From a virus (Duplodnaviria > Caudoviricetes), in the IMG/VR virus record IMGVR_UViG_3300035135_001460, positions 1-45,523 of that record: a stretch of DNA of 45,523 nucleotides; one strand, 5' to 3'. Under the pieces are notes generated by a model that did not search any database, had not been told where the DNA came from, and worked only from the letters and a program-made list of their open reading frames with translations. Position 1 is the stretch's first letter. Every line of letters starts with the position of its first letter. The translations under genes were made by a program, and so were the position numbers. Shown here piece after piece: positions 1 through 45,523 of this stretch.

Positions 1-2
1 TG

Positions 3-398
3 GTGAAGTACATGTTCAAGATGCCAGATGATAATTCATTTGAACTCTTGTACACTAACTTGAAAGCACAAGGAACTATTAGTTTCTGGTCTACATCATT
101 CATTCGTGGTACTACATTTGATAATGCTATCCTGTTGATTGACGAAGCACAGAACCTGAACTTCCACGAACTTGATTCAATCATCACCCGTGTCGGTGAG
201 AACTCTAAGATCATGTTCTGTGGTGATGTTGTTCAGACTGACCTTGTGAAACAGCATGAGAAGAATGGTATCATTGACTTCATGAAGATCCTTGAGGACA
301 TGAAAGAGTTTAGTTCTATTGAATTTACTGTTGATGATATTGTCCGTTCTGGACTGGTGAAGTCCTATCTTGTAAGCAAAATGAATCTCGGTCTTTAA
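3..398 (+). CDS. phoH: PhoH-like ATPase (5'-truncated by window edge)
   Basis: Motifs FIRGTTFDNAILLIDEAQN, TRVGENSK, GDVVQTD, DIVRSGLV match the PhoH C-terminal half; usual position before exonuclease-gp33-gp59-gp32 in cyanomyoviruses. Confidence 0.95.
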   Translation: MKYMFKMPDDNSFELLYTNLKAQGTISFWSTSFIRGTTFDNAILLIDEAQNLNFHELDSIITRVGENSKIMFCGDVVQTDLVKQHEKNGIIDFMKILEDMKEFSSIEFTVDDIVRSGLVKSYLVSKMNLGL

Positions 399-399
399 T

Positions 400-1092
400 A
401 TGTTTACCCACGTTGGTCATTCCTTAAGTGAACTCCCTGAACCTACCACTGTTAACGGCGTAAGGTATTACACCACGCCGAGTGGTAGGAAACTACCATC
501 TATTACATCAATCACCTCAATGAAATCTCGCAAGAGCATTGCGGAATGGCGTAAACGTGTTGGTGATGCTGAAGCAGATCGTATCTCTAAACAAGGTACG
601 ACTCGCGGCACTAAGTTCCATAAGTATGCTGAGGATCATCTCAATAACCTTGAGGTAAAACCTAAGGATCTTATGGAACAGATGTCAAAACCTTGGCAGT
701 TGTTTGAAGAAGCACTCCCTTATTTAAACGACATAAATAATATACACGCTCTAGAAGCACCCCTGTACAGTGAGTATTTTGGACTCGCTGGTCGTGTTGA
801 TTGCATCGCGGAATACAAAGGGGAGCTGGCAATTGTAGACTTTAAGACTTCTCGCAAGCAGAAACCTGAGAAGTGGATTGAACATTACTTTGTTCAATGT
901 GCTGCCTATGGTGCTCTGTACTACGATCTCACAGGCATTGAAGTAGAGAAACTTGTGATTATTCAGGCATGTGAGGATGGAGAGGTGCAATTGTTTGAAA
1001 AGTATGATAAAATGTATTATATGAAACTACTGGAGCAGTACATTAATGAGTTTGTTAACTATCACAAGGGAGAAAAGTTTGCTAATGTCTGA
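400..1092 (+). CDS. PD-(D/E)XK exonuclease (Cas4-like/RecB-like family, conserved in cyanomyoviruses)
   Basis: RGTKFH, AGRVDCIAE, IVDFKTS, YFVQCAAY motifs. Confidence 0.88.
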   Translation: MFTHVGHSLSELPEPTTVNGVRYYTTPSGRKLPSITSITSMKSRKSIAEWRKRVGDAEADRISKQGTTRGTKFHKYAEDHLNNLEVKPKDLMEQMSKPWQLFEEALPYLNDINNIHALEAPLYSEYFGLAGRVDCIAEYKGELAIVDFKTSRKQKPEKWIEHYFVQCAAYGALYYDLTGIEVEKLVIIQACEDGEVQLFEKYDKMYYMKLLEQYINEFVNYHKGEKFANV

Positions 1093-1348
1093 GGAAAACC
1101 TTAATGACATTTTAGAAAAGAAATTCATGACTGCTTCAAAGTTCTCAATGGAAATTGAGAATCTGATGAAGATCAGTAATGGTTCAATGAATTACATTGA
1201 ATGTGTCGTCCACTATTGCAATGAAAATAACATTGAGATAGAGACAGTATCAAAATTAATTTCTAAACCCCTGAAAGAAAAACTGAAGTATGATGCTCAG
1301 CGTCTGAACTTCATGAAACGATCATCAAAAGCACGACTCATTATATGA
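1085..1348 (+). CDS. gp33: Late promoter transcription co-activator gp33
   Basis: KFSMEIE..YIECVVHYC..IEIETVSKLISKPLKEKL..A..LNF pattern and synteny; start taken at ATG 1085 (MSEENL). Confidence 0.9.
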   Translation: MSEENLNDILEKKFMTASKFSMEIENLMKISNGSMNYIECVVHYCNENNIEIETVSKLISKPLKEKLKYDAQRLNFMKRSSKARLII

Positions 1349-1962
1349 CCGCGTTTGAATCCTATAAAATGTATGTCGCACTGAAGTTACACTTCACAAC
1401 CGACAGTTATGATTACTTCAAATTCAACGGTAAAACTAGAGTATCTGAAACTAATTTTGAGAAAAGAAAGGATCGTTACTTCTTCAAAAAACTTACGAAT
1501 CGTAAGAAGGATGATGAAATCCTTCCATATTTTGTAGCAAACTTTGTTGCTGACTCCTCTGGATGGATTGGTAACATGGTTAGATCAGACGGGGATGATA
1601 ATTACAGGGCATGGAAGAAGCGCATGGAGAGTCTTCACTACACATTCAGTGAGGAAGTAGACTTTCTATTGCAGCAGGTGGATCAGTTTGACCATCTATT
1701 CAAGGTGACTGAGACTCATCCACCACTGGTGAAGTTTCTTTTGGGTAAGCAGATATCTATGGAAACTTTTGTTATTCTAAATCAGATCCTAAACTTTATA
1801 CCACAGTTTGATAAGAAGATTGTGGAAACTATTGTTTGGTCTGACGTGAGAAGAACCGTCATGAAGTACACTCCATTCGTATCTGTAGACACTGTTAAAT
1901 ATAAGGGAACTTTAAAGGAAAAAGTATTAGATCACCAATGTCTTTCTTTGAATCAGAAATAG
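1345..1962 (+). CDS. gp59: Loader of gp41 helicase gp59
   Basis: Y.MYVALKLHF...YDYFKFNGK..F.KRKDRYFF.KL and ISMETFVIL motifs; between gp33 and gp32. Confidence 0.92.
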   Translation: MTAFESYKMYVALKLHFTTDSYDYFKFNGKTRVSETNFEKRKDRYFFKKLTNRKKDDEILPYFVANFVADSSGWIGNMVRSDGDDNYRAWKKRMESLHYTFSEEVDFLLQQVDQFDHLFKVTETHPPLVKFLLGKQISMETFVILNQILNFIPQFDKKIVETIVWSDVRRTVMKYTPFVSVDTVKYKGTLKEKVLDHQCLSLNQK

Positions 1963-2279
1963 TACAAAAAGAAGCTGAGGAAATTAACCTCAAGCAGCAG
2001 GAGATTGTCAATCGGTTACCGTTCATCCCTCTAATGGAGACGGACGACCGTATTGAGTTCTTTGATGCTATGCTGGACTTGATTGAAAGGCAGAAGGTCT
2101 TCTATATGAGACTGAATCTGTCTGACGATCCGATGGCGGTACGTCTCAAGCAAGAGTTTCGTGACGCTGCCAGGAGACTCGGTATGGATGCCGATGGTCT
2201 TAACATGCTGGACATCTACGACAAGTTCCGTGACAACATGGAAAGTGTTCGCCAGCAAGTGCTTGACGGAGATCTCTAA
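1938..2279 (+). CDS. Conserved cyanobacterial/cyanophage protein (DUF1825-like)
   Basis: FF.SEIVQ.E..LIERQKVFY.RL.LSDDP.A pattern. Confidence 0.75.
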   Translation: MSFFESEIVQKEAEEINLKQQEIVNRLPFIPLMETDDRIEFFDAMLDLIERQKVFYMRLNLSDDPMAVRLKQEFRDAARRLGMDADGLNMLDIYDKFRDNMESVRQQVLDGDL

Positions 2280-2291
2280 ATAGGTTATGAT
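2263..2291 (+). promoter_or_regulatory. Overlapping sigma70-type and late promoters for gene 32
   Basis: TTGACG (2263) N17 TATGAT (2286); T4-type late core TAAATA at 2277-2282. Confidence 0.65.
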
Positions 2292-2354
2292 GATCCTGTT
2301 GGGTCATCGCAATCCAACGAATACAACACACACAACTAATCCGAGGTAATACAA

Positions 2355-3323
2355 ATGTCTTTTGCTGATCTTAAGAACAGCTCCAAGTTTGGTTTTGATC
2401 GTCTGACCAAGGAGATTGACAAGCTCCAAGCGCCTGGTGGCAGCAGTGATGATCGTTTCTGGAAACCCGAGATGGACAAGTCTGGCAACGGTTTTGCGGT
2501 AATCCGTTTCCTGCCTGCACCTGACGGCGAAGAACTGCCATGGGCAAAGGTTTGGTCACATGGTTTCCAAGGTCCTGGTGGATGGTATATTGAAAACTCC
2601 CTGACCACTCTGGGTAAGAAGGATCCCGTGTCGGAACTGAACCGTACACTGTGGAACAGTGGTCTTGACAGCGACAAGGAGGTCGCTCGTAAGCAGAAGC
2701 GTAAACTCTCCTACTACTCCAACATCTACGTTGTGAGTGACCCTTCCAATCCCTCTAACGAAGGTAAGGTCTTCCTCTACAAGTTTGGTAAGAAGATCTT
2801 TGACAAGATTCAGGCAGCAATGCAACCTGAGTTCCAAGATGAGACTCCGATCAATCCGTTTGATCTGTGGCAGGGTGCTAACTTCAAACTGAAACTGCAG
2901 AAGAAGGATGGTTATTGGAACTACGATAAGTCTGACTTCGCTGCACCTTCTACCCTTGAAGACATGACTGATGCAGAACTGGAGCAAGTCTGGCGTTCAC
3001 AGCACTCTCTGAGTGAGTTCATGGATGCTAAGAACTTCAAGTCCTATGAGGAACTTGACTCTCGTCTGAATGTCGTTCTGGGTCGTGGTCAGAAGCAGAA
3101 GTTTGATCGTGAGACTCTGGAAGATGAGTCCGAAGGTCGTGGTGGTTTCAATGATGCTGACATCATGGGAGCACCTAAGTTCAGTGTCCCTTCACGTCCC
3201 ATGCCTAATGCCATGAAGGAAGAACTGAACAACCTTCAACCGACTGCTGCATCACGTCCCGCTCCTACGACTGACGATGATGACACCCTGTCCTACTTTG
3301 CCCGCCTTGCTGAGGAAGAATGA
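2355..3323 (+). CDS. gp32: Single-stranded DNA-binding protein gp32
   Basis: DDRFWKP.MDKSGNGFAVIRFLP, HGFQGPGGWYIENSLTT, KVFLYKFGKKIFDKI, acidic C-terminal tail; SD GAGGT upstream. Confidence 0.97.
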   Translation: MSFADLKNSSKFGFDRLTKEIDKLQAPGGSSDDRFWKPEMDKSGNGFAVIRFLPAPDGEELPWAKVWSHGFQGPGGWYIENSLTTLGKKDPVSELNRTLWNSGLDSDKEVARKQKRKLSYYSNIYVVSDPSNPSNEGKVFLYKFGKKIFDKIQAAMQPEFQDETPINPFDLWQGANFKLKLQKKDGYWNYDKSDFAAPSTLEDMTDAELEQVWRSQHSLSEFMDAKNFKSYEELDSRLNVVLGRGQKQKFDRETLEDESEGRGGFNDADIMGAPKFSVPSRPMPNAMKEELNNLQPTAASRPAPTTDDDDTLSYFARLAEEE

Positions 3324-3526
3324 AACTACTAACCGTTGAAGACTACGAGAAGGCAGGAGAAACCTTCTGGCCTAAGTATTGGTACGTTGCCAAAGAACTT
3401 GGTGAAGATGCCAGGGCAGAGGACATCCTAAAAGTCCTTGAGTCCATCGGTACAGTTGCATTGCGATTGAAACTTGATGAGAAAGAAGGACCCTTTGGTT
3501 TTAACAAGAAGGATGAGGAGTCCTGA
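3320..3526 (+). CDS. Hypothetical cyanophage protein
   Basis: ORF overlapping the gp32 stop (ATGA), followed by a terminator. Confidence 0.75.
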   Translation: MKLLTVEDYEKAGETFWPKYWYVAKELGEDARAEDILKVLESIGTVALRLKLDEKEGPFGFNKKDEES

Positions 3527-3552
3527 CCAAAATCAACTTTTATTTCCAAAAA

Positions 3553-3582
3553 ACCCCGAAAAAAAATTCGGGGTATTTTTTT
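3553..3582 (+). terminator. Rho-independent terminator (possibly bidirectional)
   Basis: ACCCCGAA-AAAAAA-TTCGGGGT stem followed by a T-run and preceded by an A-run. Confidence 0.85.
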
Positions 3583-3673
3583 GTCTGTAGGGTTTTTTAG
3601 TGAGTCCTCACGCGAGAAGTTAAATTCTCGTTAATTCACTCTATATACAAAGGTTTGTTTAATTTGAGATGAC

Positions 3674-3717
3674 CTTAACTTACACTTAACGACACACAGA
3701 TCAACATATGTTATTAT
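3674..3717 (+). promoter_or_regulatory. Pho box promoter (host PhoB/SphR-type) upstream of the DUF680-pstS cassette
   Basis: CTTAAC direct repeats at 3674 and 3685 (11-bp period) where a -35 would lie, then extended -10 TGtTATTAT at 3709-3717. Confidence 0.75.
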
Positions 3718-3766
3718 GATTGAGTCGTTACGACAAACCCGTACACATTACAAAACAAAATTTCCA

Positions 3767-4126
3767 ATGAAAGCAATCGCTCTTGCCGCACTGGCTGCCT
3801 CAGCACTGGCGACACCTGCCCTTGCAGGACCCTATGTTGAGTCCAAACACGAATTCAAAGGCACCGATGAGGACTACTCTAAAGCAGTTCATCAAGGTCG
3901 CGTCGGTTATGAATGGAAAACTGGTCGCTTCGCTCCCTATGTTGAGGGTGGCGTTGGTATGACCGCTCCCGATGGTGGTGAAGATGAAACCTTCTACGCT
4001 CTGGAAGTAGGTAGTAAAGTTAAAATCACTGACAAGTTCAGTGCATATGGTAAGTGGGAGAACATCTTTCAAGAAGATGACACCCGTGACTGGAAGGTTG
4101 AACTCGGCACCAAGTACAAGTTCTGA
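3767..4126 (+). CDS. Secreted small beta-barrel-like protein (DUF680-type), pstS-associated
   Basis: Signal peptide MKAIALAALAASALATPALA-GPYVE, alternating beta-strand pattern, terminal aromatic (KYKF); start at ATG 3767. Confidence 0.8.
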   Translation: MKAIALAALAASALATPALAGPYVESKHEFKGTDEDYSKAVHQGRVGYEWKTGRFAPYVEGGVGMTAPDGGEDETFYALEVGSKVKITDKFSAYGKWENIFQEDDTRDWKVELGTKYKF

Positions 4127-4137
4127 GGTAAAGTAGA

Positions 4138-5118
4138 ATGAAACTCAAAGCAATCGCTGCTGCCGCGCTGGCAGCACCCCTAGTGGTGGCATGTGGTTCC
4201 ACCGAGAGTGCAAAGGCACCATATAAATTGAATGGTGCAGGTGCTACATTCCCTGCTCCTTATTACAATGCTGTTCTTGGTGACCTTGCTAAGGCAACTG
4301 ACAACCAAGTAAACTATCAAGCAGTTGGTAGTGGTGCTGGTGTCCGTCAGTTTACTGCTAAGACTGTTGACTTCGGTGCCTCTGATGGTGCTGTGTCAGA
4401 TGCTAAGCAGAAACTGCCGATGGTTCACATTCCCATGACTGGTGGTGCTATTGTCCCTGCTTACAACTATCCTGGTTGTGATGCCAAGATGACACAGACT
4501 CAACTCGCTGATGTCTTCCTTGGCAAGATCACTAACTGGTCTGAATTTGGTTGTGCTGACAAGAAAATCTTGACTGTCTATCGTTCTGATGGTAGTGGCA
4601 CTACCAAAGGTTTCACTAACTCTCTGTCAGCATTCTCTCCTGAATGGAAGAAGACTGTTGGCACTGGTAAATCAGTTCAGTGGCCTGTTGGTGTTGGTGG
4701 TAAAGGTAACTCTGGTGTTGCTGGTACTATCAAGAATCAACCTGGCGCTATTGGTTACCTGAACTATGGTTATGTAACTGGTGATAAGTTCCAACAAGTT
4801 GCACTTCAAAACAAGGCAGGCAATTATGTCACAGCAAATGCTGAAACATCTGCAGCAGGTTTATCAAAGATCGTCCTGGACGATCAGCTTCGTGGTGCTG
4901 ACGCTAACCCTGCTGGTGCCAATGCATACCCTATTGTCTCCCTTACTTGGATCCTAGCGTATCCTGAGTATGAGAAGAATGATGATGTGAAGGATATGCT
5001 TCGCTGGATGCTGACACCTACCCAACAGGGTAAGGCAGACGCTCTTGGTTATGTTCCTCTCCCCGAAGAACTTCGTCAAAAGGCACTTGCTGCTGTTGAT
5101 ACTCTTCAGACTCCCTGA
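4138..5118 (+). CDS. pstS: Phosphate ABC transporter substrate-binding lipoprotein
   Basis: Lipobox LVVAC; GAGATFPAP, YQAVGSGAG, DFGASD, RSDGSGTT, YPIVSLTW motifs. Confidence 0.97.
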   Translation: MKLKAIAAAALAAPLVVACGSTESAKAPYKLNGAGATFPAPYYNAVLGDLAKATDNQVNYQAVGSGAGVRQFTAKTVDFGASDGAVSDAKQKLPMVHIPMTGGAIVPAYNYPGCDAKMTQTQLADVFLGKITNWSEFGCADKKILTVYRSDGSGTTKGFTNSLSAFSPEWKKTVGTGKSVQWPVGVGGKGNSGVAGTIKNQPGAIGYLNYGYVTGDKFQQVALQNKAGNYVTANAETSAAGLSKIVLDDQLRGADANPAGANAYPIVSLTWILAYPEYEKNDDVKDMLRWMLTPTQQGKADALGYVPLPEELRQKALAAVDTLQTP

Positions 5119-5354
5119 GCAATATCTAATGCTCTCTTAGCAGTAGATACTAATCTATACCTTTGATAAGTTCTCCTATTAGGTATAGTTAAAGAAAATC
5201 CCAGAAGATCCCCGTCGGGGTCATCTGGGATTCCTACTGGTTGTACGAAGAATATACCTGCATGTGCTACACATTTCCAACCGATGTCAACAAATCCTAA
5301 GTCTCTTAGGGCACATTCTAGTTTTAAGGAGTAACATGCTTCTTCTAATATCAT
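5106..5354 (-). CDS. Hypothetical cyanophage protein
   Basis: ORF coupled to the gp53 stop, convergent with and overlapping the pstS end by 13 bp. Confidence 0.65.
   Translation of the reverse strand: MILEEACYSLKLECALRDLGFVDIGWKCVAHAGIFFVQPVGIPDDPDGDLLGFSLTIPNRRTYQRYRLVSTAKRALDIAQGV
5197..5232. terminator. Hairpin near the convergence of the pstS and gp53 operons
   Basis: AATCCCAGA-A-GATCCC / GGGGTC-A-TCTGGGATT stem; U-rich tail on the minus strand; lies inside ORF 5106-5354. Confidence 0.4.
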
Positions 5355-6046
5355 AGGGTGATGTTATTAAAGATATCTGTTTTATTTAATGTTTGTTTAA
5401 CTTCTCTATTATCTGCTATTGACTTATTATATTGTGCCGATGTCTTGAAGATCTTGATAAAAGTCTCAAGATATCTGGGTTTTAAGATTTGTAAGAATCT
5501 TTTCTTATTATTGCGTTCCTGTTCCCACTCATAATGAGTAGTTGAGGTCAATAATACTAAACCGTTCTCAGTTTCTTCTACAAATGGATTATATGATTTA
5601 GGGTAAGTAATTTGGAAAGAGTCTGGATCGCTAGAATCATAATATACCTCTAATCCAGCAGGGAGAACTATCTCACCAAGGTCATTTTTGACTTCTTTGG
5701 TAAGGTAATGCTTTATTTCAAAAGGATTGTCATATTTTTTATAGATAAACTTTTCAAACTCTTCTGAACTCATTGGCCAGTCATTTTTAAGGTCAATGAT
5801 CTTGTTAGTCAACAAAATAACCCAATCATAGTTAGGATCATCATATACTGCTTGCGAAACTTGATCTGGTCTAACACCATCCTTCAGTTGTAATTCAGTA
5901 AATAAATCTGTGGCATATACAGAATTATCTAAAGATAGACCTTTAAAGATATTTGCAGCAACTACAAAATCTTGATTAGTGAACTGGAAATTAGTTCTAG
6001 TTGGAGTATATTCTATTTTTGGTAAGTATGAGAAAAATCCAGCCAT
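5351..6046 (-). CDS. gp53: Baseplate wedge subunit gp53
   Basis: FFSYLPKI, RPDQVS..VYDDP.YDWVILLTN.I.D...DWP LysM-like signature, E...N..KR...ILKP.Y. Confidence 0.92.
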   Translation of the reverse strand: MAGFFSYLPKIEYTPTRTNFQFTNQDFVVAANIFKGLSLDNSVYATDLFTELQLKDGVRPDQVSQAVYDDPNYDWVILLTNKIIDLKNDWPMSSEEFEKFIYKKYDNPFEIKHYLTKEVKNDLGEIVLPAGLEVYYDSSDPDSFQITYPKSYNPFVEETENGLVLLTSTTHYEWEQERNNKKRFLQILKPRYLETFIKIFKTSAQYNKSIADNREVKQTLNKTDIFNNITL

Positions 6047-6048
6047 TT

Positions 6049-7101
6049 TTATAAGACTCCTGGTGCTCGGTCGGTGAACAGTTTATCAGCAAACAGATTT
6101 GTCACTTCAGTAAGTTGCATGGTAATTGTAACTCCAACAGTGGTTGCTCTTCCAGTAGCACCAAAATCACCAACAGTTGTGTAATTTCCTGTGGGGGTGA
6201 AATCAAAATTAACTTGATTAATAGCAGCAGGTAGCAATGGTTGAATGAAAGGATGCTCATCTCCCCCTCTCATGTATCTTAGTAAGATGAAAGGTGGTTG
6301 TGTAATAAATCTATTACCATCAGAGTTAAACAGAAGACCTGCAGCAGTTGCACCTGCTCCTGCTGCTGTTGCTCCACCATTAAAAAGTTTTCCGATATTA
6401 CTAAAGAGACCACCCGCAGCACCTGATGCTGCTGATGTTTCTTCGCCAATTTTTTTTCCTATACCACCTTTTAGAGCTCCTGCTATAGTGTCACCAGCAA
6501 GACTAAGTGCTCCTGTAGCTGTTTGAATTGCTGCAGCGTCTGCAAACGTATGTGTCAACTGTATTTTGTCAGCTTCACCTGATGAAGTAGGTAAACTTGC
6601 TCGTCTTAAAATGTCTACAATGGCATAAATTGATTCTGAATCTTCTTTTGATTTCGTGAATAGATTAAACTGAAAGTTAAATGTTCTGAAATCTGGTCCT
6701 TCGTAGAGAACCTCAAGATTTGGGTTAAATACAACACCACTAGTTGCTGAAAGTAAACCAGCAGCAGAAAGGTTTGTAGCACCTAATTTATTAGCAACAT
6801 CAACAGATTTGTCCAATAAGAAATTTTCAGCAGTTCTTGAAAGTGCATCTTTAACAGCAGCACCAGCATTTGATCTTCCTGCAAGAAACCTCCCCATCTC
6901 ACCAAGTCCAGATTGGTTGAACTGCTGTGAGATTGCTTCAGTTACTTTTTGAGGAACATTGATTAAAATCTTGCCGTAATTGTCTATTTTTTTATATTTT
7001 ACTTCACTCTTTGTGTAGTCTCTTTTAATAAATTGCATCTCAATATAATCCACTGAAGGACCATTGACTGCAAAATCTGCTGGATATCTATATGTTGTCA
7101 T
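6049..7101 (-). CDS. gp48: Baseplate tail-tube cap gp48
   Basis: YRYP start, FNPNLEVLYEGPDFRTFNFQF; synteny gp4-gp2-gp48-gp53. Confidence 0.85.
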   Translation of the reverse strand: MTTYRYPADFAVNGPSVDYIEMQFIKRDYTKSEVKYKKIDNYGKILINVPQKVTEAISQQFNQSGLGEMGRFLAGRSNAGAAVKDALSRTAENFLLDKSVDVANKLGATNLSAAGLLSATSGVVFNPNLEVLYEGPDFRTFNFQFNLFTKSKEDSESIYAIVDILRRASLPTSSGEADKIQLTHTFADAAAIQTATGALSLAGDTIAGALKGGIGKKIGEETSAASGAAGGLFSNIGKLFNGGATAAGAGATAAGLLFNSDGNRFITQPPFILLRYMRGGDEHPFIQPLLPAAINQVNFDFTPTGNYTTVGDFGATGRATTVGVTITMQLTEVTNLFADKLFTDRAPGVL

Positions 7102-7556
7102 TAGTTCTCTATAAATCTATGAATCGGGAGAGTAGCTATAAATTCCCAATCTTCTTCTTTAACCTCAAAGAATAAATGATCTGCTTGTTTGAAGATGTAT
7201 CGGTGAATAGTTTTTTCAATAATCCTTGCTTTTTTATTTAGGAGAGCAAGAGCATAGGGACCTTTCTCTCTGTCGCGCAGGTAATGTATATTAGACCCTA
7301 AGAAATTATCCTTGGCACGATCAAAGGCATAAACTAGAGGATAAATGTCATATCTGTCCATCTGTGCCTTAAATTTTGGGTCGTATTCATAATAATATAG
7401 TTTTTCAGGTTCTACTTCATCTGTCATATTATCATAGAGGTATTCAAAAACTTCTCTACGATACCACTCTCTACTTTTCTTCTGACCGCGAGATTGTGTT
7501 GTAATGTGTCTCTCTAGACCACCTACTTTTCTGGTGTTTGCAAATCCCTTAGACAT
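7101..7556 (-). CDS. gp2: DNA end-protector protein gp2
   Basis: SREWY, YYYEYDPKFK...YD.YPLV, FLGSNIHYL motifs. Confidence 0.8.
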   Translation of the reverse strand: MSKGFANTRKVGGLERHITTQSRGQKKSREWYRREVFEYLYDNMTDEVEPEKLYYYEYDPKFKAQMDRYDIYPLVYAFDRAKDNFLGSNIHYLRDREKGPYALALLNKKARIIEKTIHRYIFKQADHLFFEVKEEDWEFIATLPIHRFIEN

Positions 7557-7983
7557 TTAAGTGCTCCTCTGTGAGTATGAGAAATTCTAGTCTTCTATCT
7601 GCACACCACTCTCTCGCTGCTTCCCATTTCGCTTGGTTGATGACATATGTAGAAACTTCGTTCAAATAACGTGGTGTTTTACGTTTGGGTACTTTTGGTT
7701 GTACTGTTTGTTTCTTGGGTTTGACTTCAATTAAGTATTTCTTGATAGTATTGTTCTTATTTCGGATTTTGATGTAAAAATCAACAAAGTATCGGTGAAT
7801 CCTACCGTCTAAAGGAGAACGATAAGGAACAACAATTTCTTCACTACCCCATTCAAGCACATGATCATGGTCATCACACCATTTCATGAATTTAAGTTCC
7901 CATAATGATCTGTATATTACTAGTCTCGGATCGCCTTTGTATTTCTTTGGATTCTTTGGTTGGAACTTGCCAGAATACGCCAT
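7549..7983 (-). CDS. gp4: Head completion nuclease gp4
   Basis: MAYSGKF.PKNP.KYKGD..IYRSLWE, WGSEE..VPY.SP.D..HRYFVDF, IEVKP, NQAKWEAA. Confidence 0.95.
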   Translation of the reverse strand: MAYSGKFQPKNPKKYKGDPRLVIYRSLWELKFMKWCDDHDHVLEWGSEEIVVPYRSPLDGRIHRYFVDFYIKIRNKNNTIKKYLIEVKPKKQTVQPKVPKRKTPRYLNEVSTYVINQAKWEAAREWCADRRLEFLILTEEHLNV

Positions 7984-8013
7984 AAATATAATTACAACAA
8001 GTACTTCTATTTA
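7981..8013. promoter_or_regulatory. Pair of oppositely oriented late promoters between gp4 and gp54
   Basis: CATAAATA at 7981-7988 (+) and TATTTA at 8008-8013 (TAAATA on -). Confidence 0.65.
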
Positions 8014-8019
8014 GAATTA

Positions 8020-8709
8020 ATGTCCATATCTAAACTGAGGGGGATATTTAATACTGACAAAGGTGGATCATATTCTAATGAATATGAGGTAAACTTCTCC
8101 TTTGATAATACTTTTAATGCTGATCTTTTGAGTAGATTAAAGTATTATGGATTTAATCCAACATCTACTACTGAAGGTGCCTATAGTGATATGATGTTTT
8201 TGTGCGATGAAGCATCATTGCCAGGAACTTTTGCTGCTACTAATGAGGTTGATGGTGTATATGGTGGCAGACTAATTCAATATCCTCATGCTAAACTTTA
8301 TAATGATATACGTTTGAGTTTTATTCAAACTAATCAACTGAATCCTCAAAAATTCTTTGAGGCATGGATGGGAAATATGTTCCCAGAGTATAGTATGAAT
8401 GAAGCGCAGGGAACTGGTGAGATTCAACCAGCAGAGAGAGATAGAAGAAGAGCATTAACTAACACTACAGGACTTCGTTATTATAAAGAAATGACCTGCG
8501 CTAGTATTAGAGTGCAGAAAACTTATAAAAATAGTAGTAGTCCATCTGGAGAAAATTCGTGCTATTATGATATGTACGAAGCATATCCTTATAGTATTGA
8601 AAGCGTGCCATTATCGTATGGCGCGAGCACACTAAATAAATTGAGAGTATCATTTAGATACGAAAAGCATGTCGTGATCTTCTACGATCAAAAAGGAGCA
8701 GAATTCTAA
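8020..8709 (+). CDS. gp54: Baseplate tail-tube initiator gp54 (tube-protein fold)
   Basis: N.YEV, CDEASLPG, KFFEAW, EAYP.SI..VPLSY..L.VSFRY; start taken at ATG 8020. Confidence 0.8.
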   Translation: MSISKLRGIFNTDKGGSYSNEYEVNFSFDNTFNADLLSRLKYYGFNPTSTTEGAYSDMMFLCDEASLPGTFAATNEVDGVYGGRLIQYPHAKLYNDIRLSFIQTNQLNPQKFFEAWMGNMFPEYSMNEAQGTGEIQPAERDRRRALTNTTGLRYYKEMTCASIRVQKTYKNSSSPSGENSCYYDMYEAYPYSIESVPLSYGASTLNKLRVSFRYEKHVVIFYDQKGAEF

Positions 8710-8723
8710 TTATTTTTTGAACT

Positions 8724-9437
8724 ATGTCATTACCTCAGATTAATACTCCCGTCCATGAATTGAAAATTCCATCTACAGGGAGAAAAGTAAAATACAGACC
8801 ATTCGTAGTCCGAGAAGAAAAGATTCTTCTCCTTGCATTGGAGTCTGAAAATCAGGAAGAAGTTACAGATGCTATTATCCAGATTATTGGTAATTGCATT
8901 CAAACAAAGATTGATTTAGATAGTCTCTCTACATTTGATGTTGAGTATATCTTCCTCAATGTTCGTGCCAAATCTGTTGGGGAAATCCTGGAATTCTCTA
9001 TCACATGTCCTGATGATGGTGAGACGCAGGCAGAGGTTGAAATCAATATTGATGATATTCAGGTAGTCAAGGATAAGGGTCACACTGATACCATTGATCT
9101 TGAGAATGGATATTTTGTTAAGATGAAATATCCTACCATGAAATATATCATGGAAAAGAAACCCGATGATAAGAAAAGTCTCATTGATAGTACATTTGAA
9201 TATGCTGTTGAATGTATTGACACTATCTACAATGATGAAGAGACATGGGAAGCAGCAGACTCTACAAAGAAAGAACTTGAAGAGTTTGTTGAACAGATGA
9301 ACTCTAAGCAGTATCAGAAACTTCAGTCGTTCTTTGCAACGATGCCTAAGTTATCTCATACAGTTAAGGTCACTAATCCTAAGACTGGTGTTAAGTCTGA
9401 TGTCACAATTGAGGGACTGGCAAATTTTTTCGCCTAG
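8724..9437 (+). CDS. gp26: Baseplate hub assembly protein gp26
   Basis: MSLP.I..P...L.IPSTG..VKYRPF.V.EEKILL.A, FDVEYIFL..RAKSVGE, FF.TMPKL, IEGLANFF. Confidence 0.92.
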   Translation: MSLPQINTPVHELKIPSTGRKVKYRPFVVREEKILLLALESENQEEVTDAIIQIIGNCIQTKIDLDSLSTFDVEYIFLNVRAKSVGEILEFSITCPDDGETQAEVEINIDDIQVVKDKGHTDTIDLENGYFVKMKYPTMKYIMEKKPDDKKSLIDSTFEYAVECIDTIYNDEETWEAADSTKKELEEFVEQMNSKQYQKLQSFFATMPKLSHTVKVTNPKTGVKSDVTIEGLANFFA

Positions 9438-9464
9438 CGGTTTTCCAGAATAATCTGGAGAACT
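9422..9464 (+). promoter_or_regulatory. Putative -1 programmed ribosomal frameshift signal
   Basis: In-frame slippery heptamers A-AAT-TTT (9422-9428) and T-TTT-TTC (9425-9431), 8-nt spacer, 10-bp hairpin GTTTTCCAGA-ATAA-TCTGGAGAAC (9440-9463). Confidence 0.65.
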
Positions 9465-9613
9465 ATTATCGCCTAAATTTCAATCTCATGCAACACCATA
9501 AATATAGCTTGACAGAGATTGAAAATATGATGCCGTGGGAGCGGGATGTTTATGTGAGTCTGTTAGTTGAATTCATTGAAAAAGAAAACGCACGCAGAGC
9601 CGCACAACAGTAA
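9428..9613 (+). CDS. gp51: Baseplate hub assembly catalyst gp51-like (-1 frame relative to gp26; not in ORF track)
   Basis: Hand translation FRLAVFQNNLENYYRLNFNLMQHHKYSLTEIENMMPWERDVYVSLLVEFIEKENARRAAQQ*; first ATG only at 9488; stop overlaps next ATG (TAATG). Confidence 0.85.
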   Translation, partial: FRLAVFQNNLENYYRLNFNLMQHHKYSLTEIENMMPWERDVYVSLLVEFIEKENARRAAQQ

Positions 9614-12096
9614 TGACGAGAAGATCACCCAGCGACCAAAATCAGACAGGGAAACCAGAACCTAAAACTCCCATGGGAGGAAACCAACAGGTTCCTCAGG
9701 CTGCTGGTAATCCTCGCTTTCGTAATCCTGGGTTGGATCCTAGTCCAGACCCTAAGATTGTTGTAAAGGCAATTAATCCTCCTGTTACTCCCGATCAAGT
9801 TGTTGGGATGGCAGAGATGCCTTCTGCTGCAACTCTGGATCTTCCTAAGATTCAGAATATCAAGATTCCTCCTGTAAAGAATAAGACCATTCAGGGTCAT
9901 CTGAAGGCGATTGAAGCTAAGATGACTGCGACTGAGAAGTTGATGAAGGATGTTGTCAAACTTCAGAAACTGCAGATTATTACGGAGAAAGAATTATTTG
10001 AGCGCAAGAGAGAGTTATATCAAAATACATTTGAAGAATATCTATTAGATAAGACTGTTGATTTTGAAAATCCTGATGATCCAGGTGGGGCAAATTCAAT
10101 TAAAAAGGGTCCTGGTGGATTTGGATTCCCATTTGGTGGTGGTCGTCGCCGCAAAAAAGGTCGCCCACCTGGCGGTGGTAGTGGTGCTGGTGCAGCAGCT
10201 ACTGCTGGTGCTGCTACAACTGCGGCAGAGAGAATGGCGGACGGGCAAGCTTCGGGATTGCCCAATCTAGGTACTGATTATAAGAAACAAGAACAGGACG
10301 CTATTAAAAAAGCTGAAGAGTTCCGAAGGCAGCAAGAACAAAAAACAGGTGTTCCTGCTAAAGGTAAACCTGTACCCGATCAGGATGAAGCTGAAGCAGT
10401 ACCAGAAACTCCTGTGCTTCCTGAACGAGCACCATTGAGGGTTCCGCCTGGACTTCCTATACTTGATCCTAAGTTTGTTCCTCCATTTGATATTCCTGAT
10501 GTTATTACACAAGCAGGAGTACCTCCAACTCCTCCAGTGGTGACAATTCCTGGTTATGATATGAGAGTTAAGACTCATCAGCAGGACTTAGCTGATGCTA
10601 TTGAGACTTACATTGAAAATAATCCTGGCAGTGAATTTGAAGTTAAACTTGGTCGTGGTGCCAGAGTTGATACTGGTCATTTAATCAAGAAAAAAGATGG
10701 AAAGATTTATATTCACGAACCTCTTACTCAAGAGCAATTAGTTTTAATAGGTGCTGGAAATTTCCTTAATTTGAGCGGTTGGATGCCAGTCGTTCCAAGA
10801 AAAACTGGGCGTCGTACTCCAACTGTTCCTGGTACTTCACTCCCTACAGTTACTCCTACAAGAAAAGCACCAACAGCAGCACCAGTTCCTGTACCTGGAA
10901 CAAATACTATTAGTCCTGGTCCTGGTAGAACACAACAACCAGCACAGCCACTATCACCTGTGACTGCTAGGGGTGCTGGTCTTGGTGGTAGTAAACAAAT
11001 CATGAAGCAGAGCAGACCTGTCAATTCTAAGGAAGCTCAAATGCAGGTTAATCGTGATATAATGGAAGCGGAAATGCTGGGGCAGGATCCTAGATTTGTA
11101 AAAATGTTGATGGACCAGGGATTTAATTTCTCTGCTGGTTCAAATGTAATGCCTCGGACTAGGAAAATGTTCCAGTCAAAGAGACAACCTGGAGTATCTT
11201 TTGAAACTAACATGAATCTCTCAGATTTTCTGGGAGCTGGTGGTGGTTTTGGTCCAAGACCATTATCAACAAAAGAAATATTACAGCAGATGAAACAATC
11301 TTCTTTTGATCAATATAGCAGTCCAATTGGTCCTATGCCAAAAGCATCTGGTGGTATTGGTGATATTGATTTGTATAGTAGTAAATCATTGAATTATTTC
11401 AGAGGAATGTCTAGTAAAATTATGCCGATGGCAGATGGTGGATTCATGGGTTGGTTTAACAAGGGCGTTAATACTCGTATTCCAAATGAAGCAAAGGCAA
11501 AATTTGGTAATCCATTCTCATATTTCCAGAAGAATCCAGACCCCACAACACTCTTTGGCGATGATGCTTTGCAGAGAGGTCAGAGTAATAAAAACTTTAA
11601 GGCAGGCAAGAAACCTTCTGTATTTGGAAGACCAGATAGAGCGTTTGGTCTTGATATAGTTGATTCAGTGAAGCAGAGAAGATTGGTGACAGTTCCAGCA
11701 TCTCAAGGTGGTCCTATGTCTGGTCCTACACCAATCACACGGGAAATAATTAAGAGACCAATTCGTGCTTCTGCACATCCACTTATTATGCTCGCAGAAA
11801 TGATTGTCAATGAATTGATTAATCCACAACCAACTGCAGTATATGATCAGGTTACTGGTCCTAATGCATATTATAATGCTCCTGGTTATAAGGGTCCGAT
11901 GCCATCACAGAATCTTGAGAATGCTCAGAGTAGCATGATGTCTGGTAGTGATCCAAAAGTTGAGATTAAACCATTGCCGCCTGATTATATTAAGATTCCT
12001 GCTAAGAAGAAGGCACCTGATTTTGTTGGCACTGAATCACCTGATATTGAGATGAGATCAAGTGTGTTTACTAGATCCTCAACACATATTGATTGA
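9613..12096 (+). CDS. Large Pro/Gly-rich virion protein, tape-measure-like (gp29 position)
   Basis: Directly follows gp26/gp51; coiled-coil segment near aa 95-145, ASGG/MADGG motifs, otherwise low complexity. Confidence 0.55.
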   Translation: MTRRSPSDQNQTGKPEPKTPMGGNQQVPQAAGNPRFRNPGLDPSPDPKIVVKAINPPVTPDQVVGMAEMPSAATLDLPKIQNIKIPPVKNKTIQGHLKAIEAKMTATEKLMKDVVKLQKLQIITEKELFERKRELYQNTFEEYLLDKTVDFENPDDPGGANSIKKGPGGFGFPFGGGRRRKKGRPPGGGSGAGAAATAGAATTAAERMADGQASGLPNLGTDYKKQEQDAIKKAEEFRRQQEQKTGVPAKGKPVPDQDEAEAVPETPVLPERAPLRVPPGLPILDPKFVPPFDIPDVITQAGVPPTPPVVTIPGYDMRVKTHQQDLADAIETYIENNPGSEFEVKLGRGARVDTGHLIKKKDGKIYIHEPLTQEQLVLIGAGNFLNLSGWMPVVPRKTGRRTPTVPGTSLPTVTPTRKAPTAAPVPVPGTNTISPGPGRTQQPAQPLSPVTARGAGLGGSKQIMKQSRPVNSKEAQMQVNRDIMEAEMLGQDPRFVKMLMDQGFNFSAGSNVMPRTRKMFQSKRQPGVSFETNMNLSDFLGAGGGFGPRPLSTKEILQQMKQSSFDQYSSPIGPMPKASGGIGDIDLYSSKSLNYFRGMSSKIMPMADGGFMGWFNKGVNTRIPNEAKAKFGNPFSYFQKNPDPTTLFGDDALQRGQSNKNFKAGKKPSVFGRPDRAFGLDIVDSVKQRRLVTVPASQGGPMSGPTPITREIIKRPIRASAHPLIMLAEMIVNELINPQPTAVYDQVTGPNAYYNAPGYKGPMPSQNLENAQSSMMSGSDPKVEIKPLPPDYIKIPAKKKAPDFVGTESPDIEMRSSVFTRSSTHID

Positions 12097-14072
12097 TGTT
12101 AAAAGCAAAGACTAAAATGATAGAGAGAGATTCGGAGGCATTTGCTTCCGAAGTCTTTGCTGTAGCTGATAATATTACACCGATTGCTATTGCTAGTGTT
12201 GATAGTATTCTTAAATTAGAAGATGTAGAAGATCTGCAGGTTGTTCCCGAGCAGAAAGTAAAGCAACTAATTGTAGAGAATAAGTCTACCAACCCGATGA
12301 GTAAATTCTTCATTAGGTTGGGAACTTATCTTGATTCAATGGAGAACTTCCTTTCTGAAATGCATTCAAATTATATGAAAGGAATTGAGCAGAAGAGATC
12401 TTTGCATGGACTTGAGGATAGTGATCAAAAGCAAAAAACTGCACGCGCTAAAAGAACTGCTAGAAAACTTGCTGTTAATAGAGCTATTGATTCTATTTTT
12501 GGTGGCACAAAGTCTGATTTATATGATATGCCTATTGGACTTATGGCAATGAACTTCCTTACTAGGGGATTTGAGGATAGAATTCAGAGACAGGCAGAAT
12601 CTATTGTAATTGTTCCATATCAACCAGTTGCTGGTCAACTTAAAGCGAAGGGTGAGACAGAAGATGAATTTGTTAGTGGTTATAAATTAACTTCTGCATA
12701 TGGTCATCGTTGGGGTAAAATGCACGGCGGTGTTGACATTGGTGTTCCTGTGGGAACAATGTTTGCACTTAAAAAGAAATCTATCGTCAAATTTGCTGGT
12801 TATCAGAATCCCGATGATCCATCAGTGGGATATGGATTACTTGTGGATTCTTGGGTGCCATCTTTAAATAAAATGTTTAGATTTGCTCACCTCAGTGAAG
12901 TTGGGGTGAAGGAAGGTGATACAGTTGATGCTGGTAAAGTATTAGGTAAGTCTGGCAATACTGGATTATCTACTGGTCCTCACTTTCACATTGAGGTTCA
13001 CCCTGAAGTCAGACCTAATTATGGCGGAGAGAATCCTATGCCATATATTGATTATGTGATTGCTGGTGAGGAGATGATGGAGCAGAAATCTGAGGGATCT
13101 ATTGAAAGAATTGGTAGAGTCATGGTCGGTGAAGCTGGTCCTGAATTTGTAATTCCAATGAGTCAGATGCCAATCTTTGCTCAACTTATGATGGAGGAGA
13201 AGATTAAATCTTTAAACCCTTTATATAATCCTCCTTTTGGTAGATTTGATAATCTTGGTGTTGAGAGACAAGCTGGATTTACTAATACTATGATGGCAGC
13301 GGGCGGTATTACTATCAATAGTAATCATAAAACTGCTGCTAAAAGACTTACAAGTTATTTTCCTACAGCAGAACCCATTCACATTGCTGCTGCTATGGGT
13401 AACTTTGAAACCGAAGCACCTGGACTAAAACCTAATACTTATCAGATGGGCAATGGTCCTGGTCGTGGTATTGCTCAGTGGGAAATAATCCATCCTGGAA
13501 ATCCTACTGGAAGATGGAACACTGCAGAGGAGAAGTATGGTCCTAATGTTATTAACAGTTTAGAAGATCAGTTGAGGTTCGTGAAGTGGGAGATGGATAC
13601 AGGGCACCAGATACCTGATGGTGAGGGTAGCACTAGACCTAACTTACCATATGGTAATGCTGCTAAGAGAGTATGGTTGGGGACTGAGAATATTGAAAAG
13701 GCAACTAAAGAATTTATGGAAGGTTATGAATCACCTTCTGTACCACATTGGACTCAGAGGTTGGCAAATGCTATGTTCTTCCTTGAACAAATGCCTAACA
13801 TGTTGGGTAAACCTAAAACTCCTCCTGTTCCTCCTACTGTGACTAATGATGAAGTTCAAAGACAGATTGAAAAGAATCTTCGTGATCGTAATACGATGAG
13901 TCCTGAAGATTTCTTTGGAACTAAACCAGTGTTCTCTTCTAGTTTAAATAGTATACCAGGCAATGAGCAAATGCAAATTGCTAATGAGACACAAGAGCAA
14001 TTCTCATTTGACAATGTTAAAGGTGAGATCGTCGCACTCTATCAACCAACAGTCTATTATACTGAGTCATGA
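12096..14072 (+). CDS. Tape-measure-like virion protein with M23 peptidase and phage tail lysozyme-like domains
   Basis: M23: HGGVDIG..FAHLS..V..GD.V..G..G.SGNTG.STGPHFHIEV; VGEAGPEFVIP motif; tail lysozyme-like: AAAMGNF..E..GRGIAQW..LEDQL.FV..EM..F..YE.P..R.ANA. Confidence 0.8.
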   Translation: MLKAKTKMIERDSEAFASEVFAVADNITPIAIASVDSILKLEDVEDLQVVPEQKVKQLIVENKSTNPMSKFFIRLGTYLDSMENFLSEMHSNYMKGIEQKRSLHGLEDSDQKQKTARAKRTARKLAVNRAIDSIFGGTKSDLYDMPIGLMAMNFLTRGFEDRIQRQAESIVIVPYQPVAGQLKAKGETEDEFVSGYKLTSAYGHRWGKMHGGVDIGVPVGTMFALKKKSIVKFAGYQNPDDPSVGYGLLVDSWVPSLNKMFRFAHLSEVGVKEGDTVDAGKVLGKSGNTGLSTGPHFHIEVHPEVRPNYGGENPMPYIDYVIAGEEMMEQKSEGSIERIGRVMVGEAGPEFVIPMSQMPIFAQLMMEEKIKSLNPLYNPPFGRFDNLGVERQAGFTNTMMAAGGITINSNHKTAAKRLTSYFPTAEPIHIAAAMGNFETEAPGLKPNTYQMGNGPGRGIAQWEIIHPGNPTGRWNTAEEKYGPNVINSLEDQLRFVKWEMDTGHQIPDGEGSTRPNLPYGNAAKRVWLGTENIEKATKEFMEGYESPSVPHWTQRLANAMFFLEQMPNMLGKPKTPPVPPTVTNDEVQRQIEKNLRDRNTMSPEDFFGTKPVFSSSLNSIPGNEQMQIANETQEQFSFDNVKGEIVALYQPTVYYTES

Positions 14073-15679
14073 TCAATCCTAAGTCTTTTATAGTTGGGTC
14101 GGGCAAAGCAGTCAAGATCAGAGCATTGACTAAGATGATTCCTGCTGCAAAAGTTAAGCAGGAGTTGAAGAATTTTGCTGCCATGTTTGTGCCAATTATT
14201 CCACCTTGGATGTTGGAATTTGAGCAGGACGAGAAGCATTATCTGGTGCCAAGAAATCAGATGGATGTATTGGTATCTGATGAAGATGTTGACGACTGGA
14301 ATTATCTGTTAGAGAGATTCAATAATCTTCTCGCGAATCTGACGAAGTTACTAAACAATGTCAGGAAGGTTGATTATCATAAGATCGTTTATAACAAATT
14401 ACTTGAGCGTGAGATTGAGAACAGAAAGATTAAACTCACTGAAAAATTATTAGAGAAGACTGAGGAGAAAGAAGAGGAAGCTAAAAGTAAACTTTCGCCA
14501 AATATTTCTGGTGAAGACTTAAATAATTTCTTAACTGTGTTAGCTGCTGCTGCAGCAGGTGCTACAGGTGCTGCTGATCCATTGGATGCAGCAGCAATAA
14601 AAGATGCTAAAGCATCTGGTGCAGATTTAGTTGCTGCTGCTCACCTTGCCACGCTTGAAGCTTCTGGGACACAGAATGTTGCAGATGTATTTCAAGTAAT
14701 TCTTAATAGATCAAAGAAGAGAAAGAAATCAATAGCTGAAGTAATTACTGCAAGAGAGCAGTTCTCACCATATTCTGCTGCAATCTATGGAACGAGTGCA
14801 GATACAAATGCTGCATATGTATACGGTGATCTAGGTGTTACTAAGAAAGAAATTTTTGAGATTGCTGCCAAACCAAATGGATTGCAGTTATTGGTTGAGA
14901 GATTTGGTAATGGTAATGCTGCTATTGCTCAAGAAGTGTTAGATGACTTCAAGAGTGAAGGACCACTCTCACAAGAAGCAGCAGAGTTTGTTGGTGGTGC
15001 TGAATACTTTATGGGATATGAGACAGGTGGATTGAATGAAAGGAAGAGGGGTCCTGGTGGTAATTTCTTTAGAGATGCATATGCTACTGGTGCTATTATT
15101 CTTCCACAATTATTTGACGTAAAGCATAACATATATTATAATGTCAACGATAAAACTGATGATCTTGCTCAGTTTATTATAGATAGACCTACGGTAGTTG
15201 ATATGCAAACAGTAGGTGAACCACTGATTGTTATTCCTACTGAACGACCCATCGGTCAGCAGATCTTGAATATCTTATTCAAACAACCTTTTAAGAAGGT
15301 TGAGATGATTTTTGAGAGAAGTAAAAAAGAACAACAGTCAAAGGCACAAACACCCATTCAAAATAATACTACTTCTATTACTAGATCACCCATTCCAACA
15401 TCTAGTAGACCTGAATCAAATTATCTCCAACGTAAACAGCAACAATCATCATTGTACGATGATATGAAGGTAGAATCTATCACAAGAGACACTTCTGTTG
15501 ATAGTATTCAAAATAGTCTCATGAAGATTGATACTAAGATCTCGGATCTTACTAGACGATCACAAACTACCACTCGCAGAACAATATCTAATATAGATAC
15601 TGTATCGCAAACCACTCAGAATGTTTTTGGTGCAAAAGTAATTTTAATGACACAAGACATCTACGCAACAGAGGAATAA
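14069..15679 (+). CDS. Tape-measure-like virion protein with SleB/Hydrolase_2-like cell-wall hydrolase domain
   Basis: N-terminal coiled coil; LATLEAS..VADVFQVILNR..IAEVITAREQFSPY resembles the SleB catalytic region. Confidence 0.65.
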   Translation: MINPKSFIVGSGKAVKIRALTKMIPAAKVKQELKNFAAMFVPIIPPWMLEFEQDEKHYLVPRNQMDVLVSDEDVDDWNYLLERFNNLLANLTKLLNNVRKVDYHKIVYNKLLEREIENRKIKLTEKLLEKTEEKEEEAKSKLSPNISGEDLNNFLTVLAAAAAGATGAADPLDAAAIKDAKASGADLVAAAHLATLEASGTQNVADVFQVILNRSKKRKKSIAEVITAREQFSPYSAAIYGTSADTNAAYVYGDLGVTKKEIFEIAAKPNGLQLLVERFGNGNAAIAQEVLDDFKSEGPLSQEAAEFVGGAEYFMGYETGGLNERKRGPGGNFFRDAYATGAIILPQLFDVKHNIYYNVNDKTDDLAQFIIDRPTVVDMQTVGEPLIVIPTERPIGQQILNILFKQPFKKVEMIFERSKKEQQSKAQTPIQNNTTSITRSPIPTSSRPESNYLQRKQQQSSLYDDMKVESITRDTSVDSIQNSLMKIDTKISDLTRRSQTTTRRTISNIDTVSQTTQNVFGAKVILMTQDIYATEE

Positions 15680-15680
15680 T

Positions 15681-17030
15681 ATGTCAGTCACTGATACAAT
15701 CGTAAAGGCAACCGTATTTGATATCCCCAGTGCAACTAAATTAGTTGATCTTAAACCAGAGGGAGATGGTATTCTTTTCCCTGAGGTAATTTCATTTAAT
15801 TATTATGAAGCAGTATTGGAAGATTTTATCACTGCTGACCTTACTATTTTAGATTCTTCTGGACTGGTTGATGAATCATTTGATAAGTGTGGTGTACGTC
15901 AATTTTGTCCTGTAACGATTGAGCTTTCTGATCCTAGTAAAGGAACTGACTGGGAGAAAGATCGCACTGATTTTGAATTCACTGGTGATAATTGTTTCTA
16001 TGTTAATAGAGTTATTAATCAAGTAGTCAAAGGAAAGAAAAAGCAATATACATTAGAACTCATCAATAGAGATGCTATTGTAGCATTATCCAAAAATGTC
16101 AAGAGTTCTTGGCCGCCCGATAGTTCAACGAAGGTTGATTATAATACTATTGTAGATGACTTACTTGGTAGATATGTAAGCACCGCTAAAAATAAGGCAC
16201 CTGTTATGGAAGAAATGACAGAATCTATTCCTAAGTTACAGGGACATAATTTTAAGGTCTATGAACTCCTTAATTCCATGTGTAAATATGCCACACCAAA
16301 AGGAACTGATGGATCTGGTGGAGAAGAGACTAGACCTGCTGGGTATGTATTTTATGAGACATATGACGAATATAGATTTGATTCAATTCATAAGTTGATG
16401 ACAGAACCTTATAAATTAGTTTCTGGTTATAAGGTTATGCCTGTTAATGATAATGCAACTGGTCCTGAACAAGCATCACAAACTATTCTAAGCTATAAGT
16501 TTTATGATGGTGCTACACAGAGTAGTTTACTAGAAGAGATTGCTGCAAAGAAGCGTGGCAAACCTAAAACTCAGGTTCTTGATGTTCAAAGAGATACATT
16601 TCCTCTCATTGAAAAATTACCACCCAAAACTGTTGAAGATAAATGTTTGAAATCTCCATCTGATGGCGAGTTCACCACGATAAAATATCTTGAGCAAACT
16701 CAATACTCTATTGAATATTATAATACATGTAAAGGCGATGCGTTAGACAATGAACCACCCAATCCAGAACTAACAGCTTTGAATTATGGTGCTATGTTGG
16801 ATATGTTAAAAACTAAAACATCTACAATTAGAGTTCCTGGTAATTTATCTTTATCTGCTGGTGATCATATTGAACTTGATTTCCCTCTAATCAAGGGAGA
16901 TTCTGGAAAGGCTGCAGAGGCAAGTGATAAATACTCAGGAGCATATTTGATCACTAAAATCAACCATAGAGTTGAAGATATTACTCATTTATATACCCAC
17001 ATGGAAATTTGTAAGCTAGTAGAGTCCTGA
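15681..17030 (+). CDS. Baseplate hub protein, gp27-like
   Basis: YVFYET...YRF.SI and C-terminal I.VPGN..L.AGD.I....KYSG.YLITKINH; immediately upstream of gp5-like gene. Confidence 0.65.
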   Translation: MSVTDTIVKATVFDIPSATKLVDLKPEGDGILFPEVISFNYYEAVLEDFITADLTILDSSGLVDESFDKCGVRQFCPVTIELSDPSKGTDWEKDRTDFEFTGDNCFYVNRVINQVVKGKKKQYTLELINRDAIVALSKNVKSSWPPDSSTKVDYNTIVDDLLGRYVSTAKNKAPVMEEMTESIPKLQGHNFKVYELLNSMCKYATPKGTDGSGGEETRPAGYVFYETYDEYRFDSIHKLMTEPYKLVSGYKVMPVNDNATGPEQASQTILSYKFYDGATQSSLLEEIAAKKRGKPKTQVLDVQRDTFPLIEKLPPKTVEDKCLKSPSDGEFTTIKYLEQTQYSIEYYNTCKGDALDNEPPNPELTALNYGAMLDMLKTKTSTIRVPGNLSLSAGDHIELDFPLIKGDSGKAAEASDKYSGAYLITKINHRVEDITHLYTHMEICKLVES

Positions 17031-20000
17031 TGAACACAGATTTTTCACAAAATTTATGGTATCAAGGCAGAGAACTTGCCAAAGCGGGCACCACCATGCT
17101 CGGATGGATCACCTCTGTTAAGTCAGAAGGTGGTGGCGGAATTTATCAGGTAAGATGTCCTGCAATTCATGGATATTGTGACATTAATGAACAGAATTGT
17201 GAGGAAGATGTAGTAGTAAAGGATGCACTTCCTTGGATTCCTACTATTGCAACAGAACATGGCAACAGTGCCATTGGTGCAAATAATCACACACGTCAGT
17301 ATGCTAAGGGACAATTTGTTATTGTCAAATTTGATGGACCTAACTACAGCAGTCCAACAATCATATCTGCACACAAGGCAAAGCATCCAGTATTAGGAAC
17401 ACAAGAGAATTTTGATCAAAGCAGACCTTATGTTATTGCTTCTCTTGTAGAACCCCTAGAGAAAAATTTCAGCACTGATCAGGGTGACAATGGTTGCTTC
17501 AGTGTTGTAACAAAAGCATCTGAAATTCCTGAGAACGGTGAGAGTGCGAAAAAAGCTAGTAAGTGTGGTGACAGTGGATCTTTGTCATCTGATGTTGGTG
17601 CATTTATTGGTGACTTCTTGAAGATTGTTCAGAACACCGATGGTCAGATTGGATCAAAGTTTGTTAACTCTATTACTGGAGAATTATTTGAGATAACAGG
17701 GTACATTCAAAAGTACATGGCTGCTATCTCTGGTGTTATTCGCAGTGGTATTGGTTGGGTAAAAGCAATTATCACTAAGTATGCTAGAAAGGCTATTGAT
17801 CAATTAGTTAAATTGATCATGACACCGATCAAGGGTATTACCACAACAATTAATGATGTCATTGAGCAAATTCTCAATATGGTGTTCTGTAGTTTTGGTA
17901 ATATTGAATCATTACTCTCCAACATGATTGAAGATCTCCTGAATACTCTTGTAGATTCGGCAGTCAGTAGTGTATTTGGTTGTTTAGATACTCTAGTTGA
18001 TGGTATTCTTAACGAGATCATGGGAGAAGTCCTGGGTCTAGTTGAAAGTATTATGGGTGTCATTGAATCTATTGCTGGCATCATTGGTGGTTTTGGTGAT
18101 CTGCTGGGTGAAGCAATCAACGCAGTATTGGACTTCTTAGGTATTAGTTGTGGCGGTGCAGGTGATTGTGCCACAGATGCATCTAATGCTCTTACTGCCA
18201 CATTTAATAATCCTGGTGAGTTTGGACTCACTGATGGCATCAAATCATCTCTGCAAGGTGGTTTAGATGCTGTTAATAATGTGAGTAGTGATATTGATAA
18301 ATCTACTGCGGAGGCGAATGCAGAAGCAGCAGAATATGCTAAAGGTGTTGACCTAGGAACAGCAAATGTTCCTGGTGTGTCTACAGATAACCAAGCATTG
18401 AGGAATGCATTTACTACAGCAAATAACATGGCTGCTAGTGCTGTCTCTAATGTATTTGATTTCTGTAATAATCTTAGTGCTGGAAATGATGGATCTACAG
18501 GAGCTTCTACCACACCAACTAATCCTGGTGATGATGGACCATATACACCTAGCACAACTTACGCAGTAGTTATTGGTAAGGAGGAGGATAAGTATGATGC
18601 AGAATATAGTATGTTCACTATAAAGGATTCTGCTAAGAGCGGTGACACTCAACAGATTAAGATCAGAAGAGATAATACGCATGAAGATGGTGTAATTATT
18701 TTTGTTGTCCACCTTTCAAATATTGATACTGCTAGAGTTGTCGGTATTACTGAGGGTCTTACTGCTGGTGGTGATCTTCAGAAAGGCACAGTTCTTGATG
18801 ATAAGCAATATGCGAAGATGCCTAAGAAGAGTAAGTCTACTCAAGAGTTTCCTAAGAAGAATCGTGTTGTTACATCTGAAAAAGTATTCTTCCCTGCAGG
18901 TACAAATGAAGTTGTTGTAGATGTCCCTACGCTTCTAAATGAACCACCTAAAGATGATGAGGGATTCCAGAATGCAGAAGAAGTAACATATACTGCTTCA
19001 ATTTATAGAGCTTCTGATGATTTAGATAAGAATAATTATCCGTATAAGAATTTACCACATACCTCGGCACTTTTAAACAGTGCTAAGTTGAAGATTACGT
19101 TTGCAAAAATTCCTGGTAGTGATCCAACTACTACTGATATTTACTTGCCACCTGAAATCCTTACAAACAAAGTTAATTACTCTGTTAACAATGTAAGTGT
19201 TGCTGCTGGTCAATCAGCACAGTTCCAAGTTGTCCGTAGTCCAGTTGTTGATTATACAACAAAAGTAAAGTGTACTACAGGAACAGATCCTGGTGCTCAA
19301 TCTCCTGCTGTTGATGGAACTCATTATACTGGTGGTAGCGCCATTCTTACATTTGGACCTGGGGAAAATAATAAAATTTTCTCTGTTCCAACTATAGAAG
19401 TTGCAACTCTCACTAATACAACTAAATCTTTTGATGTAACATTTGTAGATAATGAACTTCCTCTTAATGTAGCATCAAATCTTGGTGGTAGTGGTACTAC
19501 TGCTGGTACTCAGATTGGCGCTGGTATTACTAGAATAGGTGTTATTAACTACAGTCCTACATTTACACCATCTCCAATCTGTAAGGCAGAGATTCTCATA
19601 ACTTCTGAGAACGCACCATGTATTGTTCAAGAAGAAGATGTGCCTCTTAATATTGGTGTGATTGTTAAAACTAGTGTTCCTGGTTATATTTTCAGCTATG
19701 AGTGGCAGAGATCTCTTGATCCAGATGCAACCAGCTGGACTACAGTAACTAATGGTGTTAGAAATGAAACAATTACTGAAAAGGTAACTGAGTTCGGACC
19801 CTCTGATATTACAATTATTGATGGTAATGGTCAGAGTGTTACTCTGGATGCATGGGAGACGACAGATGTGAATCAGTCTGTCAGTATTACTTATACTGGT
19901 GCCACTACAAATACTCTGTCAGTTCAACAACCATCATATCTTATTCTTGATCAAGAATATTATCGTTGTGTAATTACTGCAACACCAGTAACTCCTTCTG

Positions 20001-21688
20001 AATATACTCCAACACTTACACATACTACTGAACCAACTTATGTTGGTATTACTAAAGATGGTGTATTTTCTAGCACTGTAAATTGTGCTCCTCCTGGAAC
20101 ATTACAGGATGGAAATGTAATTACATATACTAATGCTGCATCAGCTGCAGGTGTTGGTACATCATTTGAATTGTATGAGAACTACAAACCAACATTAACT
20201 TCAGAGAATGTTCCTGGAGATAAGTTGACTGCCAAATTCTTGGCAGACGGTAGTGGTATTCAAGTCAGTGGCGAAGGAAATGGTGGACAGGGTTCTGTCA
20301 AACTTAGATTTGAGTGGGACGATAATGTCAAAACTTCTGGTCAAGCAGTTGGTCAACTCTATGTTGCTGGAAAAACTTTCAGTCAGGGTAGTAAAGAGAA
20401 AGGTATTATAGAAAAAACTATCTATGTAGAAGCTGGTAAAACTTATAAGTTCCAATATAAGAAAGCTAAGAAATCTGCAAAACAACGTGGAACTAAGGTT
20501 ATTTCTGATGGTCAAATTATCTTATGGGATGATGATGCTGGTAACTCATTTGACGAGAACGCCAGACTCAGTATTCTAAAAGTTACTGGTAAAGAAAGTA
20601 GCATCATCACTAAGAAAATAAACAACTTCACCGCAGGATTTTATCCTAAGGCAATCGGTCAGTATGCACAACATACTTATGGTGGTGATTTAAATTGGGC
20701 TAATCTGAACTCCTCATATGAAGGTGATTTCACATTAGTTGGTGGTAGTGGTACAGGTTTGGTTGTAAAAGCAAAATTCCAAGCTTTAGCTGGTCTTGGT
20801 GGTAATCCTAATAACACAAAGTATACTATTCTTGCTATCATCAATCCTGGTGAAAACTATGCTGTTGGTGATGAACTCTCATTCCCAGATCAGGGTGGAT
20901 ATACCTTTAGTCAGATGGGAGATCTTATGAGAATTCTGAATCCTGACTTTGGCATTGATGATAGTGCTGGTGCCTGTGAAGTTGTAGAACCAACTCAAGA
21001 TGTTCCTGAAGATGTTATTCCTGATGATCCTAACCCACCCGTGGATCCAGAGGATGAAGTTCCTGAGGTTAATCCACCTGATCCTGATGATGAAGACATT
21101 GATCTCCCAGTAGTTCCTGTGGATGATCCTGATGATGACGATGAAATTCCTCCTAACACACCTGTAATTATTGATGAAGGTGGTGGTGTGATTTCTGTTC
21201 CTGTTCCTCCTGGTCTTCCCAGATATAAACAACCTCCTCTGATTCCTATCAGTGGTCCTGGAACTGGTGCCATTGCAAAAGCAGAACTGGATGCTGATGG
21301 CAGATTAGTTGATATTGTGGTAAAATCAAAGGGTATTGGATATACTCCATCAGACTTTGATCAGTGTGGTATTATTACAAATATCATACTTACCAACGTG
21401 GGTGGATATTATACTGAGTCACCAACAGTATATGTCAATAACGATCCTACCATCGCTGTTGCTGCCATTCAAAATGGTAGACTTGCAGAGATTAGAATTA
21501 CCAATCCACAAAATAAAGTTTATAGTACTATTCCTGATGTTAGGATTCAAGGAGATGGATTTGGTGGTTCTGCTAAAGCAGTCATTAGGTTTGTTCCATG
21601 TCCTAATGTTGCTGACGAATATTTGAATGTTGTCAATAAATACAACGATAGCAAACTTGGAATCGTGTCCGTCGTAGATTGCCCATAA
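17030..21688 (+). CDS. gp5: gp5-like baseplate hub/spike protein: N-terminal OB-fold, helical region, Calx-beta/Ig-like domains
   Basis: YQVRCPAIHG..LPW..GQFVIVKFDG..SPTII gp5 OB-fold pattern; VFFPAGTNEVVVDVP and LTFGPGENNKIFSVP Calx-beta-like strands; G.GA.A.A..G....I.V..G.GY repeats. Confidence 0.7.
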   Translation: MNTDFSQNLWYQGRELAKAGTTMLGWITSVKSEGGGGIYQVRCPAIHGYCDINEQNCEEDVVVKDALPWIPTIATEHGNSAIGANNHTRQYAKGQFVIVKFDGPNYSSPTIISAHKAKHPVLGTQENFDQSRPYVIASLVEPLEKNFSTDQGDNGCFSVVTKASEIPENGESAKKASKCGDSGSLSSDVGAFIGDFLKIVQNTDGQIGSKFVNSITGELFEITGYIQKYMAAISGVIRSGIGWVKAIITKYARKAIDQLVKLIMTPIKGITTTINDVIEQILNMVFCSFGNIESLLSNMIEDLLNTLVDSAVSSVFGCLDTLVDGILNEIMGEVLGLVESIMGVIESIAGIIGGFGDLLGEAINAVLDFLGISCGGAGDCATDASNALTATFNNPGEFGLTDGIKSSLQGGLDAVNNVSSDIDKSTAEANAEAAEYAKGVDLGTANVPGVSTDNQALRNAFTTANNMAASAVSNVFDFCNNLSAGNDGSTGASTTPTNPGDDGPYTPSTTYAVVIGKEEDKYDAEYSMFTIKDSAKSGDTQQIKIRRDNTHEDGVIIFVVHLSNIDTARVVGITEGLTAGGDLQKGTVLDDKQYAKMPKKSKSTQEFPKKNRVVTSEKVFFPAGTNEVVVDVPTLLNEPPKDDEGFQNAEEVTYTASIYRASDDLDKNNYPYKNLPHTSALLNSAKLKITFAKIPGSDPTTTDIYLPPEILTNKVNYSVNNVSVAAGQSAQFQVVRSPVVDYTTKVKCTTGTDPGAQSPAVDGTHYTGGSAILTFGPGENNKIFSVPTIEVATLTNTTKSFDVTFVDNELPLNVASNLGGSGTTAGTQIGAGITRIGVINYSPTFTPSPICKAEILITSENAPCIVQEEDVPLNIGVIVKTSVPGYIFSYEWQRSLDPDATSWTTVTNGVRNETITEKVTEFGPSDITIIDGNGQSVTLDAWETTDVNQSVSITYTGATTNTLSVQQPSYLILDQEYYRCVITATPVTPSEYTPTLTHTTEPTYVGITKDGVFSSTVNCAPPGTLQDGNVITYTNAASAAGVGTSFELYENYKPTLTSENVPGDKLTAKFLADGSGIQVSGEGNGGQGSVKLRFEWDDNVKTSGQAVGQLYVAGKTFSQGSKEKGIIEKTIYVEAGKTYKFQYKKAKKSAKQRGTKVISDGQIILWDDDAGNSFDENARLSILKVTGKESSIITKKINNFTAGFYPKAIGQYAQHTYGGDLNWANLNSSYEGDFTLVGGSGTGLVVKAKFQALAGLGGNPNNTKYTILAIINPGENYAVGDELSFPDQGGYTFSQMGDLMRILNPDFGIDDSAGACEVVEPTQDVPEDVIPDDPNPPVDPEDEVPEVNPPDPDDEDIDLPVVPVDDPDDDDEIPPNTPVIIDEGGGVISVPVPPGLPRYKQPPLIPISGPGTGAIAKAELDADGRLVDIVVKSKGIGYTPSDFDQCGIITNIILTNVGGYYTESPTVYVNNDPTIAVAAIQNGRLAEIRITNPQNKVYSTIPDVRIQGDGFGGSAKAVIRFVPCPNVADEYLNVVNKYNDSKLGIVSVVDCP

Positions 21689-21691
21689 AAA

Positions 21692-22888
21692 ATGTTACAG
21701 AACAAACAGTCTATTGAACAAAAGTCTTCTCAGATTACTGAGAATATTAATGAGGTTAGGTGCAGCATTACAGATAGCTCTTTTAGAGTTTTTGAGACAT
21801 GCGCTGTTGACGATAGAAACTATGAGATGCGCCACTATCGTGGTTCAATGATCCGATGGCAGGAGAACGGTGCAGTTCTTCTTATTGCTAGAAGTGCTGA
21901 TCTTACTCCTAATGAAGGATACCTTGATGTTAAATCAACAGGGTATATGCACTTTAAGTCTGATCATGACATCAAACTCACTGCTGAGGGACATACTGTA
22001 ACGGGTGGCGGAGAAGGTGGTAGTAGTGAAGAGAAGAGCGTTGACATTTTTGGTACAGGTGATGTAGTAATTCAATCTAATGGTAAAGGTGGTGTTTACA
22101 TTACTGCTGCTAAGGACATTGAATTAAATGCAGGCGGTAGTATTAAACTAAAAGCAGCAGAGCAGATTAGTTTGAACACGGGAAGTCAGGATCCCGTACC
22201 ATTTGGATTGACAGAGAGTGTTGGTAGTGGTAAACTGAGTATCTCCACAGGTCAATATGAACTGTCCACAACCAGTTACAAAGAAACTGTTAGTGGTTCA
22301 AAGATGGAGGAGAATTATGGTGAGGTAATTCAGGATCAGAAGTTAAACATTCTAGAACCTGCTGCTCTTGGAGAAGGAGCACACCTTACTACAGTTGAAA
22401 CTGTGGGTACACTCCACCATAAGGTTGGTCATGATTATATTCTTGAAGTTGATGGCAAGATGAAGGTCAAAGTCAATAACAACCCCATTAAAAAGGTTGG
22501 TCCTTTGTTCTTAGAAATGCCTATGGAAGCATTGAAGTATGAGGTCATGGGTAGTAGAACATCTACTTTGAATCCAGATCCTATTCTTCAGTATGCTCAA
22601 GACTTCGTTGATATTCCCATGGGTAATTCTTATTGTCAGGTTGATGTTGCTGCTCCAGGAACGTCAGCATGGTCTGCTGGATCTCTCACAAAAGGAGATC
22701 TTGTTATGCAGGCAACAGCAGTTGGTAGTATTGGTCTTCAAACTGGACCCACACCAGCAAACATGATTCTTTTAATGAATGATGGTGGATCTATCTTACA
22801 GCAAGCAAACGGTGCCATGGGTATGATTCTCATGACAGCAACAAAAGTAATCAACGCAACGGCAGGAGTTGCTATTAATCTAAACTGA
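21692..22888 (+). CDS. gp5 C-terminal beta-helix-like spike protein
   Basis: H.RGS.I.W.ENG motif and repeated short beta-strand units (I.A..DIELNAGGSIKLKA...ISLN), ends AINLN. Confidence 0.55.
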   Translation: MLQNKQSIEQKSSQITENINEVRCSITDSSFRVFETCAVDDRNYEMRHYRGSMIRWQENGAVLLIARSADLTPNEGYLDVKSTGYMHFKSDHDIKLTAEGHTVTGGGEGGSSEEKSVDIFGTGDVVIQSNGKGGVYITAAKDIELNAGGSIKLKAAEQISLNTGSQDPVPFGLTESVGSGKLSISTGQYELSTTSYKETVSGSKMEENYGEVIQDQKLNILEPAALGEGAHLTTVETVGTLHHKVGHDYILEVDGKMKVKVNNNPIKKVGPLFLEMPMEALKYEVMGSRTSTLNPDPILQYAQDFVDIPMGNSYCQVDVAAPGTSAWSAGSLTKGDLVMQATAVGSIGLQTGPTPANMILLMNDGGSILQQANGAMGMILMTATKVINATAGVAINLN

Positions 22889-23220
22889 TGACACTTGGTA
22901 AACATTGTTTCACGGAGGTGTATGAATGCCCCCGAGAACTTCTTGATGATGAAAACTATTTAAAAGAGCATATCATTCAGTCTCTAAATAAAACTAGTTT
23001 AACCTTATTGGACATTTCGTCTCATAAGTTTGAACCACAAGGTGTTACTATAGTAGCATTACTCTCTGAGAGTCACATCAGCATCCACACTTGGCCCGAG
23101 CGAGGGTCTGCCGCCCTAGATGTTTTTACATGTGGGGACACGAATCCAGAAGTAGCGATGATGCATATGATTGAGGCACTCAAGGCGAGAGATTACAACC
23201 TAAAATGTATCAAACGCTAA
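22888..23220 (+). CDS. speD: S-adenosylmethionine decarboxylase proenzyme (pyruvoyl-dependent family)
   Basis: HKFEPQGVT..LLSESHISIHTWPE.G.AALDVFTCG signature with E-S self-cleavage site. Confidence 0.92.
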   Translation: MTLGKHCFTEVYECPRELLDDENYLKEHIIQSLNKTSLTLLDISSHKFEPQGVTIVALLSESHISIHTWPERGSAALDVFTCGDTNPEVAMMHMIEALKARDYNLKCIKR

Positions 23221-23221
23221 T

Positions 23222-23482
23222 ATGTACAAAGTAACCGCTAAACATGTCATCACCGATGAAGAAGGGATTGTAAAGGCATACTTTCTCAATGGTATTCCTT
23301 TTACGTTTGACTCTTTGGATGGTGAAACTCAGAATGATGAAGCAGTTTTAGCAGAAGTGATAAATTCTCCTACAGTTTCCATTGAACTAATTCATCAGAA
23401 GTCTGCATATTTGTTGGAGGAAGGTTTACACCCAATGTTGAGCGGTATAGAATTAGATCCCGAAAGCACTTTACCCGAATGA
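23222..23482 (+). CDS. Hypothetical cyanophage protein
   Basis: ORF tightly packed after speD. Confidence 0.7.
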   Translation: MYKVTAKHVITDEEGIVKAYFLNGIPFTFDSLDGETQNDEAVLAEVINSPTVSIELIHQKSAYLLEEGLHPMLSGIELDPESTLPE

Positions 23483-23649
23483 AAATCAATCTCTGGTACT
23501 CACAACCCACAAGACAGTGGCGATGGACTCTCACAGACGAAAAAAATGACATGCAGCAAGAATCTGGTCAACAACCATTCTTGCGTGACGCTATGGATGA
23601 TGTCGCCAACACCGTAGAATACATGCTTGACACAATGCAAAATGAGTGA
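23479..23649 (+). CDS. Small hypothetical protein (56 aa, not in ORF track)
   Basis: Hand translation MKINLWYSQPTRQWRWTLTDEKNDMQQESGQQPFLRDAMDDVANTVEYMLDTMQNE*; ATGA overlap with upstream stop. Confidence 0.75.
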   Translation: MKINLWYSQPTRQWRWTLTDEKNDMQQESGQQPFLRDAMDDVANTVEYMLDTMQNE

Positions 23650-23655
23650 TACAAT
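23627..23655 (+). promoter_or_regulatory. Strong sigma70-type promoter
   Basis: TTGACA (23627) N17 TACAAT (23650) with extended TG. Confidence 0.8.
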
Positions 23656-23659
23656 TTAA

Positions 23660-23713
23660 TTTCCGTGTGAAGGAAGTGTTAGAGATCAGGTACTTTGTGC
23701 CTGATCTTTTTTT
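23660..23713 (+). ncRNA. Putative ~50-nt small RNA (promoter, small hairpin, terminator; no ORF)
   Basis: TTCC-GTGTGAA-GGAA hairpin then terminator stem, directly after the promoter. Confidence 0.55.
23681..23713 (+). terminator. Rho-independent terminator
   Basis: AGAGATCAGGTAC-TTT-GTGCCTGATCTTT stem plus T-run. Confidence 0.85.
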
Positions 23714-23716
23714 ATA

Positions 23717-23724
23717 GATAAATA
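23717..23724 (+). promoter_or_regulatory. Late promoter for tail fibre gene
   Basis: GATAAATA 33 bp upstream of ATG 23758, just after the terminator. Confidence 0.7.
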
Positions 23725-23757
23725 ACCCAGAAGAACCATTTTGTATAATACCTTCAG

Positions 23758-26700
23758 ATGGCATTAACCAGATTAACTAACTTGATTGCTTCCAGAACTG
23801 GAAGGATGTTGTATGTAAACCCTGACGATTTTAATGCGTCAGATTTGATTTCTAATAACGGTAACTCACCCACAAGACCGTTTAAGAGTATTCAACGTGC
23901 GCTACTTGAAGTAGCAAGATTCTCTTATATTCAGGGTCAGAATAACGATAAGTACGACCAGTTTACTATCAATCTTTCTCCTGGTGAGTATATTATTGAT
24001 AACCGTCCTGGTAAGGCAAACACTGCTGAAGTTCCTGAACTGTCTGATCAGTCAAACTTTGACATCACCGATCCTGCAAACGATCTGGTTAAGTTTAACT
24101 CCACTGAGGGTGGATTAGTTGTACCTAGAGGTACTTCTCTCGTTGGTATGGACTTGAGAAAGACTAGAGTCCGACCACGATATGTTCCTAACCCTGCTGA
24201 TAGTTCTATTGACAGAACATCAATCTTTAAGGTAACTGGTGCATGTTATTTCTGGCAGTTCTCTCTGTTTGATGCTCTTCCTACATCTGATGTTTCTGGT
24301 AATGGCGGTGTTTATAATGAACCCACCAGTAACACGATTGTAAACTCTAACTATTCACACCATAAGGTCACTTGCTTTACATATGCCGACCAGAGTGATC
24401 TAGATCTTTTCTATGCGAAAGCAGCGAGAGCATTTGAATCCATTCCTACAACTCCTGGTGAGTTGGAGTCAAGAACTCAAGAGAATAGAATCGTTGGTCC
24501 TCTGCAACAGGCAGGACAAAAAGATATTCTATCGGTAAATGTTTCTGGTTCTCTCGTAACTGTTGTAACTGATGGTCCTCACGAAGTATTTGAGGGTCAG
24601 CAGATCACCATTGAGGACGTAGTTGGTGCCTATTCTGCATTGAATGGTACATATTATGTTACCGATGTTGCTAACGACAGTCAACTTACAGTAACACTTA
24701 ACGGTCTTGCTCCTGGTAATGTTCCTAGTGTTGATCTTGCCAACGCCATTGTTAAGGCTGAGATTGATACTGTTGACTCATCCTCACCATACATCTTTAA
24801 CTGTTCACTGAGATCTACTTATGGTCTTTGTGGTCTGTGGGCAGATGGTAGTAAGGTCAGTGGATTTAAGTCCATGGTTGTCGCCCAGTTCACGGGTGTT
24901 TCACTTCAGAAGGATGACCGTGCTTTTGTTAAGTTCACTGAAACTACTTCACCTAACCCTAGTTTTGTTCTAGAGGGTGGTGCATCTGATGCCATTGCTC
25001 TACACCAGGATTCTACTAGAGGTGTATATTATCGTGGTGATGCTACTACTGGTTGGAGACACTATCACATCCGTGTGTCTAACAACTCATTCATTCAGTC
25101 AGTTTCGGTGTTCGCCGTTGGTTACGCTGAGCAGCACTTAATTGAGTCTGGTGGTGATTATTCTGTTACAAACTCTAACTCTAACTTTGGTACACAAGCT
25201 CTGATTGCTGATGGTTTCAGACCAGACGCATTTACACTTGATAAGAAGGGTAAGTTTACTCATATTGTTCCTCCTCAAGCACTGACAACACTTGAGTCTA
25301 ACATTCAGTATTATCCTTTGGATGTTCAGAAGAGTAAAGCAGGATTATCTGCTGATTCTACTGGAACTAAATTGTTCATGTTTGAGCAGAGAGATCCCTC
25401 TGAAACTCCAGTATTTGATATCAACAATTATAAGTTAGGTGGTAAACTTAACGATAAAGTATTTGCTAAACTTACTGATCCTGCAACAGGTAGATTCTCA
25501 GAGTTCTCTGCGGAAATTTCTCCTAGTGGTATTGAAGAGCATCAGATCACCAACGTAAATGTTGGAACTGACACCTTTACAACAGCATCTACCAATGATT
25601 TTGAGACTGCTACACCAATTAGAATCTATAGTAGCACAGGTTACTTACCTCTCGGCATGGAGTCTAACAGACTTTACTATGCTATTAAGATCAATAATAC
25701 ATCATTTAAGATTGCACCTTCAGAAGAAGATGCAAGAGCAGGCGCTGGTGGAGATCCAAATAGTATTGTAAATATCAGATCTATTATTCCACTCGGTGCT
25801 GTTCTGACGGTAAAAGCATTTGTATCTGATACAAATCCTGAACTTCCAAGATTTAATGTTTCTGTAAACGCAAGTAATGAAACATTTTCAACAGGTACAT
25901 TCCCTCATGGTTTCACGACTGGTGACAAAGTATTCTTCCGTCGCAGAGTAATTGCTGATGTAGTTCAAACAGGACAACTTCCTCAAATCCAGCAGAGTGG
26001 AACTACACAAGATATTAGTTTGACGACTGAGTATTTTGTTAAAGTTGTAGATTCTTATACATTTAAGATTGCTGATACTTTATCAAATGCAAACAATGAT
26101 ATTCCTATTCCTGTTGATGCCCCTGGCGATGTTGCCCAGGTAGTTGTTTATAGAAACATCCAGAAATCTCCCCTGAGATATGATCCAACACAGGAAAACT
26201 GGTATATCTCAGTAGCATCTAACGTACAAAATACAATTCACCCTGTTCTCACCAGCAGCAGTTCTGGAAACATTTATGCTAATACTCTGCTGACTAACAC
26301 CGAGAACGTTTATTTCAAGAGAATTAGCGATAACAGACAACTCGCTGATAGAACATATCGTATGAGATATGTTATTCCTAAGACTGAACTTAACGCCAGA
26401 CCTCCTCTGATTGGTTATGTTGTTCAGAGAAGAACTGACTCTACTAATGTCATCATTCCTTATGATACTAACAGTGCGACAGGACAAACTTCTGAATTTG
26501 ATAGAATTTATTTCATCTATAGATCAGATACTATTCTGAAACACATTCCTGGTGAGCAGGATGGTGTTTATTATCTGACTATTCTTCTTGCTGACGTTGC
26601 TCCTAAGGGTTCTCAGTTTAACTCTGCAACAAATACATTTGATTTCCTGAAGTATTCTCAGGATGTGAGTAAGATTTATCCTGACCTTGATAAGGATAAC

Positions 26701-29421
26701 CCATCTCAGGATCCTCCAGCAGCAGTAACAGTTGCTGATAACTTAGTTCATGGTGATGTTTATCAGGATGATGATAGATCCTCTATTACTAAAGAAGCAA
26801 TCGCTACATTTATCGCTGATGCTGGATTTACTCCTAACTTAAATGCTCTTACTGGTAAGGCAACATCTGGTCAGGAAAATAGACTTATTTCATTCAATGC
26901 AAATAGTCCTGAAATTGAAGTAGAACTGAGAAGAACTTCACAGGTTCGTGCTGGTAACCAGACATTTGAATACACTGGATTTGGTTCGGGTAATTATTCA
27001 ACTGGTTTCCCATCTAAGCAGGAAATTGTTCTGAGTGATAAGGAAGTTCTTTATTCTCAGTCACAACGTCGCCGTGCTGGTGTTGTATTCTACTCTGGTC
27101 TGAATGCATATGGTGATCTGTATGTTGGTAATCAGAAGATTAACGCTATTACTGGTGAAGTTGAGATTATTGATAAACCAATTCTGAGAGTTGCAGGTTC
27201 TGCTGCTGTTGTTAATGAAGAATATGTTCCTTATGTTCAGGGAACTAAGAATGTCAACATTGAAGGTAACATTGCTACCAGTGGTGGAGAAGGTGGTGTA
27301 CTTGCTAACGCATTTAATAATGAAAGTAAGTTCTTTGAGGGTGTTAGTATTAGCACCAAGGACAGCACTAACAGAGCATTGATTTCACATGATCTTGTCT
27401 ACAGACAGAAACAATCATCTGTAGAAGGATCTTTCAATAACTATAATGCCAAGCAAACTTCCCTCAGTCCTAATAACCTGAGACCTACTCCTGGTGTTGA
27501 ATCTGTGTTCCCAGGTGATCATTTATATAAACCAAGAATTAACCGTGCTACCAGACATGAAGGTTACATTTATGTCGGTGGCGATCCATCTGAAACTGCT
27601 AATCCAATTAATGGAGATTATAGACAGGTTGGTCTGATTGGCACAGGACATCTTACATCTATTGAAGAATCTTATACTGATGCTCCTAATCAATCTGGAA
27701 CTACACCAGAACCATACATTGTAACGGGTAAGTTTGGTATTAACCAGACAGCACCTACTCAATCACTTCATGTTGGTACTGGCGATGTTCTGTTTGATCA
27801 TAACTTGGTAGTCACTGAAGATGTGACAATTAATGGTGGTGATCTTAATTCAAATGCATCAACATTTAATTATACCACTACATCAGACACAGTTAATTTT
27901 GCTACTAGTGCAACAACAATGAATGTTGCTGCTTCCAATGCTCCTCTGGGTGCTGGAACACAAGGTGGTAACTCTCTTGCAATTATTGCTAGTGATATTA
28001 CTCGCATCGTAGGTGATGTTGAGATGAATGGTAAGTTTGATTCTGGTACTTCTGGCACTAGAACTGCTACATTTACCACTACAGCAGATGTAACTAACTT
28101 CTTGACAATTCCTGGAACTGTCAACTTTAGTTCTGCAACGATGAATGCGTTCACTGGTGCTACTGTTATCAACATTGGTAATAGCACTGGTACAACAACT
28201 GTCAATCATAACCTTACAGTTACTGGTGATCTGAGAGTCAATGGTACTACAACCTATGTAAATAGCACGATTGTTGATCTTGATGATCCTATCATCTCTC
28301 TTGGTGGTACTACTGATGCTGGTGATGCTCCTGCTACTGCTGTTAATAAAGATAGAGGTTTAGAACTCAAGTATTACAGTAATGGTGCTGCCGCATCTGG
28401 ATTTATGGGTCTGGATGTTAGCGATATGAAGTATAAACTTTATACTGCTGCTACTGGATTTGCCACTAACGAAGTAACAGGAACTCTTGCAACTCTTGAA
28501 GCAGATACATTTGAGGCAGATACTGCGTTCAGTTCACCTAGATTTGAATTGGAGGGATCATTAAGCTATACTGCACAGGGTAATGAGTTTAACTCTACTA
28601 TGCAGAGTGCAATCATGAAGCACGCTCTTCCTAGTGGTGCAGTTATTATGTGGCATGGTCAAGGTGGTATTCCTAATGGATATGCTGAATGTAATGGTGG
28701 TACATATACCAATCGTTCAGGAGTTTCACAACCAACACCAGACTTTAGAGACAGATTTATTGTAGGACAAGGTAGTCAATATAGTAGTTCTATTGGTGGT
28801 TCTTATTCCAAGACCACTGGTGATGCTACCAACGCGAACACACTTGCAGTTGATTTGAGTCAATTTAGTATTGATAATCATTCTTTGGCTGTTGGACAAA
28901 TTCCACAACACAGACATGGAATTAGTCATGGTCACAGCGGTGTAACCATTAACTCTTTCAACGGCAACAATGGAAACATCAATGTCAATGTAAGTGGTGG
29001 TACTCATAATCACGAAATCAATGATGATGGTCACGCGCACTTTATTTGTGGTGGTGGTACTTCTGATGATGGCGGTGGTTGTGTTCCTGGTTCAAACAAC
29101 AGTGGTGATCATGGTGCTATTCAGCAAGCAAATGCTAATGTGAACGTTAAACTGGGTCAGGGTGGTCACAGTCATAATGTGGTTATTACGAGACAGAACA
29201 TTGCTCAGTCTATTGACACTGGTACTGGTGTAGTTGATTCTGGTACAGTGACTCCAGATGCTATTTCTGGTGAAGGTGTCAACCACGGATTGAAAAGTCC
29301 TGCTGATGGTCATAATCACAATACCTCTGGTAGTCTTCCACTTAATAACAGATCACATACTCATACTATCAATGATATTGCGCCACCATGGCACTCCACT
29401 ACATTTATTATTAAGATGTGA
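23758..29421 (+). CDS. Long tail fibre/structural protein with C-terminal tail-collar domain and His-x-His needle
   Basis: Cyanophage fibre-type N-terminus (L.RL.N..LYVNP.DF.A.D..N.GNS..RPFKSIQRA); collar LPSGAVIMW.G..IP.GY..CNG..TPDFRDRFIVG; seven HxH motifs; ends PP..TFIIKM. Confidence 0.85.
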   Translation: MALTRLTNLIASRTGRMLYVNPDDFNASDLISNNGNSPTRPFKSIQRALLEVARFSYIQGQNNDKYDQFTINLSPGEYIIDNRPGKANTAEVPELSDQSNFDITDPANDLVKFNSTEGGLVVPRGTSLVGMDLRKTRVRPRYVPNPADSSIDRTSIFKVTGACYFWQFSLFDALPTSDVSGNGGVYNEPTSNTIVNSNYSHHKVTCFTYADQSDLDLFYAKAARAFESIPTTPGELESRTQENRIVGPLQQAGQKDILSVNVSGSLVTVVTDGPHEVFEGQQITIEDVVGAYSALNGTYYVTDVANDSQLTVTLNGLAPGNVPSVDLANAIVKAEIDTVDSSSPYIFNCSLRSTYGLCGLWADGSKVSGFKSMVVAQFTGVSLQKDDRAFVKFTETTSPNPSFVLEGGASDAIALHQDSTRGVYYRGDATTGWRHYHIRVSNNSFIQSVSVFAVGYAEQHLIESGGDYSVTNSNSNFGTQALIADGFRPDAFTLDKKGKFTHIVPPQALTTLESNIQYYPLDVQKSKAGLSADSTGTKLFMFEQRDPSETPVFDINNYKLGGKLNDKVFAKLTDPATGRFSEFSAEISPSGIEEHQITNVNVGTDTFTTASTNDFETATPIRIYSSTGYLPLGMESNRLYYAIKINNTSFKIAPSEEDARAGAGGDPNSIVNIRSIIPLGAVLTVKAFVSDTNPELPRFNVSVNASNETFSTGTFPHGFTTGDKVFFRRRVIADVVQTGQLPQIQQSGTTQDISLTTEYFVKVVDSYTFKIADTLSNANNDIPIPVDAPGDVAQVVVYRNIQKSPLRYDPTQENWYISVASNVQNTIHPVLTSSSSGNIYANTLLTNTENVYFKRISDNRQLADRTYRMRYVIPKTELNARPPLIGYVVQRRTDSTNVIIPYDTNSATGQTSEFDRIYFIYRSDTILKHIPGEQDGVYYLTILLADVAPKGSQFNSATNTFDFLKYSQDVSKIYPDLDKDNPSQDPPAAVTVADNLVHGDVYQDDDRSSITKEAIATFIADAGFTPNLNALTGKATSGQENRLISFNANSPEIEVELRRTSQVRAGNQTFEYTGFGSGNYSTGFPSKQEIVLSDKEVLYSQSQRRRAGVVFYSGLNAYGDLYVGNQKINAITGEVEIIDKPILRVAGSAAVVNEEYVPYVQGTKNVNIEGNIATSGGEGGVLANAFNNESKFFEGVSISTKDSTNRALISHDLVYRQKQSSVEGSFNNYNAKQTSLSPNNLRPTPGVESVFPGDHLYKPRINRATRHEGYIYVGGDPSETANPINGDYRQVGLIGTGHLTSIEESYTDAPNQSGTTPEPYIVTGKFGINQTAPTQSLHVGTGDVLFDHNLVVTEDVTINGGDLNSNASTFNYTTTSDTVNFATSATTMNVAASNAPLGAGTQGGNSLAIIASDITRIVGDVEMNGKFDSGTSGTRTATFTTTADVTNFLTIPGTVNFSSATMNAFTGATVINIGNSTGTTTVNHNLTVTGDLRVNGTTTYVNSTIVDLDDPIISLGGTTDAGDAPATAVNKDRGLELKYYSNGAAASGFMGLDVSDMKYKLYTAATGFATNEVTGTLATLEADTFEADTAFSSPRFELEGSLSYTAQGNEFNSTMQSAIMKHALPSGAVIMWHGQGGIPNGYAECNGGTYTNRSGVSQPTPDFRDRFIVGQGSQYSSSIGGSYSKTTGDATNANTLAVDLSQFSIDNHSLAVGQIPQHRHGISHGHSGVTINSFNGNNGNINVNVSGGTHNHEINDDGHAHFICGGGTSDDGGGCVPGSNNSGDHGAIQQANANVNVKLGQGGHSHNVVITRQNIAQSIDTGTGVVDSGTVTPDAISGEGVNHGLKSPADGHNHNTSGSLPLNNRSHTHTINDIAPPWHSTTFIIKM

Positions 29422-29428
29422 GGCACCC

Positions 29429-29487
29429 TGTGCCAATTCAATAACTGTCACAGGGGGTGGTCCGCTCGTCGGGTCATCCCCTATACT
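29429..29487 (+). promoter_or_regulatory. Palindromic operator + hairpin + -10 promoter (copy 1)
   Basis: TGTGCCAATT-CAAT-AACTGTCACA, GC-rich inverted repeat, TATACT at 29482. Confidence 0.7.
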
Positions 29488-29511
29488 TATTTCAGTTGAG
29501 AGACGGAACGC

Positions 29512-31674
29512 ATGATCAACCAAGAAATCAAGGGCAACCTCGCCAAACTCCTCGCCACTGAGAACCTGATCGTTGAGCACCGTAAGGTGCCCACTGCATC
29601 CTTTGACACCCTGCGCCGTGTGCTGACTCTTCCCATCTGGGACAAGGCATCTGCGACTGTCTACGATATGCTGGTGGGTCATGAGGTTGGTCATGCATTA
29701 TACACCCCTGACGTTGATTGGCGTGAGTCCGTTCGTAACAAAGTTCCTAAAGACTTTGTGAACGTTGTTGAGGATGCTCGCATTGAGAAACTTATGAAGC
29801 GTAAGTTTCCTGGTCTGTCTCGTAGTTTTTATCAGGGTTATGAAGAATTGAATGATCAGGACTTCTTTGAGATTGAAGAGGTTGATCTTGAGCGCCTGTC
29901 ATTCATTGATCGTATCAACCTGCACTTTAAGGTTGGTTCTTTCGCCATGATTCCTTTCGCCAATGACACTGAGCAGCAATTTGTTGCCCGTGTTGCTGAT
30001 GCTGAGACCTTTGAAGAAGTTCTCGCTATCTGTGAGGATATTGTTGATTACCTGAAGCAACAGGAGAAGCAGCAAACTCCTGCCCCTATGCCCCCACAAC
30101 AGCAGGGACAGCAGGGTGAGACTGAGGAAGGTGAGCAACAGGATGAAGAATCTCCTCAGCAGCAACAGCAGCAAGAAGGTGATGAGGGTGATGAGGGTGA
30201 GGATGAGGATCTGGAGATGCCTGAATCTCCTGGTCCTAATGGTGCTGGTGATACTTATGATGAGAATGAGTCTAAAACTCAGCGTGCTTTTGATGAGAAT
30301 GCTGAAGAACTTGCTAACAATTCTGAGTATCACAGCGAGACTACCTATGTAGAACTCCCTGAGATGATCATGGAGAACGTTATTGTTGACTCTAAGGATC
30401 TCACTGCTTACATCACCAAGTGTTTCAATGAGAAGCAGGCAGAACGTATGGAGTTCTGGGGTGATATTTTTGAGGGTCCAGATACTGCATACAAAACATA
30501 TAAGAAGTCTGCTCAGAAGGAAGTAAACTACCTTGTGAAGGAGTTTGAGTGCAAGAAGTCTGCTGATGCTTATGCTCGTCAGGCAACATCTCGCACTGGT
30601 GTGCTTGATACGAAGTCACTTCATACTTACAAGTACAATGACGATCTGTTCAAGAAAGTTACCGTGCTGCCTGATGGTAAGAACCACGGCATGATCTTCG
30701 TGCTGGACTGGTCTGGTTCTATGGGTGATGTTATCATGGACACTGTTAAGCAACTGATGAACCTGACATGGTTCTGTAAGAAAGTACAGATCCCCTTTGA
30801 GGTTTATGCTTTCACCAATGAGTGGCATCCTGTGTTCATTGATCGTGATTACGATGCTTGTGAGGGTCTGCCTCAAAAGGCAGTACAAAAGGCAGGTGTT
30901 CTTGACATTAACAGGCATTTCAGTCTGCTGAATGTACTCAGTTCCCGTACTAATGCCAAGCAGTTTGAGGAGCAGTGTCTGAATCTGTTCCGCTGTGCTT
31001 ATAGTTTCAAGTATCACTGCTATTACAATCCGCCGCAGGGTTTGGGTCTGTCTGGCACACCTCTGAATGAGAGCATTGTGGCACTTAACAGCATCATCCC
31101 TCAATTCAAGAGCGACAACAAGCTCCAGAAGGTGAATTGTGTGATCCTGACTGATGGTGAGGGATGTGATCTTGCCTACAATTATGAGTATCCTTACGGT
31201 GTTGATGGTCTCGGTCGTCGTCGTTGCTGTGGTGTCTCTACTCTGCGTGATCGTAAACTCGGTCGCACTTACAAACAGTTCTCTGATTACATGGGTGATT
31301 ATGATAAATCCATGACTGCTATTCTTCTCCAGAACCTGAAGGATCGTAACCCTGATGTCAACATCCTGGGATTTCGTATCTGTAGTGGCGCTGATTTCGG
31401 TCGCTTCTATCGTTACGTCAACAACATCCGTTCTTACAACGATGTTCCTGAGAAGGATATGAAGAACTGGAGGAAGTTCAAGTCTCTGGAAATGTCTCCT
31501 GCTGGTTATGATGCATTCTATGCTATCTCTGCCAGTGGTATGAATGTGGAGACTGAGTTTAGTGTCGCTGAGGATGCCAGTGTTGCTCAAGTTCGTAAGG
31601 CATTCCGCGATAATCTGAAAAAGAAGACCACTAACAAGAAACTTCTTTCCTCTTTTGCCTCGCTTGTCTCTTGA
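29512..31674 (+). CDS. VWA-domain protein with HExxH motif (CobT-like partner of AAA ATPase)
   Basis: HEVGHALYT, NVVEDARIE, Q/E-rich linker, MIDAS DWSGS...GTP...TDGE. Confidence 0.85.
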   Translation: MINQEIKGNLAKLLATENLIVEHRKVPTASFDTLRRVLTLPIWDKASATVYDMLVGHEVGHALYTPDVDWRESVRNKVPKDFVNVVEDARIEKLMKRKFPGLSRSFYQGYEELNDQDFFEIEEVDLERLSFIDRINLHFKVGSFAMIPFANDTEQQFVARVADAETFEEVLAICEDIVDYLKQQEKQQTPAPMPPQQQGQQGETEEGEQQDEESPQQQQQQEGDEGDEGEDEDLEMPESPGPNGAGDTYDENESKTQRAFDENAEELANNSEYHSETTYVELPEMIMENVIVDSKDLTAYITKCFNEKQAERMEFWGDIFEGPDTAYKTYKKSAQKEVNYLVKEFECKKSADAYARQATSRTGVLDTKSLHTYKYNDDLFKKVTVLPDGKNHGMIFVLDWSGSMGDVIMDTVKQLMNLTWFCKKVQIPFEVYAFTNEWHPVFIDRDYDACEGLPQKAVQKAGVLDINRHFSLLNVLSSRTNAKQFEEQCLNLFRCAYSFKYHCYYNPPQGLGLSGTPLNESIVALNSIIPQFKSDNKLQKVNCVILTDGEGCDLAYNYEYPYGVDGLGRRRCCGVSTLRDRKLGRTYKQFSDYMGDYDKSMTAILLQNLKDRNPDVNILGFRICSGADFGRFYRYVNNIRSYNDVPEKDMKNWRKFKSLEMSPAGYDAFYAISASGMNVETEFSVAEDASVAQVRKAFRDNLKKKTTNKKLLSSFASLVS

Positions 31675-31699
31675 CAGGCGAGTCTTTTTCCTTTATAAT
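31671..31699 (+). promoter_or_regulatory. Consensus sigma70 promoter
   Basis: TTGACA N17 TATAAT, perfect match. Confidence 0.85.
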
Positions 31700-31723
31700 T
31701 AATATGCACCCACAATCCTAAAA

Positions 31724-32200
31724 ATGCGTGAACTTGTAGAATCCAAGAACTACCCTGAACTTTACAACTGTTATGCACTGTGGATCACTGACAATCGTCA
31801 GTTCTTCACCACTGGCAGTGTTCAGGTAAAGTTGCCTGACAGCAAGGTCAAGAAACCATTTGGTTTTCGTTCTTTCTTGAAAACATTCATCACAGATGAT
31901 TCTAAGTTGCATACTGTAGAGCAGGATGCTTCTGAGTATCTTAGTGCTTACCCTGATGAGTTTATAAAGAAGGCTGACATTTTCGTTAAGCAATTCCCCA
32001 CCATTGTCAAGAACCGTCAAGAGAAACTGAAAGCAAAGACTAATCAGTCTAATGCTGGTCTAAATGAGTTCTTTGAGCAGAAGTCTATGGACTTCACACC
32101 TCCTAAGTCTAATGAGACTGAGACTGAACGCCTGCTCGCCATGGCACAGAAGCATGGCGCTAAGATGTTCAAGAAGGGAGATCTGGAGATCCACTTCTGA
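31724..32200 (+). CDS. Hypothetical protein inserted between VWA and AAA genes
   Basis: 158-aa ORF with its own promoter. Confidence 0.75.
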   Translation: MRELVESKNYPELYNCYALWITDNRQFFTTGSVQVKLPDSKVKKPFGFRSFLKTFITDDSKLHTVEQDASEYLSAYPDEFIKKADIFVKQFPTIVKNRQEKLKAKTNQSNAGLNEFFEQKSMDFTPPKSNETETERLLAMAQKHGAKMFKKGDLEIHF

Positions 32201-32245
32201 AACTGGCACAGGGGGTGAGCACAGACCCCCAAAACCATGTATATT
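32188..32245 (+). promoter_or_regulatory. Palindromic operator + hairpin + -10 promoter (copy 2)
   Basis: CCACTT-CTGA-AACTGGCACA, GGGGGT..ACCCCC inverted repeat, TATATT at 32240. Confidence 0.65.
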
Positions 32246-32268
32246 TACATTGTTCGCAACCAAAGCAC

Positions 32269-33363
32269 ATGCCCCGCAAGATTAACATTGACATGAACGC
32301 TCTGACTGCGTTCATCTCCACTCACTACGGTGATGAGTTCGGCGGCGATGCTGTCCGTGCTGCTGCCACTGAGTTCGGTGTGACCTATCCTACCATCATG
32401 AAGCGTCTTGATCAGTACAAGGTCGGTTACGGCAAGTGGAATCTCTCTGTTCAAGAACAACTGGAGCAAACTTACGCCGCTCCTGCTGCTGCTCCTGCTG
32501 TTGTTGAGTCTGTGGTTCAGAATCTCGTTCCTGCTAAGGACGATACTTTTGTCCCATTCGGTAACTTTACCGATGTAAAGAAGATCATCAATTCTAAGAT
32601 CTTCTATCCCGTGTTCATCACTGGTCTGTCTGGTAACGGCAAGACTTTCAGTGTTGAGCAAGCATGTGCTAATCTTGGTCGCGAACTTATTCGCGTCAAC
32701 CTCACTATTGAGACTGACGAGGATGACCTGATCGGTGGTTTCCGTCTGGTTGATGGTAACACTGTCTGGCACAATGGTCCTGTGATTGAAGCACTGGAGC
32801 GTGGTGCAATCCTGCTGCTGGATGAGATTGATCTTGCCAGCAACAAAGTTATGTGCCTGCAATCTATTCTTGAGGGCAAAGGTGTGTTCCTTAAGAAGAC
32901 TGGTCGCTATGTGAAACCAGCAGCAGGGTTCAATGTCATCGCCACTGCCAATACTAAGGGCAAGGGTTCTGATGACGGTCGCTTCATTGGCACCAATGTG
33001 CTCAATGAGGCATTCCTTGAGCGTTTCGCTCTCACCTTTGAGCAAGACTATCCTACTCCTAAGATTGAGCAGAAGATCCTTGAAGGTATCTCTCTTGATC
33101 TTGGTCTGGAGGATCGTGAGTTCTGTGAGAAACTTGCTCAGTGGGCAGATATTATTCGTAAGACCTTCAATGACGGAGGCATTGATGAAGTGATCTCAAC
33201 ACGTCGCCTGGTCCACATCATCCGTGCCTACGCTATTTTCGGCAAGCGCATGAAATCCATTGAAGTTTGTGTCAACCGCTTTGATGATGAAACTAAGACT
33301 TCATTCATTGAACTGTATGATAAACTGGATGCATCCGTTGCCGTAGAAACCGAAGAGGGTTGA
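32269..33363 (+). CDS. cobS: CobS-like MoxR-family AAA+ ATPase
   Basis: Walker A GLSGNGKT, Walker B LLLDEID, TANTKGKGS.DGRF.GTN.LNEAFLERF, ISTRRL; start taken at ATG 32269. Confidence 0.92.
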   Translation: MPRKINIDMNALTAFISTHYGDEFGGDAVRAAATEFGVTYPTIMKRLDQYKVGYGKWNLSVQEQLEQTYAAPAAAPAVVESVVQNLVPAKDDTFVPFGNFTDVKKIINSKIFYPVFITGLSGNGKTFSVEQACANLGRELIRVNLTIETDEDDLIGGFRLVDGNTVWHNGPVIEALERGAILLLDEIDLASNKVMCLQSILEGKGVFLKKTGRYVKPAAGFNVIATANTKGKGSDDGRFIGTNVLNEAFLERFALTFEQDYPTPKIEQKILEGISLDLGLEDREFCEKLAQWADIIRKTFNDGGIDEVISTRRLVHIIRAYAIFGKRMKSIEVCVNRFDDETKTSFIELYDKLDASVAVETEEG

Positions 33364-33393
33364 CAAACTCTGTGGTTTCTGCTACACTAAATA
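33360..33393 (+). promoter_or_regulatory. Overlapping sigma70 and late promoters
   Basis: TTGACA (33360) N17 TACACT (33383); TAAATA at 33388. Confidence 0.7.
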
Positions 33394-33450
33394 CTTAACC
33401 TTTTGTCATAAAAGGTATTTACACTCATTCAATTAAGGAGAACTATTTCA

Positions 33451-33819
33451 ATGATTAAATCCGCAATCGCTCTTGCCGCCGCTGCTCCTCTGATGGCAGC
33501 ACCTGCCCTTGCTGGTCCATATGTGAACGTGGAAGCAAACTCAGGATTCACTGGATCAAACTACTCTGGAACGACGACAGACGCCCATGTGGGCTATGCT
33601 GGCACCACTGGCGCTATTGACTGGTATGCCCAGGTTGGTGGTTCTTACGTCTCCCCTGACGGTGGTGATGCCGAGACCGTTCCCTCTGGTAAGGCAGGTG
33701 CATCCGTCGCCGCTACGGACGCTCTGAGTGTCTATGGTGAAGTCTCCTTCATCGGATCAGGTTCTGATTCCGTTGATCGTGGTTATGGCACCAAGATCGG
33801 TGCAACTTATTCGTTCTGA
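33451..33819 (+). CDS. Secreted small beta-barrel-like protein (DUF680-type), paralog of 3767-4126
   Basis: Signal peptide ..APALA-GPYVNVE, HVGY, SVYGE, terminal YSF; strong SD AAGGAG. Confidence 0.85.
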   Translation: MIKSAIALAAAAPLMAAPALAGPYVNVEANSGFTGSNYSGTTTDAHVGYAGTTGAIDWYAQVGGSYVSPDGGDAETVPSGKAGASVAATDALSVYGEVSFIGSGSDSVDRGYGTKIGATYSF

Positions 33820-33834
33820 TATAATTAACTCTGG

Positions 33835-33856
33835 GGGGACTACGGTCCCCTTTATA
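33835..33856 (+). terminator. Hairpin terminator or processing site before tRNA
   Basis: GGGGAC-TACG-GTCCCC followed by TTTAT. Confidence 0.65.
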
Positions 33857-33858
33857 TT

Positions 33859-33944
33859 GGAAAGGTGGCAGAGTTCGGTTTATTGCATCAGTCTTGAAAA
33901 CTGACGTGTTAGTAGCACCGTGGGTTCAAATCCCACCCTTTCCG
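33859..33944 (+). tRNA. trnS: tRNA-Ser (anticodon UGA)
   Basis: Acceptor GGAAAGG/CCTTTCC, anticodon arm TCAGT-CTTGAAA-ACTGA, long variable arm, GTTCAAATC T-loop; CCA not encoded. Confidence 0.95.
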
Positions 33945-33988
33945 TTGGAGTCTAACTCCACTCACAAAACCCTTTGAGAATTACTACC

Positions 33989-34171
33989 ATGACCAAACTG
34001 ACCCAACTTGAGAACATTCTGTGTGATGTTGATGGATTGATTGGTGCTGCGCTTGAAGCAGGAGATACTGAGAATGCTCGCGCCCTGGTAGAAGAATTTG
34101 GTGAGTGGTTCATGGACTATGAAGATGGCGTAGATATTGACATGTTCTGTATCGCTGAGGAGAGTGCATGA
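33989..34171 (+). CDS. Small acidic hypothetical protein
   Basis: ORF from ATG 33989, coupled to next gene. Confidence 0.65.
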   Translation: MTKLTQLENILCDVDGLIGAALEAGDTENARALVEEFGEWFMDYEDGVDIDMFCIAEESA

Positions 34172-34389
34172 TATATTATGAACTGTCTCTAGTAATCTTT
34201 GCATTTCTTGTATTTTTAATTTACACGGACCCGAACGCTGCCCCATACTTCAATTTAATTTTTAAAGAAAGTTGGATTAACATTAGGCGGTGGTTTTACA
34301 TCGCCATGATGTATCCAAGAATTAAATTTGACGTGTGGATGATGAAGCGTCGGATAGAAAAAATTAGGAGAGAGAATGAACGACCCTAA
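34168..34389 (+). CDS. Small hypothetical membrane protein
   Basis: Hydrophobic N-terminus, basic C-terminus. Confidence 0.65.
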   Translation: MIYYELSLVIFAFLVFLIYTDPNAAPYFNLIFKESWINIRRWFYIAMMYPRIKFDVWMMKRRIEKIRRENERP

Positions 34390-34906
34390 CATTCTATATG
34401 ATTACATCTGGACTAAGGATGATTTAGATCCTTATCGTAAGATGTATGATGATTGGAAGGGTGAGTTAGTTCCCCCTGAGATCAATCGTGGAGATCGTCA
34501 CATCTGGGTCATTGATGACAACTACCCTGATCCTGATAAAATCATTCAGGCATATGTGTCACACCTCCCACGATTGGCAGCAGATGAGTTCTTGAAGTCT
34601 ACGAGACAAGGATACTCCGTTGATAATAAACTTAGTAAGTATTATGAGCACCAAGAGTTTGGTTGGCATTGTGACGCAAGCATAACATGGAGAAATCCTA
34701 GAAATAGTACATGGCGTAGAATCATCTCATCTATTACATATTTGAATGATGACTATGAAGGAGGAGAGACAGAGTTCTTATGTGGTAAGGTTATCCCTGT
34801 CTCAGGTAAAACTGTGATATTTCCATCATCTTACATGTATCCACACCGTGGGTGTCCTGTTACGAAGGGAGTTAAGAAAATTATGGTAATGCATTTCTGG
34901 ATCTAA
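34376..34906 (+). CDS. 2OG-Fe(II) oxygenase (prolyl 4-hydroxylase-like)
   Basis: WHCD, YLNDDYEGGETEF, IFPS..MYPHRG.PV..G.K. Confidence 0.88.
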   Translation: MNDPNILYDYIWTKDDLDPYRKMYDDWKGELVPPEINRGDRHIWVIDDNYPDPDKIIQAYVSHLPRLAADEFLKSTRQGYSVDNKLSKYYEHQEFGWHCDASITWRNPRNSTWRRIISSITYLNDDYEGGETEFLCGKVIPVSGKTVIFPSSYMYPHRGCPVTKGVKKIMVMHFWI

Positions 34907-34941
34907 CATATGTTATAATTACTTAAAGTTATGATCATTCA

Positions 34942-35112
34942 ATGACAAACTATCACATGGTGATTGATGCCATCTCACAGGAACTACACGCAGTCTACAA
35001 ACAAGACGAATGGAACGAGAGCACAGCGAAACAAACATCGCACAAGATCCTGACACTGGTGGAACAATTCCAGACGATGAGATCACAACCCAGGTGGAGG
35101 GCGAGCGATTAA
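34942..35112 (+). CDS. Small hypothetical protein (56 aa, not in ORF track)
   Basis: Hand translation MTNYHMVIDAISQELHAVYKQDEWNESTAKQTSHKILTLVEQFQTMRSQPRWRASD*; extended -10 TGtTATAAT at 34911-34919. Confidence 0.55.
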   Translation: MTNYHMVIDAISQELHAVYKQDEWNESTAKQTSHKILTLVEQFQTMRSQPRWRASD

Positions 35113-35231
35113 AGTTGACACTAGCATTCTTGGGAGTTATACTAACAACGTTAGGTGTAATCTTCGCTGGTTACAAACACGGACATATGTCCATTTCAGC
35201 AGTCTATCATTCACTAACTAATTTCACCTGA
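35010..35231 (+). CDS. Small membrane protein; true start probably near 35110
   Basis: One hydrophobic helix in the C-terminal half; 5' half overlaps ORF 34942-35112. Confidence 0.5.
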   Translation: MEREHSETNIAQDPDTGGTIPDDEITTQVEGERLKLTLAFLGVILTTLGVIFAGYKHGHMSISAVYHSLTNFT

Positions 35232-35512
35232 TGGCAATTCGTAATCGCAAAGGTAAAACTGTCGCTGCTGATGGTACTACCAAACGCAAACCAGGACGCC
35301 CTAAGAAGAAACGTGGACCAGAGATTGATCCACCACGTCCTATTGATGGGGGATTCCATGTAGTATTCCCTATTCATCTTCAATTTAAGGAGAAGGACGG
35401 CACACTGAAGAACTGCTATTTTCAGTGTGAACACCACATGGACAAATACATTGAGAGGTACAAACTTGACCGACGCAAACTTACAATCCGAGCAACAGAA
35501 TCCCGCCGTTGA
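35231..35512 (+). CDS. Basic hypothetical protein with AT-hook-like motif
   Basis: KRKPGRPKKKR, then FPIHL..CYFQCEHH..KYIERY. Confidence 0.7.
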   Translation: MAIRNRKGKTVAADGTTKRKPGRPKKKRGPEIDPPRPIDGGFHVVFPIHLQFKEKDGTLKNCYFQCEHHMDKYIERYKLDRRKLTIRATESRR

Positions 35513-35783
35513 TCCACGCTTGGCAACATCATTTGGTGGTACTGTTGAGAAGGACATCCCAGAAGATGTTGAGTGGATTGATGATGTATTCTATATCAAG
35601 AAGACTCGCTTTGGATTGTATACTAGCATTCTAAAGAATCCACTGGGGCAGCACTTCCTCACTGGACTTGATAGGGATAATGTTATTAAGGTGACACGTT
35701 GGCATCTCAAATGCCTGCAAGATGACACACTCAAGGATTATACTCGCGTGGTAAATAGTGGAGTTGTTGGAGGTAAGTTGTGA
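35427..35783 (+). CDS. Hypothetical cyanophage protein
   Basis: WIDDVFYIKKTRFGLY.S...TRWHLK..YTRVVNSGVVGGKL; start uncertain. Confidence 0.7.
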   Translation: MNTTWTNTLRGTNLTDANLQSEQQNPAVDPRLATSFGGTVEKDIPEDVEWIDDVFYIKKTRFGLYTSILKNPLGQHFLTGLDRDNVIKVTRWHLKCLQDDTLKDYTRVVNSGVVGGKL

Positions 35784-36400
35784 AACTGAATACACTCTCA
35801 TTATTTTCTACTCCTGTGCTTCATGCAAAGTTTGATGCACATTCAAACTATGTTGATAAGTTTGATAATTGGGATAAAATTGATAGAAAACCTAAATCAT
35901 GGCATGTACCACTAAATACATCGTTCCCGAATGTTGAACCAGATGATCCTTATGTAAGTGATGAAATCGTAACTAACTTGAAGAGTGATATTATGTTTCA
36001 AGTTAAGAAGATGAATAAAGATAGAGGTTTGCCCACCGATTTACGTTATCAGTGTTTCTGGTATAATGCTTATTACGATAAGCAAGGACAAGAACCACAT
36101 AATCACTTATCAGTGAAAGGTGAAGATCCTCTGTGGTCTGGTGTGTACTTTGCAAAGAATTGCTTCCCTGGTTCATTCTACTTTATTAGAACAGAATACT
36201 CACATAGAACTCAACAATACTTTGATTATATTAAAAGTAAAATGAGAACTTTTTATGATGAGTTTTATCCCACGGGATTCTCTGATGGTGATATTGTATT
36301 GTTCCCACCACACTTACATCACTCTGTAAAAGTAGATGAAAAGAATGCAAAGGATCAAAGATTAACATTCTCATTTAATATTAGAATCAATGAAAAATGA
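35780..36400 (+). CDS. Putative 2OG-Fe(II) oxygenase (TIGR02466-like)
   Basis: LFSTPV, WYNAY...QEPHNH, WSGVYF, GDIVLFPPHLHHSV, RLTFSFN. Confidence 0.85.
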   Translation: MKLNTLSLFSTPVLHAKFDAHSNYVDKFDNWDKIDRKPKSWHVPLNTSFPNVEPDDPYVSDEIVTNLKSDIMFQVKKMNKDRGLPTDLRYQCFWYNAYYDKQGQEPHNHLSVKGEDPLWSGVYFAKNCFPGSFYFIRTEYSHRTQQYFDYIKSKMRTFYDEFYPTGFSDGDIVLFPPHLHHSVKVDEKNAKDQRLTFSFNIRINEK

Positions 36401-36939
36401 TAAAGAAATTCTTGGTCTATTTGCAACACCTGTTATTAGATTCAAGTTTGAAAAGCATGAAGAATATGCAGACAAATGGGAGAACTGGGATAAGGATGAA
36501 CGTCAACCAGTCGGATGGCAATGTGGTGTTAATACATCATTCCCTCAGGTAGAGAAGGATGATCCTTATGCTCCCATGGAAGTTGTTGAACAACTAGAGA
36601 AAGATTTGCTCTTCCATATTAAGAAAGTTTTGAGATCATATAGTCTGAGTTCAGATGTAATGTTCCATGCTTTCTGGTACAATGCATATTATACAAAGCA
36701 AGGACAAGAATCACATCATCATTTACCTGAGCATGGTGTTGCTCCTGTGTGGTCTGGAGTATACTTTGCAAAGAATTGTCTTCCTAATCAGTTCTCATTT
36801 CAAAGAACAGAGTTTTCTTTGAGATCTCAAGGTGCATTAGATTATTCTAACAGTCCACTTAGAAAATACTATGAGGATGTATATACCTCTAAATTTACTG
36901 ATGGTGATATTGTATTGTTCCCACCACACTTACATCACT
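36282..36939 (+). repeat. 42-bp exact direct repeat shared by the tandem oxygenases (36282-36323 and 36898-36939)
   Basis: CTGATGGTGATATTGTATTGTTCCCACCACACTTACATCACT identical in both. Confidence 0.9.
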
Positions 36940-37052
36940 GTGTGAAGGTGAAAGGTAAAACAAATGAGACTGAGCAACGACTAACTTTTTCATTCAATAT
37001 AGATAATGTTGGTGCCGTAGAGTACAGAAGAAAAGTTCTAGGTCACGACTAA
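36390..37052 (+). CDS. Putative 2OG-Fe(II) oxygenase, tandem paralog
   Basis: LFATPV, WYNAY...QESHHH, WSGVYF, GDIVLFPPHLHHCV, RLTFSFN. Confidence 0.85.
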   Translation: MKNDKEILGLFATPVIRFKFEKHEEYADKWENWDKDERQPVGWQCGVNTSFPQVEKDDPYAPMEVVEQLEKDLLFHIKKVLRSYSLSSDVMFHAFWYNAYYTKQGQESHHHLPEHGVAPVWSGVYFAKNCLPNQFSFQRTEFSLRSQGALDYSNSPLRKYYEDVYTSKFTDGDIVLFPPHLHHCVKVKGKTNETEQRLTFSFNIDNVGAVEYRRKVLGHD

Positions 37053-37240
37053 TGGATGAAAATTATCAGAGACAGAGGCAACAAGAGTTAGCACTTCAAT
37101 CAGAATACAATCAAATGTATGAAGATAGAATCAATGATTTAGAAGCAAGGGTTGAATCATTAGAGAGATATGTCTCCGAACTAAGGAGAGCTGTTGACAA
37201 CATTCATCCTGTCATTTATAATATTCAAGAAAAAAAGTAA
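37052..37240 (+). CDS. Small coiled-coil hypothetical protein
   Basis: TAATG coupling; heptad pattern. Confidence 0.6.
   Translation: MDENYQRQRQQELALQSEYNQMYEDRINDLEARVESLERYVSELRRAVDNIHPVIYNIQEKK
37194..37222 (+). promoter_or_regulatory. Consensus sigma70 promoter
   Basis: TTGACA N17 TATAAT, perfect match. Confidence 0.85.
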
Positions 37241-37245
37241 TCATC

Positions 37246-37425
37246 ATGTATGAAGAACTAAATTGCTTTGAGGAGGCATTGAAACACTTTGGCACCCGTG
37301 TTGAGGTTATCTGTGCTATGGAACTTGGTGGTAGAATTTCTCATGAGGATGCCTACCAGATGATCAAGGATGAAATGAAGGAACTTAAGAAGTGCCGCAA
37401 GATGTTTAAGAAGGAAGAGTGCTAA
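37246..37425 (+). CDS. Small protein resembling a conserved cyanobacterial hypothetical (59 aa, not in ORF track)
   Basis: Hand translation MYEELNCFEEALKHFGTRVEVICAMELGGRISHEDAYQMIKDEMKELKKCRKMFKKEEC*. Confidence 0.75.
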   Translation: MYEELNCFEEALKHFGTRVEVICAMELGGRISHEDAYQMIKDEMKELKKCRKMFKKEEC

Positions 37426-37595
37426 TGGAAGATAGTCTCAAGATTGATTATGATGAGGACACTCGTCAGATTACTATTGATTGGGATAAGAATGATCCCA
37501 ACTGGAGTTTCCTCAACAATATGTCTGAGGAAGAAATCCAGCAAGTGCTCATAACATCATTAGAAGAGTTGGTGGACGAAGATGAAAGTTATTGA
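37425..37595 (+). CDS. Small acidic hypothetical protein (56 aa, not in ORF track)
   Basis: Hand translation MEDSLKIDYDEDTRQITIDWDKNDPNWSFLNNMSEEEIQQVLITSLEELVDEDESY*; TAATG coupling. Confidence 0.7.
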   Translation: MEDSLKIDYDEDTRQITIDWDKNDPNWSFLNNMSEEEIQQVLITSLEELVDEDESY

Positions 37596-38139
37596 TGTAG
37601 CAAAACCACAAGAACCCGCAGCATATATTGAGGGAACTGAGTGGGATAGAGTCACACAAGATTACATCAGGCAATATAAGGGCATTCTTACTGCTGAACA
37701 GTGTCGGACGATCATTGCTGCTGCTGATTATGGGCGATGGGAGGAAGTTACACATAATGACACTAGAGTGTGTGACGTTGCAGTAATTACATCTAGTGCT
37801 CTTGATAACATTTTGTTTGGTGCATTTGGTGGAATGCTTAAATTATATGCTGAAGACTTCTGGAGAGCAGCATCAATGAACACTGACAATGGATATACAG
37901 TTGCGAGATATTCTCCGAGTGATCATTGTCCAATTCATCATGAACCCAGCGGCAATAGTATTAGAGCAACGATTAATCTAAGTGAATGTAGTGGTGGTGA
38001 ATTACAGTTCTTTGGTAAAGAGAAAGTTGATTCATCTGTAGGCACTGGCACTATATTTCCAGCATCATTCATGTTTCCATATGAAGTATTACCAGTGACA
38101 GAAGGTTATCGGTATTATGTGACTACCAACTTCAAATAA
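37582..38139 (+). CDS. 2OG-Fe(II) oxygenase-like protein with altered metal ligands
   Basis: GYTVARY, INL...SGGELQF, IFPASFMFPYEVLPVTEG.RY; HxD becomes HHE and distal His becomes Tyr. Confidence 0.75.
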   Translation: MKVIDVAKPQEPAAYIEGTEWDRVTQDYIRQYKGILTAEQCRTIIAAADYGRWEEVTHNDTRVCDVAVITSSALDNILFGAFGGMLKLYAEDFWRAASMNTDNGYTVARYSPSDHCPIHHEPSGNSIRATINLSECSGGELQFFGKEKVDSSVGTGTIFPASFMFPYEVLPVTEGYRYYVTTNFK

Positions 38140-38225
38140 CTTAACTGTAATAATTAAGACAATCTGTGATCCCGAATAAATTATAATGTTATATGTTATG
38201 ATATTCACATAGATAAGATTGCCCC

Positions 38226-38408
38226 ATGACACATATGCCACCAGATCGCTGCACTACTCTCACGCCAGAAGAATTAGAAGAGTTAAATGCATTGCGGAAA
38301 GCAATTACTGAGCACCCTGCGTCAGTACATTCTGACAAGATGGAGCGGTTTGCTGATTTGATGGTAAGATGTTTAGATGCCGAGGAGAACAAATCTTCGG
38401 ATAAATAG
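38226..38408 (+). CDS. Small hypothetical protein
   Basis: LTPEELEELNALRKAI..P.SV...MERF..L. Confidence 0.65.
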   Translation: MTHMPPDRCTTLTPEELEELNALRKAITEHPASVHSDKMERFADLMVRCLDAEENKSSDK

Positions 38409-38430
38409 TAATAACCCATCGTAATCAACC

Positions 38431-38643
38431 ATGGAGAATATAGAACAACACATTGCGAAGGACAGGGAGATTTTAGAGAATCCAACCACATCTCCCCAAC
38501 AACGTCGTCACATTGAGCATCAGTTAGACCAACTTGAACGCTACCAAAAGGAGCACCCTGAAGATCATCATGACCCCACAGACCTTGAACTCTGGTGTGA
38601 AGACTTCCCCGAAGCAGACGAGTGTAGAATTTACGAAGATTGA
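38431..38643 (+). CDS. cp12: CP12 Calvin-cycle inhibitor (phage type)
   Basis: C-terminal LELWCEDFPEADECRIYED CP12 motif; late promoter GATAAATA at 38400-38407. Confidence 0.93.
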   Translation: MENIEQHIAKDREILENPTTSPQQRRHIEHQLDQLERYQKEHPEDHHDPTDLELWCEDFPEADECRIYED

Positions 38644-38815
38644 GCAATTTCACAAGGGTCAAGAACTTTTATATCATTGTCCAGATACTACTCATCACGG
38701 TGTGGTCAATTTCATTGATGTTGTATCTGGAACATACATCACATTAACTGTTGGTGCATCAAATTTGGTGATCTACCCGCTATGGTGGGACCGACTAGAA
38801 GAATATAGCAAGTGA
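38534..38815 (+). CDS. Hypothetical protein; real start probably near the cp12 stop
   Basis: C-terminal half is protein-like (G.V.FID...YITLTV..LVIYP..W). Confidence 0.45.
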   Translation: MNATKRSTLKIIMTPQTLNSGVKTSPKQTSVEFTKIEQFHKGQELLYHCPDTTHHGVVNFIDVVSGTYITLTVGASNLVIYPLWWDRLEEYSK

Positions 38816-38818
38816 CCC

Positions 38819-38877
38819 TGTGACACTTTGCGAACTGGACGGAGGTGCTTGACGGCATCTCCGTTTTTTTGTATTAT
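38819..38877 (+). promoter_or_regulatory. Palindromic operator + hairpin + promoter (copy 3)
   Basis: TGTGACACTT-TGCG-AACTGGAC; GGAGGTGC-TTGACG-GCATCTCC; TATTAT at 38872. Confidence 0.7.
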
Positions 38878-38900
38878 ACTTATATCAACGCAGCGCACTC

Positions 38901-39485
38901 ATGTTTGATTCACTCTTCGCTGATGGCACCCTCCGCTCATATATTGACAACAACCTCAATGATCCTTGGGTAGGCACACCCTTTGAGGGTTATGTATTCA
39001 TGTCACCTAAGCAGAAGGGTGAGTTTGGTGAGCGTTTTGTGTCTAAGTTTATGGACAATATGCTCTGTGAAGTCAAACGTGCCGCAACATCTACCGCAGG
39101 ACATGACCGTGTGATTGATGACATCCGCACTGAGATTAAATTTGCGCTTGCTACCCGCGCAAGGAAAGGTGGTGTGGTTGTTGATAAGTTCATCATTAAT
39201 CATGTCTCCGTATGTAAGGACTGGGAACGCCTGATCTTCTGCGGAATCAATCCCTCTGAGCAGGACATTCGCATCTTCTATATCACTAAAGATGACTTTG
39301 AAGCACACCTTGAGAGTGATGATTGTCTGTTCAATGTGCAACAGGGTGGGCAGAATGGTGGCAATGATGATTACATCTGCACCAATGTTGCGGCACTGAT
39401 GGAAACTAGCATCGCTCGTCCCATTGTCCAGTGGTCCTGTGACAGTTCCCAAACTGGTACAAAGACCCTCGGCATCGCTGCCTGA
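38901..39485 (+). CDS. Putative PD-(D/E)XK restriction-like endonuclease
   Basis: KGEFGERFV...HDRVIDD..TEIKFA matches the E...D..E.K catalytic arrangement. Confidence 0.6.
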   Translation: MFDSLFADGTLRSYIDNNLNDPWVGTPFEGYVFMSPKQKGEFGERFVSKFMDNMLCEVKRAATSTAGHDRVIDDIRTEIKFALATRARKGGVVVDKFIINHVSVCKDWERLIFCGINPSEQDIRIFYITKDDFEAHLESDDCLFNVQQGGQNGGNDDYICTNVAALMETSIARPIVQWSCDSSQTGTKTLGIAA

Positions 39486-39496
39486 ACCCTTATAAT
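39438..39496 (+). promoter_or_regulatory. Palindromic operator + -10 promoter (copy 4)
   Basis: TGTGACAGTT-CCCA-AACTGGTACA; TATAAT at 39491. Confidence 0.75.
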
Positions 39497-39520
39497 ATAA
39501 GAGTCAAAGGGACACACCAC

Positions 39521-39766
39521 ATGCAACTGCTCACCTCCGCCACACAGATTGACTACTATCCGCAGGGCGATGGTAAGCACCGCTTCACAAAGCGTGTGAT
39601 CTGGCACCCTGATGCAGAATGTGATCAGCAGATGACTTCATTCAGCACTGTTGTTAAGGTTGAGATGAAGTATCAGGTCCGTAATTATATCGCCAATGGT
39701 GCAGAGGTTGTCAAATTCAATACAGAAGAGTATAATGGTAAAGACTATACTCCTATGATGTGCTGA
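39521..39766 (+). CDS. Hypothetical early protein
   Basis: ORF directly after promoter copy 4. Confidence 0.7.
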   Translation: MQLLTSATQIDYYPQGDGKHRFTKRVIWHPDAECDQQMTSFSTVVKVEMKYQVRNYIANGAEVVKFNTEEYNGKDYTPMMC

Positions 39767-39930
39767 TGCACACTAACTATTCTTTACAGGGGGATGACAT
39801 CATCCCTTACTATTCTATCCAAGAGTGGGTAGATAACTGGGACGAATTGTTTGAGCGGGTTGAGGTTGAACGTGAGACCATTGGTGTCTACGATAACAAC
39901 AACTATTGTTTGTTCGTTCCATTCACCTAG
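39766..39930 (+). CDS. Small hypothetical protein (54 aa, not in ORF track)
   Basis: Hand translation MHTNYSLQGDDIIPYYSIQEWVDNWDELFERVEVERETIGVYDNNNYCLFVPFT*; TGATG coupling. Confidence 0.6.
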   Translation: MHTNYSLQGDDIIPYYSIQEWVDNWDELFERVEVERETIGVYDNNNYCLFVPFT

Positions 39931-40004
39931 GCAGCACAGGATTGGGAGACTGATTCACAGCGTAAGACCTAGCATTAGACCAAACGAATTTCTCTTTATT
40001 TAAA

Positions 40005-40262
40005 ATGATCGTGTCTGCTCCTATCGCTCGCCTGCTCACTTCTGAGCAATCCAGTGCTATTGCATTCATCAAAATTGAAGACAAAACTGTGACCATTGCG
40101 TATCAGTCTAATGCTGAGCGTATGTATGAGTTCACCAGTGACTCTGAGACCTTTATTAGTCAACTGACTCAGATTGTTGAGGCAGATGATTTTATGGGCA
40201 TGTCGCTGGGCGGCATCGTAGCAGATGCTCGCCGTGTGGGTGATCTGGTCCAGTCAGTCTGA
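40005..40262 (+). CDS. KTSC-like small protein
   Basis: SSAI..I....VTI.Y.SN...Y.F.....SLG pattern resembles the KTSC domain. Confidence 0.5.
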   Translation: MIVSAPIARLLTSEQSSAIAFIKIEDKTVTIAYQSNAERMYEFTSDSETFISQLTQIVEADDFMGMSLGGIVADARRVGDLVQSV

Positions 40263-40308
40263 GAAGTGGCACAGGGGCGCTTCTAGCGCCCTCTCAACCC
40301 CTTATAAT
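40250..40308 (+). promoter_or_regulatory. Palindromic operator + hairpin + -10 promoter (copy 5)
   Basis: CAGTCAGTC-TGAG-AAGTGGCACA; GGGCGCT-TCT-AGCGCCC; TATAAT at 40303. Confidence 0.7.
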
Positions 40309-40332
40309 ATAAGAGTCAAAGGGACACAGTTC

Positions 40333-40458
40333 ATGAGCACCGATGATTTCATTGAAAACACCAAAATTGTTGCTGAAAAAACTGGCAACCTGGATCTCTG
40401 GCACGAAATGTTTGGAGATGAGGAAGAAGGAGGATCCTCTCTGGATGACAACAACTGA
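40333..40458 (+). CDS. Small acidic hypothetical protein
   Basis: ATG 40333 after promoter copy 5. Confidence 0.55.
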   Translation: MSTDDFIENTKIVAEKTGNLDLWHEMFGDEEEGGSSLDDNN

Positions 40459-40476
40459 ACCCAATTACGACGACTG

Positions 40477-40662
40477 ATGGAAACTACAACAGCAACTTAT
40501 CAGATCTCAGTTACAACTGACGAGGGTACAATGTCATTTTTGAGGACAATGCCCACTCGCCCAACGACAACTAAAGGTCGCAAGGCACACAACACAAGGT
40601 TGATGAACTATGCCATGAAACAGTATCCTAACCATACTGAGATTGACATTAAAGTAATTTGA
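40477..40662 (+). CDS. Small hypothetical protein
   Basis: ORF in dense co-oriented array. Confidence 0.65.
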   Translation: METTTATYQISVTTDEGTMSFLRTMPTRPTTTKGRKAHNTRLMNYAMKQYPNHTEIDIKVI

Positions 40663-40703
40663 AAGGTTTCTTCTCTCCTGAACAACACGGCACCTGGAAC
40701 ATC

Positions 40704-40883
40704 ATGACTCGCGACGAACTTCAATCCAAACTCATCTATCAGATGCTTGATGACATGGATCTCAAGACAATGATGAGTGTACTATATGATTTCATGGATG
40801 AATCATATGATAAGTATTCTGAAGAAGAGTTGACAGAAGAAGTCAACGAGTATTATCCTGAACTCCTCACTAACAACGACTAA
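40704..40883 (+). CDS. Small acidic hypothetical protein
   Basis: MTRDELQ..DDMDLKT..Y..EEL.EEV..YYPELL; start at ATG 40704. Confidence 0.65.
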   Translation: MTRDELQSKLIYQMLDDMDLKTMMSVLYDFMDESYDKYSEEELTEEVNEYYPELLTNND

Positions 40884-41155
40884 TGACTAAGTATCGCGTC
40901 AACACCATCGCATTTGATTTCACTGATGATGATTTTGAATTGCCACCTGAAATCCAAGAACAATTCAGCGTTGATTGTAAGCAACGTGTGTGGGATGTAG
41001 AGGAAGAAGATGATCTAGTTGACGCGATCACTGAGTTCTATGGTTTCTGTGTCTCAAGTATTGACTATGAGGAGAGGAACCGCTATGTTGATGCAGTGAT
41101 GGGTAAGGAACCTTATCCTGCTGAGTACAAACGTGAATCCAACCTTTCGGAATGA
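40883..41155 (+). CDS. Hypothetical protein
   Basis: I.FDF.DD...W...EEDDLVD.IT..YGFCV.SIDY. Confidence 0.7.
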   Translation: MTKYRVNTIAFDFTDDDFELPPEIQEQFSVDCKQRVWDVEEEDDLVDAITEFYGFCVSSIDYEERNRYVDAVMGKEPYPAEYKRESNLSE

Positions 41156-41319
41156 TGATGACACAGAACCTAATCATCAGTGGTCTACAGTATGAGGAGT
41201 TAGTGCTATTGCAAGAACTCATGGTGCTAGTAGATCAGACTGATGTTATTGATCACCCTCTATTGATTGAGGATCGTGAGACATTTGAATCACTTTACAA
41301 CAAGGTAATGAACGCATGA
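41152..41319 (+). CDS. Small hypothetical protein (55 aa, not in ORF track)
   Basis: Hand translation MMMTQNLIISGLQYEELVLLQELMVLVDQTDVIDHPLLIEDRETFESLYNKVMNA*; ATGA overlaps on both sides. Confidence 0.6.
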   Translation: MMMTQNLIISGLQYEELVLLQELMVLVDQTDVIDHPLLIEDRETFESLYNKVMNA

Positions 41320-41462
41320 CCTGGATTGTTAAAATGTTTTCCGCAGGCAAAGTATTTGATGTGGAAGTAATCGCAGGCAATCCGCAAGATGCCCGCACTG
41401 CTGCTCTTAATCGTAATCCTCATGCAACTATTGTTGGAGTCAACGCAAGACTGGGTAACTGA
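41316..41462 (+). CDS. Small hypothetical protein (48 aa, not in ORF track)
   Basis: Hand translation MTWIVKMFSAGKVFDVEVIAGNPQDARTAALNRNPHATIVGVNARLGN*. Confidence 0.65.
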   Translation: MTWIVKMFSAGKVFDVEVIAGNPQDARTAALNRNPHATIVGVNARLGN

Positions 41463-41530
41463 AGAAGAATCAGTTACGGATATGATTGTAGACATCAACA
41501 TTGATGAACTACACAAATTTGCTGAATTGA

Positions 41531-42322
41531 ATGACTATGTACTCACTACCGAGTGATTTCCCCCATGACCCACCTAAAAACTATACTTACGAAGTTGAGG
41601 AGTTCCGACGTAACATTCTACGCATTTGGTGTTGCAATCATTCTCAATTCACTTACAACGGCGGTAATCCTGCACAAACTGTTTGGGGATTCTACAACAT
41701 CAAACAGAGATGCTATCGCTCCCCTATTAGCGCCACCCGCGTCGGAGATAAGGTAGCACTAGATCAGACCACACCGTACAGTGCTATGCCACTTCTTAAA
41801 CTGGCACTGGACAGCGCCGATGACACACCAGCACCTGCTATGATTGATTCATCAACAAAGGACAGCATGACCACCACCACACCCCGCAAACAAGAGTTCA
41901 GCGACTTCTGTGCCCAGCGTGATGCACAGAACACCTTACAACTGAATGTCACTAAGTGGTGCTATATGTTGTGTGATGCATTGCGCCACAATTATATGAA
42001 GGAATCGTATGCACGTCACAAGTTCCTGATGCCATCTTCATCTAATCCTGCTTATCATCAGGAGTGCCTGGATAAGATTGATAAGGACATTTGTGATTAT
42101 GATTTTTATATTCAGACTGGTCGTAAGTATCACAAGATCATGCTGAATGCTGCTGGTTCACATTCTGTCCATGCATTTGTTGACAAGAAGACTGGTGAAT
42201 TGTATAAGGCAGCATCTATCAAACAACCTGCTAAAGGTGTACGCTTTGATCTTCGTATTATCACCCAACGTGAGGAAGTATTAGAGAAGTGCGATTGGGC
42301 GGGCGGTTATCTTTATAAGTAA
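41531..42322 (+). CDS. Hypothetical protein, apparent in-frame fusion of two genes (second start ATG 41867)
   Basis: Internal promoter copy and SD-like AAGGA before ATG 41867; two distinct protein-like halves. Confidence 0.7.
   Translation: MTMYSLPSDFPHDPPKNYTYEVEEFRRNILRIWCCNHSQFTYNGGNPAQTVWGFYNIKQRCYRSPISATRVGDKVALDQTTPYSAMPLLKLALDSADDTPAPAMIDSSTKDSMTTTTPRKQEFSDFCAQRDAQNTLQLNVTKWCYMLCDALRHNYMKESYARHKFLMPSSSNPAYHQECLDKIDKDICDYDFYIQTGRKYHKIMLNAAGSHSVHAFVDKKTGELYKAASIKQPAKGVRFDLRIITQREEVLEKCDWAGGYLYK
41785..41844 (+). promoter_or_regulatory. Palindromic operator + -10 promoter (copy 6), intragenic
   Basis: TATGCCACTT-CTTA-AACTGGCAC; TGcTATGAT with -10 at 41839. Confidence 0.65.
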
Positions 42323-42341
42323 TATACACACCTAGATCATT

Positions 42342-43046
42342 ATGTTTAACAACTACATTTACTATTCAGACGAACCACAATTATCCCAAGAGTTCTGCGA
42401 CAAACTTATCACTAAATTTAATAATGATAAGGACGTACATAGGGGAGTGTGTGGTCATTCTAAAGATGGACCCGAAGTAAATGAACAGGTTAAACAATCT
42501 AATGATCTATTCATCTATCATAATAACAAGTATCACTTTGAATCATTAGAACTTCAACGTGTTATTATGGATCAGTTGGGCACATATAGTAAATTATGTG
42601 AGGAGATGTGTCCAGCACTTACTTATCCATTGTATAGGTGCAACTCTTATATCACAGGATTTAATATACAACATACTAAACCTAATGAGTTCTTTACATG
42701 GCACAGTGATGATTACTATGATCCAGAATATACTGATGGATACTATAGGGCAATCTCTTATCTAATCTATCTCAATGATGTAGAAGAAGGAGGAGAGACT
42801 GAGTTCATTGATGGATTCAAAGCATTACCTAAACGTGGTCATGTATGTTTCTTCCCTTGTACTTGGTCCTATGTTCATCGTGGTGTATCACCTATTAAGG
42901 GTGACAAATATATCATTGCGGGATGGTGGATGACTGATGCATCTATGGGATCACAAGCAGACATTATTGATCCAAAAGAACTCAAGAAATATGATGAGCA
43001 TGAGTATGCAGTAAGGTCTAAAATACGAGCATTAAGACCTCAGTAG
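42342..43046 (+). CDS. 2OG-Fe(II) oxygenase (prolyl 4-hydroxylase-like)
   Basis: WHSD, YLNDVEEGGETEF, FFP.TW.YVHRG..P..GDKYI..GW. Confidence 0.9.
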   Translation: MFNNYIYYSDEPQLSQEFCDKLITKFNNDKDVHRGVCGHSKDGPEVNEQVKQSNDLFIYHNNKYHFESLELQRVIMDQLGTYSKLCEEMCPALTYPLYRCNSYITGFNIQHTKPNEFFTWHSDDYYDPEYTDGYYRAISYLIYLNDVEEGGETEFIDGFKALPKRGHVCFFPCTWSYVHRGVSPIKGDKYIIAGWWMTDASMGSQADIIDPKELKKYDEHEYAVRSKIRALRPQ

Positions 43047-43080
43047 TATCTTCATAGTGCATTGAGAGTGTATTCGGAGT

Positions 43081-43157
43081 GTATTATAAATGTTATTTTA
43101 AATATAGTTGTGTTTTCCACATGCTTGTGGAATACCTGTGGAAAAGAGTGTGGAATA
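43081..43157. other. AT-rich tract plus four DnaA-box-like 9-mers (oriC-like)
   Basis: TTTTCCACA 43113; TGTGGAATA 43126; TGTGGAAAA 43137; TGTGGAATA 43149; AT-rich 43082-43106; inside a ~470-bp ORF-free gap. Confidence 0.6.
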
Positions 43158-43262
43158 CCTCATAATGTCTGATAATGTGCGGAGGATCTTCTGTCTTAGC
43201 GTGCATTCTACCGATTGTCAACCCGTCTTATAAGACTCTCTGAGAACCCTGACATTGCCCCC

Positions 43263-43370
43263 TTGACATAATGCTCCCAGACCCTTATAATAACTCTGTG
43301 AGGTTTCAAAGGTCAGTCCCTATGAGGCATTCCGAGGAACTTGACAAAACTCCCAGTCCTGTAGTATTAT
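43263..43370 (+). promoter_or_regulatory. Two tandem sigma70 promoters upstream of tRNA-Leu
   Basis: TTGACA (43263) N17 TATAAT (43286); TTGACA (43341) N18 TATTAT (43365); both spacers contain CTCCCAG. Confidence 0.8.
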
Positions 43371-43456
43371 GATTTCTGAGGTTTTTATGAATTCTGAAAA
43401 ACTTATAGAATTACAGAAATTGTGAAAACTGAGAATTTATAAAAACCTCAGAAATC
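43371..43456. repeat. 25-bp inverted repeat with 36-nt loop
   Basis: GATTTCTGAGGTTTTTATGAATTCT (43371-43395) vs AGAATTTATAAAAACCTCAGAAATC (43432-43456), one G-U pair. Confidence 0.9.
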
Positions 43457-43516
43457 TTAAAAGTTAAGTATTTAAGAATTTCACAAAACTGTGGAAAACT
43501 TATACTTAACACTTTT

Positions 43517-43601
43517 GGGACTATGGTGAAATTGGTAAACACAACAGACTTAAAATCTGTCGGAGATTAACTCCTTGTCAGTTCAAGTCTGACTAGTCCT
43601 A
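43517..43601 (+). tRNA. trnL: tRNA-Leu (anticodon UAA)
   Basis: Acceptor GGGACTA/TAGTCCT, D-loop TGGTAAAC, ACAGA-CTTAAAA-TCTGT, long variable arm, GTTCAAGTC; no intron; CCA not encoded. Confidence 0.95.
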
Positions 43602-43655
43602 TAGAGAATATTATACTAAATATTCTCAAATTGATTACACTTTACAAAGACTAAA

Positions 43656-43814
43656 ATGTCTTCTTCTAACAAATTTGAGTACTATTTTGAGACTGCTGAT
43701 GGTACAAATCAAGAAGGATTTGTAACAGCAAATACTCACCAAAATGCTATTAAAAAGATCAAGAAGGAAAACAAAAAACTAAAGATTACCTATCTTGATG
43801 TTCAACCACTGTGA
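43656..43814 (+). CDS. Small hypothetical protein (52 aa, not in ORF track)
   Basis: Hand translation MSSSNKFEYYFETADGTNQEGFVTANTHQNAIKKIKKENKKLKITYLDVQPL*; GTGA overlap with next ORF. Confidence 0.6.
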   Translation: MSSSNKFEYYFETADGTNQEGFVTANTHQNAIKKIKKENKKLKITYLDVQPL

Positions 43815-44065
43815 AATTACGACCAATGACTATTGACAACTACGTTGTATGCGAAGGTTATGCATACTGGGAAAAGGATGGCAACTATTTCACAACAACC
43901 GTTGATGGCAAGAACAACATCAACTGGTCAAATGCTACTCGGATTGATATTAAATCCAGTGGTGGAATTGATATCGCTAATGTACATCAACTGTATGATT
44001 GCCTACATGGAATCAAAACAGCACAGCGACAGTTACTTAACGAAACTCGTAAAATTGCCGTTTAA
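43811..44065 (+). CDS. Hypothetical protein
   Basis: ORF coupled to upstream stop. Confidence 0.6.
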   Translation: MKLRPMTIDNYVVCEGYAYWEKDGNYFTTTVDGKNNINWSNATRIDIKSSGGIDIANVHQLYDCLHGIKTAQRQLLNETRKIAV

Positions 44066-44069
44066 TTCT

Positions 44070-44213
44070 ATGCATGAATCAACTCTAGATCTCTTCTGTG
44101 GTGATACTAACTCAGACGACGCTAAGTTAGCAGAAGAGTTTGCCAGTGAGATTGAACAAAAGGCAGCACATTTTGAAGTCACTGTTGACTACTACATGCA
44201 GGAGTTTATGTAA
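44070..44213 (+). CDS. Small acidic hypothetical protein
   Basis: MHESTLDLF...E.KAA.FEVTVDYY..EF; start at ATG 44070. Confidence 0.6.
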   Translation: MHESTLDLFCGDTNSDDAKLAEEFASEIEQKAAHFEVTVDYYMQEFM

Positions 44214-44231
44214 ACAATTGGTCAGCCGCCC

Positions 44232-44289
44232 GTGGACGGTTGCCATAGTGGCACAGTAGCATGGCACAGCACCCCAGATGGTGTATTGT
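44232..44289 (+). promoter_or_regulatory. Palindromic operator + -10 promoter (copy 7)
   Basis: GTGGACGGTT-GCCA-TAGTGGCACA; TATTGT at 44284. Confidence 0.6.
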
Positions 44290-44295
44290 AGGGAC

Positions 44296-44493
44296 ATGAA
44301 CAAAACCAACCCTCTCGCCTCTCTCTACACTAAAGAGATTGCACTCCTGGAACTTCAGGATTTCATGTTTGACATCATGCCTTCCCCCGAGATGGCGCTG
44401 GACTGGTTCTGCGACCGCTTCAGCGTGTCTGCGACGGATGACGTGATAGACTTCGTGCTGGATGCCCATGAGGGCATGTTTGCCGACCAGTGA
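44296..44493 (+). CDS. Small hypothetical early protein
   Basis: ATG 44296 after promoter copy 7. Confidence 0.6.
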   Translation: MNKTNPLASLYTKEIALLELQDFMFDIMPSPEMALDWFCDRFSVSATDDVIDFVLDAHEGMFADQ

Positions 44494-44541
44494 GACAAGT
44501 GGCACACACCCTGTTGTGCTGTGCCCGATCTCCTGTATTGT
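44483..44541 (+). promoter_or_regulatory. Palindromic operator + -10 promoter (copy 8)
   Basis: GACCAGTG-AGAC-AAGTGGCACA; TATTGT at 44536. Confidence 0.6.
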
Positions 44542-44568
44542 ATAGAAGTCAACCAAACGACACCAACC

Positions 44569-44895
44569 ATGCGTAAGATTGAATCCCTGATGAACCGCGC
44601 CATCGCCGCTGGCAAGGATTGGAAGAATGCTAACACCGAGGTGATCAACGCCGATGGCGTCTCCTCTGTGTATCTCCATGGCAACCTGATCGCTGAGATC
44701 ACTGATGAAGCGATGAAGATTTTTGACGGCGGTTGGCAGTCCAACACCACCAAGTCCCGTCTGAATGCCCTGCTGTCTGCCTTCGGTCATCATGGCGAGT
44801 GCGTCTATCAGTCCGACTGGACATGGTACATCCGCCTGTGGACTGGCGACGACTATGCTACCACAGAATTCCGCTCTGGTATGCGGTTGGCATAG
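44569..44895 (+). CDS. Conserved phage hypothetical protein
   Basis: MRKIE..M..AI...W...NT.V...VYLHGN.IA...DGGWQSNTTKSRLNALL; start at ATG 44569. Confidence 0.8.
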   Translation: MRKIESLMNRAIAAGKDWKNANTEVINADGVSSVYLHGNLIAEITDEAMKIFDGGWQSNTTKSRLNALLSAFGHHGECVYQSDWTWYIRLWTGDDYATTEFRSGMRLA

Positions 44896-44939
44896 TGTCA
44901 CACTGGGGGGAGCGATCCCCCCTCTCTTGTGCCTATAAT
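44879..44939 (+). promoter_or_regulatory. Palindromic operator + hairpin + -10 promoter (copy 9)
   Basis: ATGCGGTT-GGCA-TAGTGTCACA; GGGGGGA-GCGA-TCCCCCC; TATAAT at 44934. Confidence 0.6.
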
Positions 44940-44961
44940 GACTTCAGTTCCAAAAAACCTC

Positions 44962-45183
44962 ATGCTCAACGTCTCCTGCATCAGCCCCAGCGTCTCGCGA
45001 TCCGTCTGGACTCTCAAGGTCAACCCGCTGACTGGCACGTTCAAAGTTCGCTGGTTCAAGACTCCCTCGGCAGAGTACACCTACAAGACCCGCAAGCGTG
45101 ACATCGTGGCGCTGCTGCTCGCTGGTGATCGTTCCTTGGGACAGTGGGTGAACTATCACACAGGGTATCGCCGCCCCCGCTGA
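44962..45183 (+). CDS. KTSC-like small protein
   Basis: S.SV..L.V....GTFKV.W......Y.Y......ALL.....SLGQWVN pattern; start at ATG 44962. Confidence 0.55.
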   Translation: MLNVSCISPSVSRSVWTLKVNPLTGTFKVRWFKTPSAEYTYKTRKRDIVALLLAGDRSLGQWVNYHTGYRRPR

Positions 45184-45197
45184 TCATCCTGTAGAAT
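45137..45197 (+). promoter_or_regulatory. Palindromic operator + -10 promoter (copy 10)
   Basis: TGGGACAGTG-GGTG-AACTATCACA; TAGAAT at 45192. Confidence 0.55.
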
Positions 45198-45223
45198 TCT
45201 CACAAGCAAACAAAGCGAACCTC

Positions 45224-45409
45224 ATGGCACTCAAAGACTACGGCAACGGCATCCTAGCATCTTCTGACGATCTCGCTAGCATCGGTGAACTCTATATGAG
45301 GGAGGAGATGGAGCGTCAGAAGCAACGCGCCCTGCTTCGTGCTGCATTCCGTGACGGCAAGGCAGTGGATGGACAGTGGGGAAGCTGGAACATCAGCGAT
45401 CGCCACTGA
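45224..45409 (+). CDS. Small hypothetical early protein
   Basis: ORF after promoter copy 10. Confidence 0.65.
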   Translation: MALKDYGNGILASSDDLASIGELYMREEMERQKQRALLRAAFRDGKAVDGQWGSWNISDRH

Positions 45410-45427
45410 TCCCTGACCCCTTATAAT
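45369..45427 (+). promoter_or_regulatory. Palindromic operator + hairpin + -10 promoter (copy 11)
   Basis: ATGGACAGTG-GGGA-AGCTGGAACA; ATCAG..CTGAT; TATAAT at 45422. Confidence 0.6.
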
Positions 45428-45454
45428 TCAGAAGTACACCACACAGGACACACC

Positions 45455-45523
45455 ATGAACGGTTGGGCAAACTACGAAACCTGGAACGCTTCCCTCTGGA
45501 TCGGGAACGATGAATTCCTCTAC
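45455..45523 (+). CDS. Conserved phage hypothetical protein (3'-truncated)
   Basis: [23 protein letters not shown]; SD AGGA upstream. Confidence 0.7.

Follow-up and report, generated by a model that had tools for sequence, protein, structure and literature searches.

Here we report an analysis of a gp26-like gene and of the reading frame overlapping its 3' end in a viral DNA record (Caudoviricetes; IMGVR_UViG_3300035135_001460), which was examined over its full 45,523 nucleotides, hereafter called the window. The gp26-like gene occupies positions 8724-9437 of the + strand and encodes a 237-aa protein corresponding to the short form (TAC-N). It was assigned by a match to the Pfam family PF12322 (T4_baseplate, E 6e-73), by alignment with positions 5-232 of phrog_150, and by similarity to T4 gp26 (E 4e-8). 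Immediate context is provided by a gene of the tail-tube family upstream (7960..8709, + strand; PF23849, E 2e-28; phrog_45), and the neighbourhood of gp26 comprises gp53, gp48, gp2, gp4, tail tube, and gp5. Among the matches listed, gp26 shares 44-54% identity with most cultured Synechococcus and Prochlorococcus phages. The gene neighbourhood and the gp26 identities point to a T4-like cyanophage. The window also carries auxiliary metabolic genes for a phosphate-binding-protein family (4138-5118, PF12849) and S-adenosylmethionine decarboxylase (22888-23220, phrog_3125), both typical for marine cyanomyoviruses. An NCBIfam search with the gp26 frame and the -1 frame returned no match, a PDB profile search with gp26 returned caspase-3 noise only (E 0.3 or worse) and no solved homologue, and the Atlas held nothing usable for gp26 or for the 827-aa ORF located downstream.

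The 3' end of the gp26 gene reads GCA AAT TTT TTC GCC TAG. As the initial annotation had noted, it contains two in-frame slippery heptamers, A AAT TTT at 9422..9428 and T TTT TTC, encoding Phe-Phe, at 9425..9431 (+ strand); the TAG stop codon (9435..9437, + strand) follows one codon past the slip site. A count over 14 window ORFs (8611 codons) gave 15 strict in-frame heptamers having A or T in their second triplet, two of which are those at the gp26 end. To evaluate their conservation, we collected 203 loci, comprising 32, a further 11 from cultured cyanophages, and 160 picked by gp26 alignment; seven truncated loci were dropped, and the 196 usable ones gave 183 distinct junctions. Another 80 loci (L055-L134), found with the -1-frame peptide, were excluded from every count, because such a query favours the expected frame. 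The motif T TTT TT(C/A) precedes the gp26 stop in all 183 junctions, as T TTT TTC in 182 and as T TTT TTA in one, and the gp51-like frame lies at -1 in 182 of them, including 152 of the 152 new junctions selected by gp26 alignment, so that the alignment of relatives proposed as a check favoured both the slippery site and the frame relation. Just 13 of the 183 junctions carry the other heptamer, A AAT TTT, which was therefore ruled out as the conserved slip site; it is limited to a lineage and probably incidental, and only one of the two candidates initially named is retained.

Several observations indicate that T TTT TTC, a 0-frame heptamer of the X XXY YYZ type, has been kept beyond the need of the protein. 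Internal Phe-Phe dicodons of the same genes have the shape T TTT TTC in only 2 of 182 cases, and all 183 junctions have T as the last base of the codon preceding the terminal Phe-Phe, though six different codons occur there. When the gp26 proteins were clustered at 70% protein identity into 32 representatives, the six-T run was found in 32 and the -1 frame in 31.

As originally described, positions 9413 to 9613 form an open -1 frame, which ends with a stop codon at 9611-9613. Its part downstream of the slip site (9431..9613, + strand) encodes the gp51 C-terminal domain (TAC-C), matching phrog_634, annotated as 'baseplate hub assembly catalyst' (E 3e-29), and positions 228-276 of phrog_150. The product computed for a slip at either heptamer is 296 aa long. 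Among the relatives, the -1 frame remains open for at least 45 codons past the slip site in 181 of 182 junctions (the read of locus L187 runs out without a stop codon), and it is closed upstream by a stop within 10 codons of the slip site in 154 of 182. The near-invariant residues of this frame are Leu8 (180/182), Tyr11 (177/182), Asn15 (176/182), and Phe16 (182/182).

Comparison with T4 provided insights into the relation between the two frames. T4 gp26 (208 aa) and gp51 (249 aa) both belong to PF12322 and phrog_150, T4 gp26 corresponding to the short form of the window and T4 gp51 to the long form with the C-terminal domain. T4 gp51 covers positions 13-280 of phrog_150 in a single frame, whereas in the window the 0 frame ends and the -1 frame resumes at about position 232; the window -1 frame aligns with T4 gp51 residues 200-247 (E 2e-6). 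By these alignments the counterpart of T4 gp51 is the whole predicted fusion, not the -1 ORF alone, and T4 gp51 is a full gp26 paralogue that carries the C-terminal domain rather than a small separate domain. Because T4 gp51 joins an in-frame gp26-like domain to this same C-terminal domain, the 237/296-aa pair of the window would equal T4 gp26 and gp51. In T4, genes 26 and 51 are separate, divergently transcribed, and lack a slip site (the gp26 3' end, GAG TTC TTT, has no T-run and needs no slip), whereas in the window phage one gene would yield both products. In the available text of PMC3004832, gp26 and gp51 of T4 are listed as hub assembly chaperones, and the word 'frameshift' does not occur; T4 gp51 is described there as required yet absent from particles, and gp26 as reported in the hub. 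T4 gp26 (L054:1303-1929) also weakly matches the gp28 family phrog_1140 (E 9e-4), a hint of a third T4 paralogue.

Two predicted stimulators flank the slippery site. Upstream, a Shine-Dalgarno-like GAGG (9411..9414, + strand) is located 10 nt before the slip site, within the spacing of 9-14 nt given for such stimulators of -1 frameshifting in the available part of PMC5009743. The Glu residue five codons before the slip site is encoded by GAG in 154 of 182 junctions, versus a background of 32%, and ranks at the top of 19 conserved Glu columns, a bias that was measured with no second Glu-Gly column as control and with Glu-Gly codon-pair bias uncontrolled. This codon choice yields GAGG or GGAGG 10 nt upstream of the heptamer, and GAGG is present in 28 of the 32 representatives.

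Downstream, the 10-bp hairpin claimed in the initial annotation folds as described and extends to 11 bp (9439..9464, + strand), starting 7 nt past the heptamer. The folding energy of positions 9432-9475 is -15.3 kcal/mol (z -4.1), and none of 200 shuffles was as stable. In the relatives, a hairpin is found 5-8 nt downstream of the heptamer, with its position kept and its register not. In a random subset of 90 of the 182 junctions, the 39 nt starting 5 nt past the heptamer fold at -10.6 kcal/mol, versus -3.3 kcal/mol for synonymous recodings (mean z -3.8), and z ranges from -1.0 to +0.25 in seven windows farther downstream. A stem of at least 7 bp occurs in 60% of the 182 junctions versus 3-20% at five control positions, and in 21 of the 32 representatives versus 2 and 4 in controls. 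One major register, that of the Prochlorococcus phage P-SSM2 among others, is shared by 82 sequences, and another by 14, including the window and S-RSM4. In a 62-sequence alignment, covariation in the major register exceeded that of all 500 shuffles, a result that relatedness can inflate, and the register of the window showed no excess (122 of 500 shuffles reach its value), so that the covariation expected of the hairpin was seen for the major register and not for the window's own. One pair of the major register is U-A in 60 of the 82 sequences, G-C in 7, A-U in 6, and unpaired in 9. A stable structure with a conserved position is present within the 5-9 nt downstream spacing of programmed -1 frameshift sites.

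Based on these comparisons, we consider it very likely that the junction is a conserved -1 frameshift signal, through which one gene would encode both the 237-aa gp26 and a 296-aa gp26-gp51 fusion, the predicted short and long tail assembly chaperones. In favour of this reading, 182 of 183 junctions keep the -1 frame and the T-run is invariant; synonymous codon choice is constrained; the -1 frame codes from the shift point onward (Synechococcus phage S-SCSM1 being the single exception), and no start codon in it is common to all; and the two frames are collinear with the in-frame gp51 of T4. Under the proposed mechanism, a minority of ribosomes would shift back by one base as two tRNA-Phe slip in tandem on U UUU UUC. 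The shift would be aided by base-pairing between GAGG and 16S rRNA and by pausing at the hairpin, as in the dnaX/IS layout, and the non-slipping ribosomes would terminate one codon later, producing the 237-aa gp26.

The predicted pair resembles gpG and gpGT of phage lambda in that a short and a long product (237 and 296 aa) with a common N-terminal domain, mirrored by the two genes of T4, would be made via a -1 frameshift close to the 3' end of a gene that lies downstream of a tail-tube-family gene. It differs in that sequence comparison gave no homology of the window gp26 to lambda G or to other solved chaperones, and in the heptamer, which is T TTT TTC in the window and G GGA AAG in lambda. 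The proposal that gp26/gp51 is the G/G-T equivalent is supported by the predicted short/long pair and agrees with the upstream tube gene, but the downstream ORFs carry no tape-measure identification from family searches. In lambda, the ratio of gpG to gpGT is 30:1, the tape measure is the binding partner of gpG, and the tube protein is that of the T domain (PMC5009743, available part). By analogy, a coat of the short form would cover the tape measure protein, which the long form, the rarer of the two, would connect to tail-tube or hub assembly. By the same analogy the 296-aa fusion is probably a minor product; the initial suggestion that gp51 is made mainly as a ~296-aa fusion would stand for the source of the gp51 domain and fail for the output of the gene.

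Synthesis of a separate small gp51 by translational coupling or re-initiation just past the gp26 stop, at an ATG in codon 3 or, in the window, at CTG 9455 or ATG 9488, appears improbable. Of the 182 junctions, 124 have an ATG at codon 3, counted from the shift point, and likewise 124 have one at codon 19, GenBank records carry a separate gp51 gene, and stop and start codons overlap as TAATG or TGATG in five phages (S-CRM01, phi-ST2, YB07, D510, and YC), which fits coupling as a side route. However, no start is universal: in 22 of 182 junctions, including those of the closest relatives of this phage, the first 18 codons contain no ATG, GTG, or TTG, and the annotated starts differ or gp51 is missed. 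In the clade of the window phage, codon 3 is Val and conserved residues lie upstream of ATG 9488. This codon is indeed the first ATG of the -1 frame, as originally stated, but the homology begins at the shift point, which places it 19 codons into the homology rather than 11. CTG 9455 was rejected as a likely start, the Leu being conserved in 180 of 182 junctions but its codon varying among 62 aligned junctions; it also sits in the stem. Coupling further has to contend with the 25-nt distance from GAGG to the codon-3 ATG, which is too far for initiation, with the position of that AUG inside the hairpin stem in the major-register lineage, and with the invariant T-run, which it leaves unexplained.

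The invariance of the six-T run would equally suit slippage of RNA polymerase, rather than the ribosome, with the addition of an extra base, an explanation that we regard as very improbable. RNA polymerase slippage usually requires longer runs, and this one is short and frame-locked as T TTT TTC, and the Shine-Dalgarno-like motif and hairpin on either side of it are spaced as for a ribosomal slip; the single RNA contig is gap-free, which is weak evidence because contigs lose rare variants. That the split is a sequencing error in what is truly a single 296-aa ORF, as the homopolymer at the junction and some fused database proteins might suggest, has a negligible probability. The gp26 stop is kept in 183 distinct junctions, including cultured phage genomes, and contigs from three other independent runs (X3, X4, and X15; two DNA libraries and one RNA library) bridge the T-run with zero gaps, so the junction is no assembly indel. 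The RNA-library contig was rejected as proof of transcription. Proteins P0013, P0014, P0018, P0021, and others were likewise rejected as natural gp26-gp51 fusions, since each comes from a single contig and the frame switch falls at varying places, as indel errors would give; those four (299-301 aa) are likely indel artefacts that can be mistaken for natural fusions.

Outside the cyanophages, ten distant T4-like phages from Straboviridae, Ackermannviridae, and unclassified groups all have their best C-domain match in the -1 frame, eight at E<1e-6 and two weakly, at about 0.01. The full heptamer is present in six of the ten and a shorter T-run in four. In the latter, phiMAM1, D510, YC, and SM5 (L050-L053), the -1 relation is kept with the shortened sites G GTT TTC, A CTT TTC, G GCT TTC, and G ATT TTC, where just 4-5 T or T TTC make the heptamer incomplete; these sites suggest single-tRNA slippage or coupling. 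In the exceptional cyanophage S-SCSM1 (L033:1190-1260), known from two records of one genome only, T TTT TTC is kept while 11 nt inserted past the gp26 stop interrupt the -1 frame and shift the gp51 domain to +1; either a +1/-2 variant or independent initiation could account for this, as could an error.

Frameshifting in several T4-like groups was reportedly described by Vladimirov, Gautam, and Davidson (Virology 2022;566:9-15; PMID 34826709), who are said to name genes 26 and 51. Two later papers that cite this work state, in their available text, that poly-T is a known -1 slip signal in TAC-N genes of T4-like phages (PMC12846349) and that some T4-like phages, instead of a frameshift, have two genes, one short and the other longer and fused (PMC10885494). 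The TAC-N/TAC-NC chaperone genes as paraphrased there belong to the same system as the window pair, which has the PF12322 N-terminal domain and a C-terminal domain homologous to the T4 gp51 C-terminus. The novelty tentatively raised for the gp26/gp51 frameshift is therefore withdrawn, T4-like chaperone genes and poly-T slip signals being credited by these citing papers to Vladimirov et al. 2022, and the window case appears to be an instance of a known system, T4-like G/GT-type chaperones apparently being in print already. Our literature search for a cyanophage-specific report, judged mainly from listings and with subscription papers outside its scope, found none, which does not imply absence. 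The frameshift cassettes of E. coli dnaX and of IS elements, as described in the available parts of PMC6771820 and PMC5009743, share with the window a Shine-Dalgarno-like motif 9-14 nt upstream, a heptamer, and a 3' stem-loop; they differ in slipping on Lys-Lys rather than Phe-Phe, and the window stimulators are predicted.

The gp51 frame also contains, downstream of ATG 9488, the late-promoter core ATAAATA (9498..9504, + strand), which likely serves the next gene and is present in 169 of 182 relatives. The underlying codons are biased accordingly, CAT being used in 179 of 182 cases versus 79%, and AAA for 173 of 180 Lys versus 62%. The cyanomyovirus late promoter motif is given as NATAAATA in the available text of PMC2984593. 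All seven window copies of ATAAATA lie on the + strand (733, 7982, 9498, 16927, 21636, 23718, and 38401), several of them 40-115 nt ahead of structural ORFs. In a promoter and terminator scan, counts were at chance level, and the exact sequence TATAAATA was absent.

A broader reading, which we put forward only tentatively and do not favour, is that T4-like cyanophages possess a complete, family-wide, and previously undescribed dnaX/IS-type cassette of GAGG, U UUU UUC, and a 3' hairpin, where the hairpin folds in multiple registers and buries an in-frame AUG in most lineages, and these 60 codons also accommodate a late promoter. Since the hairpin would bury this AUG, a single piece of RNA would favour slippage and at the same time prevent gp51 from being made on its own. 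Possible additions to the known system are the pair of stimulators and the late promoter lying within the gp51 frame, provided that Vladimirov et al. 2022 do not report them already. The real gp51 product probably carries the wrong annotation throughout one of the most abundant families of marine phages, because all 11 annotated cyanophage records examined either carry a separate truncated 'gp51' or miss gp51 altogether. The cassette is also a naturally available system in which -1 frameshifting by cyanobacterial ribosomes can be tested.

Between gp51 and a tail gene of phrog_350, the window contains three large ORFs of 827, 659, and 536 aa (9613-15679). The initial annotation called the genes that follow gp51 tape-measure-like, which was not confirmed: the 827-aa ORF (9613..12096, + strand), at the position expected for the tape measure, has no Pfam, PHROG, or NCBIfam match and no assigned family, and T4 gp29 showed no similarity to any of the three ORFs. 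PHROG tape-measure matches of the 659-aa ORF are confined to its M23 or lysozyme domains. The three ORFs are candidates for tape-measure or ejected proteins. The 827-aa ORF is rich in Pro and Gly, the 659-aa ORF combines M23 peptidase and phage tail lysozyme domains, and the 536-aa ORF has a weak match to a cell-wall hydrolase.

Follow-up and report, generated by a model that had tools for sequence, protein, structure and literature searches.

A conserved small RNA unit of cyanophages is most likely antisense to host tRNA-Val(CAC) and one of at least three such types

Introduction

The window analysed here, a stretch of 45,523 nt, is a 45.5-kb fragment of a T4-like cyanophage and is 24% complete. 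In front of its tail fibre gene, a promoter-like sequence opens a unit of about 50 nt that ends in a terminator. The question raised by this locus is what RNA such a unit would produce and to which partner that RNA would bind. The initial annotation proposed that the unit encodes a decoy for the cyanobacterial small RNA Yfr1. Yfr1 carries the motif ACUCCUCACAC (excerpts of PMC2190773 and PMC2518516), and host Yfr2 is described as the partner of Yfr1 and Yfr10 that relieves repression by Yfr1 (excerpts of PMC6778093). In this study, we found that the unit is real and conserved but was misassigned. As judged from sequence, the unit most likely yields an RNA that is antisense to host tRNA-Val(CAC), and it belongs to a set of three or more types of this kind.

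Among the 20 proteins of the window that were scanned, PHROG matches included gp32, PstS, tail and baseplate genes, S-adenosylmethionine decarboxylase, a phrog_529 fibre and a CobS-like protein. The window carries genes for tRNA-Ser(TGA) and tRNA-Leu(TAA), and its close matches are all Synechococcus phages. A 659-aa protein of the structural region (12093-14072) contains a peptidase/endolysin-like domain at residues ~190-320.

Results

All features of the locus lie on the plus strand. The predicted sigma70-type promoter (23627..23655) has the form TTGACA-N17-TACAAT, with its boxes at 23627-23632 and 23650-23655 and an extended TG at 23647-23648, as had been described. It scored 11/12 and was the best of 28 promoter-like sites between 18 and 30 kb. 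These 28 sites compare with 35.9 in shuffled sequences, which is chance level. A lone promoter-like site is no commoner than chance; the case for the unit is made by its conservation. The antisense head (23661..23678, with an invariant core at 23665-23677) is followed by an intrinsic terminator (23681..23713) with a stem of 13 pairs (23681-23709) and a T run up to 23713, so the strong terminator at the end of the ~50-nt unit was confirmed. The hairpin is kept across the family and its sequence is variable. The claim that the fibre gene (phrog_529, 23758..29421) has its own promoter also held, since ATAAATA, a late-promoter-like sequence, lies 3' of the terminator at 23718..23724 and recurs in this position in most family members.

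Two reading frames touch the unit. An upstream 56-aa ORF of unassigned function (phrog_2818, 23479..23649) contains the -35 box and, through its stop codon, provides the TG of the extended -10. It was rejected as a part of the unit, because among 51 distinct regions downstream of its relatives the exact motif was present in only 4 and a variant in 1. The unit itself had been called free of ORFs. The stand-alone layout of about 50 nt holds; a 23-codon ORF (23646-23717) does cross it, and was treated as chance because flanks and length are free to vary in relatives.

The predicted fold of the unit consists of a small 5' hairpin and the terminator, with a z of about -5. The 5' hairpin, UUCC-GUGUGAA-GGAA (23661..23675), is a mirror image of the tRNA arm. 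It is predicted in the window with pair probabilities of 0.72-0.99, as the initial annotation had noted, but TTCC is present in only 9/81 promoter-linked copies and the hairpin is not conserved. Mimicry of tRNA-His by its GUG loop was ruled out for this reason.

The search for the unit in other cyanophages returned a family with a promoter, a head and a hairpin. The 15-mer TCCGTGTGAAGGAAG occurs in about 430 IMG/VR stretches and the 14-mer core in about 830, both being estimates for which 120 loci each were fetched. In 109 distinct core contexts, a hairpin with a U run was found in 51 and a -10-like or late TAAATA box in 81, mostly 6-10 nt upstream of the core. The slot of the promoter is filled in some relatives by a -10 box and in others by a late TAAATA box or a tRNA gene, and the hairpin sequences differ freely. 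The units lie after the major capsid gene region (Syn9, S-MbCM100), before the fibre gene (S-SM2, the window), 3' of tRNA-Thr or tRNA-Asn genes and at the start of phage tRNA clusters. Among 50,697 phage genomes, 89 records matched, and all were Synechococcus phages or cyanophages; carriers of the Val unit include Syn9, S-SM2, S-RIM8 and Syn30. A scan with TGATATAAT..GTGTG was abandoned as mostly noise (AAGGAAG next in 5/120, 1 variant).

Conservation was also examined with an anchor blind to the motif, which combined the capsid gene end with TATAAT. This gave 109 loci, 62 of them distinct, and removal of six other genes and one incomplete locus left 55. The 13-nt core was exact in 49 of these 55 loci, four had variants that still pair with tRNA-Val(CAC), one was headless and one carried a head against tRNA-Pro(CGG). 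The core is conserved while the terminator sequence, promoter type and location vary. The proposal of a stand-alone small RNA gene, likely pairing through its 5' end, is supported by this conservation across cyanophages.

At the gathering threshold, no Rfam family matched the unit, and the seven matches at E up to 10 were all below the cut-off. Among 24 RNA runs listed, none reached half of the sequence words; four were examined as assembled contigs, which give neither ends nor strand.

Several copies were seen in other forms. Seven leader-type copies (L494, L515, L544, L554, L560, L570 and L536) have a longer conserved hairpin before tRNA clusters that is common to several contigs. One variant head (L157:770-800) has the loop complement of Val(CAC), while its stem part carries a C like that of Pro(CGG) heads; it still pairs best with tRNA-Val(CAC) and is possibly an intermediate form. 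The exact core in Sf-FR1 and all one-mismatch matches, including those in Prochlorococcus phages, lacked the architecture of the unit and were dropped. In the Prochlorococcus phage P-TIM68 (L736, 57372), a one-mismatch core follows a -10-like box without a terminator and is possibly a decayed copy or a chance match.

We then asked what the conserved head resembles. In the first scan, six matches resembled reversed tRNA genes, five of which were identified by ARAGORN as tRNA-Val(CAC). The head at 23661..23678 complements host tRNA-Val(CAC) exactly from about position 25 to 42, a stretch that starts at the D-stem junction, passes through the anticodon loop and ends in the 3' strand of the stem. 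The complement grows to 20 nt (23660-23679) with two G-U pairs. The chance of an 18-nt match is about 5e-7, or 6e-6 when the complementarity of the stem to itself is taken into account. In host genome G037, with its 41 distinct tRNAs, this was the sole long match of 23661-23678 to an anticodon arm. When the host tRNA was compared with phages by BLAST, T-arm matches dominated.

The target is widespread among possible hosts. Its arm has the sequence CACTTCC-TTCACAC-GGAAG in 5/5 genomes first tested, and the tRNA-Val(CAC) pattern was present in 224/301 host-family genomes. Among the 150 matches listed, 147 had the identical target arm; 75 further matches lie outside this list. Only 4 of the 77 genomes without the pattern are 2.0 Mb or larger, and we infer that the smaller ones are Prochlorococcus. 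The anticodons CAC (Val), CGG (Pro), CCC (Gly), CGC (Ala) and some Leu anticodons are reported to vary among these cyanobacteria, and high-light Prochlorococcus to avoid mostly GC-rich anticodons (excerpts of PMC3152331).

True Val units were found in 7/14 Synechococcus phages and 0/9 Prochlorococcus phages. Without three phages picked by the motif, the counts are 4/11 and 0/9 (p=0.09), with kinship among the phages making the counts interdependent. Among the Prochlorococcus phages, two of nine are from MIT9303, a host that possibly has tRNA-Val(CAC).

Predicted energies, which leave aside tRNA tertiary structure and modifications, favoured the same partner. The duplex with tRNA-Val(CAC) was predicted at -34.8 kcal/mol, compared with -24.7 for tRNA-Val(GAC), the next best tRNA, and -15 to -17 for 16 host sequences with the Yfr1 motif. 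The gain on co-folding was -18.5 with tRNA-Val(CAC) and -7.5 to -13.3 with comparison RNAs. The host Val arm is nearly invariant, and two phage variants fit the variant arm of one host genome (G013) only ~1 kcal/mol better.

The flank of the core was also informative. At the free position 5' of the core, C was present in 38/51 units and G in 8/51, compared with C in 7/28 background matches; the next free position was C in 32/51 units. The tRNA predicts C in this flank and Yfr1 mostly G, while the RNA's own hairpin likewise predicts C. When G-U pairs were allowed the enrichment was modest (60 and 56/81 versus 13 and 17/28). The arrangement of the unit is that expected of an anti-tRNA design, with a promoter, a 13-20 nt complement of an anticodon arm within ~6-10 nt, and then a hairpin. 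These results suggest that a tRNA is very probably the partner of the phage RNA.

The match to Yfr1 has a simple source. The Yfr1 motif equals the arm of tRNA-Val(CAC) minus two U, so that a complement of this tRNA is automatically a two-bulge complement of Yfr1. The pairing that had been drawn between the phage head and Yfr1 was reproduced at about -17 kcal/mol. As the selected target, Yfr1 was not supported: both A residues that are bulged against Yfr1 are invariant in the phage family, missing from host Yfr2, and perfectly paired in host tRNA-Val(CAC).

We compared the phage RNA with Yfr2/Cyano-1 (RF01701) directly. Both are short RNAs with an unpaired, purine-rich 5' head starting with GUGUG (excerpts of PMC6778093, PMC2518516 and PMC2662882), and both can be drawn as paired to the Yfr1 motif. 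Yfr2 heads carry a Yfr1-complementary motif of the GUGAGGAG type, read as GTGAGGAG or GTGAGGGG, whereas the phage head has the two extra A, which give it perfect complementarity to the tRNA and poor complementarity to Yfr1. The central GAAAC-A/G-AGG loop on a long stem was present in 9/9 host Yfr2 copies and absent from 23661-23713. The RF01701 model found the hosts' own copies in 5/5 genomes and gave no match to the phage RNA at the gathering threshold or at E up to 10.

A sponge of host Yfr1/Yfr10 that mimics host Yfr2, as a main or a side function, is nevertheless suggested by the resemblance of the phage head to the 5' motif of Yfr2, which itself provides the precedent of relief from Yfr1 (excerpts of PMC6778093). 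The Yfr1 pairing of the phage head is level with that of the weakest three or four Yfr2 heads; of the nine, four lie at about -16 to -22 kcal/mol, but five bind Yfr1 more tightly, at -23 to -35 without the two bulges. A search of viral contigs for a perfect Yfr1 complement after TATAAT promoters, the only ones covered, returned 68 stretches (53 distinct) and no family; five were flagged by the hairpin test, with about one convincing terminator. The phage unit was present in 0/9 Prochlorococcus phages although the Yfr1 motif occurs in 41/41 host-family genomes. Sister heads described below pair with Yfr1 at only about -14. We consider a sponge function very unlikely, and the sponge reading is probably wrong. 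The phage RNA may bind Yfr1 weakly as a secondary partner. Two further observations were made in these searches. In a single contig (L629), TATAAT is accompanied by a terminator hairpin and a head that resembles a perfect Yfr1 complement. Pairing energies of -19 to -25 kcal/mol with tRNA-Val(CAC) were obtained for some Yfr2 heads of host loci L403-L471 and L412-L441.

The strongest evidence for a tRNA-directed function came from sister units against tRNA-Pro(CGG) and tRNA-Gly(CCC), neither of whose heads resembles the complement of Yfr1. In L998/L1119, a head against tRNA-Pro(CGG) lies between the capsid-gene promoter and the terminator, in the slot otherwise held by the anti-Val head. The L998 head forms 13 contiguous pairs with the arm of tRNA-Pro(CGG) and 7 pairs with its D loop (-40.3 kcal/mol), compared with -13.9 for Yfr1. 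Viral contigs contained three such units (L998, L1124, L1140) among 83 distinct contexts, and metagenomes one (L1255) among 101 distinct contexts, the remainder of which were unrelated. All four lie directly 3' of the capsid gene stop codon, and two copies also pair with the D loop. The Pro(CGG) arm was found in 3/5 host genomes and was absent from two of 1.8 Mb.

Eleven phage genomes and the window were scanned at 18,484 promoter-like sites against all 41 host arms. Five distinct hits exceeded the control maximum, and all were to Val(CAC) or Gly(CCC); the reversed-arm control is not independent for Val(CAC), whose arm contains a mirror repeat. The unit of S-SM2 was missed because its -10 variant is outside the promoter list.

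Heads against tRNA-Gly(CCC) occur in two forms. Stand-alone units with a -10 box and terminator were found in ACG-2014f (L855, 103188) and in IMG/VR loci L888 and L917. L888 follows a gene end that by eye resembles pstS. The other form is the 5' leader of a gp3-like tail gene, as in S-RSM4 (L852), S-CAM1 (L853), Sf-FR1 (L850) and, with one mismatch, S-RIM44 (L857). In IMG/VR, 41/111 distinct hits were promoter-linked by a simple pattern test; most are gp3-like leaders and two are stand-alone. An exact Gly match in S-RIM12 was dropped because it lies inside a reading frame. The Gly arm is identical in 53/61 host genomes, small flanking changes aside, and tRNA-Gly(CCC) is present in many host genomes of 1.7-1.9 Mb.

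Among 14 Synechococcus phages (W01-W14), seven had the Val unit, five the Gly type, none both, and two (S-CAM7 and S-B68) neither. A Val or Gly element was present in 9/11 Synechococcus phages not selected by the motif and in 0/9 Prochlorococcus phages (p=3e-4, a value that exaggerates the contrast since the phages are related).

The leader forms raise the question of whether the element acts in cis. A host tRNA could bind the 5' end of the phage transcript and thereby control or protect downstream genes, namely phage tRNA clusters, the gp3-like tail gene or the fibre gene, signalling a GC-rich host. Many copies head tRNA clusters without a U run, and most anti-Gly(CCC) copies (~35 IMG/VR loci and the leaders of S-RSM4, S-CAM1, Sf-FR1 and S-RIM44) span the ATG of the gp3-like gene together with its ribosome-binding site. 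In S-RIM44, the complementary ACAT is retained though the start codon has moved, for which a plain ribosome-binding site is not a sufficient explanation. In the window, by contrast, the duplex stops before the terminator stem, which stays intact in the co-fold, the fibre gene has its own late promoter, and stand-alone versions exist for all three targets. For the elements as a whole a cis function is quite unlikely; for the Gly leaders it is a live rival.

The RNA might instead work through a protein, as a guide or scaffold with which a phage or host nuclease or a modifying enzyme cuts or alters the anticodon, or as a shield against a host anticodon nuclease. The core covers the whole loop and the 5' strand of the stem, some leader-type copies (L494, L544, L554) have a longer conserved hairpin, and host anticodon nucleases are known as a defence (excerpts of PMC4810235). 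However, no protein neighbour is conserved across the capsid-gene, fibre-gene and tRNA-cluster sites, the hairpin sequence is free to vary, and a tRNA that is covered as a shield would be unable to decode. We regard this explanation as unlikely.

A site in the DNA, either an operator or a recombination core copied from a tRNA gene before an ordinary terminator, would need no functional RNA. The TTCC-N7-GGAA inverted repeat lies immediately 3' of the promoter, and anticodon loops are integrase crossover sites in other elements. Against this, copies often lack the left arm yet retain the asymmetric core, no tRNA 3' half lies downstream, and every promoter-linked copy is oriented antisense to the tRNA, with substitutions that preserve G-U pairing. 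ARAGORN called no tRNA at the head in the window. Since the match ends at about tRNA position 42 and the 3' half is not copied, a tRNA-derived attachment site was rejected, and a DNA-level function in general is highly improbable.

Discussion

Our main reading is that these antisense RNAs open and silence host C34 tRNAs and so tilt translation towards the AT-rich phage. We give it a probability of roughly 0.6, resting on sequence comparison and predicted pairing. If a tRNA is the partner, silencing is a likely outcome. In this mechanism, host sigma70 polymerase would transcribe an RNA of ~50 nt that starts at ~23661-23663 and ends at the U run, and the terminator hairpin would shield its 3' end. 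The GUGUGAA loop of the RNA would contact the UUCACAC loop of the tRNA. The RNA would then invade the anticodon stem and displace its 3' strand, giving a duplex of 18-20 bp. A tRNA-Val(CAC) held in this duplex would be neither charged nor used for decoding, and might be degraded. Host mRNAs rich in GUG would be translated more slowly, and AT-rich phage mRNAs, aided by phage U34 tRNAs, would be less affected.

Codon usage agrees with this proposal. The Val, Pro and Gly targets are all C34 tRNAs that read G-ending codons. In sampled host ORFs, 54% of Val codons are GTG, compared with 8-12% in the window, Syn9, S-SM2 and S-RSM4, and the share of GGG is 19% in the host and 3-5% in the same four phages. 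On balance, we favour the view that the targets are C34 tRNAs found in GC-rich Synechococcus and hardly needed by an AT-rich phage, although GTG is still 12% of Val codons in the window phage. Syn9 and S-SM2 encode tRNA-Val(TAC). Host genome G037 also has tRNA-Val(TAC), which is expected to decode GUG through wobble pairing; the effect may for this reason be mild. In Synechococcus WH5701, tRNA-Val(TAC) is reported as undetectable (excerpts of PMC11726456).

The sister units suggest, with somewhat better than even odds, a class of re-targetable cassettes made of a promoter, a swappable head of 13-20 nt and a terminator, directed against tRNA-Val(CAC), tRNA-Pro(CGG) or tRNA-Gly(CCC). With such cassettes, the phage would, as we are inclined to think, trim the host tRNA pool by RNA alone, besides adding tRNA genes.

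Several known systems are comparable. After infection with T2 or T4, a host tRNA-Leu that reads CUG is cleaved. Tuning of the tRNA pool by phages shares a predicted logic with our proposal, a shift from G/C-ending host codons to phage codons, but its known routes are added tRNAs or nucleases, whereas here an antisense RNA would act on the anticodon arm. The T-box riboswitch presents a codon to the tRNA anticodon upstream of a terminator, and its antiterminator pairs with the tRNA 3' end. The phage RNA likewise shows a GUG codon to the anticodon upstream of a terminator. Unlike a T-box, it would pair over 13-20 contiguous bases and open the arm, with no antiterminator and no pairing to the tRNA 3' end. 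It has no Rfam T-box match, spans only ~20 nt before the terminator, and leaves the terminator intact in the co-fold. The tRNA genes of cyanomyoviruses are reported to favour AT-rich codons (excerpts of PMC3152331).

Among phage small RNAs, AgvB and AsxR of EHEC prophages pair with host non-coding RNA, as proposed here, but they titrate regulatory sRNAs and come from prophages (excerpts of PMC12197685). The unit described here belongs to a lytic phage, and its best partner is the anticodon arm of a tRNA. A sponge would show conserved pairing to an sRNA seed; conservation here tracks the tRNA arm instead, and the slot switches to the complement of another tRNA. CfrI of S-PM2 is also a non-coding RNA of a lytic T4-like cyanophage, but it is a cis antisense RNA at psbA (excerpts of PMC12197685), whereas the unit described here is encoded in trans and matches a host tRNA.

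The literature searched, mainly open-access articles, contained neither an antisense RNA of a phage against a host tRNA nor a phage sponge of Yfr1. In excerpts of a 2025 review of phage small RNAs, the letters "tRNA" occur once, within a program name (PMC12197685). Excerpts of PMC7368042, PMC6191309 and PMC2662882 contain no phage Yfr2. S-CREM1 carries the motif at 45436, and the RNAs listed in excerpts of its paper are only those of abiF, wcaG, manA and glnA (PMC9964418).

If the proposed mechanism is true, a virus would attack host tRNAs by antisense RNA, a route that we did not find described in the literature searched. The natural swap of heads at one locus hints that single tRNA isoacceptors of bacteria could be silenced with a simple tool of this kind. 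The proposal is testable in model pairs, with Syn9, S-SM2, S-RIM8 and Syn30 for the Val unit and S-RSM4, S-CAM1 and ACG-2014f for the Gly type. For the question of why cyanomyoviruses have tRNA genes, and of how AT-rich phages translate well in GC-rich Synechococcus, it would supply a second half. It may also matter for host range and host shut-off in these abundant marine primary producers.
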